From: Chiloscyllium plagiosum
Taxonomy: Eukaryota
Assembly (NCBI RefSeq): GCF_004010195.1
Contig: NC_057753.1
Location: 4,508,900-4,572,899 of the forward strand
Reading direction: 5' to 3'
Length of the DNA: 64,000 nt
Shown here: positions 1-64,000 of the stretch, piece after piece
How the letters are laid out: each line of letters opens with the position of its first letter
How positions within the stretch are numbered: position 1 is the first letter of the stretch
Program-made: the position numbers and the translations under genes
Notes under the pieces: model-generated
What the model saw: the letters and a program-made list of their open reading frames with translations, nothing else
Told to the model about the DNA's origin: nothing
The model's database searches: none

Positions 1-264
1 CCAGCTCAGCACTGTCCCCTTGACTTGTCCTACCTGCCTATCTTCTTTTCCACCTATCCACGCCACCCTCTCCCGCCCCTGACCTATCACCTTCATCCCC
101 TCCCCCACTCACCTATTGTACTCTATTATACTTTCTCCCCCTTCCACCCTCCTCTCATTTATCTCTCCACCTTTCAGGCTCTCTGCCTGTATTCCTGATG
201 AAAGGCTTTTGCCCAAAACGTTGATTTTACTGCTCCTCGGATGCTGCCTGAACTGCTGTGCTCC
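1..264 (+). mobile_element. Penelope-like element (PLE) 3' end, family A, with degenerate hammerhead motif
   Basis: Pyrimidine-rich tail, then CTGATGA-aaggcttttgccc-AAAACGTT (195-222) and GATGCTGCCTGAACTGCTG. Reverse-complement match to the end of the RT/GIY-YIG element at 60008-61873. Confidence 0.8.
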
Positions 265-1325
265 ACGAATCCAGTATCCAAATCCCTCTGTAGCCTCTCT
301 GCCTCCTCAATGATACCTCTCCCTCTACCAACTTTGTATCATCTGCAAACTTTACCAGATTGCCCTCAGTTCCTTCATCGAGTTCATTAATGCATAAAGT
401 GAAAAGCTGTGTTCCCAACAGTGAGCTTTGTGGAACGCCACTTGTCATCCTGAGAAGGACCATTTTTATCCCCACTTTCTGCTTTCTGCCAGACAGCCAA
501 GCTTCTATCCATGCGAGCATCTTGCCTCTAACACCATTGCGCCCCTTACCTTACTCAGTAACCTCCTGGGTGGCACTTTGTCAAAGCCTGCCTTGAATTC
601 CCCGTAGATGATATACATTGGTCTAACCTGCTCATTACTCAAACAATTCTAGCAAATTTAAGTGGCATCCTCATGTCAGGACTCATGACCTCCCCATGAT
701 GAAACCATGCTGACTTTGCCCTATTTTGCCACATACTTCTTTCTCTTCCTTCAAAATGGATTCCAGTATCTTAACCATGACCGAGGTTAGACTAATCAGT
801 TTGTAATTTTCTGTCTTTTGTCTTACTTCTTTTTTAAACAGCAGTGTCACTCCTTTAGCGATTTGCCACTCCTCGGGGACCCTTCCTGATTCTAGCGATT
901 CCTGAAAGATCGCCACTAACACCTTCACTATCTCTATGGCTATGCCCCTTAGAAGTCTGGAGTGTAGTCCATCTGGTCAAGGGGATTTATTCACCTTCAG
1001 ACCATTCAGTTTTCCTCGCACCTTTTCCTTGGTGACGGCCACCATTTTCAGCTCTTCCCCCTCACCTACCTTGAATTTTTGGGATATTACTCGTGTCTTC
1101 CACTATGAAAACTGACGTTTCGTAATTATTCAGTTCCTCACCCATTTCCGTGTCCCCCAATACTATCTCTCCAGCATTATTTTCCACTGGCCCAATGACC
1201 ACTTCTGCCGGCCTTTTGCCGTTTATATAACTGAAGAAACACTTACACTCTTCCTTTCTGGCTAGCTTACCTTCATATTTAAACTTCTCCCTCCTTACTT
1301 CTTTTTCTTTGTTGCTCTCTGTTGG
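265..1325 (-). mobile_element. CR1-clade LINE ORF2 fragments (RT region)
   Basis: Minus-strand peptides SGVPQSSLLG...KFADDTK and QESLESGRVPEEW...SQHGF; frameshifted. Confidence 0.85.
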
Positions 1326-1394
1326 TAAATGACGGCCTGTTGTTTGTGACCAGCACTTCCAGGAGACCGTCCATTACAAAACATGCTCACGGTT

Positions 1395-2456
1395 TTTCTA
1401 AGTTTGCAAGACGATCATTAATATCCTTACTGGCATAAAATTCACAAAAGAGGAAGAAAACATGAACAAACTGTCCTTGCTAGATGTCACAATAGATCAA
1501 ACAGCCAATGGGGAACTTCAAATTAGAATCTACAGGAAATCAACACATATGGACCAAATACTGAACTACAGAAGCCATCATCCCAACACCCACAAACGAA
1601 GCTGCATTAGAACATTATCCCAATGAGCCAACACAAGATACAGAACAAAGAAAATACGAAGATCAGAGAAATATCGCCTACACGGCATGTTCAAAAAGAA
1701 CGGGTACCCAATGAACACAGTCTAGTGATTTCTCAGCAACAAACCCAAACAAGCACACAAAACGCATCCAGAAACCTTAGCAACTCTCTCCTACATCAAA
1801 GACATCTCAGAAATGACTGGCAGACTACTCAGACCTCTTGGCATCATGGTAGCCCACAAACCCACCAACACACTAAAACAGGAGCTAATGAACTTAAAAG
1901 GCCCTATGCAGACAACAAGCAAGATGAACGTCATTTACAAATGACCTTGTAAGAACTGCAACATACACTACATTGGACAAATAGGCAAAAGGCTAGCCAC
2001 CAGAATACAGAAACATCAGCTAGGCATAAATAGACATGACCAACTATCACTGGTGTACTTACATACAGTTGAGGAAGGACACCACTTTGATTGAGACAAC
2101 ACATCCATCCCAGAACAAGCCAAATACAGACACACAGGAGAATTCCTAGAAACGTGGCAATCCAATTGGAAGTCTATCAACAAACACATCAATTTGCATC
2201 TCATTTACCACCTTCTGAGATGCAAATGACATCACCAACACAGGAAATGACATCACCACATGAAATGACATCACTAACCCAAGGAAACTTAAACACATAT
2301 ACAGAGAGTGGGACATAACACCAACGCTTCACCAGAGGCTCACTGAAGATGTTGTCTAGTATGGAGATGATACCTCTGAAAATGAACTTTCCAGCTCAGT
2401 GGGCAAATTTATATCCAGAACCTAAACCTGAGCTACTCATCTTCTCAAAACTCGCT
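1395..2456 (+). mobile_element. PLE family B: RT C-terminus, GIY-YIG endonuclease and terminal repeat
   Basis: ATTTACAAA...CACTACATTGGACAA (IYK...YIGQ) at ~1933-1980; homologous to the ORF at 27761-28381; ends in CTGAGCTAC...CTTCTCAAAACTC; degenerate hammerhead at ~2343-2380. Confidence 0.85.
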
Positions 2457-3482
2457 GGTGGTAGGAGTACTGGAGAAACTCTCTAGCTCCAGGAATATAG
2501 CTTGTCTTTGCTAATGATATAGCTGCTTCACAGTACGGGTACTGCCTACTGTGGTTGAAAAGCCCTTGGAACATCAGGCAACTGAGCTATTACAGGAAGA
2601 AGGTCCTGACATATTTCCATTTGTGGTAACAAGGTCAGGAAATTACCAGTTGAAACAGGAGAGATCACAAATACAGACAATAAAGTTGAAATGGAATTAG
2701 CAGTGACCCTGTTTGATCAGATGGTTGAGACAAAACAGGAACAGATGCATGACAAAATGGGCATTTTTAACCCAGAGAAATTAACTGCGTTAGAGCACGT
2801 AAGTGAAAAAAACTAAAGCAATTGTATCAAAAAGCACACACAGAGGCAGAGTCTGGATGTATCCCTGAGTGCTATTACATTAAAGATGATGTCTTCATGA
2901 GGAAATGAAGATCATCACATGTTCAGGCAGAAGAGAACTGGACAGGAGTCCACCAAGTCGTATTGCCAGTGGGTTATAGAAAGGAGGTGTTGCGGGTAGA
3001 ACATGAACTACCAGTAGAAGCTCATTTGGGGGTAAGAAAAGCTCAAGCTAAAATACAAAACCATTTTTACTGGACTGGATTGCACAAGGATGCTTTTGAA
3101 TTTTGCCAGACGTGCCATACATTTCAGGTCTTTGGAAAACAGCAGGCAGTAGTACAACCCATACCTTTAGTACCCATTCATGCATTTAATTGACTGTGTA
3201 GGACCCCTACCCAAAGACGAAGTGGGAATCAATATTTGCAAACACTAACGGATGCGTCCTTCAGATGTCCATGACGCAATATCGCATGTAAAATGACAGC
3301 AGAAGAGTTACTCTATTTTTCACTATCCGGACTACCCACGGAGATAAAATCAGATCAAGGGTCAACCTTTACATCAAAATTATTCAAGGAAGTTATGGAC
3401 ATTTTAGCAGTAACAACGATCAATCCTACCGTGAACCATGCAGAATCGCAGGGAGTGGTGGTATCAGACATTAAAGACCATG

Positions 3483-3597
3483 GATGTCGGTTTGCTTGCT
3501 AAGCTGGAAGGTTCGTTTTCATGCGAACATACCTTCCAGCTCAGTGAGCAAACCCACAACCAGAACCTCATCCTGAGCTACAAATCTTCTCAAAACT
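3483..3597. mobile_element. Short fold-back PLE family-B insertion in the Gypsy integrase
   Basis: Inverted arms GGTTTGCTTGCTAAGCTGGAAGG / CCTTCCAGCTCAGTGAGCAAACC; flanked by CATTAAAGACCATG (3469-3482) and CATTGAAGACCGTG (3598-3611). Confidence 0.75.
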
Positions 3598-3968
3598 CAT
3601 TGAAGACCGTGTTAAGGGTTTGTGGTCAAGCCTATCCAGATGATTGTGATAAAGGAATTCCGTTTGTACATATTGCAATCAGAGCTGCACCAAATGAAAC
3701 GACCAGATTCATTCCATTTGAATTAGTTTTTGGACAAGATTTGAGAAGAACGCTTTAACTGATTCAAAATAGATTGGTAAGTCAGAATTCAGAGACCACA
3801 CATTTGGAGTATGTGTCAGATGTTAGGGGACTATTGAGTCGAGCGAGGCAGTTGGCTAGGTCGCATTTAAAAGTATCACAGCACACAATGAAACTGGAAG
3901 CAGAAAAGAAATCGAAACACACAATTTTGTTGTCGGAGATAAAGCATTTGTGTTAATTCCAGTGATAA

Positions 3969-4281
3969 ATTAGATTAGATTACTTACAGTGTGGAAACAG
4001 GCCCTTCAGCCCAACAAGTCCACACCACCCTGCCGAAGCGCCACCCACCCATACCCCTACATTTACCCGTTACCTAACACTACTGACAATTTAGCATGGC
4101 CAATTCACCTAACCTGCACATCTTTGGACTGTGGGAGGAAACCGGAGCACCCGGAGGAAACCCACGCAGACACGGGGAGAACGTGCAAACTCCACACAGT
4201 CAGTCGCCTGAGGCGGGAATTGAACACGGGTCTCTGGCGCTGTGAGGCAGCAGTGCTAACCACTGTGCCACCGTGCCGCCC
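3969..4281 (-). mobile_element. HE1-type tRNA-derived V-SINE, full length
   Basis: Minus-strand head GGGCGGCACGGTGGCACAGTGGTTAGCACTGC, B-box-like GTTCAATTCC, GCTAAATTG core, (TAATC)n tail. Confidence 0.9.
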
Positions 4282-5051
4282 ACGAATAAACCTTTAAAAG
4301 CAAGGTTTCGTGGACCTTATCAAGTCAAAAAGAGATTGAGTAGCAGAACAATTTGATAAGGACTCCAGACAGAAAGAAATCTCACAAAGCGTGTCATGCA
4401 AATACGCTCAAGAAGTAATTTGACAGGGTAGGAAAGCTAAAGGAGATTGAGTTACTGATTACAACACAGACTGGAGAACCAAGTTCAGAGGATTCTGAAT
4501 TGGATGGTCCTCAAATTAAACTGAACAATACGGAAGTTCTCTAAAACTGGGATAAATTATTGAGTTACATTGCAGAGGAAAATTGAAGTGACCTGAAAGA
4601 GTCAGGTCTGAATGGGGAAACATGTGGGAGTAAGCTGCGAAGTACGAAACTACTTAATCATGATGTAGATATAGGAAAAGCTGTTACAATTAAACAACAT
4701 CCTTGTAGACTTGTCACTCTAAAGTTGACCAAGGTTCAAAAAGAGATTGAACGCATGCACTTAGACTATATAACCGAAGTGAGTTACAGTAACTGGAGCT
4801 CACCCATAGTAATGGTGCCAAAGCCAGATGGTACCCAATGGTTATGTGTAGACTATTTCAAAATGAATGCAGTTACACAGTCTGATCCATATCCAATCCC
4901 ACATTTGGAAGACAGGATTGAGAAGGTGGGACAAACTTCATATATTTCTAAGTTCAACTTACTCAAAGGTCACTAGCAGGTACCTTTATCCGAAAGAGCA
5001 AAGACAATTTCGGCTTGTAATACTGAATCGAGTATTCCAATTTAAAGTTAT

Positions 5052-5347
5052 ATTAGATTAAATTACTTACAGTGTGGAAACAGGTCCTTTGGCCCAACAA
5101 GTCCACACCAATCCGCCGAAGCACAACCCACCCAGACCCAGATACATTGACCCCCTTCACCTAACACTACAGACAATTTAGCATGGCCAATTCACCTAAC
5201 TGACATATCTTTGGATTGTGAGAGGAAACCCATACAGACACGGGGAGAATGTGCAAACTTCACACAGTAAGTCACCTGAGGTGGGAATTGAACCCAGATC
5301 TCTGGCACTGTAGGCAGCAGTGCTAACCACTGTGCCACCGTGCCGCC
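5052..5347 (-). mobile_element. HE1-type SINE
   Basis: Same head, core and tail as 3969-4281; inserted in the Gypsy RT. Confidence 0.9.
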
Positions 5348-5884
5348 AACTAAAATGGCCTGCCACATTTCGAAGACTAACCAATAAAGTCATTTCTGGG
5401 TTACCCAGTCTTGTGGTATACATCAATGATCTACTGTTTTTTAGTTACACAAGGAAGTAACATTTGCAGTACTTCTCAGAACCACTTGATCGACTTCAGG
5501 AGACAGACTTGGTGATAAACCCGGCTAAGAGTGAATTTGCCAAAACCCAGGTCATGTTCCTGGGCAATGTTAACAGACATGGAAGGGTGGCCTGAAGGAA
5601 TGTGAAAACAAAGATCATTGGGGAATTTCCCATACCATACACAAAGAGAGCAATACTACGATTCCTGGGATTGAGTAGGCTCTATTGCAAATTTGTGCTA
5701 CATTTTAGCAGCTTGTTTGCTCCATTCACCAACTTATCGAAGAAGTGCAGAAACATTCAGTGTACTGAGAAATGTCAGAAGGCATTTGACAGCCTCAAAG
5801 CTTCTTACCCACTGCCCCAGTTTTAGTCACATCTAATTACACAAAGCCATTCAAGGTTAATGCGAATGATGTGAGCATCACAGG

Positions 5885-7710
5885 AGACTGAGAAGGGATT
5901 TGACAGAGACTTATAAAATTATGAGGGACACAGATTTGGCTGGAATTTTTTTTTCTCTTAGTCCAGTGATGAATGACAACAGGCATAGGTGTGAGGAAGT
6001 GACCAGGAGGCTTAAAGATGGAAAAACCGCTCACCCAAAAGGTGGTGAGAATCTGGCACACAGAGCCTGCAAGAGAAAGAAATTCTCACCACATTTAAGA
6101 AGTAGTTAGATGTGTACTTGCGATGCTAAGGCATACAATGTTATTAGGGAATTGCTAGAAATGAGATCAGCATCATTAGGTAGTTGACTAGAGTGAATAC
6201 AATGGACCAGTAGATAGCTTTATGTACTGCAAGACCAAGATAAGGAAGCAAAATCTAGCTATTCAGCCTATTGGATCGGCTTTGCCATTTTACTATGGTT
6301 GATAGGCTTCTCAACACCATTTTCCTACCTTCCATCCACAACTCTTGATCCCTTTACTAACCAAGAACCTCCCAATCTCTGCCCTAAACACACTCAATGA
6401 ATTGACCTCTAAAGCATTCTGCAGCAATGAGTTCCACTGGTTCACCGCCCTCTGGCTGAAGAAATGATGCTTTATCTTAGTAGTGTAGAGTCATCCTGTC
6501 GTTTGCTGCCGTGTCCTCAGAACCTAGTTTCACCTATTTGAGGAGACATCTTCTCGATTACCACTCTATCCAGGTGGCTCGGTTGTTACGACACAGGGTA
6601 AACCCCTCTGCCAGTTCAAACCTGACACACAGAGAAGCTCACCTTGCACTGTAACTGTTAAATTTAGAGGAGCAAAGAACTATGACAGAGGTCGCAATTT
6701 AAAGTAAAAATGAACAATTTTATGTCTTAACAACTATTTACAACTCATTTCCCTTAAATCTATGTTACCTCCCCACTCTACAATACTGCTCTGATAAAAA
6801 TAAAGACCCTGATTAAGATTTGAAAAAAAAAAGAATTTCAAAACCAACTATTAGGTCTGCTTTGTCACTTTATTATGGCTGATAGGCTCCTCAACACCGT
6901 TATCCTACCTTCTCACCATTACCCTTGATCCCCTTACTAATCGAGAACCTCCCAATCTCTGCCTCAACTGCACTCAATGACTTGGTCTCCACAGCATTCT
7001 GCAAAAATGAGTTCCCCAGGTGCAACCCCCACTGCCTGAAGAAATATCACCTTATCTCAGGATGGTAGGGTCTTAATTTCATTTGAGGTTGTGCCCTCAG
7101 GTCCCGGTTTCACATATTTGTGGAGACATCTTCTCGATAGCCGCTCTATCCAGGTGTCTCAGTATTCTGAAAAAGTCAAGGAGGTCCCCCTAATCTTTTT
7201 AAACTTCAAACTGAGAGCAAAACTCGAGCCCTCAACCACTCCTCATATGGCAAGCCCTTCTCTCCCTGGATTATTATTATGATCCTCCTCAGTACCCCCT
7301 CCAATGTCAGCACGTTATTCCTTAGAATTGAGTCCCAAAACTACTCACAATATTCCAAATGCGACCTGACCAGAGACTGAAACAGCCGAAGCAGTACATC
7401 TTTGATTTTGCACTCTAGTCCTCTCGGAGTGAATGCTAGCATTGAGTTTGCCTTTCTAACTCCTAATTGAACCAGCACATTAACGAAATGCATAATATAG
7501 CATATTCCCACATTGCATTCCATATGCCACTTCTTTGCCAAATCTATGTGACGGACCAAGTACTTCTGCAGCCTCCCCACTTCCTCAAGACTACCTGTCC
7601 CTTCACCTATCTGTGTGCCATCTGCAAACATAGCAACAGTGTCCTCAGTTCCTTTGTGCAGATTATTAATATATAATTTGAATAGTTGTGGTCCCAACAG
7701 TGATCTCTGG
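5885..7710. mobile_element. CR1/HER1 LINE 3' fragments (+ 5885-6235; - 6240-7710)
   Basis: ETYKIMRD motif on +; LLGPQLF...FADGTQ...RSHLEYC on - (7341-7715). Confidence 0.75.
6583..6850. mobile_element. Truncated LTR related to 10777-11488
   Basis: Starts TGTTACGA; shares GGTAAACCC, ATTTAAAGTAAAAAT, AACTATTTA and GATTAAGATT...TTTCAAAACC blocks with the solo LTR. Confidence 0.6.
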
Positions 7711-10440
7711 AACATAGAACATAGAACAGTGCAGCACAGTACGGGCCCTCCAGACGCCGATTTTGTGCTGACCGCTTAACATACACTACTAACCTACATT
7801 CCCTTCATTTTACTAGCATGCATGTGCCTATCCAAGAATCGCTTAAATGCCTCTAATGTATCTGACTCTACTGCCACTGCTGGCAGTGCATTCCACACAT
7901 GCGTCACTCTCTGTGTAAAGAACCAATCTCTGACATCTCCGCTAAACCTTCATCCAATCACCATAGATTTATGCTCCCTCGCGATTGCCATTTCCACCCT
8001 GGGAAATTACGTATTTCTGTCGTGTACTTCCCTGAGAATAACTGCTCCCAATTTATGCTCTACACTTCCTGCCTAATAGTACTGTAATTCCTCCTCACCC
8101 AATTAAATATTTCCCATCGTGACTGCTCATATCACTCTCCATGACTACAGTAATGGTCAGGGCGTTTCGATCATTATCACAGAAATGCTCTCCCACCAAG
8201 AGATCTGACACCTCACCTAGTTTGTTGCCAAGCACCAAATCCAATATGGTCTCCCCTGTGGTCGGCCTATCGACATATTGAGTCAGGAATCTTGCCTGGA
8301 CACAACTGACAAAGCCTTTTCTATCCAAACCATTTGCACTAAAGTGGTTCTAATCAATATTAGGGAAGTTGAAGTCACCCATTACTATAACCCCGTTACT
8401 TCTGCACCTTTCCAAAATCTGCCTCCCAATCCTCTCCTCCGTCTCTCTGTTGCTATTGGGCGGGGGAGGGGGGGGGCGAGGGTGGTCTATAGAAAACTCA
8501 CAATAAGGTGACTGCTCCTTTCCTGTTTCTGACTTGCATCCAAAATGATTCAGAAGACAAACCCTCCTTGACGACCTCTCTTTCTGCAGTTGTGATACTA
8601 TCGCTGATTAGCAAAGGCACTCCCCTACCTCTTTTACCTCCCTCATATTCCTTGTGAAGTATCTAAGCTTCGGAACATCCAACAACCATTCCTACCCCTG
8701 TAATATCCAAACGCCTGTAATGGCCACAACGTGGCAGTTTCAAGTACTGATCCATGCTGTAAGTTAATCAACCTTATTCCTGAAACCTCTTCCGTTAAAA
8801 TAGACATACTTCAACCCATCACACAGACTGCAACATTGCCCTATCAACTGTCTATCCTTCCTCAGAGACTACTGCACACTCATCTGCCTTTGCACCAGCT
8901 ATCTCATCCTCTAATCTGTAGCTGTTTCCCATCTCCTCGCCAAACTACTGTAAACACTCCAGAAGAATTCTAGCAAGCCTCCAACCCAGTATATTGTTGC
9001 CCCTCTAGTTCAGGTTCAACCCATCTTCCTTGTACGGGTCCCACCTTCCCAGAAGGTATCCCAGTGATCCACATACCTGAAGCCCGACACCATCTCTGAA
9101 GCCGACACCAGCTCTGAAGCCACGTGTTTAGCTGCACTCGCTAACTGTTCCTAATCTCAGCAGCCCGTGGCACTGGTAGCGACCCTGAGAGTGTTACTCT
9201 GCGCATCCTGTCTTTTAGCTTCCAACCTACTTCCTTAAACTCACTTTTCTGGTCCGCATCCCTTTTCCTAGCTATGTCATTGGTATCGATGTGTACATCA
9301 ACCTGTGGCTGCTCGTCCTCACCCTTAAGAAATCTGTAGACTCGATCTAAGATGTCCCTGACCCTGGCACCCAGGAGACAACATACCATCCTGGAGTCTC
9401 ATTTGTGATGATATAATCTCCTGCCTGTTCCTCTAACTTTTGAATCTACAATAAAGCCCCCCTATTCTCCCCCCCCCCCCCCCCCCCCCCCCCACTCGCC
9501 TTCTCTTCTGAGCGACAGAGCCAGACTCGTGCCATGAACCTGGCCGCTGTGGCTTTCCCCTGGAAGGTTTATCTCCCAACACTATCTAAGACAGTATACT
9601 TATCGTTGGGGGGAACGGCCACAGAGGGTCCCTGCACTAACTGCCTGTTCCCTTTCCCTCTCCTGATGGTCACCCAGCTACCTTTCATTTGTAACTTAGG
9701 TGTGACTACCTCCCTATAACCCCTCTCTGTCAGTCCTTCAGCCTCCAGCTCCAGCTCCCTCACACAGTCTGTGAGGAGCTGGGGTTGGGTGCACTTCTCG
9801 CAGGTGAAGTCATCAGGGACGCTAGTGGTGACCCTTACACCCCCACATGTAAGAGGTGCATGCAACTGCTCCAGTTTACATCCACTCTGCTCTAAATCGC
9901 CAAAAGAGATAAATAGAACACCTTACCTTACCATCCCTCCAGGTTTTTTTTTGTTTAGCAAAGTACGGGTGGGAGACATTACACGCGTAGTGTTTTGGGT
10001 TTAGCCACTGCCCGAATTTATTAGTTCATTTACCCAGCAGTCCCCATGTCTGCTTCCACTCCGGCTCAGCCTTCACTCCACTCATTCATGAGGTAAGTAT
10101 TTAATATTCAAACTTACCTTCCGGGCAGGCCCCTGCCTCACACTCATAGTAGAACTGCACAACTCTGACATCCCGAAATGAAGGAAAATTATCCCCACTC
10201 CCTTTCTTCCTGTAAGTCAAGTAAGGAAGTAAGCCAATCCTCTATCCATGCCAGTACCTTATAGGCTCGTATCATATTTGGAAGTCTCCTGTGTTGTACC
10301 TTGTCAAAGGCCTTCAAGAAACCAAGGAGTTCACCTCCACGGACACTCCCCAGTCGAATTTGTTGGTAATCTCCTTAAACAATTCTAGCAGGTTAGTAAG
10401 ACACGACTTCCACCTACTAAAGGTCTTATGACTCGATCAT
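7711..10440 (-). mobile_element. CR1 LINE pieces: 3' tail, endonuclease region, ORF1 (SGNH-esterase type), 5' UTR
   Basis: (CATAGAA)n tail at ~7712; QYVDRPT...LDLVLGN (8095-8328); ORF1 MVCCLLGARVRDI...HIDTNDI (9141-9389) and CEKC motif (9569-9865). Confidence 0.85.
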
Positions 10441-10776
10441 TCCATATATATTAATACTTCAATATCGTTTCGTGACAAAGATCACAGACACATGTTTCTC
10501 TGTTTTATTTGGTTATGAAGTGTGGGTGCCTTGTCTTGGCCAGAAATTAATGTCCATTCCGAAACACCAAGAGGGTAGTTGAAATTCAACAATGTCACGA
10601 CGTGACCATGTCTCTTGTTTACGCCTCAATTCCCTAATTGTGAACTGGAATGAGAAGACAGTAGTTTTGAAAACCAAGAATGTCTGGAAGACTGATGCAT
10701 GGTTTGAAAGCAAGTCACCTGACCCTCTCTGTAAGTGCAGTTTAAACAGTTGCTTGATTGAGCAGTGTTTAAAGTG

Positions 10777-11488
10777 TGTTTGGTAAACCCTCCTGTTTAA
10801 TTTAAACAGGAGCACAGAAAGGATTTATCCCATGCAGCAATCTGTTAAAATTCGATCTACCAAGAAATATTTAAAGTAAAAATTAACAACTTTATTTCTG
10901 ACAGTATAACAGAGAATAATTAACTAACAGCTATTTATAACTCTCTCCTCTAACTAACTTATACCTTCCCCTTCTACAATATGAATCCTATAACACCCCC
11001 CGCCCCCACGCCCCCCGATTAAGATTGACCAAAAATTCAAGTTTTCAAAACCAGCCAACTGTTGAACATTCTCTTGGGATCTTCCTGTGTCTTTTTTTCT
11101 TCTTCCTGGAGATTCTGCTTCACAGGTCACGGATCAATAAAGGTACCTTTAAGAGAACTATTTTTCGGGTATCCTCTACATGAAGGTGGCTTGAGCAGTT
11201 CTCCTTCAACTGTATAATTTTGCCTGGTCTTATATCCTCAAAGCATCAGATTGTGTCATTGGCTTTTAAGGTTGTCAATATACTCAATTCAAACTTGATT
11301 GGAGTTTGGTACTTTTCGTTGTATAATTTAAACTGATTGGCCTCATTCAAATTTGTTTTTTGTCTCCAGGCAACCAGCTCCACTAGCAGCTGGACCATTG
11401 TATCTTGTTCAGAACACTTGGTGCTGTCAGGTAGTTCTGCTAGCTTTTAACTCTCTTAAAGCTACAATACACACTCATCTGCATAATA
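10777..11488. mobile_element. Solo LTR (~712 bp) with 4-bp target duplication
   Basis: Termini TGTT.../...CATAATA (degenerate TG..CA), flanked by AGTG (10773-10776 and 11489-11492); homologous to 6583-6850. Confidence 0.65.
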
Positions 11489-11529
11489 AGTGTTTACAGA
11501 CGAACTGTAGCTGAGGGGTTCTCTATAGA

Positions 11530-11618
11530 GCTGTAAATGTGTTGCTGGGAAAGCGCAGCAGGTCAGGCAGCATCCAGGGAACAGGAGAATCGATGTTTCA
11601 GACATGAGCCCTTCTTCA
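11530..11618 (-). mobile_element. Mini PLE-derived insertion (family A) with hammerhead motif
   Basis: Reverse complement reads CTGAAGA-AGGGCTCATGTCT-GAAACATC-GATTCTCC; duplication GGGTTCTCTATAGA at 11516-11529 and 11619-11632. Confidence 0.85.
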
Positions 11619-12574
11619 GGGTTCTCTATAGATTCAGGTTTGATTGTTACAAGTAGCTGACTGGTTTTTTACAAGTAACCTGTTTTGGTGGAAAAAATCT
11701 TCTGTCTGCTAACATCTGTATAATTGGTTCCCAATAGCCGTACTTCCTGGTGCTCTGAACAAGATACAGAGAGGATACAGGTAATCCATCATCCCTCAGC
11801 AACAAAACCCACATTAAGCCTGAAGAAACCAGCTTTTTTCCCCTTCAGCACAGTAGCAGTAAGCTGTGATTTTTCACTGACCTATCAGCAATCGTTTTAG
11901 ACAATAAATGACTACCCTCTGTCTCTTGTAAACCAGTGGAAGCAGCTGGAGAAGGAAGGCAGAGAAACAGTGTTCTTATAATTACAAGAAACTTGAGAAT
12001 AATCTCATTAACACCTATGAGTAGGCATCATTGAACAGCCTTTTTCTTTTTCTGCAGGCCATAACATCCATGTTTTGTTTTAGCAGTCTGTGCCTGTATA
12101 AATCTGTTCATGCACAGCGGCGTTAAAATGAGGTTTAGAGTTTTAATAAGCAATTTTATATGTCAACGGTTTATAAGGTCTTTCTCTGCACCTAGAGACG
12201 AATCACTTCTACTAAATAGTAACGATTGTTCAGTAGCAAAGCCTAGTTTGCACTTTCCGACAATCTAAATTTGCAACAGGGATAAACGGGGCAATTTTCG
12301 CTAACTTTTTTAAAAAATCAACGGCTTTTGTGATGTTTGTGGGCATAGTGTTCATTGATTTCCAGCACGCTACCTCACTGGCATAAACTGAATGAGGTTT
12401 TAGAACAGTCAACAATGATTACACGGTCACCATTCGGCCAGATTTGAAATTTTATTATTTTGCTGAATTCAAATTTCACTGCACAGGAATTGAACTTATT
12501 GCTCCTTTAGGTTAAGCTAAAAATCTGAACTATATTCCCATTGATGTCACAACTAACCCGCCGCCATGTTAAGA

Positions 12575-13790
12575 GAACAAAGAAGAAAGAAAATGTACAG
12601 CCCAGGAACAGGCCCTTCGGCCCTCCAAACCTGAGTCGATTCAAATGTACTGTCTAAACCTGTCGCCCAGTTCCTAAGAATCTGCATCCCTCGACTCCCC
12701 ACTTACTCATGCATTTATCTAGATGCACCTTAAATGAATCTACCGTGCCTGCCTCTACCACCTCTGCTGGCAACGCGTTCCAGACGCCCACCACCCTCTG
12801 TGTGAAGTATTTGCCGCGTGCATCCCCCTTAAACTTTCCATCTCTCATCTGGAAAGCGTGACCTCTCGTTATTGAATCCTTCACCCTGGGGAAAAAGCTT
12901 GTCTCTATCCACCCTGTCTATACCCTTCATGATTTTGTAAACCTCAGTCAGGACCCCCCTCTATCGCCTTTTCTCTAATGAAAATAAACCAAACCTACTC
13001 AACCTCTCTTCATAGCTAGCACCTTCCATCCCAGACAACATCCTCGTAAACCTTCTCTGCACCCTCTCCAAAGTGTCCACATCCTTCTGGTAATGTGGCA
13101 ACCAGAAATGTACACAGTATTCTAAATGTGGCCGAACCAATGTCTTGTATGATTTTAACATGACTTGCCAGCTCTTATATTCAATACCCCGTCCAATGAA
13201 GACAAGCATACCATATACCATCTTGACCACTCTATCCACCTGTGCAGCAACCTTCAGGGTACAATGGACCTACAGTGCCCTCTTCCAGATCATTGATGTA
13301 TATTACAAACAACAGTGGCCCCAATACTGACCCCTGTGGAACACCACTGGTCACCTTTCTCCATTTCGAGAAACTCCCTTCAACTACTACTCCCTGTCTC
13401 CTGCTGCTCAACCAGTTCTTTATCAACCTCGCTAGAACACCCTGCACACCATGTGACTTCACTTTCTCCATTAGTTTACCATGAGGAACCTTATCAAACG
13501 CCTTACTAAAGTCCATGTGCATGACATCAACAGCCCTTCCTTCATCTATCAACTTGGTCACTTCCTCTGCTAAGTTGGTAAGGCACGATATCCCCCTCAC
13601 AAAACCATGTTGCCTATCACTGATAAGCCCATTATTTTCTAAATATAAATAGATCCTATCCCTCAGTACCTCCTCCAGCAACTTTCTCACGTTAGGCTCA
13701 TTGGTCTGTAGTTACCCGGAATATCCCTACTACCTTTCTTGTACAGGGGGACAACATGAGCAATCCTCCAGTCCGGCACTTCACCTGTAT
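12575..13790 (-). mobile_element. CR1 LINE 3' portion
   Basis: QHGF...[11 protein letters not shown]...[13 protein letters not shown] (13232-13690), RPHLEYC...ERVQRRFTRM (12961-13239), AAGAACAAAGAA tail. Confidence 0.9.
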
Positions 13791-14085
13791 GTTGGTGAAT
13801 TAACTAGTGCACTTCCTGTCTGAAAGGCAGACTCCATTATCTCAATCTAGAGTTGTTCTCTCAAAGAGTTTCATGTAATCACATTCTCTTTGCAAATTGT
13901 TTGGAACAAGATATTTCATAAAACCTGAACATGTGCGAACCAAAGTTACTTGTGATTCTGTGATGGGTAGTTTTAATGCTGTTCTAGGAAACTTTTTATT
14001 TTCGATTGTGCAAATACTTTAACAACACGCAAACTGAAAGTGGTGGAGAAACTCAACAGACCTGGCAGCATTTGTGGAGTGCAAA

Positions 14086-14336
14086 CAGAGTTAACATTTC
14101 AAGTCCAGTGATCTTTTTTTCTTTAGATATCTTATCAAGGTGTGGCTGTGTCTGTCTGAGTACTGTAAGCATATGAAAATATTGAAACGAGAAGGGTGAG
14201 TAGAAAATGTTGTTTGTGGGCGGCACGGTGGCACAGTGGTTAGCACTGCAGAGTTAACATTTCAAGTCCAGTGATCTTTTTTTCTTTAGATATCTTATCA
14301 AGGTGTGGCTGTGTCTGTCTGAGTACTGTAAGCATA
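14086..14336 (+). repeat. 88-bp direct duplication flanking a ~31-bp HE1 SINE head
   Basis: 14086-14173 matches 14249-14336; GGGCGGCACGGTGGCACAGTGGTTAGCACTG at ~14218-14248. Confidence 0.85.
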
Positions 14337-14879
14337 AATGTTGTTTAGAAGAGTATTGGGCAAAAATGCATTGACCGCAAAAATAAAGCACTTGCTTTCA
14401 ACCCTTCAGTAGCAATGCTCAACTCTAAGTAAAACACTGTGTCCAATTCTAAATTCCATGTTTTATGTTGATTATAAAGGCCTTTGAGAATGTGACAACG
14501 AGATTACTGGAATCATATTCTTCTGCAACTTAAGAAAGTCTAGAATCATCGGCTTCAGTCTTTTTAAAACAACGAAGCAAAGGGTTGATTTGATAATGAT
14601 TTGAGAAAGATAATCAAAACCATGGATGGTTTGGTGGAATAAATGACAGAAAAAAACAGTGGAATACACAACATTGGCAAACATGACACATTTAATCGGA
14701 GAAAACCATTATTTTCACAGTGAAGTGTTAGGTTATCGAATGTGCCACTTTTAACTGTGGTGCAATAGGAATGTTCAAAAGGGGATGATGGCGTAACGGC
14801 AGAAAAATGGAACAGCAGGATTATAAGGCAATAGAAAGCAACGAAGCTAATTGATTAGCACTTGCAAAGAGCCATCTTC

Positions 14880-15360
14880 AAGAATAAAATCATAGGAGTA
14901 GAGTTAGATCATTTGACCTGTCAGGTCTGTTGGTATTCAATGAGATCTTGGATGATTTGATAATCCACAACTCCACTTTCCTGGCTTTCATGCATAACCC
15001 TCGATTCCTTTACTGATTAAAAGTCTGCCTATCTCAGCGTTGAATATACTTAATGACTCTTCCTCAGCATCCCTTTGGAGAAACAAATCTACAGATTCAC
15101 TACCCTCTGAGAGATTAATTTCTGGCTTAAATGGGTGACCCGTTATTCAGAAATTATGTCCGCTCGTAGTAAAATCTCCCATAAAGGAAGTTACTGTTCT
15201 ATCTATAAATTAAGTTCTTTTGGCTGCCGAATATTTTATATACATATAGATCTATATCTATATATCGATAATCAGGGCTCCAAAAGAACTCAGTAACATC
15301 ATCTCTTATTCATCTGAGCTCCGATGAGTACAGACGCAAGCTTCTCAACCACTTATTTGA
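14880..15360 (-). mobile_element. CR1 LINE 3' fragment
   Basis: Similar to the 3' ends at 6240-7160 and 32920-33300. Confidence 0.65.
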
Positions 15361-15674
15361 AATTCCTTTCTTACCATAGAAGAACCTTCACTTATTTGAC
15401 ATGTTTATGTCCTTCGTGCATTCTTTCTGTCATCCTCACCACTTGCCTTCCCCCCACTTATTTTTGTGTTACCCACTTTATTTACATTAATCTATAATCC
15501 TATGATAACTAACAATGACAAACGATTATATATGTTCAGAGATTCCCCAACGCAAAAACAATTAAACGTTTTTTCAAATCGATTGAAAAGTGTCCAATTC
15601 TGTTTCTACTTTTAAATTGCTACATTTTGTGAAGAGTTTCAGACATCACCAGTAAGTTACAGCATGATCTTAGC

Positions 15675-15881
15675 TGAAAATGTGTTGCTGGAAAAGCGCA
15701 GCAGGTCAGGCAGCATCCAGGGAACAGGAGAATCGACGTTTCGGACATAAGCCCCTGAAGAAGGGCTTATGCCCGAAACGTCGATTCTCCTGTTCCCTGG
15801 ATGCTGCCTGACCTGCTGCGCTTTTCCAGCAACACATTTTCAGCTCTGATCTCCAGCATCTGCAGACCTCACTTTCTCCTC
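15675..15881. mobile_element. Young fold-back PLE-derived mini-element (family A) with target duplication
   Basis: 83-bp arms 15672-15754 / 15763-15845 (one mismatch seen), 8-nt loop CTGAAGAA; CAGCATGATCTTAGC at 15660-15674 and 15882-15896. Confidence 0.9.
15755..15790 (+). ncRNA. Minimal type-I hammerhead ribozyme core (5' strand of helix I lost)
   Basis: CUGAAGA-A-GGGC(UUAU)GCCC-GAAA-CG-UC; predicted cleavage after 15782. Confidence 0.65.
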
Positions 15882-16126
15882 CAGCATGATCTTAGCAGTG
15901 CAGGTCATGCCGAAAATGTTCAATTTTCCATTCTGTCCAATCTAATTCCGTCCAGTGTTGGAAATAAGGTTTAAATGGAAAATTATATCGCATGCTTTTT
16001 TTCCTCTCTCTGACTTGTTCTAATTAATGTCAAAGTTGGTGCAGCGAAACCTGTTTGTTCAAAGGCAGTAAAGCGTATTAATTGTGGTGCTGCCTAATTG
16101 TGTCTCGAGGGTAGTTTACTATGAGG

Positions 16127-16133
16127 TATAATA
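16127..16133 (+). promoter_or_regulatory. TATA-like element of the GPCR gene
   Basis: TATAATA ~70 nt upstream of the exon-1 ATG at 16202. Confidence 0.4.
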
Positions 16134-16201
16134 GTGCATTCTTTCATAATCGAACCGAGTGCAAAGAGGACGCTGAGCAGACCACTTGCCTCACTCAGAA
16201 A

Positions 16202-16271
16202 ATGCACCTTCCACCAAGTGGCCTTGTCTACGCAATTTACTACACTACACTTGCAGTCATCGCATTCCCAG
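16202..16271 (+). CDS. GPR139-like: GPR139-like class A GPCR, coding exon 1
   Basis: MHLPPSGLVYAIYYTTLAVIAFP + G, then donor CAG|GTAAAA. Supplies the first half of TM1 and is phase-1 compatible with the acceptor at 31077. Confidence 0.8.
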
Positions 16272-16499
16272 GTAAAATATTCAGCAAGTTACTCATTACA
16301 AAAGGGTGCTTACTTCTATATCATCAGTAATAAGGGTTCGATAACGTTGTATGCAAAATGTGACCCACAATGTTGTCTGCACAACAGTATCTTGATCAAA
16401 AATGCAAGCTGAGGAATTAAATTGTTCTTTTCAGGATATGATTTCTTGGAATTATCTTTGTGTATTGCTTTTTTTTCCCCACAAGTGAAGTTGGTGTGT

Positions 16500-17680
16500 G
16501 CAATTGTGTGCGGTTTTGGAATTCACATTATAAGAGGAATTCGATTGCATTGGAGAGGATGCAACAGAGATTTAGCAGAATGTTGCCTGGGCTGGACAAC
16601 TTCGGTTATGAAAAGAGATTGGATAGACTTTGGTTGTTTTTGTTCAAGCAGAAAACATTGAAATGGGACATAATTGAGATGAATAAAATGGTCAGCAGTA
16701 TAGATAGGGTAGACAGGGAGGAACTTGGTGGAGAGATCAATCACTTCAAGGTTCAAGGATATCAAGACAGACGCTGGAGTTTAGAAGTGATGTGAAGCAA
16801 AGCTTTTTCACCGAGACAGTAGTGAGAATCTGGAATGGACTGCGTGTAAGGATGATAGAGGCAGAAACCTTCACAACATTTAAGAAGTCTTTAGACACAT
16901 AAGATGCAAAAGCATGCAAGGCTCCTGGGCAAACAGCTGAAAACAGGATTAAAGTAAGTAGTTATTTTTGATGTGCACGGACTCAATGGGCAGTTTTCTG
17001 TGTTGTAGATCTCTACGACTCTATGATGCAAAGCAAAACAAAATGAAATTGATGACAGGGTCAGAACCAGGTGTCACAATCCAAAGATATGGGGTCGGCC
17101 ATTTATGATTGAGATGAAAATAAATTTCTTCACCAAGACCATGGGTGAATCTATGGAATCCTCTGCCACAGAAACAGTTGAGACCGAAGTATTCCAAGAA
17201 CCAGATGAATAATGTTCTTACAGCTAACAGGGGTGAAGGCTATGGGGAAAAGGTGGTAACTGTGTACTAAGTCAGAAGATCAGTCATGATCATAATAGAG
17301 ATATACAATCCCTACAGTGTGGAAACAGGCCGTTCGGCCCAACAAGACCAAACCGATCCTCCAAAGAGTAACCCATCCAGACCCATTCCCCTACCCTAAT
17401 ACCCTACACATCCCTGAACACTGTGGGCAATTTAGCATGGCAAATCCACCCGAACCTGCACATCTTTGTGAATGTGGGTGGAAACCATAGCACCCGGAGG
17501 AAAGCTACAGAAAATGTGCAAATTCCACACAGACAGTCGCCCAAGGTTAAAATTGAACCTTGGTTCCTGGTGCTGTGAGTCAGCAGTGCTAACACTGAGC
17601 CACCCCGCCGCCTCCATAATGAATGAGCAGGCTTGAAGGGATCCATGCGCAGCTGCTGGCTCTATTTTCTATAGAACACA
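16500..17680 (+). mobile_element. CR1 LINE 3' fragments with nested HE1 SINE (-, ~17300-17611)
   Basis: ALERMQQRFSRMLPGL peptide; SINE core and head on -. Confidence 0.75.
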
Positions 17681-19537
17681 GAACAGTGTTCAGAATTCAC
17701 TGACGTGCATTTCAAAGGACTGCAAAACTGGAAGAAAGTGTGAGACGCAAAGAGGAAAGCATTTCCTGCTCGGCAAGGCTTCTCTTAACACATCCACTAA
17801 AAAAACATTCAATCCATCACTGACATTCAGCAGCAGCAGGGTGTACCACTGCAGACATTCACCAATACTCTTTTTCACAGCATTGTTCAAACCCACAGTC
17901 TCTATTTGTGCAGATACATAGGAACACTATCATCTACAAGTTCCTGTTTCAGACACTCACCGTCCTGCCTTGGAAATATGGCATGGTTCCATCGGTGAAA
18001 TTGGATCGAAATTCTGGAAGTCCCTCCCTGATGGTCATGTGGGTCTCTCTACAGCACATGGACTGCAGCAGTTCAAGGAAGCAACTCATCACCATTTTCT
18101 AATGGGCAAAAAACTCTCAACCAGCCAAATAGTTGAAATTTTCCAACTGTACTTGATGTGTTCAATGAGCTGGAGTAGAGCGCAGGAAAATTTCAGAGGC
18201 AGTGCTATCTTGGAGAAATATGTTCCTTATAAGCATCTAGAATTGTGTCTGCGAATAAATGCTTGTTGGAGCTGACCCTATATTTGAGAATGACAAAATT
18301 GTTGACTAACTGATTTCAAAAGCTTGTTTCAGCATTTATGCTCAAACTGGTTGGCCAACTGATTTAAAAAGCCTGCTTTAGCATTTAAGTGAAACAATAG
18401 TGCCTTTGAGAAAGGGTTATTCTGAGGCAAAAGGGAGCATTATCTAAACACTATGTTACAAGGAAATATTCAAGGACGAACAATTCAAAAATTTGTAACA
18501 AACACAGATGCGTAGAAGGAAACTTTGAGTTATCATTAAACTACAAGTAAATAATTCCTGTCTCATTAATGAAAAGGTGCTGTACCACTTGTTGAACAGT
18601 GTTAGTTAAGCATCATGCAGCCATGAAGACAGCAGCTAAAGATCTCTTGCAAAAATTAGCTGTTTCCCGGGGACATCTTTATAATATTATAAAAAAGGTT
18701 CTAGTTAAAGATTCTTCAAATGATCACAGAAGTAGAGTTCAATGTAATTATAAAAATTTACAATGACAAAACATTAGCGATGTTTGGCATATCTTGTCTG
18801 ATTAGCTAAAGAGTTCTAACAGTATTAGCAATTATAAAAACTTATAATAAAGACTAATATATTGAAACTTATAACAAAATCAACTGTCTTTTATACAAAA
18901 AGGACCAATGGAAGTTGGTAGACATAGCAAGAACAATGAACAATAAAATTCAAGCATGTCCTTAGAGATAAGCAAATCCATTATCAAAAGAAAACAGCCA
19001 GTAACTTTGGAATGCAACATATACAATAGGTGATAATTATTATTAAACATCGTGAAAGACGAGGGGAAGCTAGTGCTGTCATAAGAGTGTTCATCAAATT
19101 GGTCGTGTGAAGTGTAAGGGTATAGCAAACACGTTGTGATCATTGTAATGCAAAATGTTATTTACTGTAAAAATCAGTGTGTCATTGATCTCTCTTCCAA
19201 TCTGAGTTTCAGATTAAGGGGAATGATTGTGTTTTCATGTTGAGGCCAGATTCGAGGAAGATCGATTGGCCGTCTCTCTGTATTAACCGCTTCCTGTTTG
19301 ACTAAGAGTCTGTCACGTGCCTGATTCCTGTCTGCCTCCTGAGTCTTTGACCTGGGTGGCTGGGACAGTGCTGCAGGTGCATTTCCAGGGGAGTGTAGCC
19401 TAGGGAATGGAAAACAAACTGCAGAATTCAGGTAGCCCATGACAGAATGTTGTTTCAAGCTGTTGAAAGGCTATGTCGCTGAAATCTAAGGATTGCAAAT
19501 CCTTGTAAAGTACAAGATGAAGTGGCCTTCAAACTCA

Positions 19538-19640
19538 CCTCAGAAGAATCATACTGGACTCGAAACATTAACTCTATTCTATTCTTAACCAGATGCTGCC
19601 AGACCTGCTGAGTTTTTTCAGCAATTCTGCTTTTGCCTCT
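19538..19640 (+). mobile_element. PLE-related terminal repeat family C with degenerate hammerhead
   Basis: CAGAAGAATCATACTGGACTCGAAACATTAACTC...AGATGCTGCCAGACCTGCTGAG; related copies at ~14030-14122 (-) and ~61875-61945 (+). Confidence 0.6.
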
Positions 19641-19771
19641 GAATCTGTCTATCTTGGGGTTAGGCATTATTGCTGAGAAATCGGAAAGGGCTTTTTGATG
19701 ACATTACATATTTCGTGGAGGGGGCAGGAGGTGCTAGATGCTCGATTGTCTGTTACCTTGCCTGTTACCTA

Positions 19772-22062
19772 GTGAGAAGTGTGGGTGCTGGACAAAGAGC
19801 GTGGCTGGGAAAACCAGATCAAACAGCATCAGAGGAGAAGAGTAGTTGACGTTTCAGGTCAGAACCGTTTGTCAGCATGGATGGAGGGGAACGGGTTGCG
19901 ATATAAATAGAGGGAGTGGGGTGGGGCTGGGGGAAAGGGGAGTACAATGGCGATAGGTTTTTGCAGGTAGGAGGTGGTTGTGAGTGGTCAGTGGGAAGGG
20001 TGGAGCAGATAGGTGGAAGGAAGATGGTTAGGTAGGGTCAGGTTAAGGGGGTGGAGTGGGTCGCGAAAGCTAGGCCTGGGACAATGTGGAGTGGGGGCGT
20101 GGTGAGATTTGGAAACTGGTGTTAAGGCTGTCTAGTTATATGTTCCCAAGGTGGAAGATGGGGTGTTCTTCCTCTAGTTTGTGTTTGAACATGTGTTGAC
20201 GGTGTTGGAGGCCCAGGATGGGCATATCATCGGGAAAGTGGGAGAGGGAGTTGAAATGTATAGAAACCGGAAGGTGGGGTTTATTGGAACATGCAAAACA
20301 TATAGGCTCGCTGAACCGGTTCCTGAGTTTGGACTCGGTTTCTCCGATGTAGAGGAGAACACATTGGGAGCAACCAATGCAATGAATCAGGTTAGAGGAA
20401 ATGCATGTGAATTTTTGCCAGACGTGGAATTATTGTCTGGTGCTTTGGATTAACGTGAGGGAAGCAGGTATGAGGGCAGGTCTTGCACTTCCTGCGTCTG
20501 CAGGGGAAGGTTCCAGATGTGGTCAAGGGGTTGGTGGAGCGTGGATCTAATGAGGGAGTCACTGAGGGAATAGTCCCTGTGAAAACTGGATGGAGTGGGG
20601 AGGGAAATATCATTTTGGTGGTGAAGTCAAGCTGCAGGTGGCAAAGGTGGTGGAGCAACAAGCGTTAGACTTGGAGACAATGGGGTGGAATGTAGGACCA
20701 GGCGGACTATTAGATTAGATTCCCTACAATGTGGAAATAGACCCTTCCGCCCAACAAGTCCACACTGACCTGGCGAAGACCAAGCCACCCAGACCCATTT
20801 TCCTACTTTCACCCAGACTAATGCACCTAACACTACTGGCAATTTAGCCTGGCCAATTCACCTAACCTGCACATCTTTGGGGTGTGGGAGGAAACCGGAG
20901 CACCTGGAGGAAACCCACGCAGACACAGGGAGAACGTGCAAACCCCACACAGACAGTTGCCTGAGGCGGGACTTGAACCCCTGTCCCTGGTGCTGTGAGG
21001 CAGCAGTGCTAACCACTGTGCCACCACGCTGCCCTAATATCTTTGTTGTGGTTGTGGAGAGGAGTGTTTGTTTGAGGGTAGAGGTGCGGGTAGTAGAGAT
21101 GTGGATGAGGACATTGTTGCTCAGAGTGGAGGGGAAATGGTGCTCCTTCAGGTCGAAGAACAACTGGGATGTCCTGGAGTGGAATTGCTCACCCTGAGAG
21201 CAGATACATTGGAGGCTGAGGAATTGGGAGTATTGGATGACATTTCTGCAGGGTAGTTGGTGGGAGGAGTTGTAATCAAGGTACCTATTGGAGTCAATGG
21301 GTTAGTTGCCAGAGATGTCGAGGCCCAGGAAGCAGAGGGAGGTGTCAGAGGTGGTCCAGGTGAATTTCAGGTCAGGGTGGAAGGTGCGGTGCACACCTCC
21401 CTCCTCACTTCCATCCAAGGTCCCAAAGTACCATTCCAAGCCCAGCAGAGATTAACGTGCATTTCCTCTAACCAGATAGGCTGCATTTGTTGCTCACAAT
21501 CTGGTCTCCTCTACATCAGAGAAACCAAGCACAAACTTGGCGACTGGTTCCACCCCACCTTTGTGGTTGTCATCCATTTCAACTTCACCTCCCCCTCCCC
21601 TGACGACATATCCATCCTGGGCCTCCTCCACTGTCAACACAAGGCCACGCACAAACTGAGGGAAGAACACCTCATCTTCCACCTCGGTAACAGACAGCCA
21701 TACAGCCTCAACATGGAATTCACCAGCTTCCAAATCTTCCCGCCCCACCCCACCTCATCTCAGGCCCAGCCCTCCGTCTTCACCACACCCCAAGTCCTTA
21801 ACCTGATCCTATCTGTCCATCTTCCTTCCCACCTGTCTGCTCCGCCCTTTCCACTGACAAATCACAGCCTCGCTCTACCTGCACCTACCTGTCATCATCG
21901 CAACCATCTTTTCCCTTGCCCTACCCACCTCCCTGTATTTATTTCGCAGTCCCTTCCCCTCCCCAGTCCAGATGAAAGATTCTGACCTGAAATGTCAATT
22001 CCCCCTCTCCTCTGATGCTGCTTGACCTGCTGCATTTTTTCCAGCTCCACTCTTTATCCACT
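19772..22062. mobile_element. PLE family A in inverted configuration (- 19772-21385; + 21386-22062)
   Basis: GTFPCRRRKCKTC and LYIRETK GIY-YIG motifs on opposite strands; each arm ends in a degenerate hammerhead (~19848-19878 -, ~21968-21997 +). Confidence 0.85.
20709..21033 (-). mobile_element. HE1-type SINE nested in the PLE
   Basis: (ATTAG)n tail and tRNA-like head on -. Confidence 0.9.
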
Positions 22063-23506
22063 CTACTACATTTTTCTGCCTCATATTAAATTTGGGACGT
22101 TAGAACGTATTTTAAAATGTGTTTACATGACCTAAACATATTTTTGACAATAACCTCTTGCATATTTGTTTGAGTGAGTTTAATTTGCAATAAACTAATT
22201 GTTTGTTGCTGTTGATGAGTAAAAGCTCCTGGCTGACATGTGACTGGCACTGAATCAGACACAGTAGAAAATCAGCATCGTTGGCCAGAACAGGGCTTCG
22301 CTTCATTCAAACCTTATCATAATTCGTGGGTCAGGATGAGAAAGGGATTGATGCCCCCCTCAACCTCTGATGCAATGGTCTCAAGAATGCTTTCACATTC
22401 CATCTTCTGAAAGGTTTGTTCTACTTTCACAGTCAATGTGCATCAAAGCCCATCCCTCAACGGCCTGACAAAGTTGGCAGTCAGCTGTCTCCGTGAATCA
22501 CTGCAGTTGGTATGCTGTAGGTCTTTTCTCAGCTTTAAGCAAACTCACTACAAGCTCAACTTTGCTATTTTGTGAATGTTTCTGATCAATGGTCAAATCG
22601 GGTGCCCGATTACACCAGCAGAGAGATCACTCTGCTTCTAATTATCTCATGCAGTTCCAATCAATGCTTTGAGAGCCTGCTTCGTACGTGTTTATCTTCA
22701 AGTTCTGTCCTCCCTTCCTATTCCATGTGAATTACAATCACTTGTTCCAGCTTTGAGGAACTGTAGAACATCTTAAAACTGCACGTGATGCATATTAATG
22801 TTCTACTGAATGGTGTATTTCTTGAAACGCTGCAATACTTGTGTCTAGAGGCATCCTACTGCTTAGGAATCTCATGATGTTGACTCAGTGGGTATTCAGT
22901 TAATACTGACATTGTTCCAAGTTCAGGTTGGTGAGAGGCTTGGATAGGACCTTGCAGTTTGTGGTGTTCTCATGGCATTGTAATCTCCAAGCCTTAGGAT
23001 CTTTCTATGCATCATATTTATGCACATTCTAAAATTACTGGTTATCTCTGTCCCAGACTTGTTTATCTCTAAGTACTGCTTGAATTCTTTTGCCACTATA
23101 TTCCTTTGCTACCTCTATCAAATTCCATTACTCTGATATTTTCTACGTCCCAGTTTTCAAATGCTATCACATTCGGAGTGTTAATTAATTCCTTTTGTAA
23201 ATTTAGTTGTATGTAAAGTTTTACAACTACTCCTACTGTTAGCACTGTTTAACAAGTTGCGAATAATCTATTTCTTTAATGATATTTTTAGAGCTATTAC
23301 TTCTTAATATGGCGAATAACTTCAAAGAAACATCTGATTACTACAAAATAATGTTAGCTGTTGTTTTCATAGCTGCACAATAACTTCGGTTGACAGTCTC
23401 ATGAACTGAGATTTTCACCCATTGTTGTAACATGATGTCGTTTACCTAATAGGACAACATCCTTTCACTAATGAGGCTGCAATGAATCACTTGTCATACT
23501 TTAAAC

Positions 23507-23816
23507 GGCACGGTGGCCCAGTGGTTAGCACTGCTGCCTCACAGCGCCTGTAGACCCGGGTTCAATTCCCGACTCAGGCGACTGACTGTGTGGAGTTTGC
23601 ACATTCTCCCCGTGTCTGCGTGGGTTTCCTCCGGGTGCTCCGGTTTCCTCCCACAGTCCAAAGATGTGCGGGTCAGGTGAATTGGCTATGCTAAATTGCC
23701 CGTAGTGATAGGTTAAAGGGGTAAAGGTAGGGGTATGGGTGGGTTGCGCTTCGGCGGGTCGGTGTGGACTTGTTGGGCCGAAGGGCCTGTTTCCACACTG
23801 TAAGTAATCTAATCTA
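23507..23816 (+). mobile_element. HE1-type SINE, young
   Basis: GGCACGGTGGCCCAGTGGTTAGCACTGCTGCCTCAC...GGTTCAATTCC...GTAATCTAATCT; CpGs retained. Confidence 0.9.
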
Positions 23817-23999
23817 AATAACTTGCGTCTATCCATAGACATCTTCTGATCGAATGGTCTTTAATGGTTGTTTGTATAGAGCCTCCCGTTCACCTTGGAG
23901 TAGCCCTATTCAAAGGTACCGTTATGTTTCAGATTATGCTGGAGCAGACTGTTTCATTCTGCTGAACACTTGGCCGTCTTTCAAATATGGGCAGCCCTT

Positions 24000-25500
24000 A
24001 CATCTTGTCCTTCTCGATAATGGTAATCACGGGCTTGGAAGGTGTTGCTGGAGAAACCATGGTGTGCATCTGCAATGCATCTTATACAAGATGCAAACTG
24101 AAGCCATGGTGCTTCGGGGGTGGAGGGATAAATGGTGAAGGTAATAAATGGGAAGTGAATCAAGTGGGCTGCTTTGCCCTGGATGGTGTCAAGCTTCTTC
24201 ATTTTTTTTATTTTGAGTTGCACTCCTCCAGGCTGGTGAGGGTTATTCTATCACACTCCTGCGTCATGCTTTGTCAATTGAGGACAGTTTATGGTGGGGG
24301 GTGGGGGGAGCATTCAGGAGATGAACTGTACAATGCACGCTTCCTGACTTTTCACCCACTCTGGTATTTAAATGGGTGGTCCAATCCAGTTCTGGTCAAT
24401 GGTAACTGCCGGGGCATTGATTGTTAGGGATTCAGTGATGGTAACGCTATTGACTATCAACTGGAGGCGGTCATGTTCTCTTTTAGACCATAGAACAATA
24501 CAACACAGAAACAGGGCCTTTTGCCAACCATGTCTATGCCGACCATGATGCCACTCTAAACTAATCCCATCGGCCTGTATATGGTCTGTTTCCCTCTATT
24601 CCCTGCCTGATCATGTGTCGACCTAAATGCATCTTAAATGTTGTTATCAGATCTGTTATGTACACAATATTCCAATCTGGTGTAACTAAAATATTATACA
24701 GCTGCAACTTGACTTGCCAAATTTTATACTTAATGCCCTGGCCAATCTAGGCAAGTGTGTCGTATGCCTTTTTTCATACCTTATCCATTTGTATTGCCTT
24801 TTTCAGAAACTATGGACTAGCACCCCGAGATCCCTCTGTATATCAGTTCTCGTAAGGGTCCTGCCATTTACTAAATACTTTCCTCTTGCAAATGACCTCC
24901 CAAACTTCATCATGCCATTTTTCTGCCTAACTTTCCAAATGATCTATATTCTGTTGTACTTTTGGAAAACTTCCTCAGTATTCCCACCACCACCATAATT
25001 CATGTCATCTACAAACTTGCTAATCAGATCACTGACATTTTCATTCAAATCATCTCTATATCAATATAAATAGGAACAAGCCAAGTCCCAGCACTGATCC
25101 TTGCAGAACATGACTGGTCACTGATCTCCATTCAGAAAAATACTCTTCCACAACTGCCTTCTGTCTCCATGACGTCCAACCTCCCAACCCTTTAGAGATC
25201 CCAAGGGACTTGATCTTCTGGACCAGTGTACCATGAGGAATATCTTGGTTATTCTCCAGTCTTCTGAGACCTTACCTGTGGCTAAAGAGGATTCAAAGTT
25301 CTCTGTCAAGGCCCCAACAATCTCCTCCCTGGCCTCCCTCAGAATCTTGGGATAGATCCCAAAACGTCCTGGGGACCTATCTACATTAATGTTTCTCAAG
25401 ACATCCAACACAACCTCCTCCTTTATATTGACATGCTTGAGAAGATCAATATAGCTCTCCCTAATCTTAGCACCATCCATGTCACTCTCCTCACTTGTTC
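24000..25500 (-). mobile_element. Old LINE fragments (two families)
   Basis: KLDTIQGKAAHLI peptide; CATAGAACA tail at ~24490; DRSPG..IYPKILRE peptide (25118-25534). Confidence 0.7.
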
Positions 25501-25887
25501 GAGATATCCAATGTCTTGCAGTTGTGTGGTTCAAATGTTACATTTCACTCATAAGTCCAAGATGTGGTGTGATCAAGACTCGTTGCATATTGTTCTAGTA
25601 CATCAGCAGTCACTGAATGCCTTCATGCAATAGTTAGTGCACATCCACGTTTCTGATCTAAGAGGACGTCATTGATGAAGCAGCTGAAGTTAGTTTTGAA
25701 ATAACCCACAGAGGCTGATATCCTATCACCAAGTCACCCTTTATTTTCAGATGAAGTGTCCTTGACTCTATACTGCCTCTTCGGAATCAGCACATGGACT
25801 GCCAAAATCTCTCTCACTCCACTTACCATCTGTCAGCCAGGTTCCCCAATTGGACAAGATTAGCAGCCTCAATCTGGGAACTCACAC

Positions 25888-26355
25888 AAGAGTTTTGAGA
25901 AGATTTTTAGCTCAAGTTGTGGTTCAACTTGCAAGTTTCCTCGCTGAACTGGTAGATTTGTTCTCAGACGTTACGTCACTACTCTCAGTAACAGCATCAG
26001 TGAGCTTCCGTTGAAACGCTGGTGTTCTGTCCAGTTTTCTCTTTATGTGTGTTGGTCTGTTAAGGTGGCTGATATCATTTCCGTTTCTTTTTTCAGAGAT
26101 TGGTAAATGGGGTCCAAATCGATGTGTTCATTCATAGAGTTCCTGTTCGAATGCCAAGCCTCTAGGAATTCCCGTGTATGTCTTTGCTTAGCCTGTCCCA
26201 GTTGAAGAGGTGCCATCTTCATCTGTGTGTAAGGATACTAGTGATAGAAATCAGGGTCAGAACACAACCGAATCTCACTGATGACGCTGCCTAGCATGGT
26301 GACGATCATCTGAGAACAAACCTACCAGCTCAGCGTGCAAAATTACAACCAGGAA
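25888..26355. mobile_element. PLE family B, inverted pair of termini
   Basis: GAGTTTTGAGAAGATTT... (-) facing CTCACTGATGACGCTGCCTAGCATGGTGACGATCATCTGAGAAC (+); two degenerate hammerheads. Confidence 0.75.
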
Positions 26356-27835
26356 AATCATATTCTATGACGTCCAGATGGCTGACCACTGTTACAATCA
26401 CTGCAGGTCGGATCCAGGATATATGAGTGAGGAATTCTTGCCAGGATGTCCTGCAGCTGAGACTTTTGACTTCCAGCCACTTCACCCCTCTTCCTTTGTG
26501 CCAGTGTAAGGTATGACTGCAACCAGCTTTCCACTGACATTAGAAAATGGTGGTGAATTCCCTCCTTGAACTGCTGCAAACTCTTTCTTGATAAAACCAT
26601 ACTTGGTCAAACTCTGTCATCATGTCAAGAGCAGTCCACATTACCTCACCTCTGGGATTCACCTCCTTTGTGCATGTCTGAATCTAAGCTGTAATAGATC
26701 TAGAGTTCAGTGACCCTGTCAGTGAGTAGTTGCTGAGAACATCACTTCAGAGATGACTGACATTTAGCCAATATGGCAGTAATTGGCTGGATTAGATTTT
26801 CATCGTATTTTTATATAAATGACAACCCTGGGCAATTTTTCACATTGTCAGATAGACGTCGGTGCTGTCGCTGTACTGACATCAGTTTGGTCAGGACCAC
26901 AGTTAGCTCTGAAAAGCACAAGTCTTCAGCACTACTTTCAGTATGCTATCAGGCACCATGGCATTTGTCGTAAGCAATGCCCAGATATGTGGGCTGAAAC
27001 GTGTCATACTCCATTTACACAGTCAGAAACTTGGCAGAAAAAGTCCAGTGTAGATTCATAGAAACATCCATATAGAAGAGGCCCTTCACTCCATCAAGTC
27101 TGTAATAAACCATCGACATCAATACCACTTCCCAGCATCGACTCATAGCCTTAAATGTTATGACATTTTAAGTTCTTTTTTTTTACTTTTTCTTGTCTTT
27201 TCTATCACCAGGCAGTTTGTATGTTGAATGGTGCGCTCAGAATTTGAACAGTTGTAATGACCATCATCTCACTGTGGAGGTAGGTTGAGGCTGAAAGCTC
27301 CAAATGCAAATCCAGCAGAAGACTATATGTACTGGTAGTGTAGGAGAATCATGGCTGTAGTCACAACAGAGAATAGCTTGGACAACTGTCGAAGGGAATG
27401 ACTGATTAAGGCAATTTGACCACCCAGTTTGTCTATCTTTAAAATTACCAAGCAACTGAATTGTGCAAATCCATTTACAGATACACATTATTAAACTGTT
27501 TGCAATTTGCATGCCATAGGATTCAGTCTAATAAAAGTATTGCTTAAAACGTAAGTGTACACGAATTGAGTGAAATGCAAAATAGATCGCTAAACCGTGT
27601 GTTCACGACATAACACTCGGTAATATTTTTGATTAAACGATCAATTGCTAATCTCTTGCGTACAGCTACACCAGTTCAACAAATTAATAAATCAATCAAC
27701 AAAATTACATTGGAAATACCCTTTAACAGGCTCCTAGAAAGAGTTTTGTTCTAATTGCTGTTAAGAAGCCCCTTGAAATGTGGCAATAGCCTGACTACTC
27801 AAAGCCTGCTCACAATCTACAAGAAACATATCAGG

Positions 27836-28384
27836 AGTTGCTGTGGTTCTGTTCGCCGAGCTGGAAGTTTTTGTTGCGAACGTTTCGTCCCCTGGCAAGG
27901 CGACATCATCAGTGCTTGGGAGCCTCCTGCGAAGCACTTCTTTGATGTTTCCTCCGGTGTTTATAGTGGTCTGTCCCTGCCGCTTCCGGTTGTCAGTTTC
28001 AGCTGTCCGCTGTAGTGGTTGGTATATTGGGTCCAGGTCGATGTGTTTGTTGATGGAGTTTGTGGATGAATGCCATGCCTCTAGGAATTCCCTGGCTGTC
28101 CTCTGTCTGGCTTGCCCTATGATAGTAGTGTTGTCCCAGTCGAATTCATGTTGCTTGTTGTCTGCGTGTGTGGCTACTAAGGATAGCTGGTCGTGTCGTT
28201 TCGTGGCTAGTTGATCTTCATGTATGCGGATTGTTAGCTGTCTTCCTGTTTGTCCTGTATAGTGTTTTGTGCAGTCCTTGCATGGTATTTTGTACACTAC
28301 ATTCGTCTTGCTCATTTTGCGTATCGGGTCCTTCGTTCTGGAGAGTTGTTGTCTGAGCGTGGCTGTTGGTTTGTGTGCCATTAT
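27836..28384 (-). mobile_element. PLE GIY-YIG endonuclease fragment with hammerhead, inserted in an older LINE
   Basis: Open 206-aa frame: NVVYKIPCKDCTKHYTGQTGRQL...REFLEAWHS. Confidence 0.9.
27875..27916 (-). ncRNA. Minimal type-I hammerhead ribozyme motif
   Basis: AGCA-CUGAUGA-U-GUCGCC(UUGCCA)GGGGAC-GAAA-CG-UU-CGCA; one mismatch each in helices I and II. Confidence 0.6.
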
Positions 28385-28924
28385 GAGTCACACATATCAG
28401 GAGTGTGATGGATATTCCCCACTTGTTTGGATGAGTCCAGCTCCAACAACACTCAAGAAGCTTGACAGCATCCAGGACAGAGAAGTTTAATTTATTGGCC
28501 CCACTTCCACAAATACCCGCTCCTTCCACCACCAACAGTCAGTAGCAGTAATGTATGCTATCTAAAAGATGTTTTGCAGAAATTCATCAAAGACCCTTAG
28601 ACAGCAAATTCAAGACCATTATCATCTAGGTGGACAAGGGCAGCAGATAACAAACATCACCAACTGCAAGGTCCTCCTAAAGCTACTCACCATCCCAACT
28701 TGGAAACAAATTTGTTGTTCTGTCAGTGTCGCTAGGTGAAATCCTCCAATTCCTTCCCTAATGACATCATGGGCCAACCTAAAGAACACAGAGGGCAGAA
28801 GTTCAAAAAGATAGCGCACCTCTATCTTCTCAAGAGAAATTAGGGATGGGCATTACATGTTGGTCCAATCAATGATGTGCAAATCCTTTGAATGAATGAA
28901 AAGAGGGAGATTTGGGAATTATGA

Positions 28925-30180
28925 TTACTTGGAAAACCACAGTTTAATTGGAGAGAGTCAGCATGGCTTTGTGATGGGCTGGGTCATGCCTCACAAACCT
29001 TATTGAATTCATCGAGGCTGTGACAAAACACATTGTTGAAAGTAGAGCAGTGGATATGGTGTACATGGATTTTAAAAAGGCGTTTGATAAGGTTCCCCAT
29101 GGTAGGCTCATTCAGAAAGTAAGGAGGCATGGGATACAGGGAAACCTCTCTGTCTGGATCCAAAACTGGCTGGCCCATCGAAGACAGAGGATGGTGGTAA
29201 ATGAAAAGAATTCAGCATGGAGCTCGGTAACAAGTGATGTGCCGCAGGGATCGGTTCTGGGACTTCTGCTCTTTGTGATGAGGAAGTTGAAGGGTGGGTT
29301 TGTACTTTTCCCAATCACACGAAGGTTGATGGAGTGGTGGATAGTGTGGAAGGTTGTTGTAGATTGCAATGTAACATTGACAGGATACAGAACTGGGCTG
29401 ATAAATGGCAGACGGACTTCACCCTGGAAAAAAGTGGTGTGATTCACTTTGGATGGTTGAAATTGATTGCGGAATACAGCGTTAAAGGTAGGATTCTTGG
29501 CAGTGTAAAGGAACAGAGGGATCTTGGGATCCATGTCGGTAGGTCCTTCAAAGTTGCCAGCCAAGTTGATAGGGTTGATAGGAAGGTGTATTGTGTGTTT
29601 GCTTTCATTAATAGGGGGATTGAGTTTAAAAGCCCCGGTTAGACAACACTTGGAATATTGTTTTCAGTTCTGGTCGCCTCATTATAGGAAAGATGTGGAA
29701 GCTTTAAAGAGGGTGCAGAGGAAATTTACCAGGATGGTGCCTGGACTGGATGGCGTGTCCTATGAAGAAAGATTGATGGAGGTAGGTCTTTTCTCATTGG
29801 AGTGAAGAGGGATGAGAGGTGACTTGATGGAGGTGTACAAGATGTTAAGTGAAATAGGTAGAGAGGATAACCAGAAACTTTTTTCCCAGGGTGGAAATGT
29901 GTATGACGAGGGGTGAATAATTGTAAAGTGATTGAAGGAATGTATAGGGAAGATGTCAGAGGTAGGTTATTTACCCAGAGAGCAGTGGGTGCTTGGAATG
30001 CACTGCCAGCAGTGGTAGTAGAGTCAGATGCATTAGGAATATTTAAGTGACTTTTGGATAGACACTGGAAGGTGTACAATGAAGGATATGTAGGTTAGTC
30101 TGATCTTAGGGTAGGATAAATGGTCAGCACAACATCAAGGGCCAAAGGGCCTGTACAATGCTGGCCTGTTCTCTGTTCCA
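28925..30180 (+). mobile_element. CR1 LINE 3' portion
   Basis: [14 protein letters not shown]...[13 protein letters not shown]...RVQRKFTRM. Confidence 0.9.
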
Positions 30181-30286
30181 AATGTGTTAGTGCTTTTACA
30201 CGTTCTAAGGGGTCTCAGTTTAACATTACCTTCTAGAACTAGTGGGCACTCTGATTTCAAAAATTAAACATTTATTTGTCAATGGC

Positions 30287-30964
30287 ATGTTTTAATCTCT
30301 ACCATCTGAATGTAACACTAACTCAATGTTTGATTTCAGTAATGTATTAATTATTAATTACCCTCGAGGAGTTAACTGAGTGGAATTCCGTTAAATAACA
30401 GGGTATTGGTGACAATTTGAAACGATGAAATGTGATAATTTGGACTACTGGATAGACAACGTCTCCTGGCAGCAATTGAACTTAAAGGAAGCAGTGGGAT
30501 ATTAAAATCGCCAATTTGTTTTCAATTATTAGTAATGATGTAATCTCCTCATTGCGATCCATATGTTAGTAGATTTCCACATTTGTCGCTCTTGACATTT
30601 TTCCTTCCCATTTTGATCGAGCCCTGTTATTCTCCTTCTTCTCCTCAAGATTGTGTGATATCACTTTGCTCTTTTTTTCACTGTCCAAGCCTAATCTAAA
30701 ACAATTTACAATACAAAAGTTGATTTCAATAAATTTGCTCCCTATGGATCGCAACTGTAAGTGTCACTGATGATAATATTAACTTTCACTCGTATGAAGT
30801 TTCTGAATTAACCAAATTTATGGAATGTTTTAATCTCTACCATCTGAATGTAACACTAACTCAATGTTTGATTTCAGTAATGTATTAATTATTAATTACC
30901 CTCGAGGAGTTAACTGAGTGGAATTCCGTTAAATAACAGGGTATTGGTGACAATTTGAAACGAT
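30287..30964 (+). repeat. 140-bp direct repeat (30287-30426 and 30825-30964)
   Basis: Direct comparison, no mismatch seen; offset 538 bp. Confidence 0.9.
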
Positions 30965-31077
30965 AAAATTCTGTTGTATCACTTCAGGTGTCACAATTGC
31001 AATTTTATAAAGGTGCAATAAAAGTAATATGCTTCCTTGGAATTTATTCACTCTTTCTTCCTCTGTCTACCTTCCAG

Positions 31078-31979
31078 CTAGTTTACTGGCGATTATGATC
31101 CTGACCCGAGGAAGATGTGGTCTCTCCCGATGCATCACATGGTATCTGGTCTCCATGGCGGTGACGGATCTCCTGGTCATCATCACTGCTGTGCTGCTAA
31201 ACCGTATTCCCGGTGTTTATTTCCCAACTAGTTTCCTGTCAATAACTCCTGTATGCAGCCTCATGATTTCTTTAATCTATGCATCCAGGGACTGCTCTGT
31301 CTGGTTAACAGTTGTTTTTACTGTCGATCGATTTGTGGTTATTTGTTGTCCGAAGCTGAAAGGAAAATATTGCACTGAGAAAATGGCAATCACAATAATA
31401 GCAACTGTTTGCACAGCAGGATGTTTAAAGAGTGTTCCCTGGTACTTTCTGCATGAACCCATTTACATTATGAACAATATCCCGTGGCATTGCAAAATGA
31501 AGGAAATATTTTACACTTCACCAGTATGGGGTGCTTTCGTATGGATTGACTGCATTGTAACCCCATGTCTGCCATTCTTTCTGATCCTTGTTCTTAATGC
31601 CCTGACCGTCAGGTTTATTGTTGCAGCCAACAGAAATCGCAGGAGACTCCGAGCCCAGAACCTCAGAGAGAATCAGAATGACACAGAACTGGAGAACAGG
31701 CAGAGGTCCATCATTTTGCTCTTTGCTGTCTCTGGCAGTTTCATCCTGTTGTGGATGACGTATGTGGTATACTACTTCCACAGACTGCTTTTGCCCCATT
31801 ATCTTATCAATGGCTTCAATGATCCACAATTCATCTTACAAGAAAGTGCAAACATGCTCCAACTGTTGAGTTGCTGCACCAACACATTCATCTACGTGGT
31901 AACTCAGAGAAAGTTCAGACAAGAGTTAAAGATCCTAGTAGAATATCCATTGAATCTACTGGCTAAATTATATAGATAG
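31078..31979 (+). CDS. GPR139-like: GPR139-like class A GPCR, coding exon 2 (323 aa with exon 1)
   Basis: Polypyrimidine acceptor CTTCCAG|; LVSMAVTDLL (TM2 Asp), PVC, FTVDRF, ECL2 Cys, FILLW, CCTNTFIY, stop TAG. The ORF-track start at 31029 is intronic. Confidence 0.9.
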
Positions 31980-32071
31980 TGAATGTATAAATTAGTGTGT
32001 TTACTCTGCATCAAGACAAACACCGAGGGATTATCTCAGAGAAAGGCAACTTTGGTATTTGTGAGATGTAA

Positions 32072-32077
32072 ATTAAA
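32072..32077 (+). terminator. Candidate poly(A) signal ATTAAA of the GPCR
   Basis: ~90 nt after the stop, followed by T-rich sequence. Confidence 0.35.
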
Positions 32078-32729
32078 TAATATTTTTCATTTGTCTTGGC
32101 AGCTGTTGGGAAGAATAATTTCTGCTGGCTTGTTGGCAAAGATCGAGCTATTGTTTCCATAGAACGGGAAAGTGGAAATCCACTAACATATGGATCAAAA
32201 TGAGGAGATTACATCATTACTAATAATTGAAAACAAATTGGCGATATTAGTGTTATCTAGTCCAGATGTACTCCCATGCCATTTGCTGGGTCTCTGCATC
32301 TTCAGAATAAGTAGGAATGATCAGTTATTTGAATCTTCTCATATCACTGCAATGACCCCAGTTGGGGGGAATTCTGCACAAGGTAAATCCCAGAATCAAA
32401 CTGGGCTTCACAAGCTTCGTGATTCATTTTCTGCAATTGGTTAACATGAGGACACATCACACCATATTCATGAGTCCAGAGAAGGTCTTTGCAAAGACCT
32501 TCGATGTATTACACAGAAGAAGAAATAACGGACACAGGAGTTGAATATAGATGTTAATTCGAAACATAGTAACATCAACATCTAAATAAACATTCAACCA
32601 GTTTCCCATAATTACTCACCACAGATATTCACTCCCATTGAACTATCTTCCCATTTCAAATTTTCTTTCCTTTTAACTACTGAAAGCTTTTTTGAATTAT
32701 TTCTTTGAGCGTATTGCCATGAAAAACAT

Positions 32730-34215
32730 TGAAATATAAAAACTAGATGCACAGGCAGACCATTTGGTGCTTCAAGTTTGCTCTGTGATTCTGATGACCA
32801 TGGCTTGAGTGAATGTAGCCCAATCCAATCCCATCCCTTTTCATTCGTCATTCCTGCCATCCCAAGAATCAACCCAGTTAACATTTATGGCACTCATTCC
32901 ATAGTTCATAACAACGGAAGACATAGGAGCACAAATAACACCATTCAGCCCACCGAGTCTGCTCCATTATTCAATCGTGGATGACAAGTTTCTCAACCCC
33001 AATGTCCTGCTTTCTCCCCATAACCCTTGATCCCCTTTACAATCAAGAACCTACCTATCTCCGTCTTAAATATTCTCAATGACCTGGCCTCCCCAACCTT
33101 CTGTGGCAGTGAATTCCATGGAGTCACCACTCTCTGGCTGAAATGTTTTCCTCTTATCTCTGTTCGAAAAGGTCTTCCCTTTACTCTGAGGCTGTGCCCT
33201 CAGGTGATAGTCTCTCCAACCAATAGAAACATCTTCCCAATATCCACTCTGTCCAGGACATTCATTATTTGGTAAGCTTCAATTAAATCTACTCTCATCC
33301 TTCTAAACTCCATCGAATATAGACTCAGAATCCTCCAACTTTCCTCATATGTTAAGCTTTTCATTTCTGGACCTTCTTGTGAATCTCCTTTGAACACACT
33401 CCAAGACCAGTACATCCTTCCTGAGATATGGGGCCCAAACCTCCACACAATACTCCAAATGTGGCCTGACCAGTGCCTTATAGAGCCTCAGAAATACATC
33501 TCTGCTTTTATATTCATGCCACTCGAAATAAGATTAGATTACATTACAGTGTGGAAACAGGCCCTTCGGCCCAACAAATCCACACCAACCCGCCGAAGCA
33601 CAACCCACCCATACCCCTACATTTATCCCTTACCTAACACTACGGGCAATTTAGCATGGCCAATTCACCTGACCTGCACATCTTTGGGCTGTGGGAGGAA
33701 ACTGGAGCACCCGGAGGAAACCCACACAGATACGGGGAGAAGGTGCAAGCTCCACACAGTCAGTCGCCTGAGGCGGGAATTGAACCCGGGTCTCTGGCGC
33801 TGTGAGGCAGCAGTGCTAACCACTGTGCCACCGTGCCACGCATAAACTGTCATCATTGCATTTACATTCCAAATTACTAACTCAACCTACAAGTTTACGT
33901 TGAGAGAACCCGGGACTAGAACTCCCAAGTCTCTTTGCACTTCAGATTTCTGAATTTTCTCCAAATTAGTCCAAATGTCTATTCGACATAGCAAGGTGCA
34001 TGACCTCACATTTTCCCATGTTGTACTCCATCTGCCACTTCTGAAACGACTCTCCTAACCTGTCCAACGCCTTGTGCAGCTTTCCCCCTCGTCAATGCTC
34101 CCAGTCCCTCTGCCTATCTTTGTACCATCTGCAAACTTAGCCAAAATGCCCTCAGTTCCTTCATCGAGATCGTTAATGTATCAGGTGAAAAGTTGTAGTC
34201 CCAACACTGAGCCTT
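32730..34215 (-). mobile_element. CR1/HER1 LINE 3' portion
   Basis: YSMEFRRMRVDLIEAYQI; KFADGTK region ~34130. Confidence 0.85.
33530..33840 (-). mobile_element. HE1-type SINE
   Basis: Near-identical to 3969-4281. Confidence 0.9.
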
Positions 34216-36780
34216 TCCCTGGAGCAGAGGAAGCTGAAAGGTGACCTTTCAGAGGTTTATTAAATCATGAGGAGCACATATAAGATGTACAGCCAATGTC
34301 TTTTCTCCAGAGTCCAAATCTAGAGGGCACAGGTTTAAGGCGAGAGGGGCAAGAGTAAAACAGTGCTGAAGGGCAACAGTTTCACACAGTTCATCCATGG
34401 AATGAACTACCAGAGGAAGTGGCCGAGGTGAGTACAATGATAATGCAAAAGACTGTTGGACATGTATATGGACAGGGAATGTTAACAGGAATACGGGCCA
34501 AATACAGGGATTAGGTCATTTCAGGAAAACTGCTTGGCATGGTGAGTTGGACTGAAGGGTCTTTTTCCATGCTGTACTATCTCTAGTTCCAATCAGATGA
34601 CTAGCTCTCCGAATTACCTAACTTGATTGCCCTGCTCGGTGAAGATGCTTTGCATTGAAATGAACTCTGAAATCTTCTGAACTGAATACAAAACTACATT
34701 CTTTAAGGAATCGACATAAGACAACATTGCCTTAAGATGATTTACTCTGATTATTAAAAATATATCAGAGTCCAAAGGATTCAGCTATGACAACTATAAA
34801 GGAATAAAATAAAATAAAACAATAATCTGTAAAGTACTTGACTGCAATCACATGCTTTCTTGAAACTGACATGTTTAGGCCTCAGTTTCAGACCATATAT
34901 ATAAAAAAAAGTTTGTTGCAAAAAGATTTGACTCACAGAACTAAATGAAATCCATCTGTTTGCATCTATGAATAAAGACGGAATTCCAAATGTGTTATAA
35001 TACAATATACATGTTTCATCACGTCACTCACACCAAAGTTTAAAAGCTGTCTCATAAACATCTTAAGGAAGCTCAAGGGAGCTGGTGTTTTTCTTATTGA
35101 AGTGAAGAAGGACGAGCAGTGATTTGTTAGAGGTGTACGAGATGACGAGAGGCATATATAGAGTGGATAGAGAGAGAGAGAGAGAGACAGAGACATTTTC
35201 CCAGGGTGCAAAATAGCGATCACGAGGGAAGCATAATTTTAAGACAATTGAAGGAAGATTTAGAGATTTCAGATGTTGGTTCGTTACACAGAGAGTGGTG
35301 GGTGCTTGGAATGCACTCCCAGCGGTGGTAATAGAGTCAGGGACATTTCAGCGACTCTTGGATAAGCAAACGCATGTTGGTGAAACGTAAGGTATTTAAG
35401 TTCGTTTCATCTTAGACTAGGATAAAAGGTCAGAGACCCAAAGGGACTGTGCTGTGCTGTATTGTTCTATGTTTTCTGTTTTCAAATAATATAGAGATTT
35501 GATTGCACCTAAATTGGAAGGGGAATAATATACTGGCAGGGAGATTTGCAAGAGCTGCTAGGGAGGATTTAAACTAGTAAGGTGGGGGGAGGGGGGAACC
35601 CAGGGAGATAGTGAGGAAAGAGATCAATCTGAGACTGGTACGGTTGAGAACAGTAGCGAGTCAAACAGTCAGGGCAGGCAGGACAAGGTAGGACTAATAA
35701 ATTAAACTGCATTTATTTCAGAGCAAGGGGCTGAACAGGGAAGGCAGATGATCTCAGGGCATGGTTAGGAACATGGGACTGGGATATCATTGCAATTACA
35801 AAAACATGGGACTGGGATGGGCAGGACTGGCAGCTGAATGTTCCAGGATATAAATGTTACAGTAAGGATAGAAAGGGAAGCAAGAGAGGAGGGGGAGTGG
35901 CGTTTTTGATAAGGGATAGCATTACGGCTGTGCTGAGGGAGCATGTTTCCAGAAATACATCCAGGGAACTGAGAAATAAGAAAGGGATGATCACTTTATT
36001 GGGATTGAATTGTAGACTCGCTAATAGTCAGAGGGAAATTGAAAAACAAACTTGTAAGGAGATCTCAGTTATCTGTAAGAATAACAGGGTGGTTATGGTA
36101 GAGAATTTTAACTTTCCAAACACAGACTGGGACTGCCATAGTGTTAAAGGTTTAGATGGAGAGGAATTTGTTCAGTGCGTACAAGACAATTTTCATATTC
36201 AGTATGTGGATGTACTTACTGGAGAAGGTGCAAAACTTGACCTACTCTTGGGAAATAAGGCAGGGCAGATGACTGAGGTGTCAGTGGGGAGCTCTTTGGG
36301 GCCAACAACGATAATTCTATTAATTTCAAAATAGTGATAGAAAAGGATCAGTTCTAAATTGGAGAAAGGCCAATTTTGACTATATTAGGCAAGAGCTAGT
36401 TGGGGGCAGATGTTCACAGATAAATTACGTCTGGAAAATGGGAAGCCTTCAGAAATGAGATAACGAGAATCCAGAGCAAGTATATTCCTGTCAGGGTGGC
36501 AGGAAAGGTTGGTAGGTATAGGGACTGCTGGATGACTAAAGAAAGTGAAGGTTTGGTTAAGAAAAAGAAGAAAGCATATGTAAGGTACAGACAGGATAGA
36601 TCGAGTGAATCCTGAGAAGAGTATAAAGGCAGTAGGAGTATACTTAAGAGGGAAATCATGAGGACAAAAAGGGGACATGAGATAGCTTTGACAAATAGAG
36701 GTAAGGAGAATCCAAAGGGTTTTTACAAATATATTAAAGACAAAAGGGTAACTAGGGAGAGAATAGAGCCCCTCAAAGAT
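34216..36780 (+). mobile_element. CR1 fragments: two 3' ends, then ORF1 end / ORF2 endonuclease (35495-36780)
   Basis: NFNFPNTDW...QYVD...LDLLLGN (35897-36334); (GA)n microsatellite ~35170. Confidence 0.8.
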
Positions 36781-37028
36781 CAGAGCTGAAAATGTGTTGC
36801 TGGAAAAGCGCAGCAGGTCAGGCAGCATCCAAGGAGCAGGAGAATCGACGTTTCGGGCATGAGCCCTTCTTCAGGAATCTGCAGTCCTCACTTTCTCCTC
36901 GAAGATTTTAACCTACTGTGAATCCTCTTGCAAGGATGCCTTCCTTGAAGAAGCTCTCTTCCTCCCTCTACACCTTGGATGCTGGCTGACCTGCTGCGCT
37001 TTACCAGCAACACATTTTCAGCTCTGAT
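36778..37028. mobile_element. Fold-back PLE family-A insertion ending at the gap
   Basis: ATCAGAGCTGAAAATGTGTTGCTGG...CATCCAAGG arm, with its reverse complement at ~36973-37028. Confidence 0.85.
36841..36880 (-). ncRNA. Best-preserved minimal type-I hammerhead ribozyme
   Basis: AGAUUC-CUGAAGA-A-GGGC(UCAU)GCCC-GAAA-CG-UC^GAUUCU; helix I 5 of 6 pairs, helix II 4 bp. Confidence 0.75.
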
Positions 37029-37528
37029 NNNNNNNNNNNNNNNNNNNNNNNNNNNNNNNNNNNNNNNNNNNNNNNNNNNNNNNNNNNNNNNNNNNNNNNN
37101 NNNNNNNNNNNNNNNNNNNNNNNNNNNNNNNNNNNNNNNNNNNNNNNNNNNNNNNNNNNNNNNNNNNNNNNNNNNNNNNNNNNNNNNNNNNNNNNNNNNN
37201 NNNNNNNNNNNNNNNNNNNNNNNNNNNNNNNNNNNNNNNNNNNNNNNNNNNNNNNNNNNNNNNNNNNNNNNNNNNNNNNNNNNNNNNNNNNNNNNNNNNN
37301 NNNNNNNNNNNNNNNNNNNNNNNNNNNNNNNNNNNNNNNNNNNNNNNNNNNNNNNNNNNNNNNNNNNNNNNNNNNNNNNNNNNNNNNNNNNNNNNNNNNN
37401 NNNNNNNNNNNNNNNNNNNNNNNNNNNNNNNNNNNNNNNNNNNNNNNNNNNNNNNNNNNNNNNNNNNNNNNNNNNNNNNNNNNNNNNNNNNNNNNNNNNN
37501 NNNNNNNNNNNNNNNNNNNNNNNNNNNN
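37029..37528. other. Assembly gap (500 N)
   Basis: Exactly 500 N, a fixed-size scaffolding gap. Confidence 1.
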
Positions 37529-37679
37529 CTTATCTAGCATTAACTTCAGTGTTTTGAAAGACTAATATGCAGATGTCGAAACTCTTCATTCAAAGGAGTA
37601 ATAACTGATCTTTTATTCCAAACCTACATTAGCCTTGAGCCCCTTATTGCAAAGCCCTGCTACCTGTGGTGTTCTACAG

Positions 37680-38480
37680 AGATCAGTGGCTAGGTCTGTT
37701 AGTGATTTGTAAAAATCTCATTGTCTGAGAATGCAGAAGGTATGGCTAGTGAGCTTCTAAATGACTCCAAACTAGTGGTGGAGTAGACAGGAAGGAAGAT
37801 AGAAGATCTTGCCCAATTACTCAATGGGATGAGATGTGGCAGATAGTGTTTACTTTGCATCATGAGGTATTGCATTCTTTGGTACAAACCAGGGTGGGAC
37901 CTTCCTTAATTTAAAGGGGGGCCATGGACTGTTGGAGAACAGATACCTAGGGGTTGTAATTTGTCTCCTTTTTCCCCATGGAGATGGGGTGGTTGAGCAT
38001 GTTTGCCTCTGCTCACTCTTGAGTATGAGTTCAGTCACATTGAGGTTATATGGGAGGTTAGTGATTCCTCTTTGGGAATACAGTGCAGTCCTTGGTCATC
38101 TTTTTATAGGAAGTCTATTATGTTGGAGAGGGTTCAGAAGATTTACTAGGATGTTTGAGTAGAAGACCTGTGTTAGAGGTTGGATAGGTTGGAACTTGCT
38201 TGACTAGCATGTAGGAGGTTGAGGGGTGACCTTTTATGAAGTCAAGGATAATGAATGGCAGATGTCTTTTTTCTAGTGGGTGACTTTAAGGCGAGCGCGG
38301 GCAGTTTTAAGGTGAGAGATTTTTAAAGACAGGCAATTTTTCTTTGCTTGTGTGAAATTTCATTTCAGGAAGTGGTGGATGTAGGTGTTATGTTTGAAAC
38401 AGTTGGTGGGGGGGGGAGAAATACATGAGGTTTGGATAACTATGGGGCCATGCACTGGCATGTAAGGTTCTGCCTTGAAT
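37680..38480 (+). mobile_element. Highly decayed CR1 3' portion
   Basis: TTGGAGAGGGTTCAGAAGATTTACTAGGATG and GAGGTTGAGGGGTGACC motifs. Confidence 0.65.
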
Positions 38481-41011
38481 AGACCTGCACATGTTCTCTT
38501 CCCCCCCCCACCACTTATTGTCATCCACAAACCTGGCTCGAGTAAATTCACTCCCCTTGTTCCCCTCACCAGTCTGAGATGCTGTAAATTTTGGATGCTG
38601 TCTGGGTTCTTGTAGCATTGTGCTATTTTGAGGATGTTGGCCTGTATGCTTCCTTTATCAAGTTCATTGTATTAGCTTAGCCCATCCCCTCTTACTAATA
38701 CTGTCTCTCTCGCTCCAACACAAGTTTCTTCAGCATTAATGCAGGAGAATGCATGTTTCCAAACATATGCAAACCAATATCATATCGACTGTTTCCTGTT
38801 TCTATCCTGATTGGTTAACAATTCAAAATAGTCCAGTCTCCTCATAAGTCATGTTGACGTTGCTTGATAATATCAATGTCCTGCTTATAGTAGACTAACA
38901 TTTTGCCAAGACTGCTTTGTTGGGTCACTTCAAGCATGTTGCTATGGGTCTGGAGTTACGTGTAGGCCAGACCAGTGAAAGCTGGTGTATTTTCCCTCCA
39001 GAACATGGAATCTGTTGGATTTTCCCCAGTGTGCTTCATGGTTCACCACACTTCCATGAGAGAACACGAAATGGAATGATAGGTCTATCTGGCAATGTCA
39101 AACTGTTCCCAGCCCCTCTCTTCAAAGGCTGAAATGCCTTGAGCTACTGCAGTCCGTAACAGAGGAACCTGTCAGGACTGTGACCCAGTGACAGGGAAAG
39201 AATGCCAGTTGAATCTGTGGTGAGCCTTCAAGGGTGTTTCACTAGTATTTCATCCAGTGGGCTGTTTTGTCTTCAATAGAGCTGAGCTTGAATGTTGGAG
39301 CTAACTATCTTGTCAGAAGGATGCAGATTCCACTTTGGGCAGTTTGAGTGGGTAAATGTATCATTAAGTATGAAGTGAATAAATGAGTTAACCCAGTTTT
39401 ATTGCAAATAGGAGGAAATTTCTGATGGAGAAATTGAAGATCTAGATGTCTGCTTTCACCCTCCGTTGAGGGTAAGCATGCGCTCTACCAGATGTAGGCA
39501 GCAAATACTATCGTGAGGATTGGAGTGCAGGAGCAGGGTGAGAGCCGACCTGGAGTATCATGTGGTTTTAGTCTCTTTATCCAAGGAAGGTTGGTCACTC
39601 TATAATGGAAGTGCGATGAGGGTTTAACAGAATAATTCCTGGGTGGGTAAGACTGCTATACAAGATGACACTTCAGTGGTGAGCACTCGCCTGTAATTTA
39701 TTGCCCTGTAGAAAACTGAAATCTCAATCTGCATGAAGGGTAGAAATAAAAACACTGCTCCTGACAGTTCTGGACCTGCCTGTCAGAGGCCAGATGTGGG
39801 ATAACACTGCAGGGGCAATTCTTCCCCCCAAAACAGGTCAGCCTATGGAACTTGCTGCTACAGGAAACTTGAAACATTTACATATCTGAAGAGGGGCAGC
39901 TGTTTCAATCCCAAAAAAACTGAAGCATCAAGGCAGACAGGGCTGTCAATCAAACCGGATCCAAGGGCCAATCTCCTCACACTGGCCTCTGTAGGTGGAC
40001 AGAGCTTTGGGGAGTTGGTGACTTGAGTTGCTTTGTAGCATTTGACCTGCTCCTGTCACCACAATATTACAAAGATGTGGGTATACCTTTCCAGAGTTAG
40101 AAAGCAGCACCCAAGTGTACTCAAATGGTAGCAATGTAACACCAGGTCAAACCACTCCATTTCATTGGTGGAGACCAAATTCTAATTTGGCCATTGAGTT
40201 TAAATTATACCCAAAACATATCAGACGAAGATTTGAATTGAGTAATTGGGAATCTTAAAAGCCAATTACACTCCAGAGCATTGGATTATAAGGTGAGGGG
40301 AAAATTGAACAGTTGAGATCTGCCATGTCCTAGCATGTAAGACTGCTTGAAAATATTGAAGTCTCTTTTCGATCAGTAACCTGTTACACATTCCTAACAA
40401 GGAGAAAACATGGGAAAACCTGAAGACAGGAACCTACAGCTGTCTGGTTTTGAGAAGTGTTCTGTAAACTTTAATTGGGAGTTCTATCAGACTAGTATTA
40501 TAGAAGACCAGGTTAGAGAAAAATTCTAAATAGTGGCTAATTCTCATTTGAAGAAATAAAGTTAATTTTTAATTTAAATACTTCCTGGCCACTTGATTTC
40601 TGCACAGGGCGAATCTTGTTTTCCTGTCTTTAAATTGGAGGGTTTACCCCTTGTCATAGCTAGTCTAGTTCCTGTTTCTAGTAATGGTAATACCAGGGTA
40701 TGAGTGGATGTAGTGATAGCAACCTCTTGAATGTGAAGGAGTGCTGTTAGAATCTCAGGTTAGAAAATGACTAACCTAAGCTTGTGGCACAGTTACCTGC
40801 CAGCCTCTGATGCCAGATTTCAGTAGAGTTTTAACCCCTCAGTGCACACCATGAATGTCGTTATCTGGCAGGAAGCTCTCTGGCTCGATACAGACACATG
40901 AAGCAGATTAATTTCTATTGCTTTTAAGGTGTGTGCTGTTGCTAACTATTGAGTCACCATCACTGGTTCTGATCTCTTTACCTTCCCCCACACGCTCTCC
41001 TTGTTTTACAG

Positions 41012-41114
41012 AATTGGATGAGTCAACTGATTTAATGGAGACCACATCTTCTGACACTTCCCAGTCAGCTGATCAGCCCAGTGTCATTGCTGACACACCC
41101 ACCCAACTATTGAT
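41012..41114 (+). CDS. Candidate internal exon of TPX2-like gene (phase 1 to 2)
   Basis: Acceptor CTCTCCTTGTTTTACAG|, donor AT|GTAAGT, open frame LDESTDLMETTSSDTSQSADQPSVIADTPTQLL in unique DNA. Confidence 0.6.
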
Positions 41115-41139
41115 GTAAGTACCAAAGTTCTTTTGTCAA

Positions 41140-41860
41140 AGAACAAAAACAAACTTTCCAGCCCAGGAGCAGGCCCTTCAGCTCTCCAAGCCTGACCTGA
41201 TCCAAATCTACTGTCTAAACCCAATTCCTAAGCATCTGTATCCCTCTGTTCCTCACTGACTTGTGCATCTGTCCAGATTCACTTTGAATGAATCTACTGT
41301 GCCTGCCTCTACCACCTCTGGCAATACATTCCAGATTCCCACCACACTGAAGTACTTGCTGTGTGTATCCCCCTTAAACTTTCCACCTCTCACCTTGAGT
41401 GTGACCTCTCGTTATTGAATCCTTCACCCTGGGGAAGAAAGCTTGTCTCTATCCACCCTGTCTATACCCTTCATGAATTTGTAAACCTCAATCAGGTCCC
41501 CCCCTCAATCTCCTTTTTTTTTTAGTGAAAATGAACCTAACCTACTCAACCTCTCTTCATAGCAAGCACCTTCCATCCCAGACAACATCCTCGTAAACCT
41601 TCTCTGCACCTCTCCAAATCATCCACATCCTTTTGCTAATGTGGCGACCAGAACTGTACACAGTATTCTAAATGTGGCCGAACCAATGTCTTGTACAATT
41701 TTAACATGACTTGCCAGCTCTTATACTCAATACCCCCATCCAATGAAGGCAAACATACCATATGCTGCCTTGACCACTCTATCCACCTGTGCAGCAACAT
41801 TCAGGGTACAATGGGCCTGCACTCTCAGATCTCTCTGCCCATCAACCTTTCCCAAGGCTG
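41140..41860 (-). mobile_element. CR1 3' portion, same family as 12575-13790
   Basis: Colinear similarity including the AAGAACAAA tail. Confidence 0.85.
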
Positions 41861-42544
41861 CTTATCAAGTACTTTCAGATGTCTTTATCAAAACTTGCTT
41901 GCCTGATCTATTAAGTGAATATTGGCATCTGGTGGTTGTGGCCTTCTGGATAAATCTTCATAAGACAGTAGGCCATTGGCTCCTTGGCAGACGTGATGAG
42001 CTGAATGGCCTCTGCTTGACTTTTGTATCTGGTCGGAGTCTAGTCTGCCACTTGATCATCCTTGCCCCTCTCTCCTGTCTCTTCCCATGTAAGCCGAGAT
42101 TTCCTGACTGAAGCCTTGAGTATGTATCCTGAAGCATCTTGGACAGCCCTACAACCCTGAGATAAAGAATTCTGCAGGTTCAGTGCTTGGGTATTCTTCC
42201 CCCTCTGGTGTAAGTGGGTGATCTCCTCCAATCTGAGCTTATACCATAGTCATTGTTTGCCACCCATTTAAAATCCTCTTCAAAACCTTCCCTATCAGGT
42301 TTGATTTCTGGCTGGATTGCTGGGCCTATTTCAGAGGGCCTTAAGGTGGCAAGTGTCAGATTCTAACCCCTTCAGGATGGGAACTGTGCTGACCTCGCCT
42401 GGCTGGTCTGGTGCACATGGGGGAGCCAGGTGCACTGTTCCAGTGAATGAGTGCATCAAATCAAATGGGGCAAGAGGAATGGCCTTCCAACCAATGGTTG
42501 GTTGTCTTCCATTAACTCAAATTCTACTTTTTTATTCCCAAAGT

Positions 42545-44850
42545 AGACAGTAGGTGCCAGAGTAGACCATTCTGCCCTTCGAGCCTGCACCACCATTCAT
42601 TATAATCATGGCTAATCATCCTTAATCAGTATCCTGTTCCTGCCTTATCTCCATAACCCTTGATTCCACTATCCTTGAGAGCTCTATCCAACTCCTTCTT
42701 AAACAAATCCATAGACTGGGCCTCCACTGCCCTCTGGGGCAGAGCATTCCACACAGCCACCACTCTCTGGGTGAAGAAGTTTCTCCTCATCTGTTATAAA
42801 TGGCCTACCCCTTTATTTTTAAACTGTGCCCCTTGTTTTGGGACTCTCCCATCAGCAGAAACATGCTTCCTGCCTCCAGAGTGTCCAATCCTTGAAGTGG
42901 GATGGATCACTGACTCCAGGGAATTCCAGCAGAACGGTGGGCATCGCTGGAGCAGTGTTTCCAGAAGTGATGACTGCTCCATGATAGCAGTTAGAGGATG
43001 GACACTAGATCTCAGCCGGAACAGAATGGATTTCCATGGAAACGATGGGTAGTTGATGATGCAACTGGAGGGTCTCATGATTAAAATGATGAATTTTGAG
43101 AGAATCTGATTTGGGAAGTACTTCCTGCATCATGCTTGCCAAGAGATGGGATGAGAATGAGAAGTGCATGCTTTTCTATCCCATACTTCATGGGATTTGT
43201 TGAGCTCTGAGCATTCTTTCCACTGGAGAGTGGTGGGGAGCTAGTCTTTACATGTGTCGTCTACACATGGAGACTCCTACAATGCTGGACGGGGGGTTCA
43301 AAATTCACTCCATTGTGAAACCTGATGGTTCAGTAAAGATTGACAAGGCTGTTGCCAGGGTTGGAGGGTTTTAGCACCAGGGAGAGGCTGAACAGGCTGG
43401 GGCTGATTTCCCTGGAGAGTTGGAGGCTGAGGGCTGACCTTTATAGAGGTTTATAAAATCAAGGGGCATGGATAGGATAAATAGGCAAGTCTCTTCCCTG
43501 GAGTCCAAAACTAGAGGGTGTAGGTTTAGGGTGAGAGGGGCAAGAACTAACAGATGACTTTTTCCTCAAAGGGAGGTCCATGTATGGAATGAGCTGCCAG
43601 AGGAAGCTGGGGATGCTGGTACGTTTTTATAGCCTTTAAAGCATCTGGATGGGTATGTGAATAGGAAGAGTTTACAGGGATTATGGGCCAAGGGCTGGAT
43701 TTGGGTGGCATGGTGACTCAGTGATTAGCACTGCCACAGTGCCAGGGAGATGGGTTTGATTCCAGCCTTGGGGAGACTGTGCAAACTCATGCCCATGTTT
43801 GTGGGTTTCCTCCAGGTGCTGTGGTTTCTTCCACAATCCAAAGACATGCAGGTTAGTGTGAATTGGCTGTATGAAACTACCCAGTATTCAGGGATGTCTG
43901 GGTTAGGTGTATTAGTCAGGGGTAATTGTGAAGTAGGGGGAATGGGTCTGGATGGATTACTCTTTTGAGGGTCAGTGTGGATTTGTTGGGTTGAAGGGCC
44001 TACTTTCTCACAGGGATTTGAATCCTAATGTAACCAGATTGGTTTCAGATATCTGGTTGGCATGGGCATGTAGGACCAAAATGCTTGTTTCTGTGCTGGA
44101 CATCTGACTATTGCCAAGTCAAGCTGGTGATTGGCTTTGAGGAGAACTTTTCAATTCAAAACAGTGCTGTGTTTGATGGTTTCTGTCTCTAAAGGCTTGG
44201 GCAGCTGTGAAAAGTTGGGATTTCACCAGGAACTTCCAGCAATGGGAATGAGTTGGTCATCTGGGGGTTAAAAGGAAGCAGGCAAATATTTCACCCTTGA
44301 AAATGGAGTTAAATTTAATATCACCAAGGAGTATTGAAACTGCTTTCAAAGGGAACAAGTCCTACCCCACACTAGGCTGTTTGCACTGATAAGGGTTCAG
44401 GTCTAGACTTGACAAATGGCTTTCCCCTCAGTAATGAGGTCAGATTAGCTGAAGCCAATGGAATCAGCAGGAGGGTCTAGTGCTATGGAAGTGACAGAAC
44501 TGTCTAGCATTATGGACTAGGCCAGACCACTCAGAACATCCTTCAGCAGGCAGTCCAGTCCATCAAGGTGTAGATGATAAGGCAAGCATTCAGTCTTTCT
44601 CAGGGTTGGGGTGTTGAGGACTAGAGGGCTCCAGTTTAAGGTGAGGGGGAAGAATAAGGGAACTAGAGGAGGAACTGTTTTAGCAGGGGTACACATGGGA
44701 TGAGCTGCCAGCAGAAGTGGTGGAGGTGGGTACACTAACACTTAAAAGGCATTTGGACAAATACATGGAGAGTGAAGGATATGGGGGGAGTGCTTGGACA
44801 TCGTTGGCATGGACCAGGTTGGGCCACAGCCCCTGTCTCTATGCTGTGGC
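42545..44850. mobile_element. CR1 3' fragments (- 42545-42890; + 43345-44105; + 44575-44850) with HE1 SINE (+, ~43703-44015)
   Basis: Conserved CR1 3' motifs (TGGAATGAGCTGCCAGAGGAAG) and SINE head/core. Confidence 0.75.
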
Positions 44851-45458
44851 ACTCTGTCACTGTACTACACTTGTAGTAATCACTTCAAAAGTTGTCAATC
44901 TCCATCTTGGCTTAAAACATGAAGTTGTTTTTCAGTAATGGTGAATCACAGCTTGTAACCAAATAATTCTAGGCTTTTTGAAACCATTAAATCACTCTAA
45001 TAACCCAGAACTCTCAACAGCTCCAAATTCAAGTTTGAGGGGTCACCAATATGCAACCCTTTGTTCTTGCAGGACATGGGTGAACCTGATGAACAAAACC
45101 ATGCTTATTCTGCACTTTAGTGGGATTTGAGTGCATGTCTGAGCCTTACCATGGTAGTGATCTGATTAAAGACCAAGGCAATCTGTGCATTGAGCCAGGA
45201 CATGAGTCAGAAATGTCCCTCTCCTATTTACAAAGGAGGGAACACTTATTGCTGGGGAACTGTCTGCATGCTGAGTTTCAAGAGTCTAAGACTGAGGAGC
45301 TATTAATGCTTTTAGCAGACAGGTATGTGAATCTCTAGGGTATGATGAGATGTACCCTGGGCCACAATCTCATTGGTAGAGGCAAGAAACTGCAGGTGCT
45401 GGAATCCAAAGTCAACGGGCAGGAAGAGCACAGCAAGCCAGGCAGTGTCAGGAAGTAT

Positions 45459-45740
45459 GGGCAGCACAGTGGTTAGCACTGCTACCTCACTGCCAGAGAC
45501 CTGGGTTCAATTCCCATCCTGGGTGACTCTGGAGTTTGCATGTTCTCCCCATGTCTGCGTGGATTTCCTCCAGTTTCCTCCCACAGTCCAAAAAAGTGCA
45601 GGTTGTGAACTGACCATGCTAAATTGCCCCGAGTGTTAGGGGTAAATGTAGGGGAATGGGTCTGGGTGGGTTGTGTTTTGGTGGGTTGGTGTGGACTTGT
45701 TGGGATGAAGGGCCTGTTTCCACACTAAGTAATCTAATCT
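45459..45740 (+). mobile_element. HE1-type SINE
   Basis: GGGCAGCACAGTGGTTAGCACTGC head, GCTAAATTG core, TAATCTAATCT tail. Confidence 0.85.
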
Positions 45741-46586
45741 GAAGTCTGATGTTGCAACTCATTACCCCCACATGAGCAGAGATCTTGCTGTCCATGTTCT
45801 CTGACACAGCAGGATAGGCAACACTAGTTCCAGATTGACTACATGGAGAGCCTGAACTCAATGGAACAGTGATAGATCGTATCACAGATAGCACGTTTAC
45901 AGAGTTGGTCACAGCACCACTCAGGGTTACACTGAAATGGAGTTAGTCACCAGGAAGTCTCAAGTGCATCAAGAGTGGGGGGTGCTGGAAAAAGCACAGG
46001 TTAGACAGAGCAGAAAGTGTTCTGCTTTGGTGGGTTGGTGTGGACTTGTTGGGATGAAGGGCCTGTTTCCACACTAAGTAATCTAATCTGAAGTCTGATG
46101 TTGCAACGCATTACCCCCACATGAGCAGAGATCTTGCTGTCCATGCTCTGACACAGCAGGATAGGCAACACTAGTCTCAGTGGTATAGAAATTGCTGGAA
46201 AATTTGGGATCCGATTAATCAACACACAGGCAGGAATTGATCCAAACAGTCAGTGAAAATTTGCCGGAAGCAGATCCTGTCTAGGCAAAAGTGAGGACTG
46301 GAGATCAGTTGAAGGGTGTGGGGTGCTGGAAAAGCACAGCAGGTCAAGCAGCATCTGAGGAACAGGAGAATAAATGTTTCAGCCCAAAATGTCAACACTT
46401 TCTGCTCTGTCTAACCTGTGCTTTTTCCAGCACCCCCCACTCTTGATGCACTTGAGACTTCCTGGTGACTAACTCCATTTCAGTGTAACCCTGAGTGGTG
46501 CTGTGACCAACTCTGTAAACGTGCTATCTGTGATACGATCTATCACTGCTCCATTGAGTTCAGGCTCTCCATGTAGTCAATCTGGA
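45677..46586. repeat. Complex duplication-inversion A-B(inv)-A-C-B
   Basis: A: 45677-45828 ~ 46026-46175; 45829-46021 is the reverse complement of 46394-46586. Confidence 0.9.
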
Positions 46587-47029
46587 GCTGCCATTAAACA
46601 TGCCCCATCAGTCACCAGTGTCCCAGAGTTTTGCAAAGTGCAGCAGGAGCATTTCATGGGGCTGAGCTCAGCTGCCAGTTTGAACCTGATCAAGTACCAT
46701 CGGTCCAGGAACTCATTGAATGAAATGTCCATTTTGTTGCAAACAAGATTTCTAAAACTTACAAGGATGAAAGTACCTTATAATCCATCTCCCTTCAGAT
46801 GCTATTCAATCTTTACACCGGGTTCCTGATCTTTCAGGCCTACACTAGTCCTATCACCTCCAGGGGTCTCCAGATGCAACTCTGAGCCAATTCAGCTACT
46901 GGTTCAGTAGCTTCTGCTACTGTTTGCACCTAAGTTCACTTTGCTGTGCTGCTGCTGTTCCTGATGTAGAGGCCTCCTCACCTGTCTGAGTCTGGAACCA
47001 GGAACCATTCCTGAATAGTGGACAGCAAG

Positions 47030-47552
47030 CTGGCTGTGGTTAGCACTATTGCCTCACAGCACTAGGGACCCAGGTTAGATTCCAGCCTCGGGGTGACTGT
47101 GCAAACTCAATGTGTTGGTTTCCTCCCACAGTCCACAGGGTGAATTGGCTGTGCTAAATTGCCCCATAGTGTTCAGGGATGTGTAGGTTGGTGCACTAGT
47201 CAGGGGTAAATGTAGACGAATGGGTCTGGGTGGGTCCCTCCTTGGTCAGTGGACTTGTTGGGCTGAAGGGCCTGTTTCCCCACAGTAGGGAGTTCTGAGG
47301 GGAGAATTTGAGACTGAGGGATTTCTTTAGTCAGGATTCTTAGACATTGTTTCTGTTCCCAGGAATGGTGGAACCTGCCACTGACATCAATCCATTTCCA
47401 CACAGCAGATACTGTAGAGAAGTGACTGATCGAAGTGATTGGAGCAGATTGGTTATAATTCCAGTCAGGTGTGGTGCTGGCAAAGCACAGCAGGTCAAGA
47501 CCTTTTCCAGCACCACACTCTTGACTCTAATCTCTAGCATCTGCAGTCCTTG
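47030..47552. mobile_element. HE1 SINE (+, 47030-47290) and tiny PLE fold-back remnant (47461-47552)
   Basis: SINE head/core; GTGTGGTGCTGG...CCAGCACCACAC inverted arms. Confidence 0.7.
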
Positions 47553-48059
47553 CCTGGATATATTGTAACCACTAGACAGCCTGGATCTAAACTTGGGCCT
47601 GATTTAACTTTAACTGTTCCAAGTCATTACTGTACATGAGCCTGTCAAGTACTTTAAGAAAAAAGTCAAGCTTTGCTTTCAGCAAGTTTGTGTTAGCAAG
47701 TCTTGAGTCACCAGATTCACCTCTTTTCTGCACTATAGCTTTAGAAAGTGGGAAAATCTTCCCTTGTTCCAGATTCAACTGGAAAATCACCTGTTCTTTA
47801 ACAAGGAATTCTACCAATTGGTGAATTTGCCATAAGCTGAGACTGAAAACTAACTCAGTTCAACTTGCTGTCCAGACCTTATTGTAAGTCTTGTTTTCTA
47901 CCCCACCCCCCCACCGATGAGATTAATTCTACATTGTTCCGACTGGTTGATGCCCAGCCAGAATACCACGGCCCTGTCGCTTGTGTTTTAGGTTCTGTAC
48001 TGTTCATGGTACTGGAGCAGGATTGTTCCTACTAACAATGTTTGAATTTTGTATTTCAG

Positions 48060-48116
48060 CAGCAGCAGATGGTCTGAACTAGAGCCGACTGTGCCAGTAA
48101 CTCGGACTGTGCCGAA
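48060..48116 (+). CDS. Candidate 57-nt exon of TPX2-like gene (phase 2 to 2)
   Basis: Branch-like ACTAAC (48031), TTTCAG| acceptor, AA|GTAAGT donor; the only open frame is SSRWSELEPTVPVTRTVP. Confidence 0.65.
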
Positions 48117-48559
48117 GTAAGTCTCAATCCAACTGCCTGGCGTTTAGTCTAACTTCCAATCAAACTGTGCTCTTGGAGAAATTGTATGCTTGCTGCCTGA
48201 ACCTTTGTCAAGGGACTAGTAACATCCAGGTGAAAAATGATTGTTGAATTTCCTGTCTACTAACACATAAAATGCATTGCTGTCAACTCCTTAAATTCCT
48301 TTTCTGAAGAACTGGTCACTACTTGAATTTCTAGTCTTCTATAGCTTTGAGACTGGACAACTGCATGTGTTGTACCTGAGCTCCATCCAGGGAGAGGTTT
48401 AAATCACTGTAGCTGGTATTCCACTCAACCAGGGTTGTAAGACACGATCTCTGATACAAATGAGAAGTGGCTTTCAAGTGTCCCTGGTGCAGCTGAAAGA
48501 TATTTGTTTAGCTCTAACTAACTTGCCAGGACATTACAAATGGAAGGGGGAAGCCAACA

Positions 48560-51500
48560 TTGAGGGACTGGTCTGGAGGGAATGTCTTATGAGGAAAGAC
48601 TGAGATTTGGGTCGTCTCATTGTCAAGAAGACTAAGGGGATTTGATAGAGACATACAAGATAGGATTAGGTAGGGTAGACTGCAAGACTTCATCCTAGGG
48701 TGTCAGCATGTATGAGGGGACATAACTACAAATTGAGGGGTGATAGGTTTAAGACAGATGTCAGAGGCAGGTTCTTTACTCAGAGTGGTAAGGGTGTGGA
48801 ATGTCCTACCTGCCAATGTAGTCAACTCAGCCACATTAGGGAGGTTTAAACAATCCTTGGATAAGCACATGGATGATTTTGGGATAGTGTCAGGGGACGA
48901 GCTGAGAATAGTTCACAAGTCAGCACAACATTGAGGGCTGAGGGCCCTGTTCTGTGCTGTATTGTTCTACGAAAGGTTGACTGGTTAGACAGTGTACTGG
49001 TCAATTCATGTCTGAGCTAACTGCCAAAGTTTCCTTGGAATATAACCTGAGCAGATTGTGGAGTATTGTGCCAGCATTTATTCTCCTTCCCAATTGCAAA
49101 TAGTGGTTGAGCCCAGAGTGGGGGCCTGGAGCAACATCTAACCTAGGCCATAAGAAGGCAACTTCCTTCTCTTAAGGACATGGTGGCTCAGTGGTTAGCA
49201 CTACTAGCTGTGTAGAAGGGTTTGACTACAGTCTCTAGCAAACCGGCGTCTGTGTGGGTTTCCTCCCACAATCCAACTATGTGCAGGTTTGGCCATGCTA
49301 AATTGCCTATGGCATTGGGGGGGGGGTGGTGGTGTGGGTGTAGGTTAATGCATTCATCAGGGATAATTGGTTTGGAAGGGTTACTCTTCAGAGGGTCAGT
49401 GTTGGCTTGCAGGGCCAAAGGGCCTGTTTCCACACTACAGGGGTTCTATGAACACTCCATTCTGTGGGTGAGGTGAGTTGGCCATGCTAAACTGCCCAGT
49501 GTTCAGGGTTAGGTGCATGAGTCAGGGTAAGTGTAGAGTAAGGAATGGGTCTGGGTGGGTTATTCTTCAGAAGGTCAGTGTGGACTTGTTGGGCTGAAGG
49601 GCCTGTTTTCACACTGCAGGGATTCTGATTGTCAATCAGAGGTTTTGCTGACTCACCACAGATTCAGTCATGAGATTCAGTTCCAGATGGAACTGTTCCT
49701 AATGGAACCGAATCCAGGTACACCAAAAGCTCATCGCGGTCTCCATGAAGGTCTAGCAATAACACGACTAGGCTGTCATATCCAAGTGCAGATACATCAG
49801 TGCCAGCAAAGAATGGGGGATGAAATGGAACTCCACATTGCAAGCCCTTTAAGGGAAGGATCTCTGCCTCTCCTGCTTGGACTATCCATGACCTCAGACA
49901 TAAAGATGAATAATTGCACTGAAGTGCCCTATTGGCCATCCAATTCGAGCCCAGTTAAGGATGGGTAACATTTGCTGGCTTTGTAATATCTGCTACCAAT
50001 TCCGAAATGTCCAGTCACTAACCAACTAAAAGCGAACCTTTATGTTGGCCTTGCCACAGGGTTCAGGGGTACAAGAATCTTATTGCAGTTGTGTAATGCC
50101 TTCCTGAAAGCTCGCATTAACTCTACAGGTTTAAGGCCCCACTGCAAAGGGAAGAATTGCAATAGAAGTTGACCAGATTAGGATCATTCTGACCTTGGCT
50201 GAATGAAGGGGCTTCACCTGAGAATGAGGTGGTAGCAATGCTGGCTTTACTCTGAGCTGCCAACTGGATGAGTAAGGTTCTTGGTTGTGTAGATGAGCAG
50301 AGATCTCCCTATCCCATGCACATTGATTCCCTGAAAGCTGCCACCCAGGTTGGCAGGGGATGTTAAGACATGCAGCATGTCAGCTTTTATTGGTAAAAGG
50401 CTGGCGTTTCAGAGCCACAAGGTCCTGATGCAGCTGTATAAAACTGTGGCTGCATGTAGGAGTATTACATAGTTCTGGTCACTGCATTTATAGGAAGGAT
50501 GTGGTATTGGAAAGGGTGCAGAGGAGATTGACTAGGATGTTACCTGGTATGGAGGGAAGGTCTCATGAGGAAAGGCTGAGGGACTTGAAGCTGCTTTTGT
50601 TCAAGGTTGAGAGGTGACTTCTCTGTATAAGGTCAGAGGGTTAGATAGGGTGGACAGAGCTCTTCTCACTGGGTAGTGATAGCTAGCATGAGGTGACATA
50701 GCTTTAAATTGAGGGGTGATAGGACAGATGTCAGGTAGTTTGTTTACTTGTAGGGGGCATGGAAAGCCTTGCCTGCAACATAGAGTCCAACTTCAAGGGC
50801 ATTTAAACGGTCATTCCATAAACATGGATGAGAATGGAATAGTGTAGTTTTAGATGGACTTCAGATTGGTCAGCACTTCACATTGAGCCAGAGGGCCTGT
50901 ACTCTGCTGTAATGTTCTGTTTGGAGTGGAACCAATCCATGAAGGTGCCAGCCCCTTCAAGCCTCTGAAGATAGTGGAATTACTGGGGGTATGAGATTCA
51001 GGGATGCACAGGAATGAAGAGTTAAGGATCAAGTGTGATCAGTTGTGATCCTGTTGAATAGTGGAGCCGGCTTGAAAGGATGGAGGGTTCTTGCTCCATG
51101 GTTATGCAGCACGGGGAGATGACCAGTCAGGGCAACAAATCCACCCCATCTTCAGGGGAGAAAGGTCAATCCAAAACTAGCTGCCAAGCTATGTAAAGGC
51201 TTGTCTAGCTTGTCAGATCCTGTTATGGAGGCATAGCCAACAATGTGGTGTACCCAGGTATTGAGTTGCTAACACAGCCATGACCCCTATCACCACTCTT
51301 GGGGCAAAGACAGCACTTGGGAATGAGATTAACCCATTCCCCTCTGAGTAATGCACCTAACACTATGGGCAATGTCGCATAGCCAAGTCTCCCTAACCTG
51401 CACATCTTTGGACTGTGGGAGGAAACCGACACAATGTACAAACTCCTCCAGTCACCCAAGGCTGGGATAGAGCCCAAGTCCCTGGTGCTGAGGCTGCCAT

Positions 51501-53990
51501 GCTAACCACTGAGCCACAGTGCCATCCCTCCCAGGTCACCCACAATTCTGACTGACTGGGAATTGGTCAAATCTCCACAGTTCAGGAGGAGGCCTTTTCT
51601 GCTCACCAAGTTCTCACCAACACTCCCTGCATCTGATTTGACCCAGGCCCCTATGTGTCCCCAGAGCAGCTGGGGTTATAGTGTCAAGAATCCTCTGTGG
51701 AAACAGGCCCTTCAGCCCAAAGTCTCCAACAACCTTCAATATCTCACCCAAACCTGCTCCCCATTACTCTACACTTTCCCCCAACCACTGTACCTAACCT
51801 ACACATCCCTGAACGCTATGGGAAATTTAGCACAACCACTTTACCCTAACCTGTACATCGTTGGACTATAGGAGGAAACCCATGCAGACAGTTACCTGAG
51901 GCTGGCATGAACCTGGGTCCCTGGCACTAGGGTAACAGTGCTAACCACTGAGCCTGCTTAACACTGCTTCACCGCACCAGGGACCCCAGTTGGATTCCAA
52001 TCTCAAGAAATTGGGGAGTTTGCATCTTCTGTCTATGGCTTTCCCCCTCCCCAACTGTCCAAGATGTGCAGGTAAGGTGGATTAGCCAATTGGGAAATGC
52101 AGGGTTACAGGGACAAGATGGGTCTGGGAATGCTCTTTGGAGGGACATTGTAGAATTTAAATGAAATGGGAATCTTCCACCCCAGTGTGATTCAGACTCC
52201 ACCCTCTCACTGGGCTGGATTAGCTGTGCTGATAGTGCTGTTAAGGCAGTGTTAGGTTTTATTGGTAGAGGGATTGAGTTCTGGAACAGCAATATCATGC
52301 TGCAACTATGCAATACACTAGTGTAGTCACACTTGGAATATTGTGTACAGTTCTGGTCGCCCCATTACAGGAAGGATATGGAAGCATTGGAAAAGGTGCC
52401 AAAGAGATTTACCAGGATGTTGCCTGGTCTGGAGGGAAGCTTTTGAGAAGGCTGAGGGACTTGGCCTTCTCTCCAATGAGAAGAGACCAAGAGGGGATTT
52501 AAGAGACCTACAAGGTCAGGATTAGATAGTGGACAATTTTTTTGTAGGATGATAACATCTTATATGAGGAGGCATAACTACAAATTGAGGGATGATTTAA
52601 GACAGATGTCAGAGGCAGGTTCTTTACGCAGAGTGGTAAGGGTGTGGAAGGCCCTGCTTGCTTAGCCTGCATAGTCAACTTAGCCACATTAGGGAGATTT
52701 GAACAGTCCTTAGATAAGCACATGGATGTTGGGATAGTGTAGGGGAGAGGCTTAGATTAGTTCACAGGTTGATGCAATCAAGGGCCAAAGGGCCTGTTCT
52801 GTGCTGTATTATTCTGTTGTGTCCAGGAATGTATAGAACATTGTTTTGTGAGGCAAATCTACCTAACTTTCTCCACCTTGGACTGGTGGGAAACCTGCAG
52901 CACCCAGCAGAAACACATTCTCCAAACCAATGCAAACATGCCATCCCCAGCCATGTAAAGCTAGCATTGAACCCAGGTCCCTGGCACCTGAGGCTGCAGT
53001 ACCAGCCATATAGCTCACTGACTTTAAAAATTCTGGGAAAGTCCTATCAGTGAAGATGCCAGTGTTGGACTGGGATGGACAAGGTCTAAGTTGCATTTGA
53101 AAGGACCAGCTTTTGGAGTGCTATTGCTTGTCAGGTGAAGTTCTGCCAGTGAAAATCTCCAAGCTTGTCCAACAGGTTTGCTTTGACTATAACCTGGTGC
53201 CAAATACCCAAAAAATGAGCTGCCTGTGGGTGGGCCTGCAGGTTTATTGACAATACAAAGAGCAGAGCTGTGGATAGTGTATACAAGGCTGTTGAAGGAT
53301 GAGTAGGCTATAGACCAGTTGTAGATGTGGCTGGGAACCAACAGATGGGGTTTAATCCAGTTAAATGTGGCATGCTGCAGTTCTGGAGAGAATTCTTTAA
53401 TAGAATCCCTACAGTGTGGAAACAGGCCCTTCGGTCCATCAAGTCCCCAGACTAGTGCATCCCACCCAAACCCATTCCCCTACACATTACATTTGCACCT
53501 AACCTGCGCATCCCTGAACACTCAGGGTGGATTGGCCATGCTAAATTACCCAAACCTCCACCTCTGTCTGCATAGGTCTCCTCCCACTATCCAATGTGTA
53601 AACTCCAGTCTCCCTAACTCTGGAATCAAACCAGAGTCCCTGGTGCCATGAGGTAGTAGTGCTAGCCACTGCCCTAACAATCCAATGTCAGGGAAAGTAT
53701 GCAGTTAATGGCAGGACTCTGAACAGCATTGATGTAGAGGGATCTTGGTTCAAGTCTGCACTCCCTGAAAGTGGCCCTATATGGATAGGGTGGTAGCACA
53801 TGCTTGCCTTTGGGAATGGAGTACAAATCACGATTCCATGTTGCAACTTTGTAAATCTCCAGTTAGGCCACAGGACAGTGTTCCATTCCATGTTTCAGGA
53901 AGGATTTGGAGGGGATGCAGAAGAGGCTTACTGGGATGCTACCTGGGTTGGAGGATGAGCTACAAGGAGAAGCTCAAAACTTAGCTTGGT
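48560..53990. mobile_element. Cluster of decayed CR1 3' ends and HE1 SINEs
   Basis: CR1 (+) ~48560-48970, 50280-50920, 52230-52815, 53690-53990; HE1 ~49178-49628 (+), 51330-51955 (-), 51970-52150 (+), 53400-53670 (-). Confidence 0.7.
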
Positions 53991-54039
53991 TTCTGCTGAG
54001 CAAGTCTTAGTCAAGCTTATAAAATGGACATGTGTTGAT

Positions 54040-54970
54040 AGAGCAAAGAAAACATACTCCCCAGGAATAGGTCCTTTGGCCCTCCAAGCCTGAGCCAATC
54101 CAAATCTAAGGTCTGAACCTATCGCCCAATTTCTAAGCATCTGTATCTCTACTCCCCACCTACTCATGCATCTGTCCAGACCCATTTTAAATGAACCTAC
54201 TGTGCCTGCCTCTACCGCTTCTGGTAATGCATTCCATACACCCACCACCCTCTGAAGTACTTGCTGTGTGTATCCCCCTTAAACTTTCCACCTCTCACCT
54301 TGAAAGTGTGACCTCTTGTTGAATCCTTCACCCTGGGGGGGGAAAGCTTCTCTATCCACCCTGTCTATACCCTTGATTTTGTAAGCCACAATCAGGTCCC
54401 CTCTCAATGTCCTATTTTCTAGGCTTGAAGATTTGTAGCTTGGGTGCTCGTTGTGGTTCTGCTCGCCGAGCTGGGAATTTGTGTTGCAGACTTTTTGTCC
54501 CCTGTCTAGGTGCCATCCTCAGTGCTTGGGAGCCTCCTGTGAAGCGCTGCTGTGATCTTTCCTCCGGCATTTATAGCAGCTAGCCATTTATAGAAGCACT
54601 TCACAGGAGGCTCCCAAGCACTGAGGATGTCACCTAGACATGGGACGAAACATCCTATTTTCTGATGAAAACAATCCTAACCTAATCAACCCCTTTTCAT
54701 AGCTAGCACTCCCCATCCCAGGCAACATCCTCCTAAACCTTCCCTGCACCCCCTCCAAAGTGTCCACATACTTTTGGTAACCAGAACCTTACACTGCATT
54801 CTAAATGCAGCTGAACCAATGTCTTGTACAATGTTAACATGACTTGTCAGCTCTTGTACTCAATACCCTGTCTGAAGGCAAGCATACTATATGCCTCCTT
54901 GACCACTCTATCCACCTGTGCAGCAACCTTCAGGGTACAATGGGCCTGCACTCCCAGGTCTCTCTGCTCA
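54040..54970 (-). mobile_element. CR1 3' portion (family of 12575-13790)
   Basis: VGVWNALPEAVEAGTV peptide; interrupted at 54421. Confidence 0.85.
54421..54652. mobile_element. Fold-back PLE insertion (27836 family) with two hammerhead motifs
   Basis: Arms CCTCAGTGCTTGGGAGCCTCCTGTGAAG / CTTCACAGGAGGCTCCCAAGCACTGAGG; TCCTATTTTCT duplicated at 54410-54420 and 54653-54663. Confidence 0.85.
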
Positions 54971-55599
54971 GCAGAATCTCTGGATAGTCCGAATCTGTTA
55001 GAATATCTATGCTGGGGGGGGGGTGAAGAAATGAGATTTAAGGTGGTGGGAGGGGGGTCAGGGTCAGGAGATGGGAGGGCTGGCTTTTATTGCCAGGGTG
55101 GTGGAGGCAGACAGTAAGTGGCTGCTTTTAAAGAGGCAGATGGATATGGATCAAGGGCTGGGCAGAAGGGATTGGTTTCAGGTCCAATAGTGTTTGCACT
55201 GGCCAAAGCACCCTCCTCCCCTGCTGCAGTTCATTAAGAATGTATGCGCTCACTGTTTTGTCGTCGATGGCTTTGTCAGGGTGGAGAGAGTGGTGGTATT
55301 GCTGGAGCTTGAACTCTGGTCTGGGGACCCAGGCTTGAATTCTAGTGTGGCAGATTGGTAGGATTTGAGTTGAGTAAGCAGTGAAATTAAGACTTGGATG
55401 ACCATGAATGTCCTGACAACTGTCAGGATGACCCATCTCATTCACTGCTGGCCTTGCCTAGTCAGGCCTGCATGTGAATTCAGGCCCACAGCAACATGGC
55501 TGACTCTTCCTCACTGCCCTCTGGACAATGAGGGATGGGTACAAAGTGGTGTCCAACCAGCAATGCCTTACCCTGTGAATGAATTGAGATAATGGGAGT

Positions 55600-58380
55600 C
55601 CAATGTACAACATGGAAACAGACCCCTTCAGTACAGCCTGTCCATGCCAACCAGATATCCAATCCAATGTAACCTCACCTGCCAGCACCCAGCCCATATC
55701 CTGCCAACCCTTCCTATTCATATACCCATCCAGATGCCTCTTAAATGTTGTAATTGTACCAGCCTCCACCACTTCCTCTGGCAGCTCATTCCATATACAG
55801 TCCTCTGAAAGCATTGCCCCATAGGTCTCTTTTATATCTTCCCCTCTCACCCTTAATCTATGCCTCTAGTTCTGCACCCCCTCACCCCAAGGAAATCTTG
55901 CCTATTTACCCTATCCAAGTTCAGATTTTATAAACCTCTATAAGGTCACCCCTCAGCCTCTGCTCCAGGGAAAACAGCCCTAGCCTATTCAGCCTCCCCC
56001 TTAGCTCAAATCCTCCAACCCTGGCAACATCCTTTTCTGCACCCTTCCAAGTTTCACATCTTTCTGATGGGAAGGAGACCAGATTGGTTAGGCCACTGTT
56101 GGAATATTGTGCACAATGTCCTGTACAGCTGCAACATGACCTCCCAACTCCGGGAAAACAGCCCTAGCCTATTCAGCCTCCCCCTATAGCTCAAATCCTC
56201 CAACCCTGGCAACATCCTTTTCTGCACCCTTCCAAGTTTCACAACATCTTTCTGATAGGAAGGAGACCAGATTGGTTAGGCCACTGTTGGAATATTGTGC
56301 ACAATGTCCTGTACAGCTGCAACATGACCTCCCAACTCCTGTACTCAATACTCTGACCAATGAAGGAAAGCATAGCAAATGCTGCCTTCACTATCCTATC
56401 TGCCTGCGACTCCACTTTCAAGGAGCTATGAACCTTCACTAAGGTCAGCAACATTCCCCAGGACCTGACCATGAAGTGTATAAGACCTGCTCTGATTTGT
56501 TTTCCCAAAATGCAGCACCTCTCACTTGTATAAATTAATCTCCATCTGCCACTTCTCAGCCCATTGGCCCATCTGATCAAGATCCTGTTGTAATCTGAGG
56601 TAACCTTCTTCACTGTCCACTACACCTTTCATTTTTTGTGTAATCCTCAAACTTACTAATGATACCTGTCCTGTTCAAATCCAAATCATTTATATAAATG
56701 ACAAAGCAGTGAACCCAGCACTGATTGTTGTGGAACTGCTGGTCACAGGCCTCCAGTTCGAGATTTCCCCACATGGAGCCATGCTGACTATTCCTAATCG
56801 GTCATTGCCTTTCCAAATACAAGGAACTCCTTTCCCTCATGATTCCCTCCAACAATGTGCCCATCACTGACATCAGCCTCACCAGTGTATAGTTCTTGGC
56901 TTGTCCTTACTGCCCTCAAACAGTGGCACCAGATTTGCCAATCTCTAGTCTTCTGGCACCTCACCTGTGACTATCTATGATACAAATATCTCCAGAGGCC
57001 CAGCAATTGCTTCCCAGAGTTCTAGGATCTACCTGATCAGTTTTGAGGATTTAGTCACTTCTGGGACATCCAGAACCACTAACTGAATGTAACTTCAGGT
57101 TGTCCTAATCTATTACCCCATACTCCTCATCCATCTCCTTCACAGTAAACACTGCACAATTCTCTTCTGGTATCTCCAGTGGTCCCACTCACAGGACCCC
57201 CTCAGCAAGGCAGCCTATTCTCCCCCTAGTTACCCTTGTTTATTCTTAACATTTTATAAAAACTGTTTGGATTCTCCTTCATTCTATTTATCAAAGCTAT
57301 CGCATGTCCCCTTTTTGCCCTTCGGATTTCCCTCTTAATTACTCCTACTCCCTTCCTAATCTTCTAAAGATCCACTCGATCTATCCTGTCTCTACCTGAC
57401 ATGCTGTTTGCTTTCTCTTGACCATATCGTCAATTTCTCTAGTCGAGCATTCTCAATACCTACCAGCATTTCCTTTCACCTTGACAGTCTGTATATTCCT
57501 GTAGTCATTCCTGAAGGCTTCCCATTTTCCAGCCCTCTCTTTACCTGCAAACATGTGCCCCCAATCAGCTTTTGAAAGTTCTTGCCTAATACCATCAAAA
57601 TTGGCCTTCCTCCAATCTAGAACTTCAACTTTTAGATCTGGTCTATCCTTTTTTCGCTATTTTTGGAACGAATAGAATTATGGTCGCTGGCCCCAAAGAG
57701 CTCTCCCACTGACACCTCAGTCACCTGCCCTGCCTTATTTCCCAAGAGTAGGTCGTTTTGCACCTCCTCTAGTAGGTACATCCACACTGAATCAGAAAAT
57801 TCTTGTACACACTTAACAAATTCCTCTCCATCTAAACCTTTAACACTGATAGTCCCAGTCTGTTGGGAAAGTTTAAAATCCTCTATCATAACCACTCTAT
57901 TCTTAGATATCTGAAATCTCCTTACAAATTGGTTTCTCCAATTCCTGCTGACTAGGGGGTCTATAATACAATCCCAATAATGCAATCATCCCTTTTGTAT
58001 TTCAGTTCCACCCCAAATAACTTCCCTGGATGTATTTCCAGGAATATCCTCCTTCAGCACAGCTGTAATACCTTGTCAAAACCACCACTCCCCCTCCTCT
58101 CTTGCCTCCCTTTCTATCCTTCCTGTAGCATTAGTATCCTGGAACATTAAGCTGCCAGTCCTGCCCATCCCTGAGCCATGTTTCTGTAATTGCTATGATA
58201 TCCCAGTCCCATGTTCCTAACCAAGCCCTGAGTTCATCTGCCTTCCCTGGTAGGCCTCTAATTATTTCAATGCAAGTCAGCCTGTTCTAGATTGTTCCTG
58301 CCTGCCTTGATGGAGCTGCTCCTTTTCCCAACTGTACCAGTCTCAAACTGATCTCTCCTCACTATTACCATGGTTTCCTG
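55600..58380 (-). mobile_element. Long, internally deleted CR1 LINE
   Basis: 3' end peptide WNELPEEVVEAGT; endonuclease peptide LDGEEFVKCVQE...LLLGNKAGQV (57632-57985). Confidence 0.85.
55968..56339 (+). repeat. ~184-bp tandem duplication inside CR1
   Basis: 55968-56151 ~ 56152-56339. Confidence 0.9.
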
Positions 58381-59529
58381 CCCCATTCCCAGTTGGAAGC
58401 TGATCCAGTGACAAGGTGAATTGAATTCTGACCTACCACCTTAGTGTAGGATCCCAGGCAAGGTCAGGACCACAGGAACCTTAGTGTGTTTGTGCACTAA
58501 TCCCTTAAGTTGTCAAGAGGTGAATGAAGTGGTTATACGAATTAGTTGAGGCATGGAGGTTTAGAGCAGGGAGGATACAGAAACAATCTAAAATGTTTAG
58601 ATCATAGCTGGAATCCTGTTGTTCTGGAATCCACATTAGGGGTTGTGCTCATACTTGAGGAATATACATTTACCAGAATATTGCCTGGACTGGAAATTCA
58701 GTTGAGATTTGACCCAATGGGTGTTTTTTCCTGGAAGCTGAGGGGACTGGTTTATAAAACAGGGCATTGAGAAGGACCTTGATGGATGATTTATAATCGG
58801 GTATGGTTTTAAGGTCCAGGACTGAAATGGAGATGACAACTTTGCCCCCACATGGGACTCTGGAACAGAGTGCCTGTAGGGGTGAGGCTGAAATCCTCCA
58901 CACTAAAGTAGATACATGAATGCCAAGGTCTACAAGGCAATGGCCAAGTGCTGGGAGATGGGGTTAGAATACTGAGGTGGATGCTCTGACCAGTCTGTTT
59001 GGGTTATCTGATGGAAAGAGATGGCTGCTCAGCCTATGATCTCTATCCTGATGTCCAGTTATTTTGGTTATGCTGAATTTGCACATAGAAAGACCAACTC
59101 TGTAGCATCCGTCTGGCAATCATAAGGACATGCTTTGGGAAGAGTCTGCACTTTCACTCAGAATGGTGATTGCTCTGCATGTGGACACTTCCCCTGAGAA
59201 TCTAATACCTGAAACTGCCAGGCTTGATTTTAGATTTCAACCTACTTTTTTATTCTGTTAAAGCTTGCTTGTTCTGAACATAGCTGCAAATTGAACTTCG
59301 GAAAACGCTTTGTTCAAGGAAGTGCCAACAGAAGACTAAAATGAAATGGCTTAATTTATTATTAACTGCTCTCCATAGCAACAAATCTACCAAACCTGTT
59401 TGAGTAGCAGCAATGCATTCTTGTGTGGTGTCCTGATGCAGCTTTTCAAGATGTCGACTGGTGACAATCTTTTGGATAAGGTTTTGGACATACCAACACA
59501 TCTAGACATTGTTTTGTTGCTCCCTTCAG

Positions 59530-59666
59530 ATGGTTCCCTATGACATTCTGGACACCAATGAGCACAGAAGAGAAGGAACTGGCTAAGATCGCTCAGTTAC
59601 AAAAGGAGACAGCAGCGCACATAAAGCGAAACCAAAGGATGATGGTCCATGCACTCGCTGGACGAG
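59530..59666 (+). CDS. TPX2-like: TPX2-like exon (phase 2 to 1)
   Basis: CTCCCTTCAG| acceptor, GAG|GTAAAC donor; WFPMTFWTPMSTEEKELAKIAQLQKETAAHIKRNQRMMVHALAGR resembles the TPX2 segment KSTEEQELEK...RKKNEE...ALAG (recalled, not searched). Confidence 0.7.
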
Positions 59667-60007
59667 GTAAACTGACTGACCAGGTCAGGATGGGTTAGAC
59701 AGTCAGCTCCAAAGGCCCTTTGCTCAATCTGTGCTGACCTACCCATTCTAATCACACATGACCTGTAGCCCTGAATGATGATTCAAAGCATGAATCAAGT
59801 CATACCAGACTTAATGTTAAGATCTAATAGCAACTGTACAGAAGAAAAATGTTAATGCCATAATACCTCAAGGTGAGGGGGTGAAGCGCTAGAAAGCCGG
59901 TTAGTGCAAAAAGGTCAGACTTTTGTGTTGACCATGTCAGCTTTACAATGACCTGTTTCTTCAGCACTAAGATGTGCTGGTTTGTTTTTACCACTGCTGT
60001 AGATCAA

Positions 60008-61873
60008 TGACTGCAGATCATGGAAACCAGATTCTGGATCAGTGGTGCTGGAAAAGCACAGCAGTTCAGGCAGCATCCGAGGAGCAGGAAAATCCATGTT
60101 TCAGGCAAAAGCCCTTATTCAGGAATGCAGGCAGAGAGCCTGAATAGTAGAGAGATAAGGGGGTGGGGAGAAAGTAGCCAAGAGTACAATAGGTGAGTGG
60201 GGGAGGGGATCAAGGTGATGGATCGGGGGAGGCTGGAGTGGATAGGTGGAAAAGATAGGCAGGTAGGACAAGTCATGGGGACGGTGCTGAGCTGGAAGTT
60301 TGGAACTGGGGTAAGGTGGGGAAGGGGAAATGAGGAAACTGGTGAAGTCCACATTGATGCCCTGGGGTTGAAGTGTTCCAAGGCAGATGAGGTGTTCTTC
60401 CTCCAGGCATCTGGTGAGGGAGCGGTGGTGAAGGAGGCCCAGGACTTCTATGTCCTCTGCAGAGTGGGAAGGGGAGTTGAAATGTTGGGCCACAGGGGCG
60501 GTGTAGTTGATTGGTGTGGGTATCCTGGAGATGTTCCCTAAAGTGCTCTGCTAGGAGGCGTCCAGTCTCTCCAATGTAGAGGAGACCACATCGGGAGCAA
60601 TGGATACAATAAATGATATTGGTGTATGCGCAGGTAAAACTTTGTATGTGGAAGGCTCCTTTGAGGCCTTGGATGGAGGTGTGGGTGCAGGTTTTGCAGT
60701 TCTGGCAGGGGAAGGTGCCAGGATGAGGGTGGGTTGTAGGGGGGCATGGACCTGACCAGGTAGTCACGGAGGGAATGGTCTTTGTGGAAGGCGGAGAGGG
60801 GTGGGGAAGGAAATATATCCCTGGTGGTGGGGTCTGTTTGGAGGTGGCGGAAATGTCGGTGGATGATCTGGTTTGTGAAGGTTGGGTGGAAGGTGAGCAC
60901 CAGGGGCATTCTGTCCTTGTTATGGTTGGTGGGGTCGGGTCTGGGGACAGGTGTGGGATGTGGACGAGATGGGTTGGAGGGCATCTTTAACCACATGGGA
61001 AGGGAAATTGCGGTCTCTAAAGAAGGAGGCCATCTGGTGTTCTGTGGTGGAACCGCTCCTCCTGGGAGCAGATACAGCAGAGGAATTTGGAATATGGGAT
61101 GTCATTTTTGCAGGAGGTAGGGTGGGAAGAGGTGTAATCCAGGTAGCTGTGGGAGTCGGTGGCTTTGTTTTTAAAAAAAAAGTCAGTGTCAAGTTGGTTG
61201 TCATTAATGGAGATGGAGAGGTCCAGGAAGGGGAGGGAGGTGTCAGATGGTCCAGGTAAATTTAAGGGCAGGATGGAATGTGTTGAAGTTGAACTGCTCA
61301 ACCTCCTCACGGGAGCACGAGGTGGCGCCAATGCAGTCATCAATGTAGCTGAGGAGGAGGTGGGGAGTGGTGCCGGTGTAATTACGGAAGATGGACTGTT
61401 CTATGTTGCCAACAAAAGACAGGCATAGCTGGGGCCCATACATCTGCCCATGGCTACCCCTTTGGTCTGGAGGAAGTGGGAGGATTTGAAGGAGAAATTA
61501 AGGGAGTTCAGCCAAATGAGTCAGTGGAAGGGTACTGTTAGGGCTGTCAGGAGAGGAAGAAATGGAGGGCTTGGAGGCCCTGGTCATGGCAGATGGAGGT
61601 GTAGAGGATTGGATATCCATGGTGAAGATGAGGTGTTGAGGGCTGGGGAAACGGGAGTCTTGGAGGGTGTGGGTGGTTTCTCGAACGTATGTGGGGAGTT
61701 CCTGGAGTAGGGAATAGGACAGTGTCAAGGTAGGTAGAGATGAGTTCAGTGGGGCAGGAGCATGCTGAGACAATGGGTCGGCCAGGGTGGTCAGGCTTGT
61801 GGATCTTGGGAAGGAGGTAGAACCGGGCAGTGCGGAGTTCCTGGACTATGAGGTTGGAAGCTGTGGGTGGGAA
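60008..61873 (-). mobile_element. Long PLE family-A element (RT + GIY-YIG), frameshifted
   Basis: FYLLPKIHK..PGRPIVS, FTMDIQS, YIDD, PFLDL, IIYCIHCSRCGLLYIGETGR; degenerate hammerhead at ~60092-60125. Confidence 0.92.
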
Positions 61874-61983
61874 GTCAACTCTTGTTTCTCTTTCCACAGA
61901 TCAGCCAGGTTTTTATTTCAGATCTCCAGTATTCACGTTATTTCAGATTTGTCTGACTGAGGCAGAATTTTGTCCTTGAACAG

Positions 61984-62133
61984 TGTTTGGAATCCCAGTT
62001 GAACAACACAGCAGATGGGGTGCCAGACTCAACCACATTCAAAAGGCAGTAGCTCCAGAAGAACAACTCATAAATGTATCAGCTTGGACTGAACTCCTGA
62101 ATGACTCCGGGTTGGAAACAAACCCACTGTCAT
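61984..62133 (+). CDS. Candidate next TPX2-like exon (3' end uncertain)
   Basis: TTTTGTCCTTGAACAG| acceptor in phase with 59666; VFGIPVEQHSRWGARLNH...EEQLINVSAWTELL weakly resembles TPX2 VDFHFRTDERIK...EVNFTSEL. Confidence 0.5.
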
Positions 62134-62135
62134 GT

Positions 62136-62300
62136 GAGGAGAAAGTGAGGACTGCAGACACTGGAGATCAGAGCTGAAAATGTGTTGCTGGAAAAGCGCA
62201 GCAGGTCAGGCAGCATCCAAGGAGCAGGTGAATCGACGTTACGGGCATGAGCCCTTCTTCAGGGCTTATGAAGAATGGCTCATGCCCGAAACATCGACTC
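62136..62300. mobile_element. Young family-A mini-element with two inverted hammerhead motifs
   Basis: GAATCGACGTTACGGGCATGAGCCCTTCTTCA-gggctta-TGAAGAATGGCTCATGCCCGAAACATCGACTC. Confidence 0.85.
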
Positions 62301-62384
62301 TGGATGACAGTGGGGTATGTAGGGGGGGGGTGTCAATGCAGGTGAGTGGCATTGGTGGGGGTTGAAGTGGTAAACATGACAGTT

Positions 62385-62606
62385 GGGGGTGGAAGTCACT
62401 GAGCACATGACCTCAGTGAGGGGCAGAAGTGATGTCACGTGTGGTGCATGAGGAATTAAGGGGTGGAAGTGGCTGTGGGAGCAGAAGTGACATCAATCAG
62501 CGTGGGGATGGTGGCTGCACAAGCCACATGGCTAATGGTGTCCGAATAGTTCCAGAAGCTGGGGGGAATCTACTGGCATGTTTGAGTGCTGGTTATGGAG
62601 GTGAGT
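62385..62606 (+). pseudogene. Possible CpG-decayed promoter plus first coding exon
   Basis: Four GGGYRGAAGT-like motifs, ATG at 62508, 31 codons to GAG|GTGAGT, two in-frame stops. Confidence 0.3.
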
Positions 62607-63379
62607 AGATAAGTTTGTTGTACTTAGTTTTTGATGTTTGAGATGGTATTGAAATACTGTGGAGACTGAACTCTCCTGAGAATGTAGTACAGAAGGGGTC
62701 CTTTGCAGTTCTGTGTGGCTCTCAGCTGAGGCAGGGCTGACTGTAGCAGTGTTTAATGAAGCTGGAAACCAAGGGGTTTGGTGAGAGCCACAGGGCTGTA
62801 GACACTAACTCAGTCACTTCAAAGTGAGCAGTTGCTGGAAGTCTGCTATTGCAACTTTAGCATATTTTCCTTGCCTACCTTTTTACCAATGTGGTTATTG
62901 AGAACCAGAACAAGAGGTCCACTCTCCAAGGAGATGGGTAATTCTTTAACTCTTACAGATAGTGTACAACATGGGGGGGCGGAAATGTTAGCTCAATCAC
63001 TTTCTCCAGGGGGATCCAACATTTAGGGTTTGGGGGGGGGGGGGGATATGGGCCAGGTGCTGACAGGTGGTACGAGTTTGCTTGCATTGGGTTATCTGGT
63101 CAGCATAGACAAATTGGACCAAAGGGTTTGTTTCTGGGCTGTCCATCTCCAGCCCTTAAACTGGGTAAGTGGGAGAGGGTGGTGAGTGTCCTGGAACAGG
63201 AATTAAATTGAAGTGATTTAAGGCAATGGAATGTTGTCCACCTAAAAGGTGGATCAGACCACAACGGTGCGTGCGCGCAAGTCTAAAAGTTGGGGGGAAA
63301 AAATCCTGTGAAATTTAAACAGGATGCATAGCCTCAGAATGAAGGGGTGCAATGTGAAGACTGAAATGGGGAATTTGAG

Positions 63380-63807
63380 GGTTGAGTCTTAGATGTCATT
63401 GTTAGAGAGCTGTGGGGTGTAGACCCTCTTGTGGATATAAGGCTGCAATAGGTAAATTGTTGACCAGGGGAATGAAGGGTTATACAGCACAGCTCCTTTT
63501 GGCCCATTGTTGCGCTGACCTGTGAAACCAATCCGAAGCCCACCTAACCTACCCTAATCCATTCTTGTCCACATGCCTATCCAATGACCATTTGGTTGAG
63601 TTTTAGATGTCATTGTTAGAGAGCTGTGGGGTGAAGACCCTCTTGTGGATATAAGGCTGCAATAGGTAAATTGTTGACGAGGGGAATGAAGGGTTATACA
63701 GCACAGGTCCTTTTGGCCCATTGTTGTGCTGACCTGTGAAACCAATCCGAAGCCCACCTAACCTACCCTAATCCATTCTTGTCCACATGCCTATCCAATG
63801 ACCATTT
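63380..63807 (+). repeat. 214-bp tandem duplication overlapping a CR1 3' end (-, continues to 64000)
   Basis: 63380-63593 ~ 63594-63807 with a few substitutions. Confidence 0.9.
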
Positions 63808-64000
63808 AAATGCCCTTCAAGTTGGCATGTCCAGTGTGTTGCAGGCAGGGTGTTCCACACCCCTAATGAGGAAAGAAACTACCCTCTGACATCTGTCCTA
63901 TATCTATCACCCTGCCCCAATTTAAAGCTGTCCCCTCATGCTAGCCATCACCATCTAAGGAAAAAGGCTCACCGTCCAACCTATCTAACCCTCTGATTAT

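Follow-up and report, generated by a model that had tools for sequence, protein, structure and literature searches.

Within the window, that is, the whole stretch of 64,000 nucleotides from Chiloscyllium plagiosum analysed here, the feature at 15660..15896 could be read directly from the sequence as a 207-bp insert with 83-bp inverted arms and a 15-bp flanking duplication, in agreement with the initial annotation. The insert proper (15675-15881, 207 bp) lies between two identical 15-mers (Table 1), and positions in the pseudo-LTR (pLTR) are counted throughout from the C of the CUGA core, which is position 0 and window position 15755. The two arms (15672-15754 and 15763-15845) differ at a single one of 83 positions and, when extended to 15666 and 15851, agree at 86 of 89; their first three bases are common to the left duplication, the last three bases of which also fit the element as a microhomology at the short start site. 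A single C at the arm-arm junction (15754) belongs to both arms, and the DNA fold of the hairpin reaches -115.1 kcal/mol (z = -23), a stability equalled by none of 200 shuffles. In one contig of one run (X16), which comes from another organism and whose flanks differ by about 7%, position 15657 is joined straight to 15880, at bases 728 and 729 of its own record; this contig is thus without 222 bp (the insert and one duplication copy) and represents the orthologous empty site. In the DNA run X15 the left flank is not covered. The recent mobilisation supposed at the outset is borne out, and the 207-base hairpin is a real, young insertion.

Table 1. Features of the insert and related pLTR copies in the window
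Feature	Positions	Strand	Basis
Left target-site duplication copy, 15 bp	15660..15674	+	Identical 15-mer and empty site
Inverted short arm, pLTR +8 to +90, tailless	15672..15754	-	82/83 complementary to 15763-15845
Sense arm, pLTR -1 to +126 including tail	15754..15881	+	
Hairpin loop CTGAAGAA	15755..15762	+	
Minimal type I hammerhead core, predicted cut after 15782	15755..15782	+	Hand annotation against the available text of PMC4209133
One-sided 36-nt 'tail' between two preferred 3' ends	15846..15881	+	Bimodal 3' ends; definition in the available text of PMC8557442 and PMC11167929
Right target-site duplication copy, 15 bp	15882..15896	+	Identical 15-mer
Solo short arm, about -2 to +91, own duplication, no hairpin	11527..11621	-	
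Complex copy: inverted tail and ORF-start sequence, then short arm from the -4 A with a preceding G; ends at assembly gap	36777..37028	-	
Tail arm and short inverted piece	62136..62300	-	

The minimal hammerhead motif reported for the loop region was recovered by hand annotation, with CUGAAGA, an extra A, a 4-bp helix II (15763-66/15771-74), GAA, the palindromic ACGU and C17, so that the core, the extra base after A9, the G10.1-C11.1 pair and the palindromic 15.2-16.2 of minimal type I hammerheads are all present. The helix I of 4-5 bp is absent here, its 5' strand being replaced by the inverted arm, and in intact pLTR copies it comprises four positions, one of them U-U. Since the 5' strand of helix I is lost, self-cleavage of the copy at 15660..15896 appears unlikely from its sequence. 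The hammerhead model search proposed initially gave no match in Rfam: no hammerhead was found at gathering score in the window, nor at E<=10 on the insert or on an intact pLTR. Sub-threshold Rfam microRNA-hairpin models on the stem (E<=10) were treated as mere shape matches. In addition, the start of an intact pLTR folded as RNA no more stably than its shuffles (z -0.08), and a two-copy cofold formed no hammerhead dimer. The view that the hairpin apex is the ribozyme core needs to be divided: the apex does adjoin the core, because the arms end there, but the predicted cut (after +27) lies 28 nt downstream of the apex and the 5' strand of helix I is missing.

The three sites initially listed as near-identical relatives of the insert share the arm, but none is a second full hairpin (Table 1). 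The copy at 62125-62310 is flanked by an 11-bp inverted repeat, not by a direct duplication. Assembly gaps often begin at an inverted arm or inside long copies (37029-37528 in the window, and many loci elsewhere), so that hairpins and full-length elements are probably under-assembled. Older Penelope-like fragments occur at 60011-61101 (-), 21257-22060 (+), 27764-28387 (-) and 1-262 (+); the first two carry a cysteine linker and a GIY-YIG-like end, and the third shows a different GIY-YIG type, which indicates at least two Penelope-like element (PLE) lineages in the window. Beside these, two 196-bp stretches (45826-46021 / 46394-46589), inverted with respect to each other, 372 bp apart and 99% complementary, contain both host DNA and a portion of an older pLTR copy; the pair looks like a recent local inversion-duplication. 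Direct duplications surround short inserts at 14086-14173/14249-14336 (88 bp, 100%) and 30282-30431/30820-30969 (150 bp, 99%), the latter with a further, inverted partner of 81 bp at 32169-32249. SINE-like copies of about 310 bp, 75-93% alike and belonging to one abundant family, are found at 3970-4280, 5050-5350, 17300-17612, 20709-21030, 23506-23817, 33526-33847 and 45464-45740. Finally, a 322-codon stop-free frame at 31011-31976 (+) reads like what we take to be a single-exon seven-transmembrane receptor.

The Penelope-like origin proposed for the insert is well founded, since natural copies join the pLTR to a reverse transcriptase (RT) and a GIY-YIG-like end. These copies are preceded by a pyrimidine-rich 3' region and extend beyond +126 into an open frame; RT motifs adjoin the pLTR at L107, an ORF start and an endonuclease end occur with it at L119, and at L223 a natural 535-aa frame comprising RT, cysteine linker and GIY-YIG-like end runs into the pLTR. 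The L223 RT matched Pfam RVT_1 (E 6.8e-7), the only Pfam match, and the GIY-YIG call in this frame was made by eye, as was that of the C-x4-C-x2-C linker, seen both in the L223 frame and at window 60276-60986. The parent is an endonuclease-bearing Penelope-like element, and by the definition given in the accessible part of PMC8557442 the linker sequence suggests the Neptune clade. No intact full-length parent was found among 10 long-frame candidates, nine of which contain gaps, the tenth being the partial 535-aa frame of L223; a 3.5-kb spacing at C6 was rejected as a full unit, as it consists of two separate rearranged stubs. As for abundance, the arm 31-mer has 88,080 exact matches and the hammerhead 36-mer 28,555, against only 11 occurrences of the exact junction of the hairpin at 15660..15896. 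Upstream of the hammerhead, a pyrimidine tract that closes with AG (pLTR about -45 to -28 in L063, L119 and L126) has the look of a splice acceptor; arm 5' ends show no accumulation there. Short head-to-tail dimers were also observed, with a second pLTR attached to the ORF start, in many cases at the -4 A (L103, L104, L108, L109, L111, L118, L123, L124, L127, L129); they resemble the outcome of template jumps made at the RNA 5' end, and partial tandems, that is, new pLTRs, may originate in this way.

For an unbiased sample of insertions we took, on contig 1, the 100 matches of the downstream 31-mer that were listed first, 50 on each strand, and nine more from the stretches retrieved; this gave 109 arms in 90 insertions. 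All come from a single 3-Mb chromosome end, in a gapped assembly from which hairpins may be lost. Head-to-head insertions numbered 43, solo ones 38, and nine were at gaps; the head-to-head share was alike (33/67) in the stretch with both strands fully listed. Arm 3' ends were bimodal, 61 of the 109 falling at +83..+97, 46 at +120..+133 and two elsewhere. The ends therefore cluster at preferred boundaries, and the random-length truncation that had been named as the outcome speaking against the initial reading is not what the copies display. A short arm was joined to a tail arm in 37 of 39 scorable pairs, when 45% would be expected from the solo frequencies (p 3e-11); a pair was scorable with both ends at a preferred site, and four further pairs had one end elsewhere. 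Among these 37 pairs, 18 were non-nested, the short arm reaching at least 8 nt further 5' than the tail arm and in some cases 50-300 nt further, so that neither arm could have been copied from the other; this suggests two cDNAs, each primed separately. Clean hairpins like the copy at 15660..15896, their 5' ends both at -7..+14, made up 21 of the 90 insertions, or roughly 17,000 genome-wide by rough extrapolation from one chromosome end of a gapped assembly. The commonest duplication length was 15 (15 of the 35 detected); note that the duplication finder was strict and, missing ends blurred by microhomology, gave a detection in only 35 of 80 rows.

Such pairs could also come from a single-strand fold-back: one cDNA would turn back on itself at helix II and be its own template, or an antisense RNA would prime itself as described in the available text of PMC3846280, and trimming of one arm by endonuclease or repair would then leave the one-sided tail. 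Short snap-back pieces are indeed common at the junctions, antisense self-priming accounts for palindromic junctions (PMC3846280, in the part accessible), mirrored variants (see below) fit any single-template origin, and the copy at 15660..15896 is nested and could arise in this way. However, 18 of the 37 pairs are not nested, some of them by 50-300 nt, and with these antisense self-priming is compatible only given very large loops. Of the 11 exact copies, five carry the loop on the arm without a tail. The short arm has its end at the site used by solo short insertions, and both the solo arms and the G signature discussed below would be left unexplained. We consequently regard a fold-back origin as quite unlikely.

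The initial annotation saw in the insert a non-autonomous family of retrozyme or SINE type, and a hairpin transcribed as such and mobilised in trans would agree with several results of the DNA search with the 207-mer: among the best 40 of 324 candidates scored, about 40 loci match it nearly full length at 85-99%, their lengths cluster at about 200-227 bp, and 11 copies have exactly the same junction. Nevertheless, many different junctions were found among 29 distinct loci of these matches, and the 11 exact-junction copies carry the tail on the loop-bearing arm in six cases and on the other arm in five. Over 74 two-armed loci (32 top matches and 42 from the unbiased sample), the arms of each locus agree at the subfamily-diagnostic columns (60/65, 54/56, 64/65, 58/68 and 62/65), the first of these values being compared with about 50% expected (p 2e-13), and at CpG column 25 the decayed base occurs in one arm only in 9 of 9 pairs. 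Numerous sites are unmirrored in two top loci (L015 and L022), the probable cause being alignment of a neighbouring copy; both loci were kept, which works against the de novo reading. Since subfamily variants are mirrored in both arms and CpG decay is not, hairpins form anew at insertion, with both arms derived from the same template, on several subfamily backgrounds, and not homogenised since. A self-copying hairpin would hand on its asymmetries and its junction, and the hairpins here do not, so that there is no inherited family: no single structure with one fixed junction and fixed arm asymmetries descends from a master copy. Moreover, the copies form a continuum with solo and asymmetric ones, and helix I and the flanking cis-sequence are lost. 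Head-to-tail tandem units, each with a hammerhead, are not seen either, the insert being a single head-to-head one and the sampled copies solo or inverted, which goes against a retrozyme. Altogether, the self-copying family fails on junctions, loop orientation and mirrored variants; it is already largely refuted, and we give it very little probability. A G-to-A change at +10 recurs on the loop-carrying arm (L010, L011, L017, L018), as if the single-stranded cDNA end had been damaged.

The 5' ends, counted for 100 arms after nine abutting gaps were dropped, lie at -6..-1 (6 nt) in 39 cases, at -6..+14 in 65, and further upstream in 23. The native sequence preceding CUGA is TCATTC, with an A at -4, and presumably fits a polymerase II initiator with the -4 A as its first base. 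In total, 5,033 copies start at the -4 A after a non-native base, and 9,206 keep the native sequence to -8. Over the first 100 matches listed, the base preceding the -4 A is G in 68, compared with 28.5% expected, and in copies beginning one base further in the preceding base is G in 15 of 100; 5,386 copies begin one base after the -4 A, where microhomology blurs the true end. At the arm-arm junctions read by eye (loci L172-L201), G was present in 10 of 13, and in four of these the partner arm does not supply it as template. A second family, whose tail differs, has the same -4 A start in 20 of 20 loci examined, and there G exceeds A by 58 to 42 before the -4 A (45% expected, p 0.005), a modest excess. 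An initiator-type promoter in the pLTR is reported in the available text of PMC2377424 and PMC3846280, and according to the accessible part of PMC11702581 an extra G is a cap signature at the 5' junctions of full-length L1 insertions. From sequence, then, the arm 5' boundary is likely a run-off at a capped RNA start. In the single-cell RNA run X20, which consists of poly(A) reads, 2,099 reads fell on the element, on both strands, with no pile-up of starts, because reads through genomic copies dominate; their loose ends before 15754 are native upstream sequence. The RNA run X21 had zero reads on the element.

Two other accounts of this boundary must be weighed. Twin priming may hold while the boundary reflects an RT stop or RNA processing at the 5' edge of the folded hammerhead, the G being an untemplated C addition or a selection for target microhomology. 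Indeed, helix I begins with the -4 A, many of the extra G's can also be read as microhomology because they coincide with target or partner-arm sequence, the RNA reads revealed no start site, and an RT adding C at any blunt end would give G as well. Yet on its way from 3' to 5' an RT would stall where it enters the structure (+28..+31), a stretch that holds only 5 of the 100 ends, the G excess is specific to the -4 start (68/100 vs 15/100), and the motif fits an initiator, so that a boundary set at the hammerhead edge seems unlikely to us. It could further be imagined that hammerhead self-cleavage makes the template end where the hairpin folds, as the apex lies within the ribozyme and 5 of 100 ends are at +28..+33. 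The predicted cut, however, is downstream of the apex and is read through by both arms, a single end in 100 falls exactly at +28, and cleavage was dispensable in the experiments described in the available text of PMC11167929; we find this account scarcely credible, and the ribozyme is likely a passenger whose cleavage does not set the boundary.

We thus return to twin priming with a capped-start boundary, and consider it probable that the head-to-head copies of pLTR ends come from one abortive insertion, in which both nicked strands are primed at two fixed internal sites and the cDNAs extend toward the capped RNA 5' end before the hammerhead core. The process would begin with an abundant parent having RT and GIY-YIG, whose pLTR carries the hammerhead and continues into the ORF, and the element RNA would begin at the A of the initiator-like TCATTCC, 4 nt before the CUGA core. 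As the duplication and the in vitro data in the accessible part of PMC11167929 suggest, a protein dimer would nick both strands about 15 bp apart. One 3' end is primed near +126 and the other near +90, almost never at the same site, a pattern seen in the copies for which coordinated priming would be the mechanism. In the 5' pLTR, the RT would have only 90-130 nt of template, run off the cap and often add a base opposite it; in such events both cDNAs would run off the capped start at -4 or halt shortly before. The cDNA ends would then be joined by microhomology or after a short snap-back on helix II, which would place the apex beside the core. For the copy at 15660..15896, the sense arm would be the first cDNA, primed at the tail and reaching -1, and the inverted short arm the second, reaching +8, with one C shared. 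Priming in the 3' pLTR would give the longer, randomly truncated minority. We lean slightly further, towards the idea that the stubs record integration directly: a dimeric RT-endonuclease with a 15-bp stagger and coordinated priming, one subunit per fixed RNA site, most events misfiring on the 5' pLTR, in a capped transcript whose first base is also that of the hammerhead.

Similar processes are known in part. The initial annotation suggested that such a family may not have been described in sharks, but an inverted copy plus tail is already published for this class: the available text of PMC8557442 and PMC3846280 describes, for EN+ PLEs (Penelope/Poseidon, Neptune, Naiad), an insertion unit made of a pLTR, an adjacent inverted 5'-truncated copy and a one-sided 30-40 bp tail. 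The copies here have the features of such units, namely the pLTR of an element with RT and C-terminal GIY-YIG, a head-to-head inverted 5'-truncated copy, a one-sided 36-nt tail, a short duplication, a palindromic junction and a pLTR hammerhead. Unlike those units, the insert keeps on each side no more than the last 90-126 nt, hairpins of this kind number about 17,000 (a rough extrapolation), and the 5' boundary is sharply preferred. In the accessible text of PMC8557442, the origin of tandem or inverted pLTRs and of the one-sided tail is still called undefined. The closest biochemical parallel is PAc, the Poseidon of Anolis, for which the available part of PMC11167929 reports that this Penelope-class protein cuts and extends both target strands, that two adjacent internal RNA start sites bound the tail, that uncleaved RNA serves as substrate, that ORF-side sequence is needed and that a dimer is predicted. 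That work, the only in vitro study, deals neither with inverted genomic copies nor with the RNA 5' end, and its data do not reproduce the strict one-site-per-strand pairing, as no start-site difference was seen between strands; here, unlike in PAc, the two sites are used one per strand, and the parent has a Neptune-like linker.

L1 twin priming, in the accessible part of PMC11702581, is alike in that a second RT is primed by the reciprocal target end, the 5' part is inverted, the duplication is discrete and an extra G occurs. The two L1 cDNAs copy adjacent, nearly non-overlapping parts of the RNA, whereas both cDNAs here copy the same stretch from fixed sites, which gives the hairpin. The hammerhead itself resembles the PLE minimal type I hammerheads of PMC4209133 (available text) in core, extra base before helix II, G-C closing pair and palindromic helix III half; the short helix I known from them is present in intact copies, but the copy at 15660..15896 is without its 5' strand and is buried in the 83-bp stem. 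Dual hammerhead motifs on opposite strands are already noted in the accessible part of PMC4209133. The non-LTR retrozymes, in the available text of bioRxiv 10.64898/2026.07.22.740005, are likewise PLE pLTR-derived, non-coding and equipped with a type I hammerhead, but they are head-to-tail tandems with a hammerhead in every unit, unlike the single head-to-head insert described here. Twin priming, one-site-per-strand pairing and a capped-start boundary were not found for Penelope-like elements in the literature searched, from which subscription papers, figures and some supplements were excluded; the coordinated pairing and the capped-start boundary may already be in print.

As the stub carries no element sequence from before the start or beyond the tail, its remobilisation is improbable, and it was likely dead on arrival. 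The insert is probably dead debris of a known kind and not a new ribozyme-carrying element; as ordinary debris of a known class, it does not merit annotation as a new SINE, MITE, retrozyme or microRNA hairpin. What it offers is mechanistic insight, since from its many copies a testable model of the insertion of these elements can be drawn. If the stubs do record integration directly, this account would replace the self-priming model for the inverted ends of the class, the tail, the hairpin and the extreme truncation would be explained in one step, and a promoter would have been mapped from DNA alone. The near-strict pairing of short and tail arms, the non-nested arms and the initiator G provide three concrete predictions for the PAc assay. 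In addition, some 17,000 near-perfect hairpins of 80-100 bp in one genome, by rough extrapolation, could matter as candidate sources of double-stranded RNA and as assembly breakpoints.
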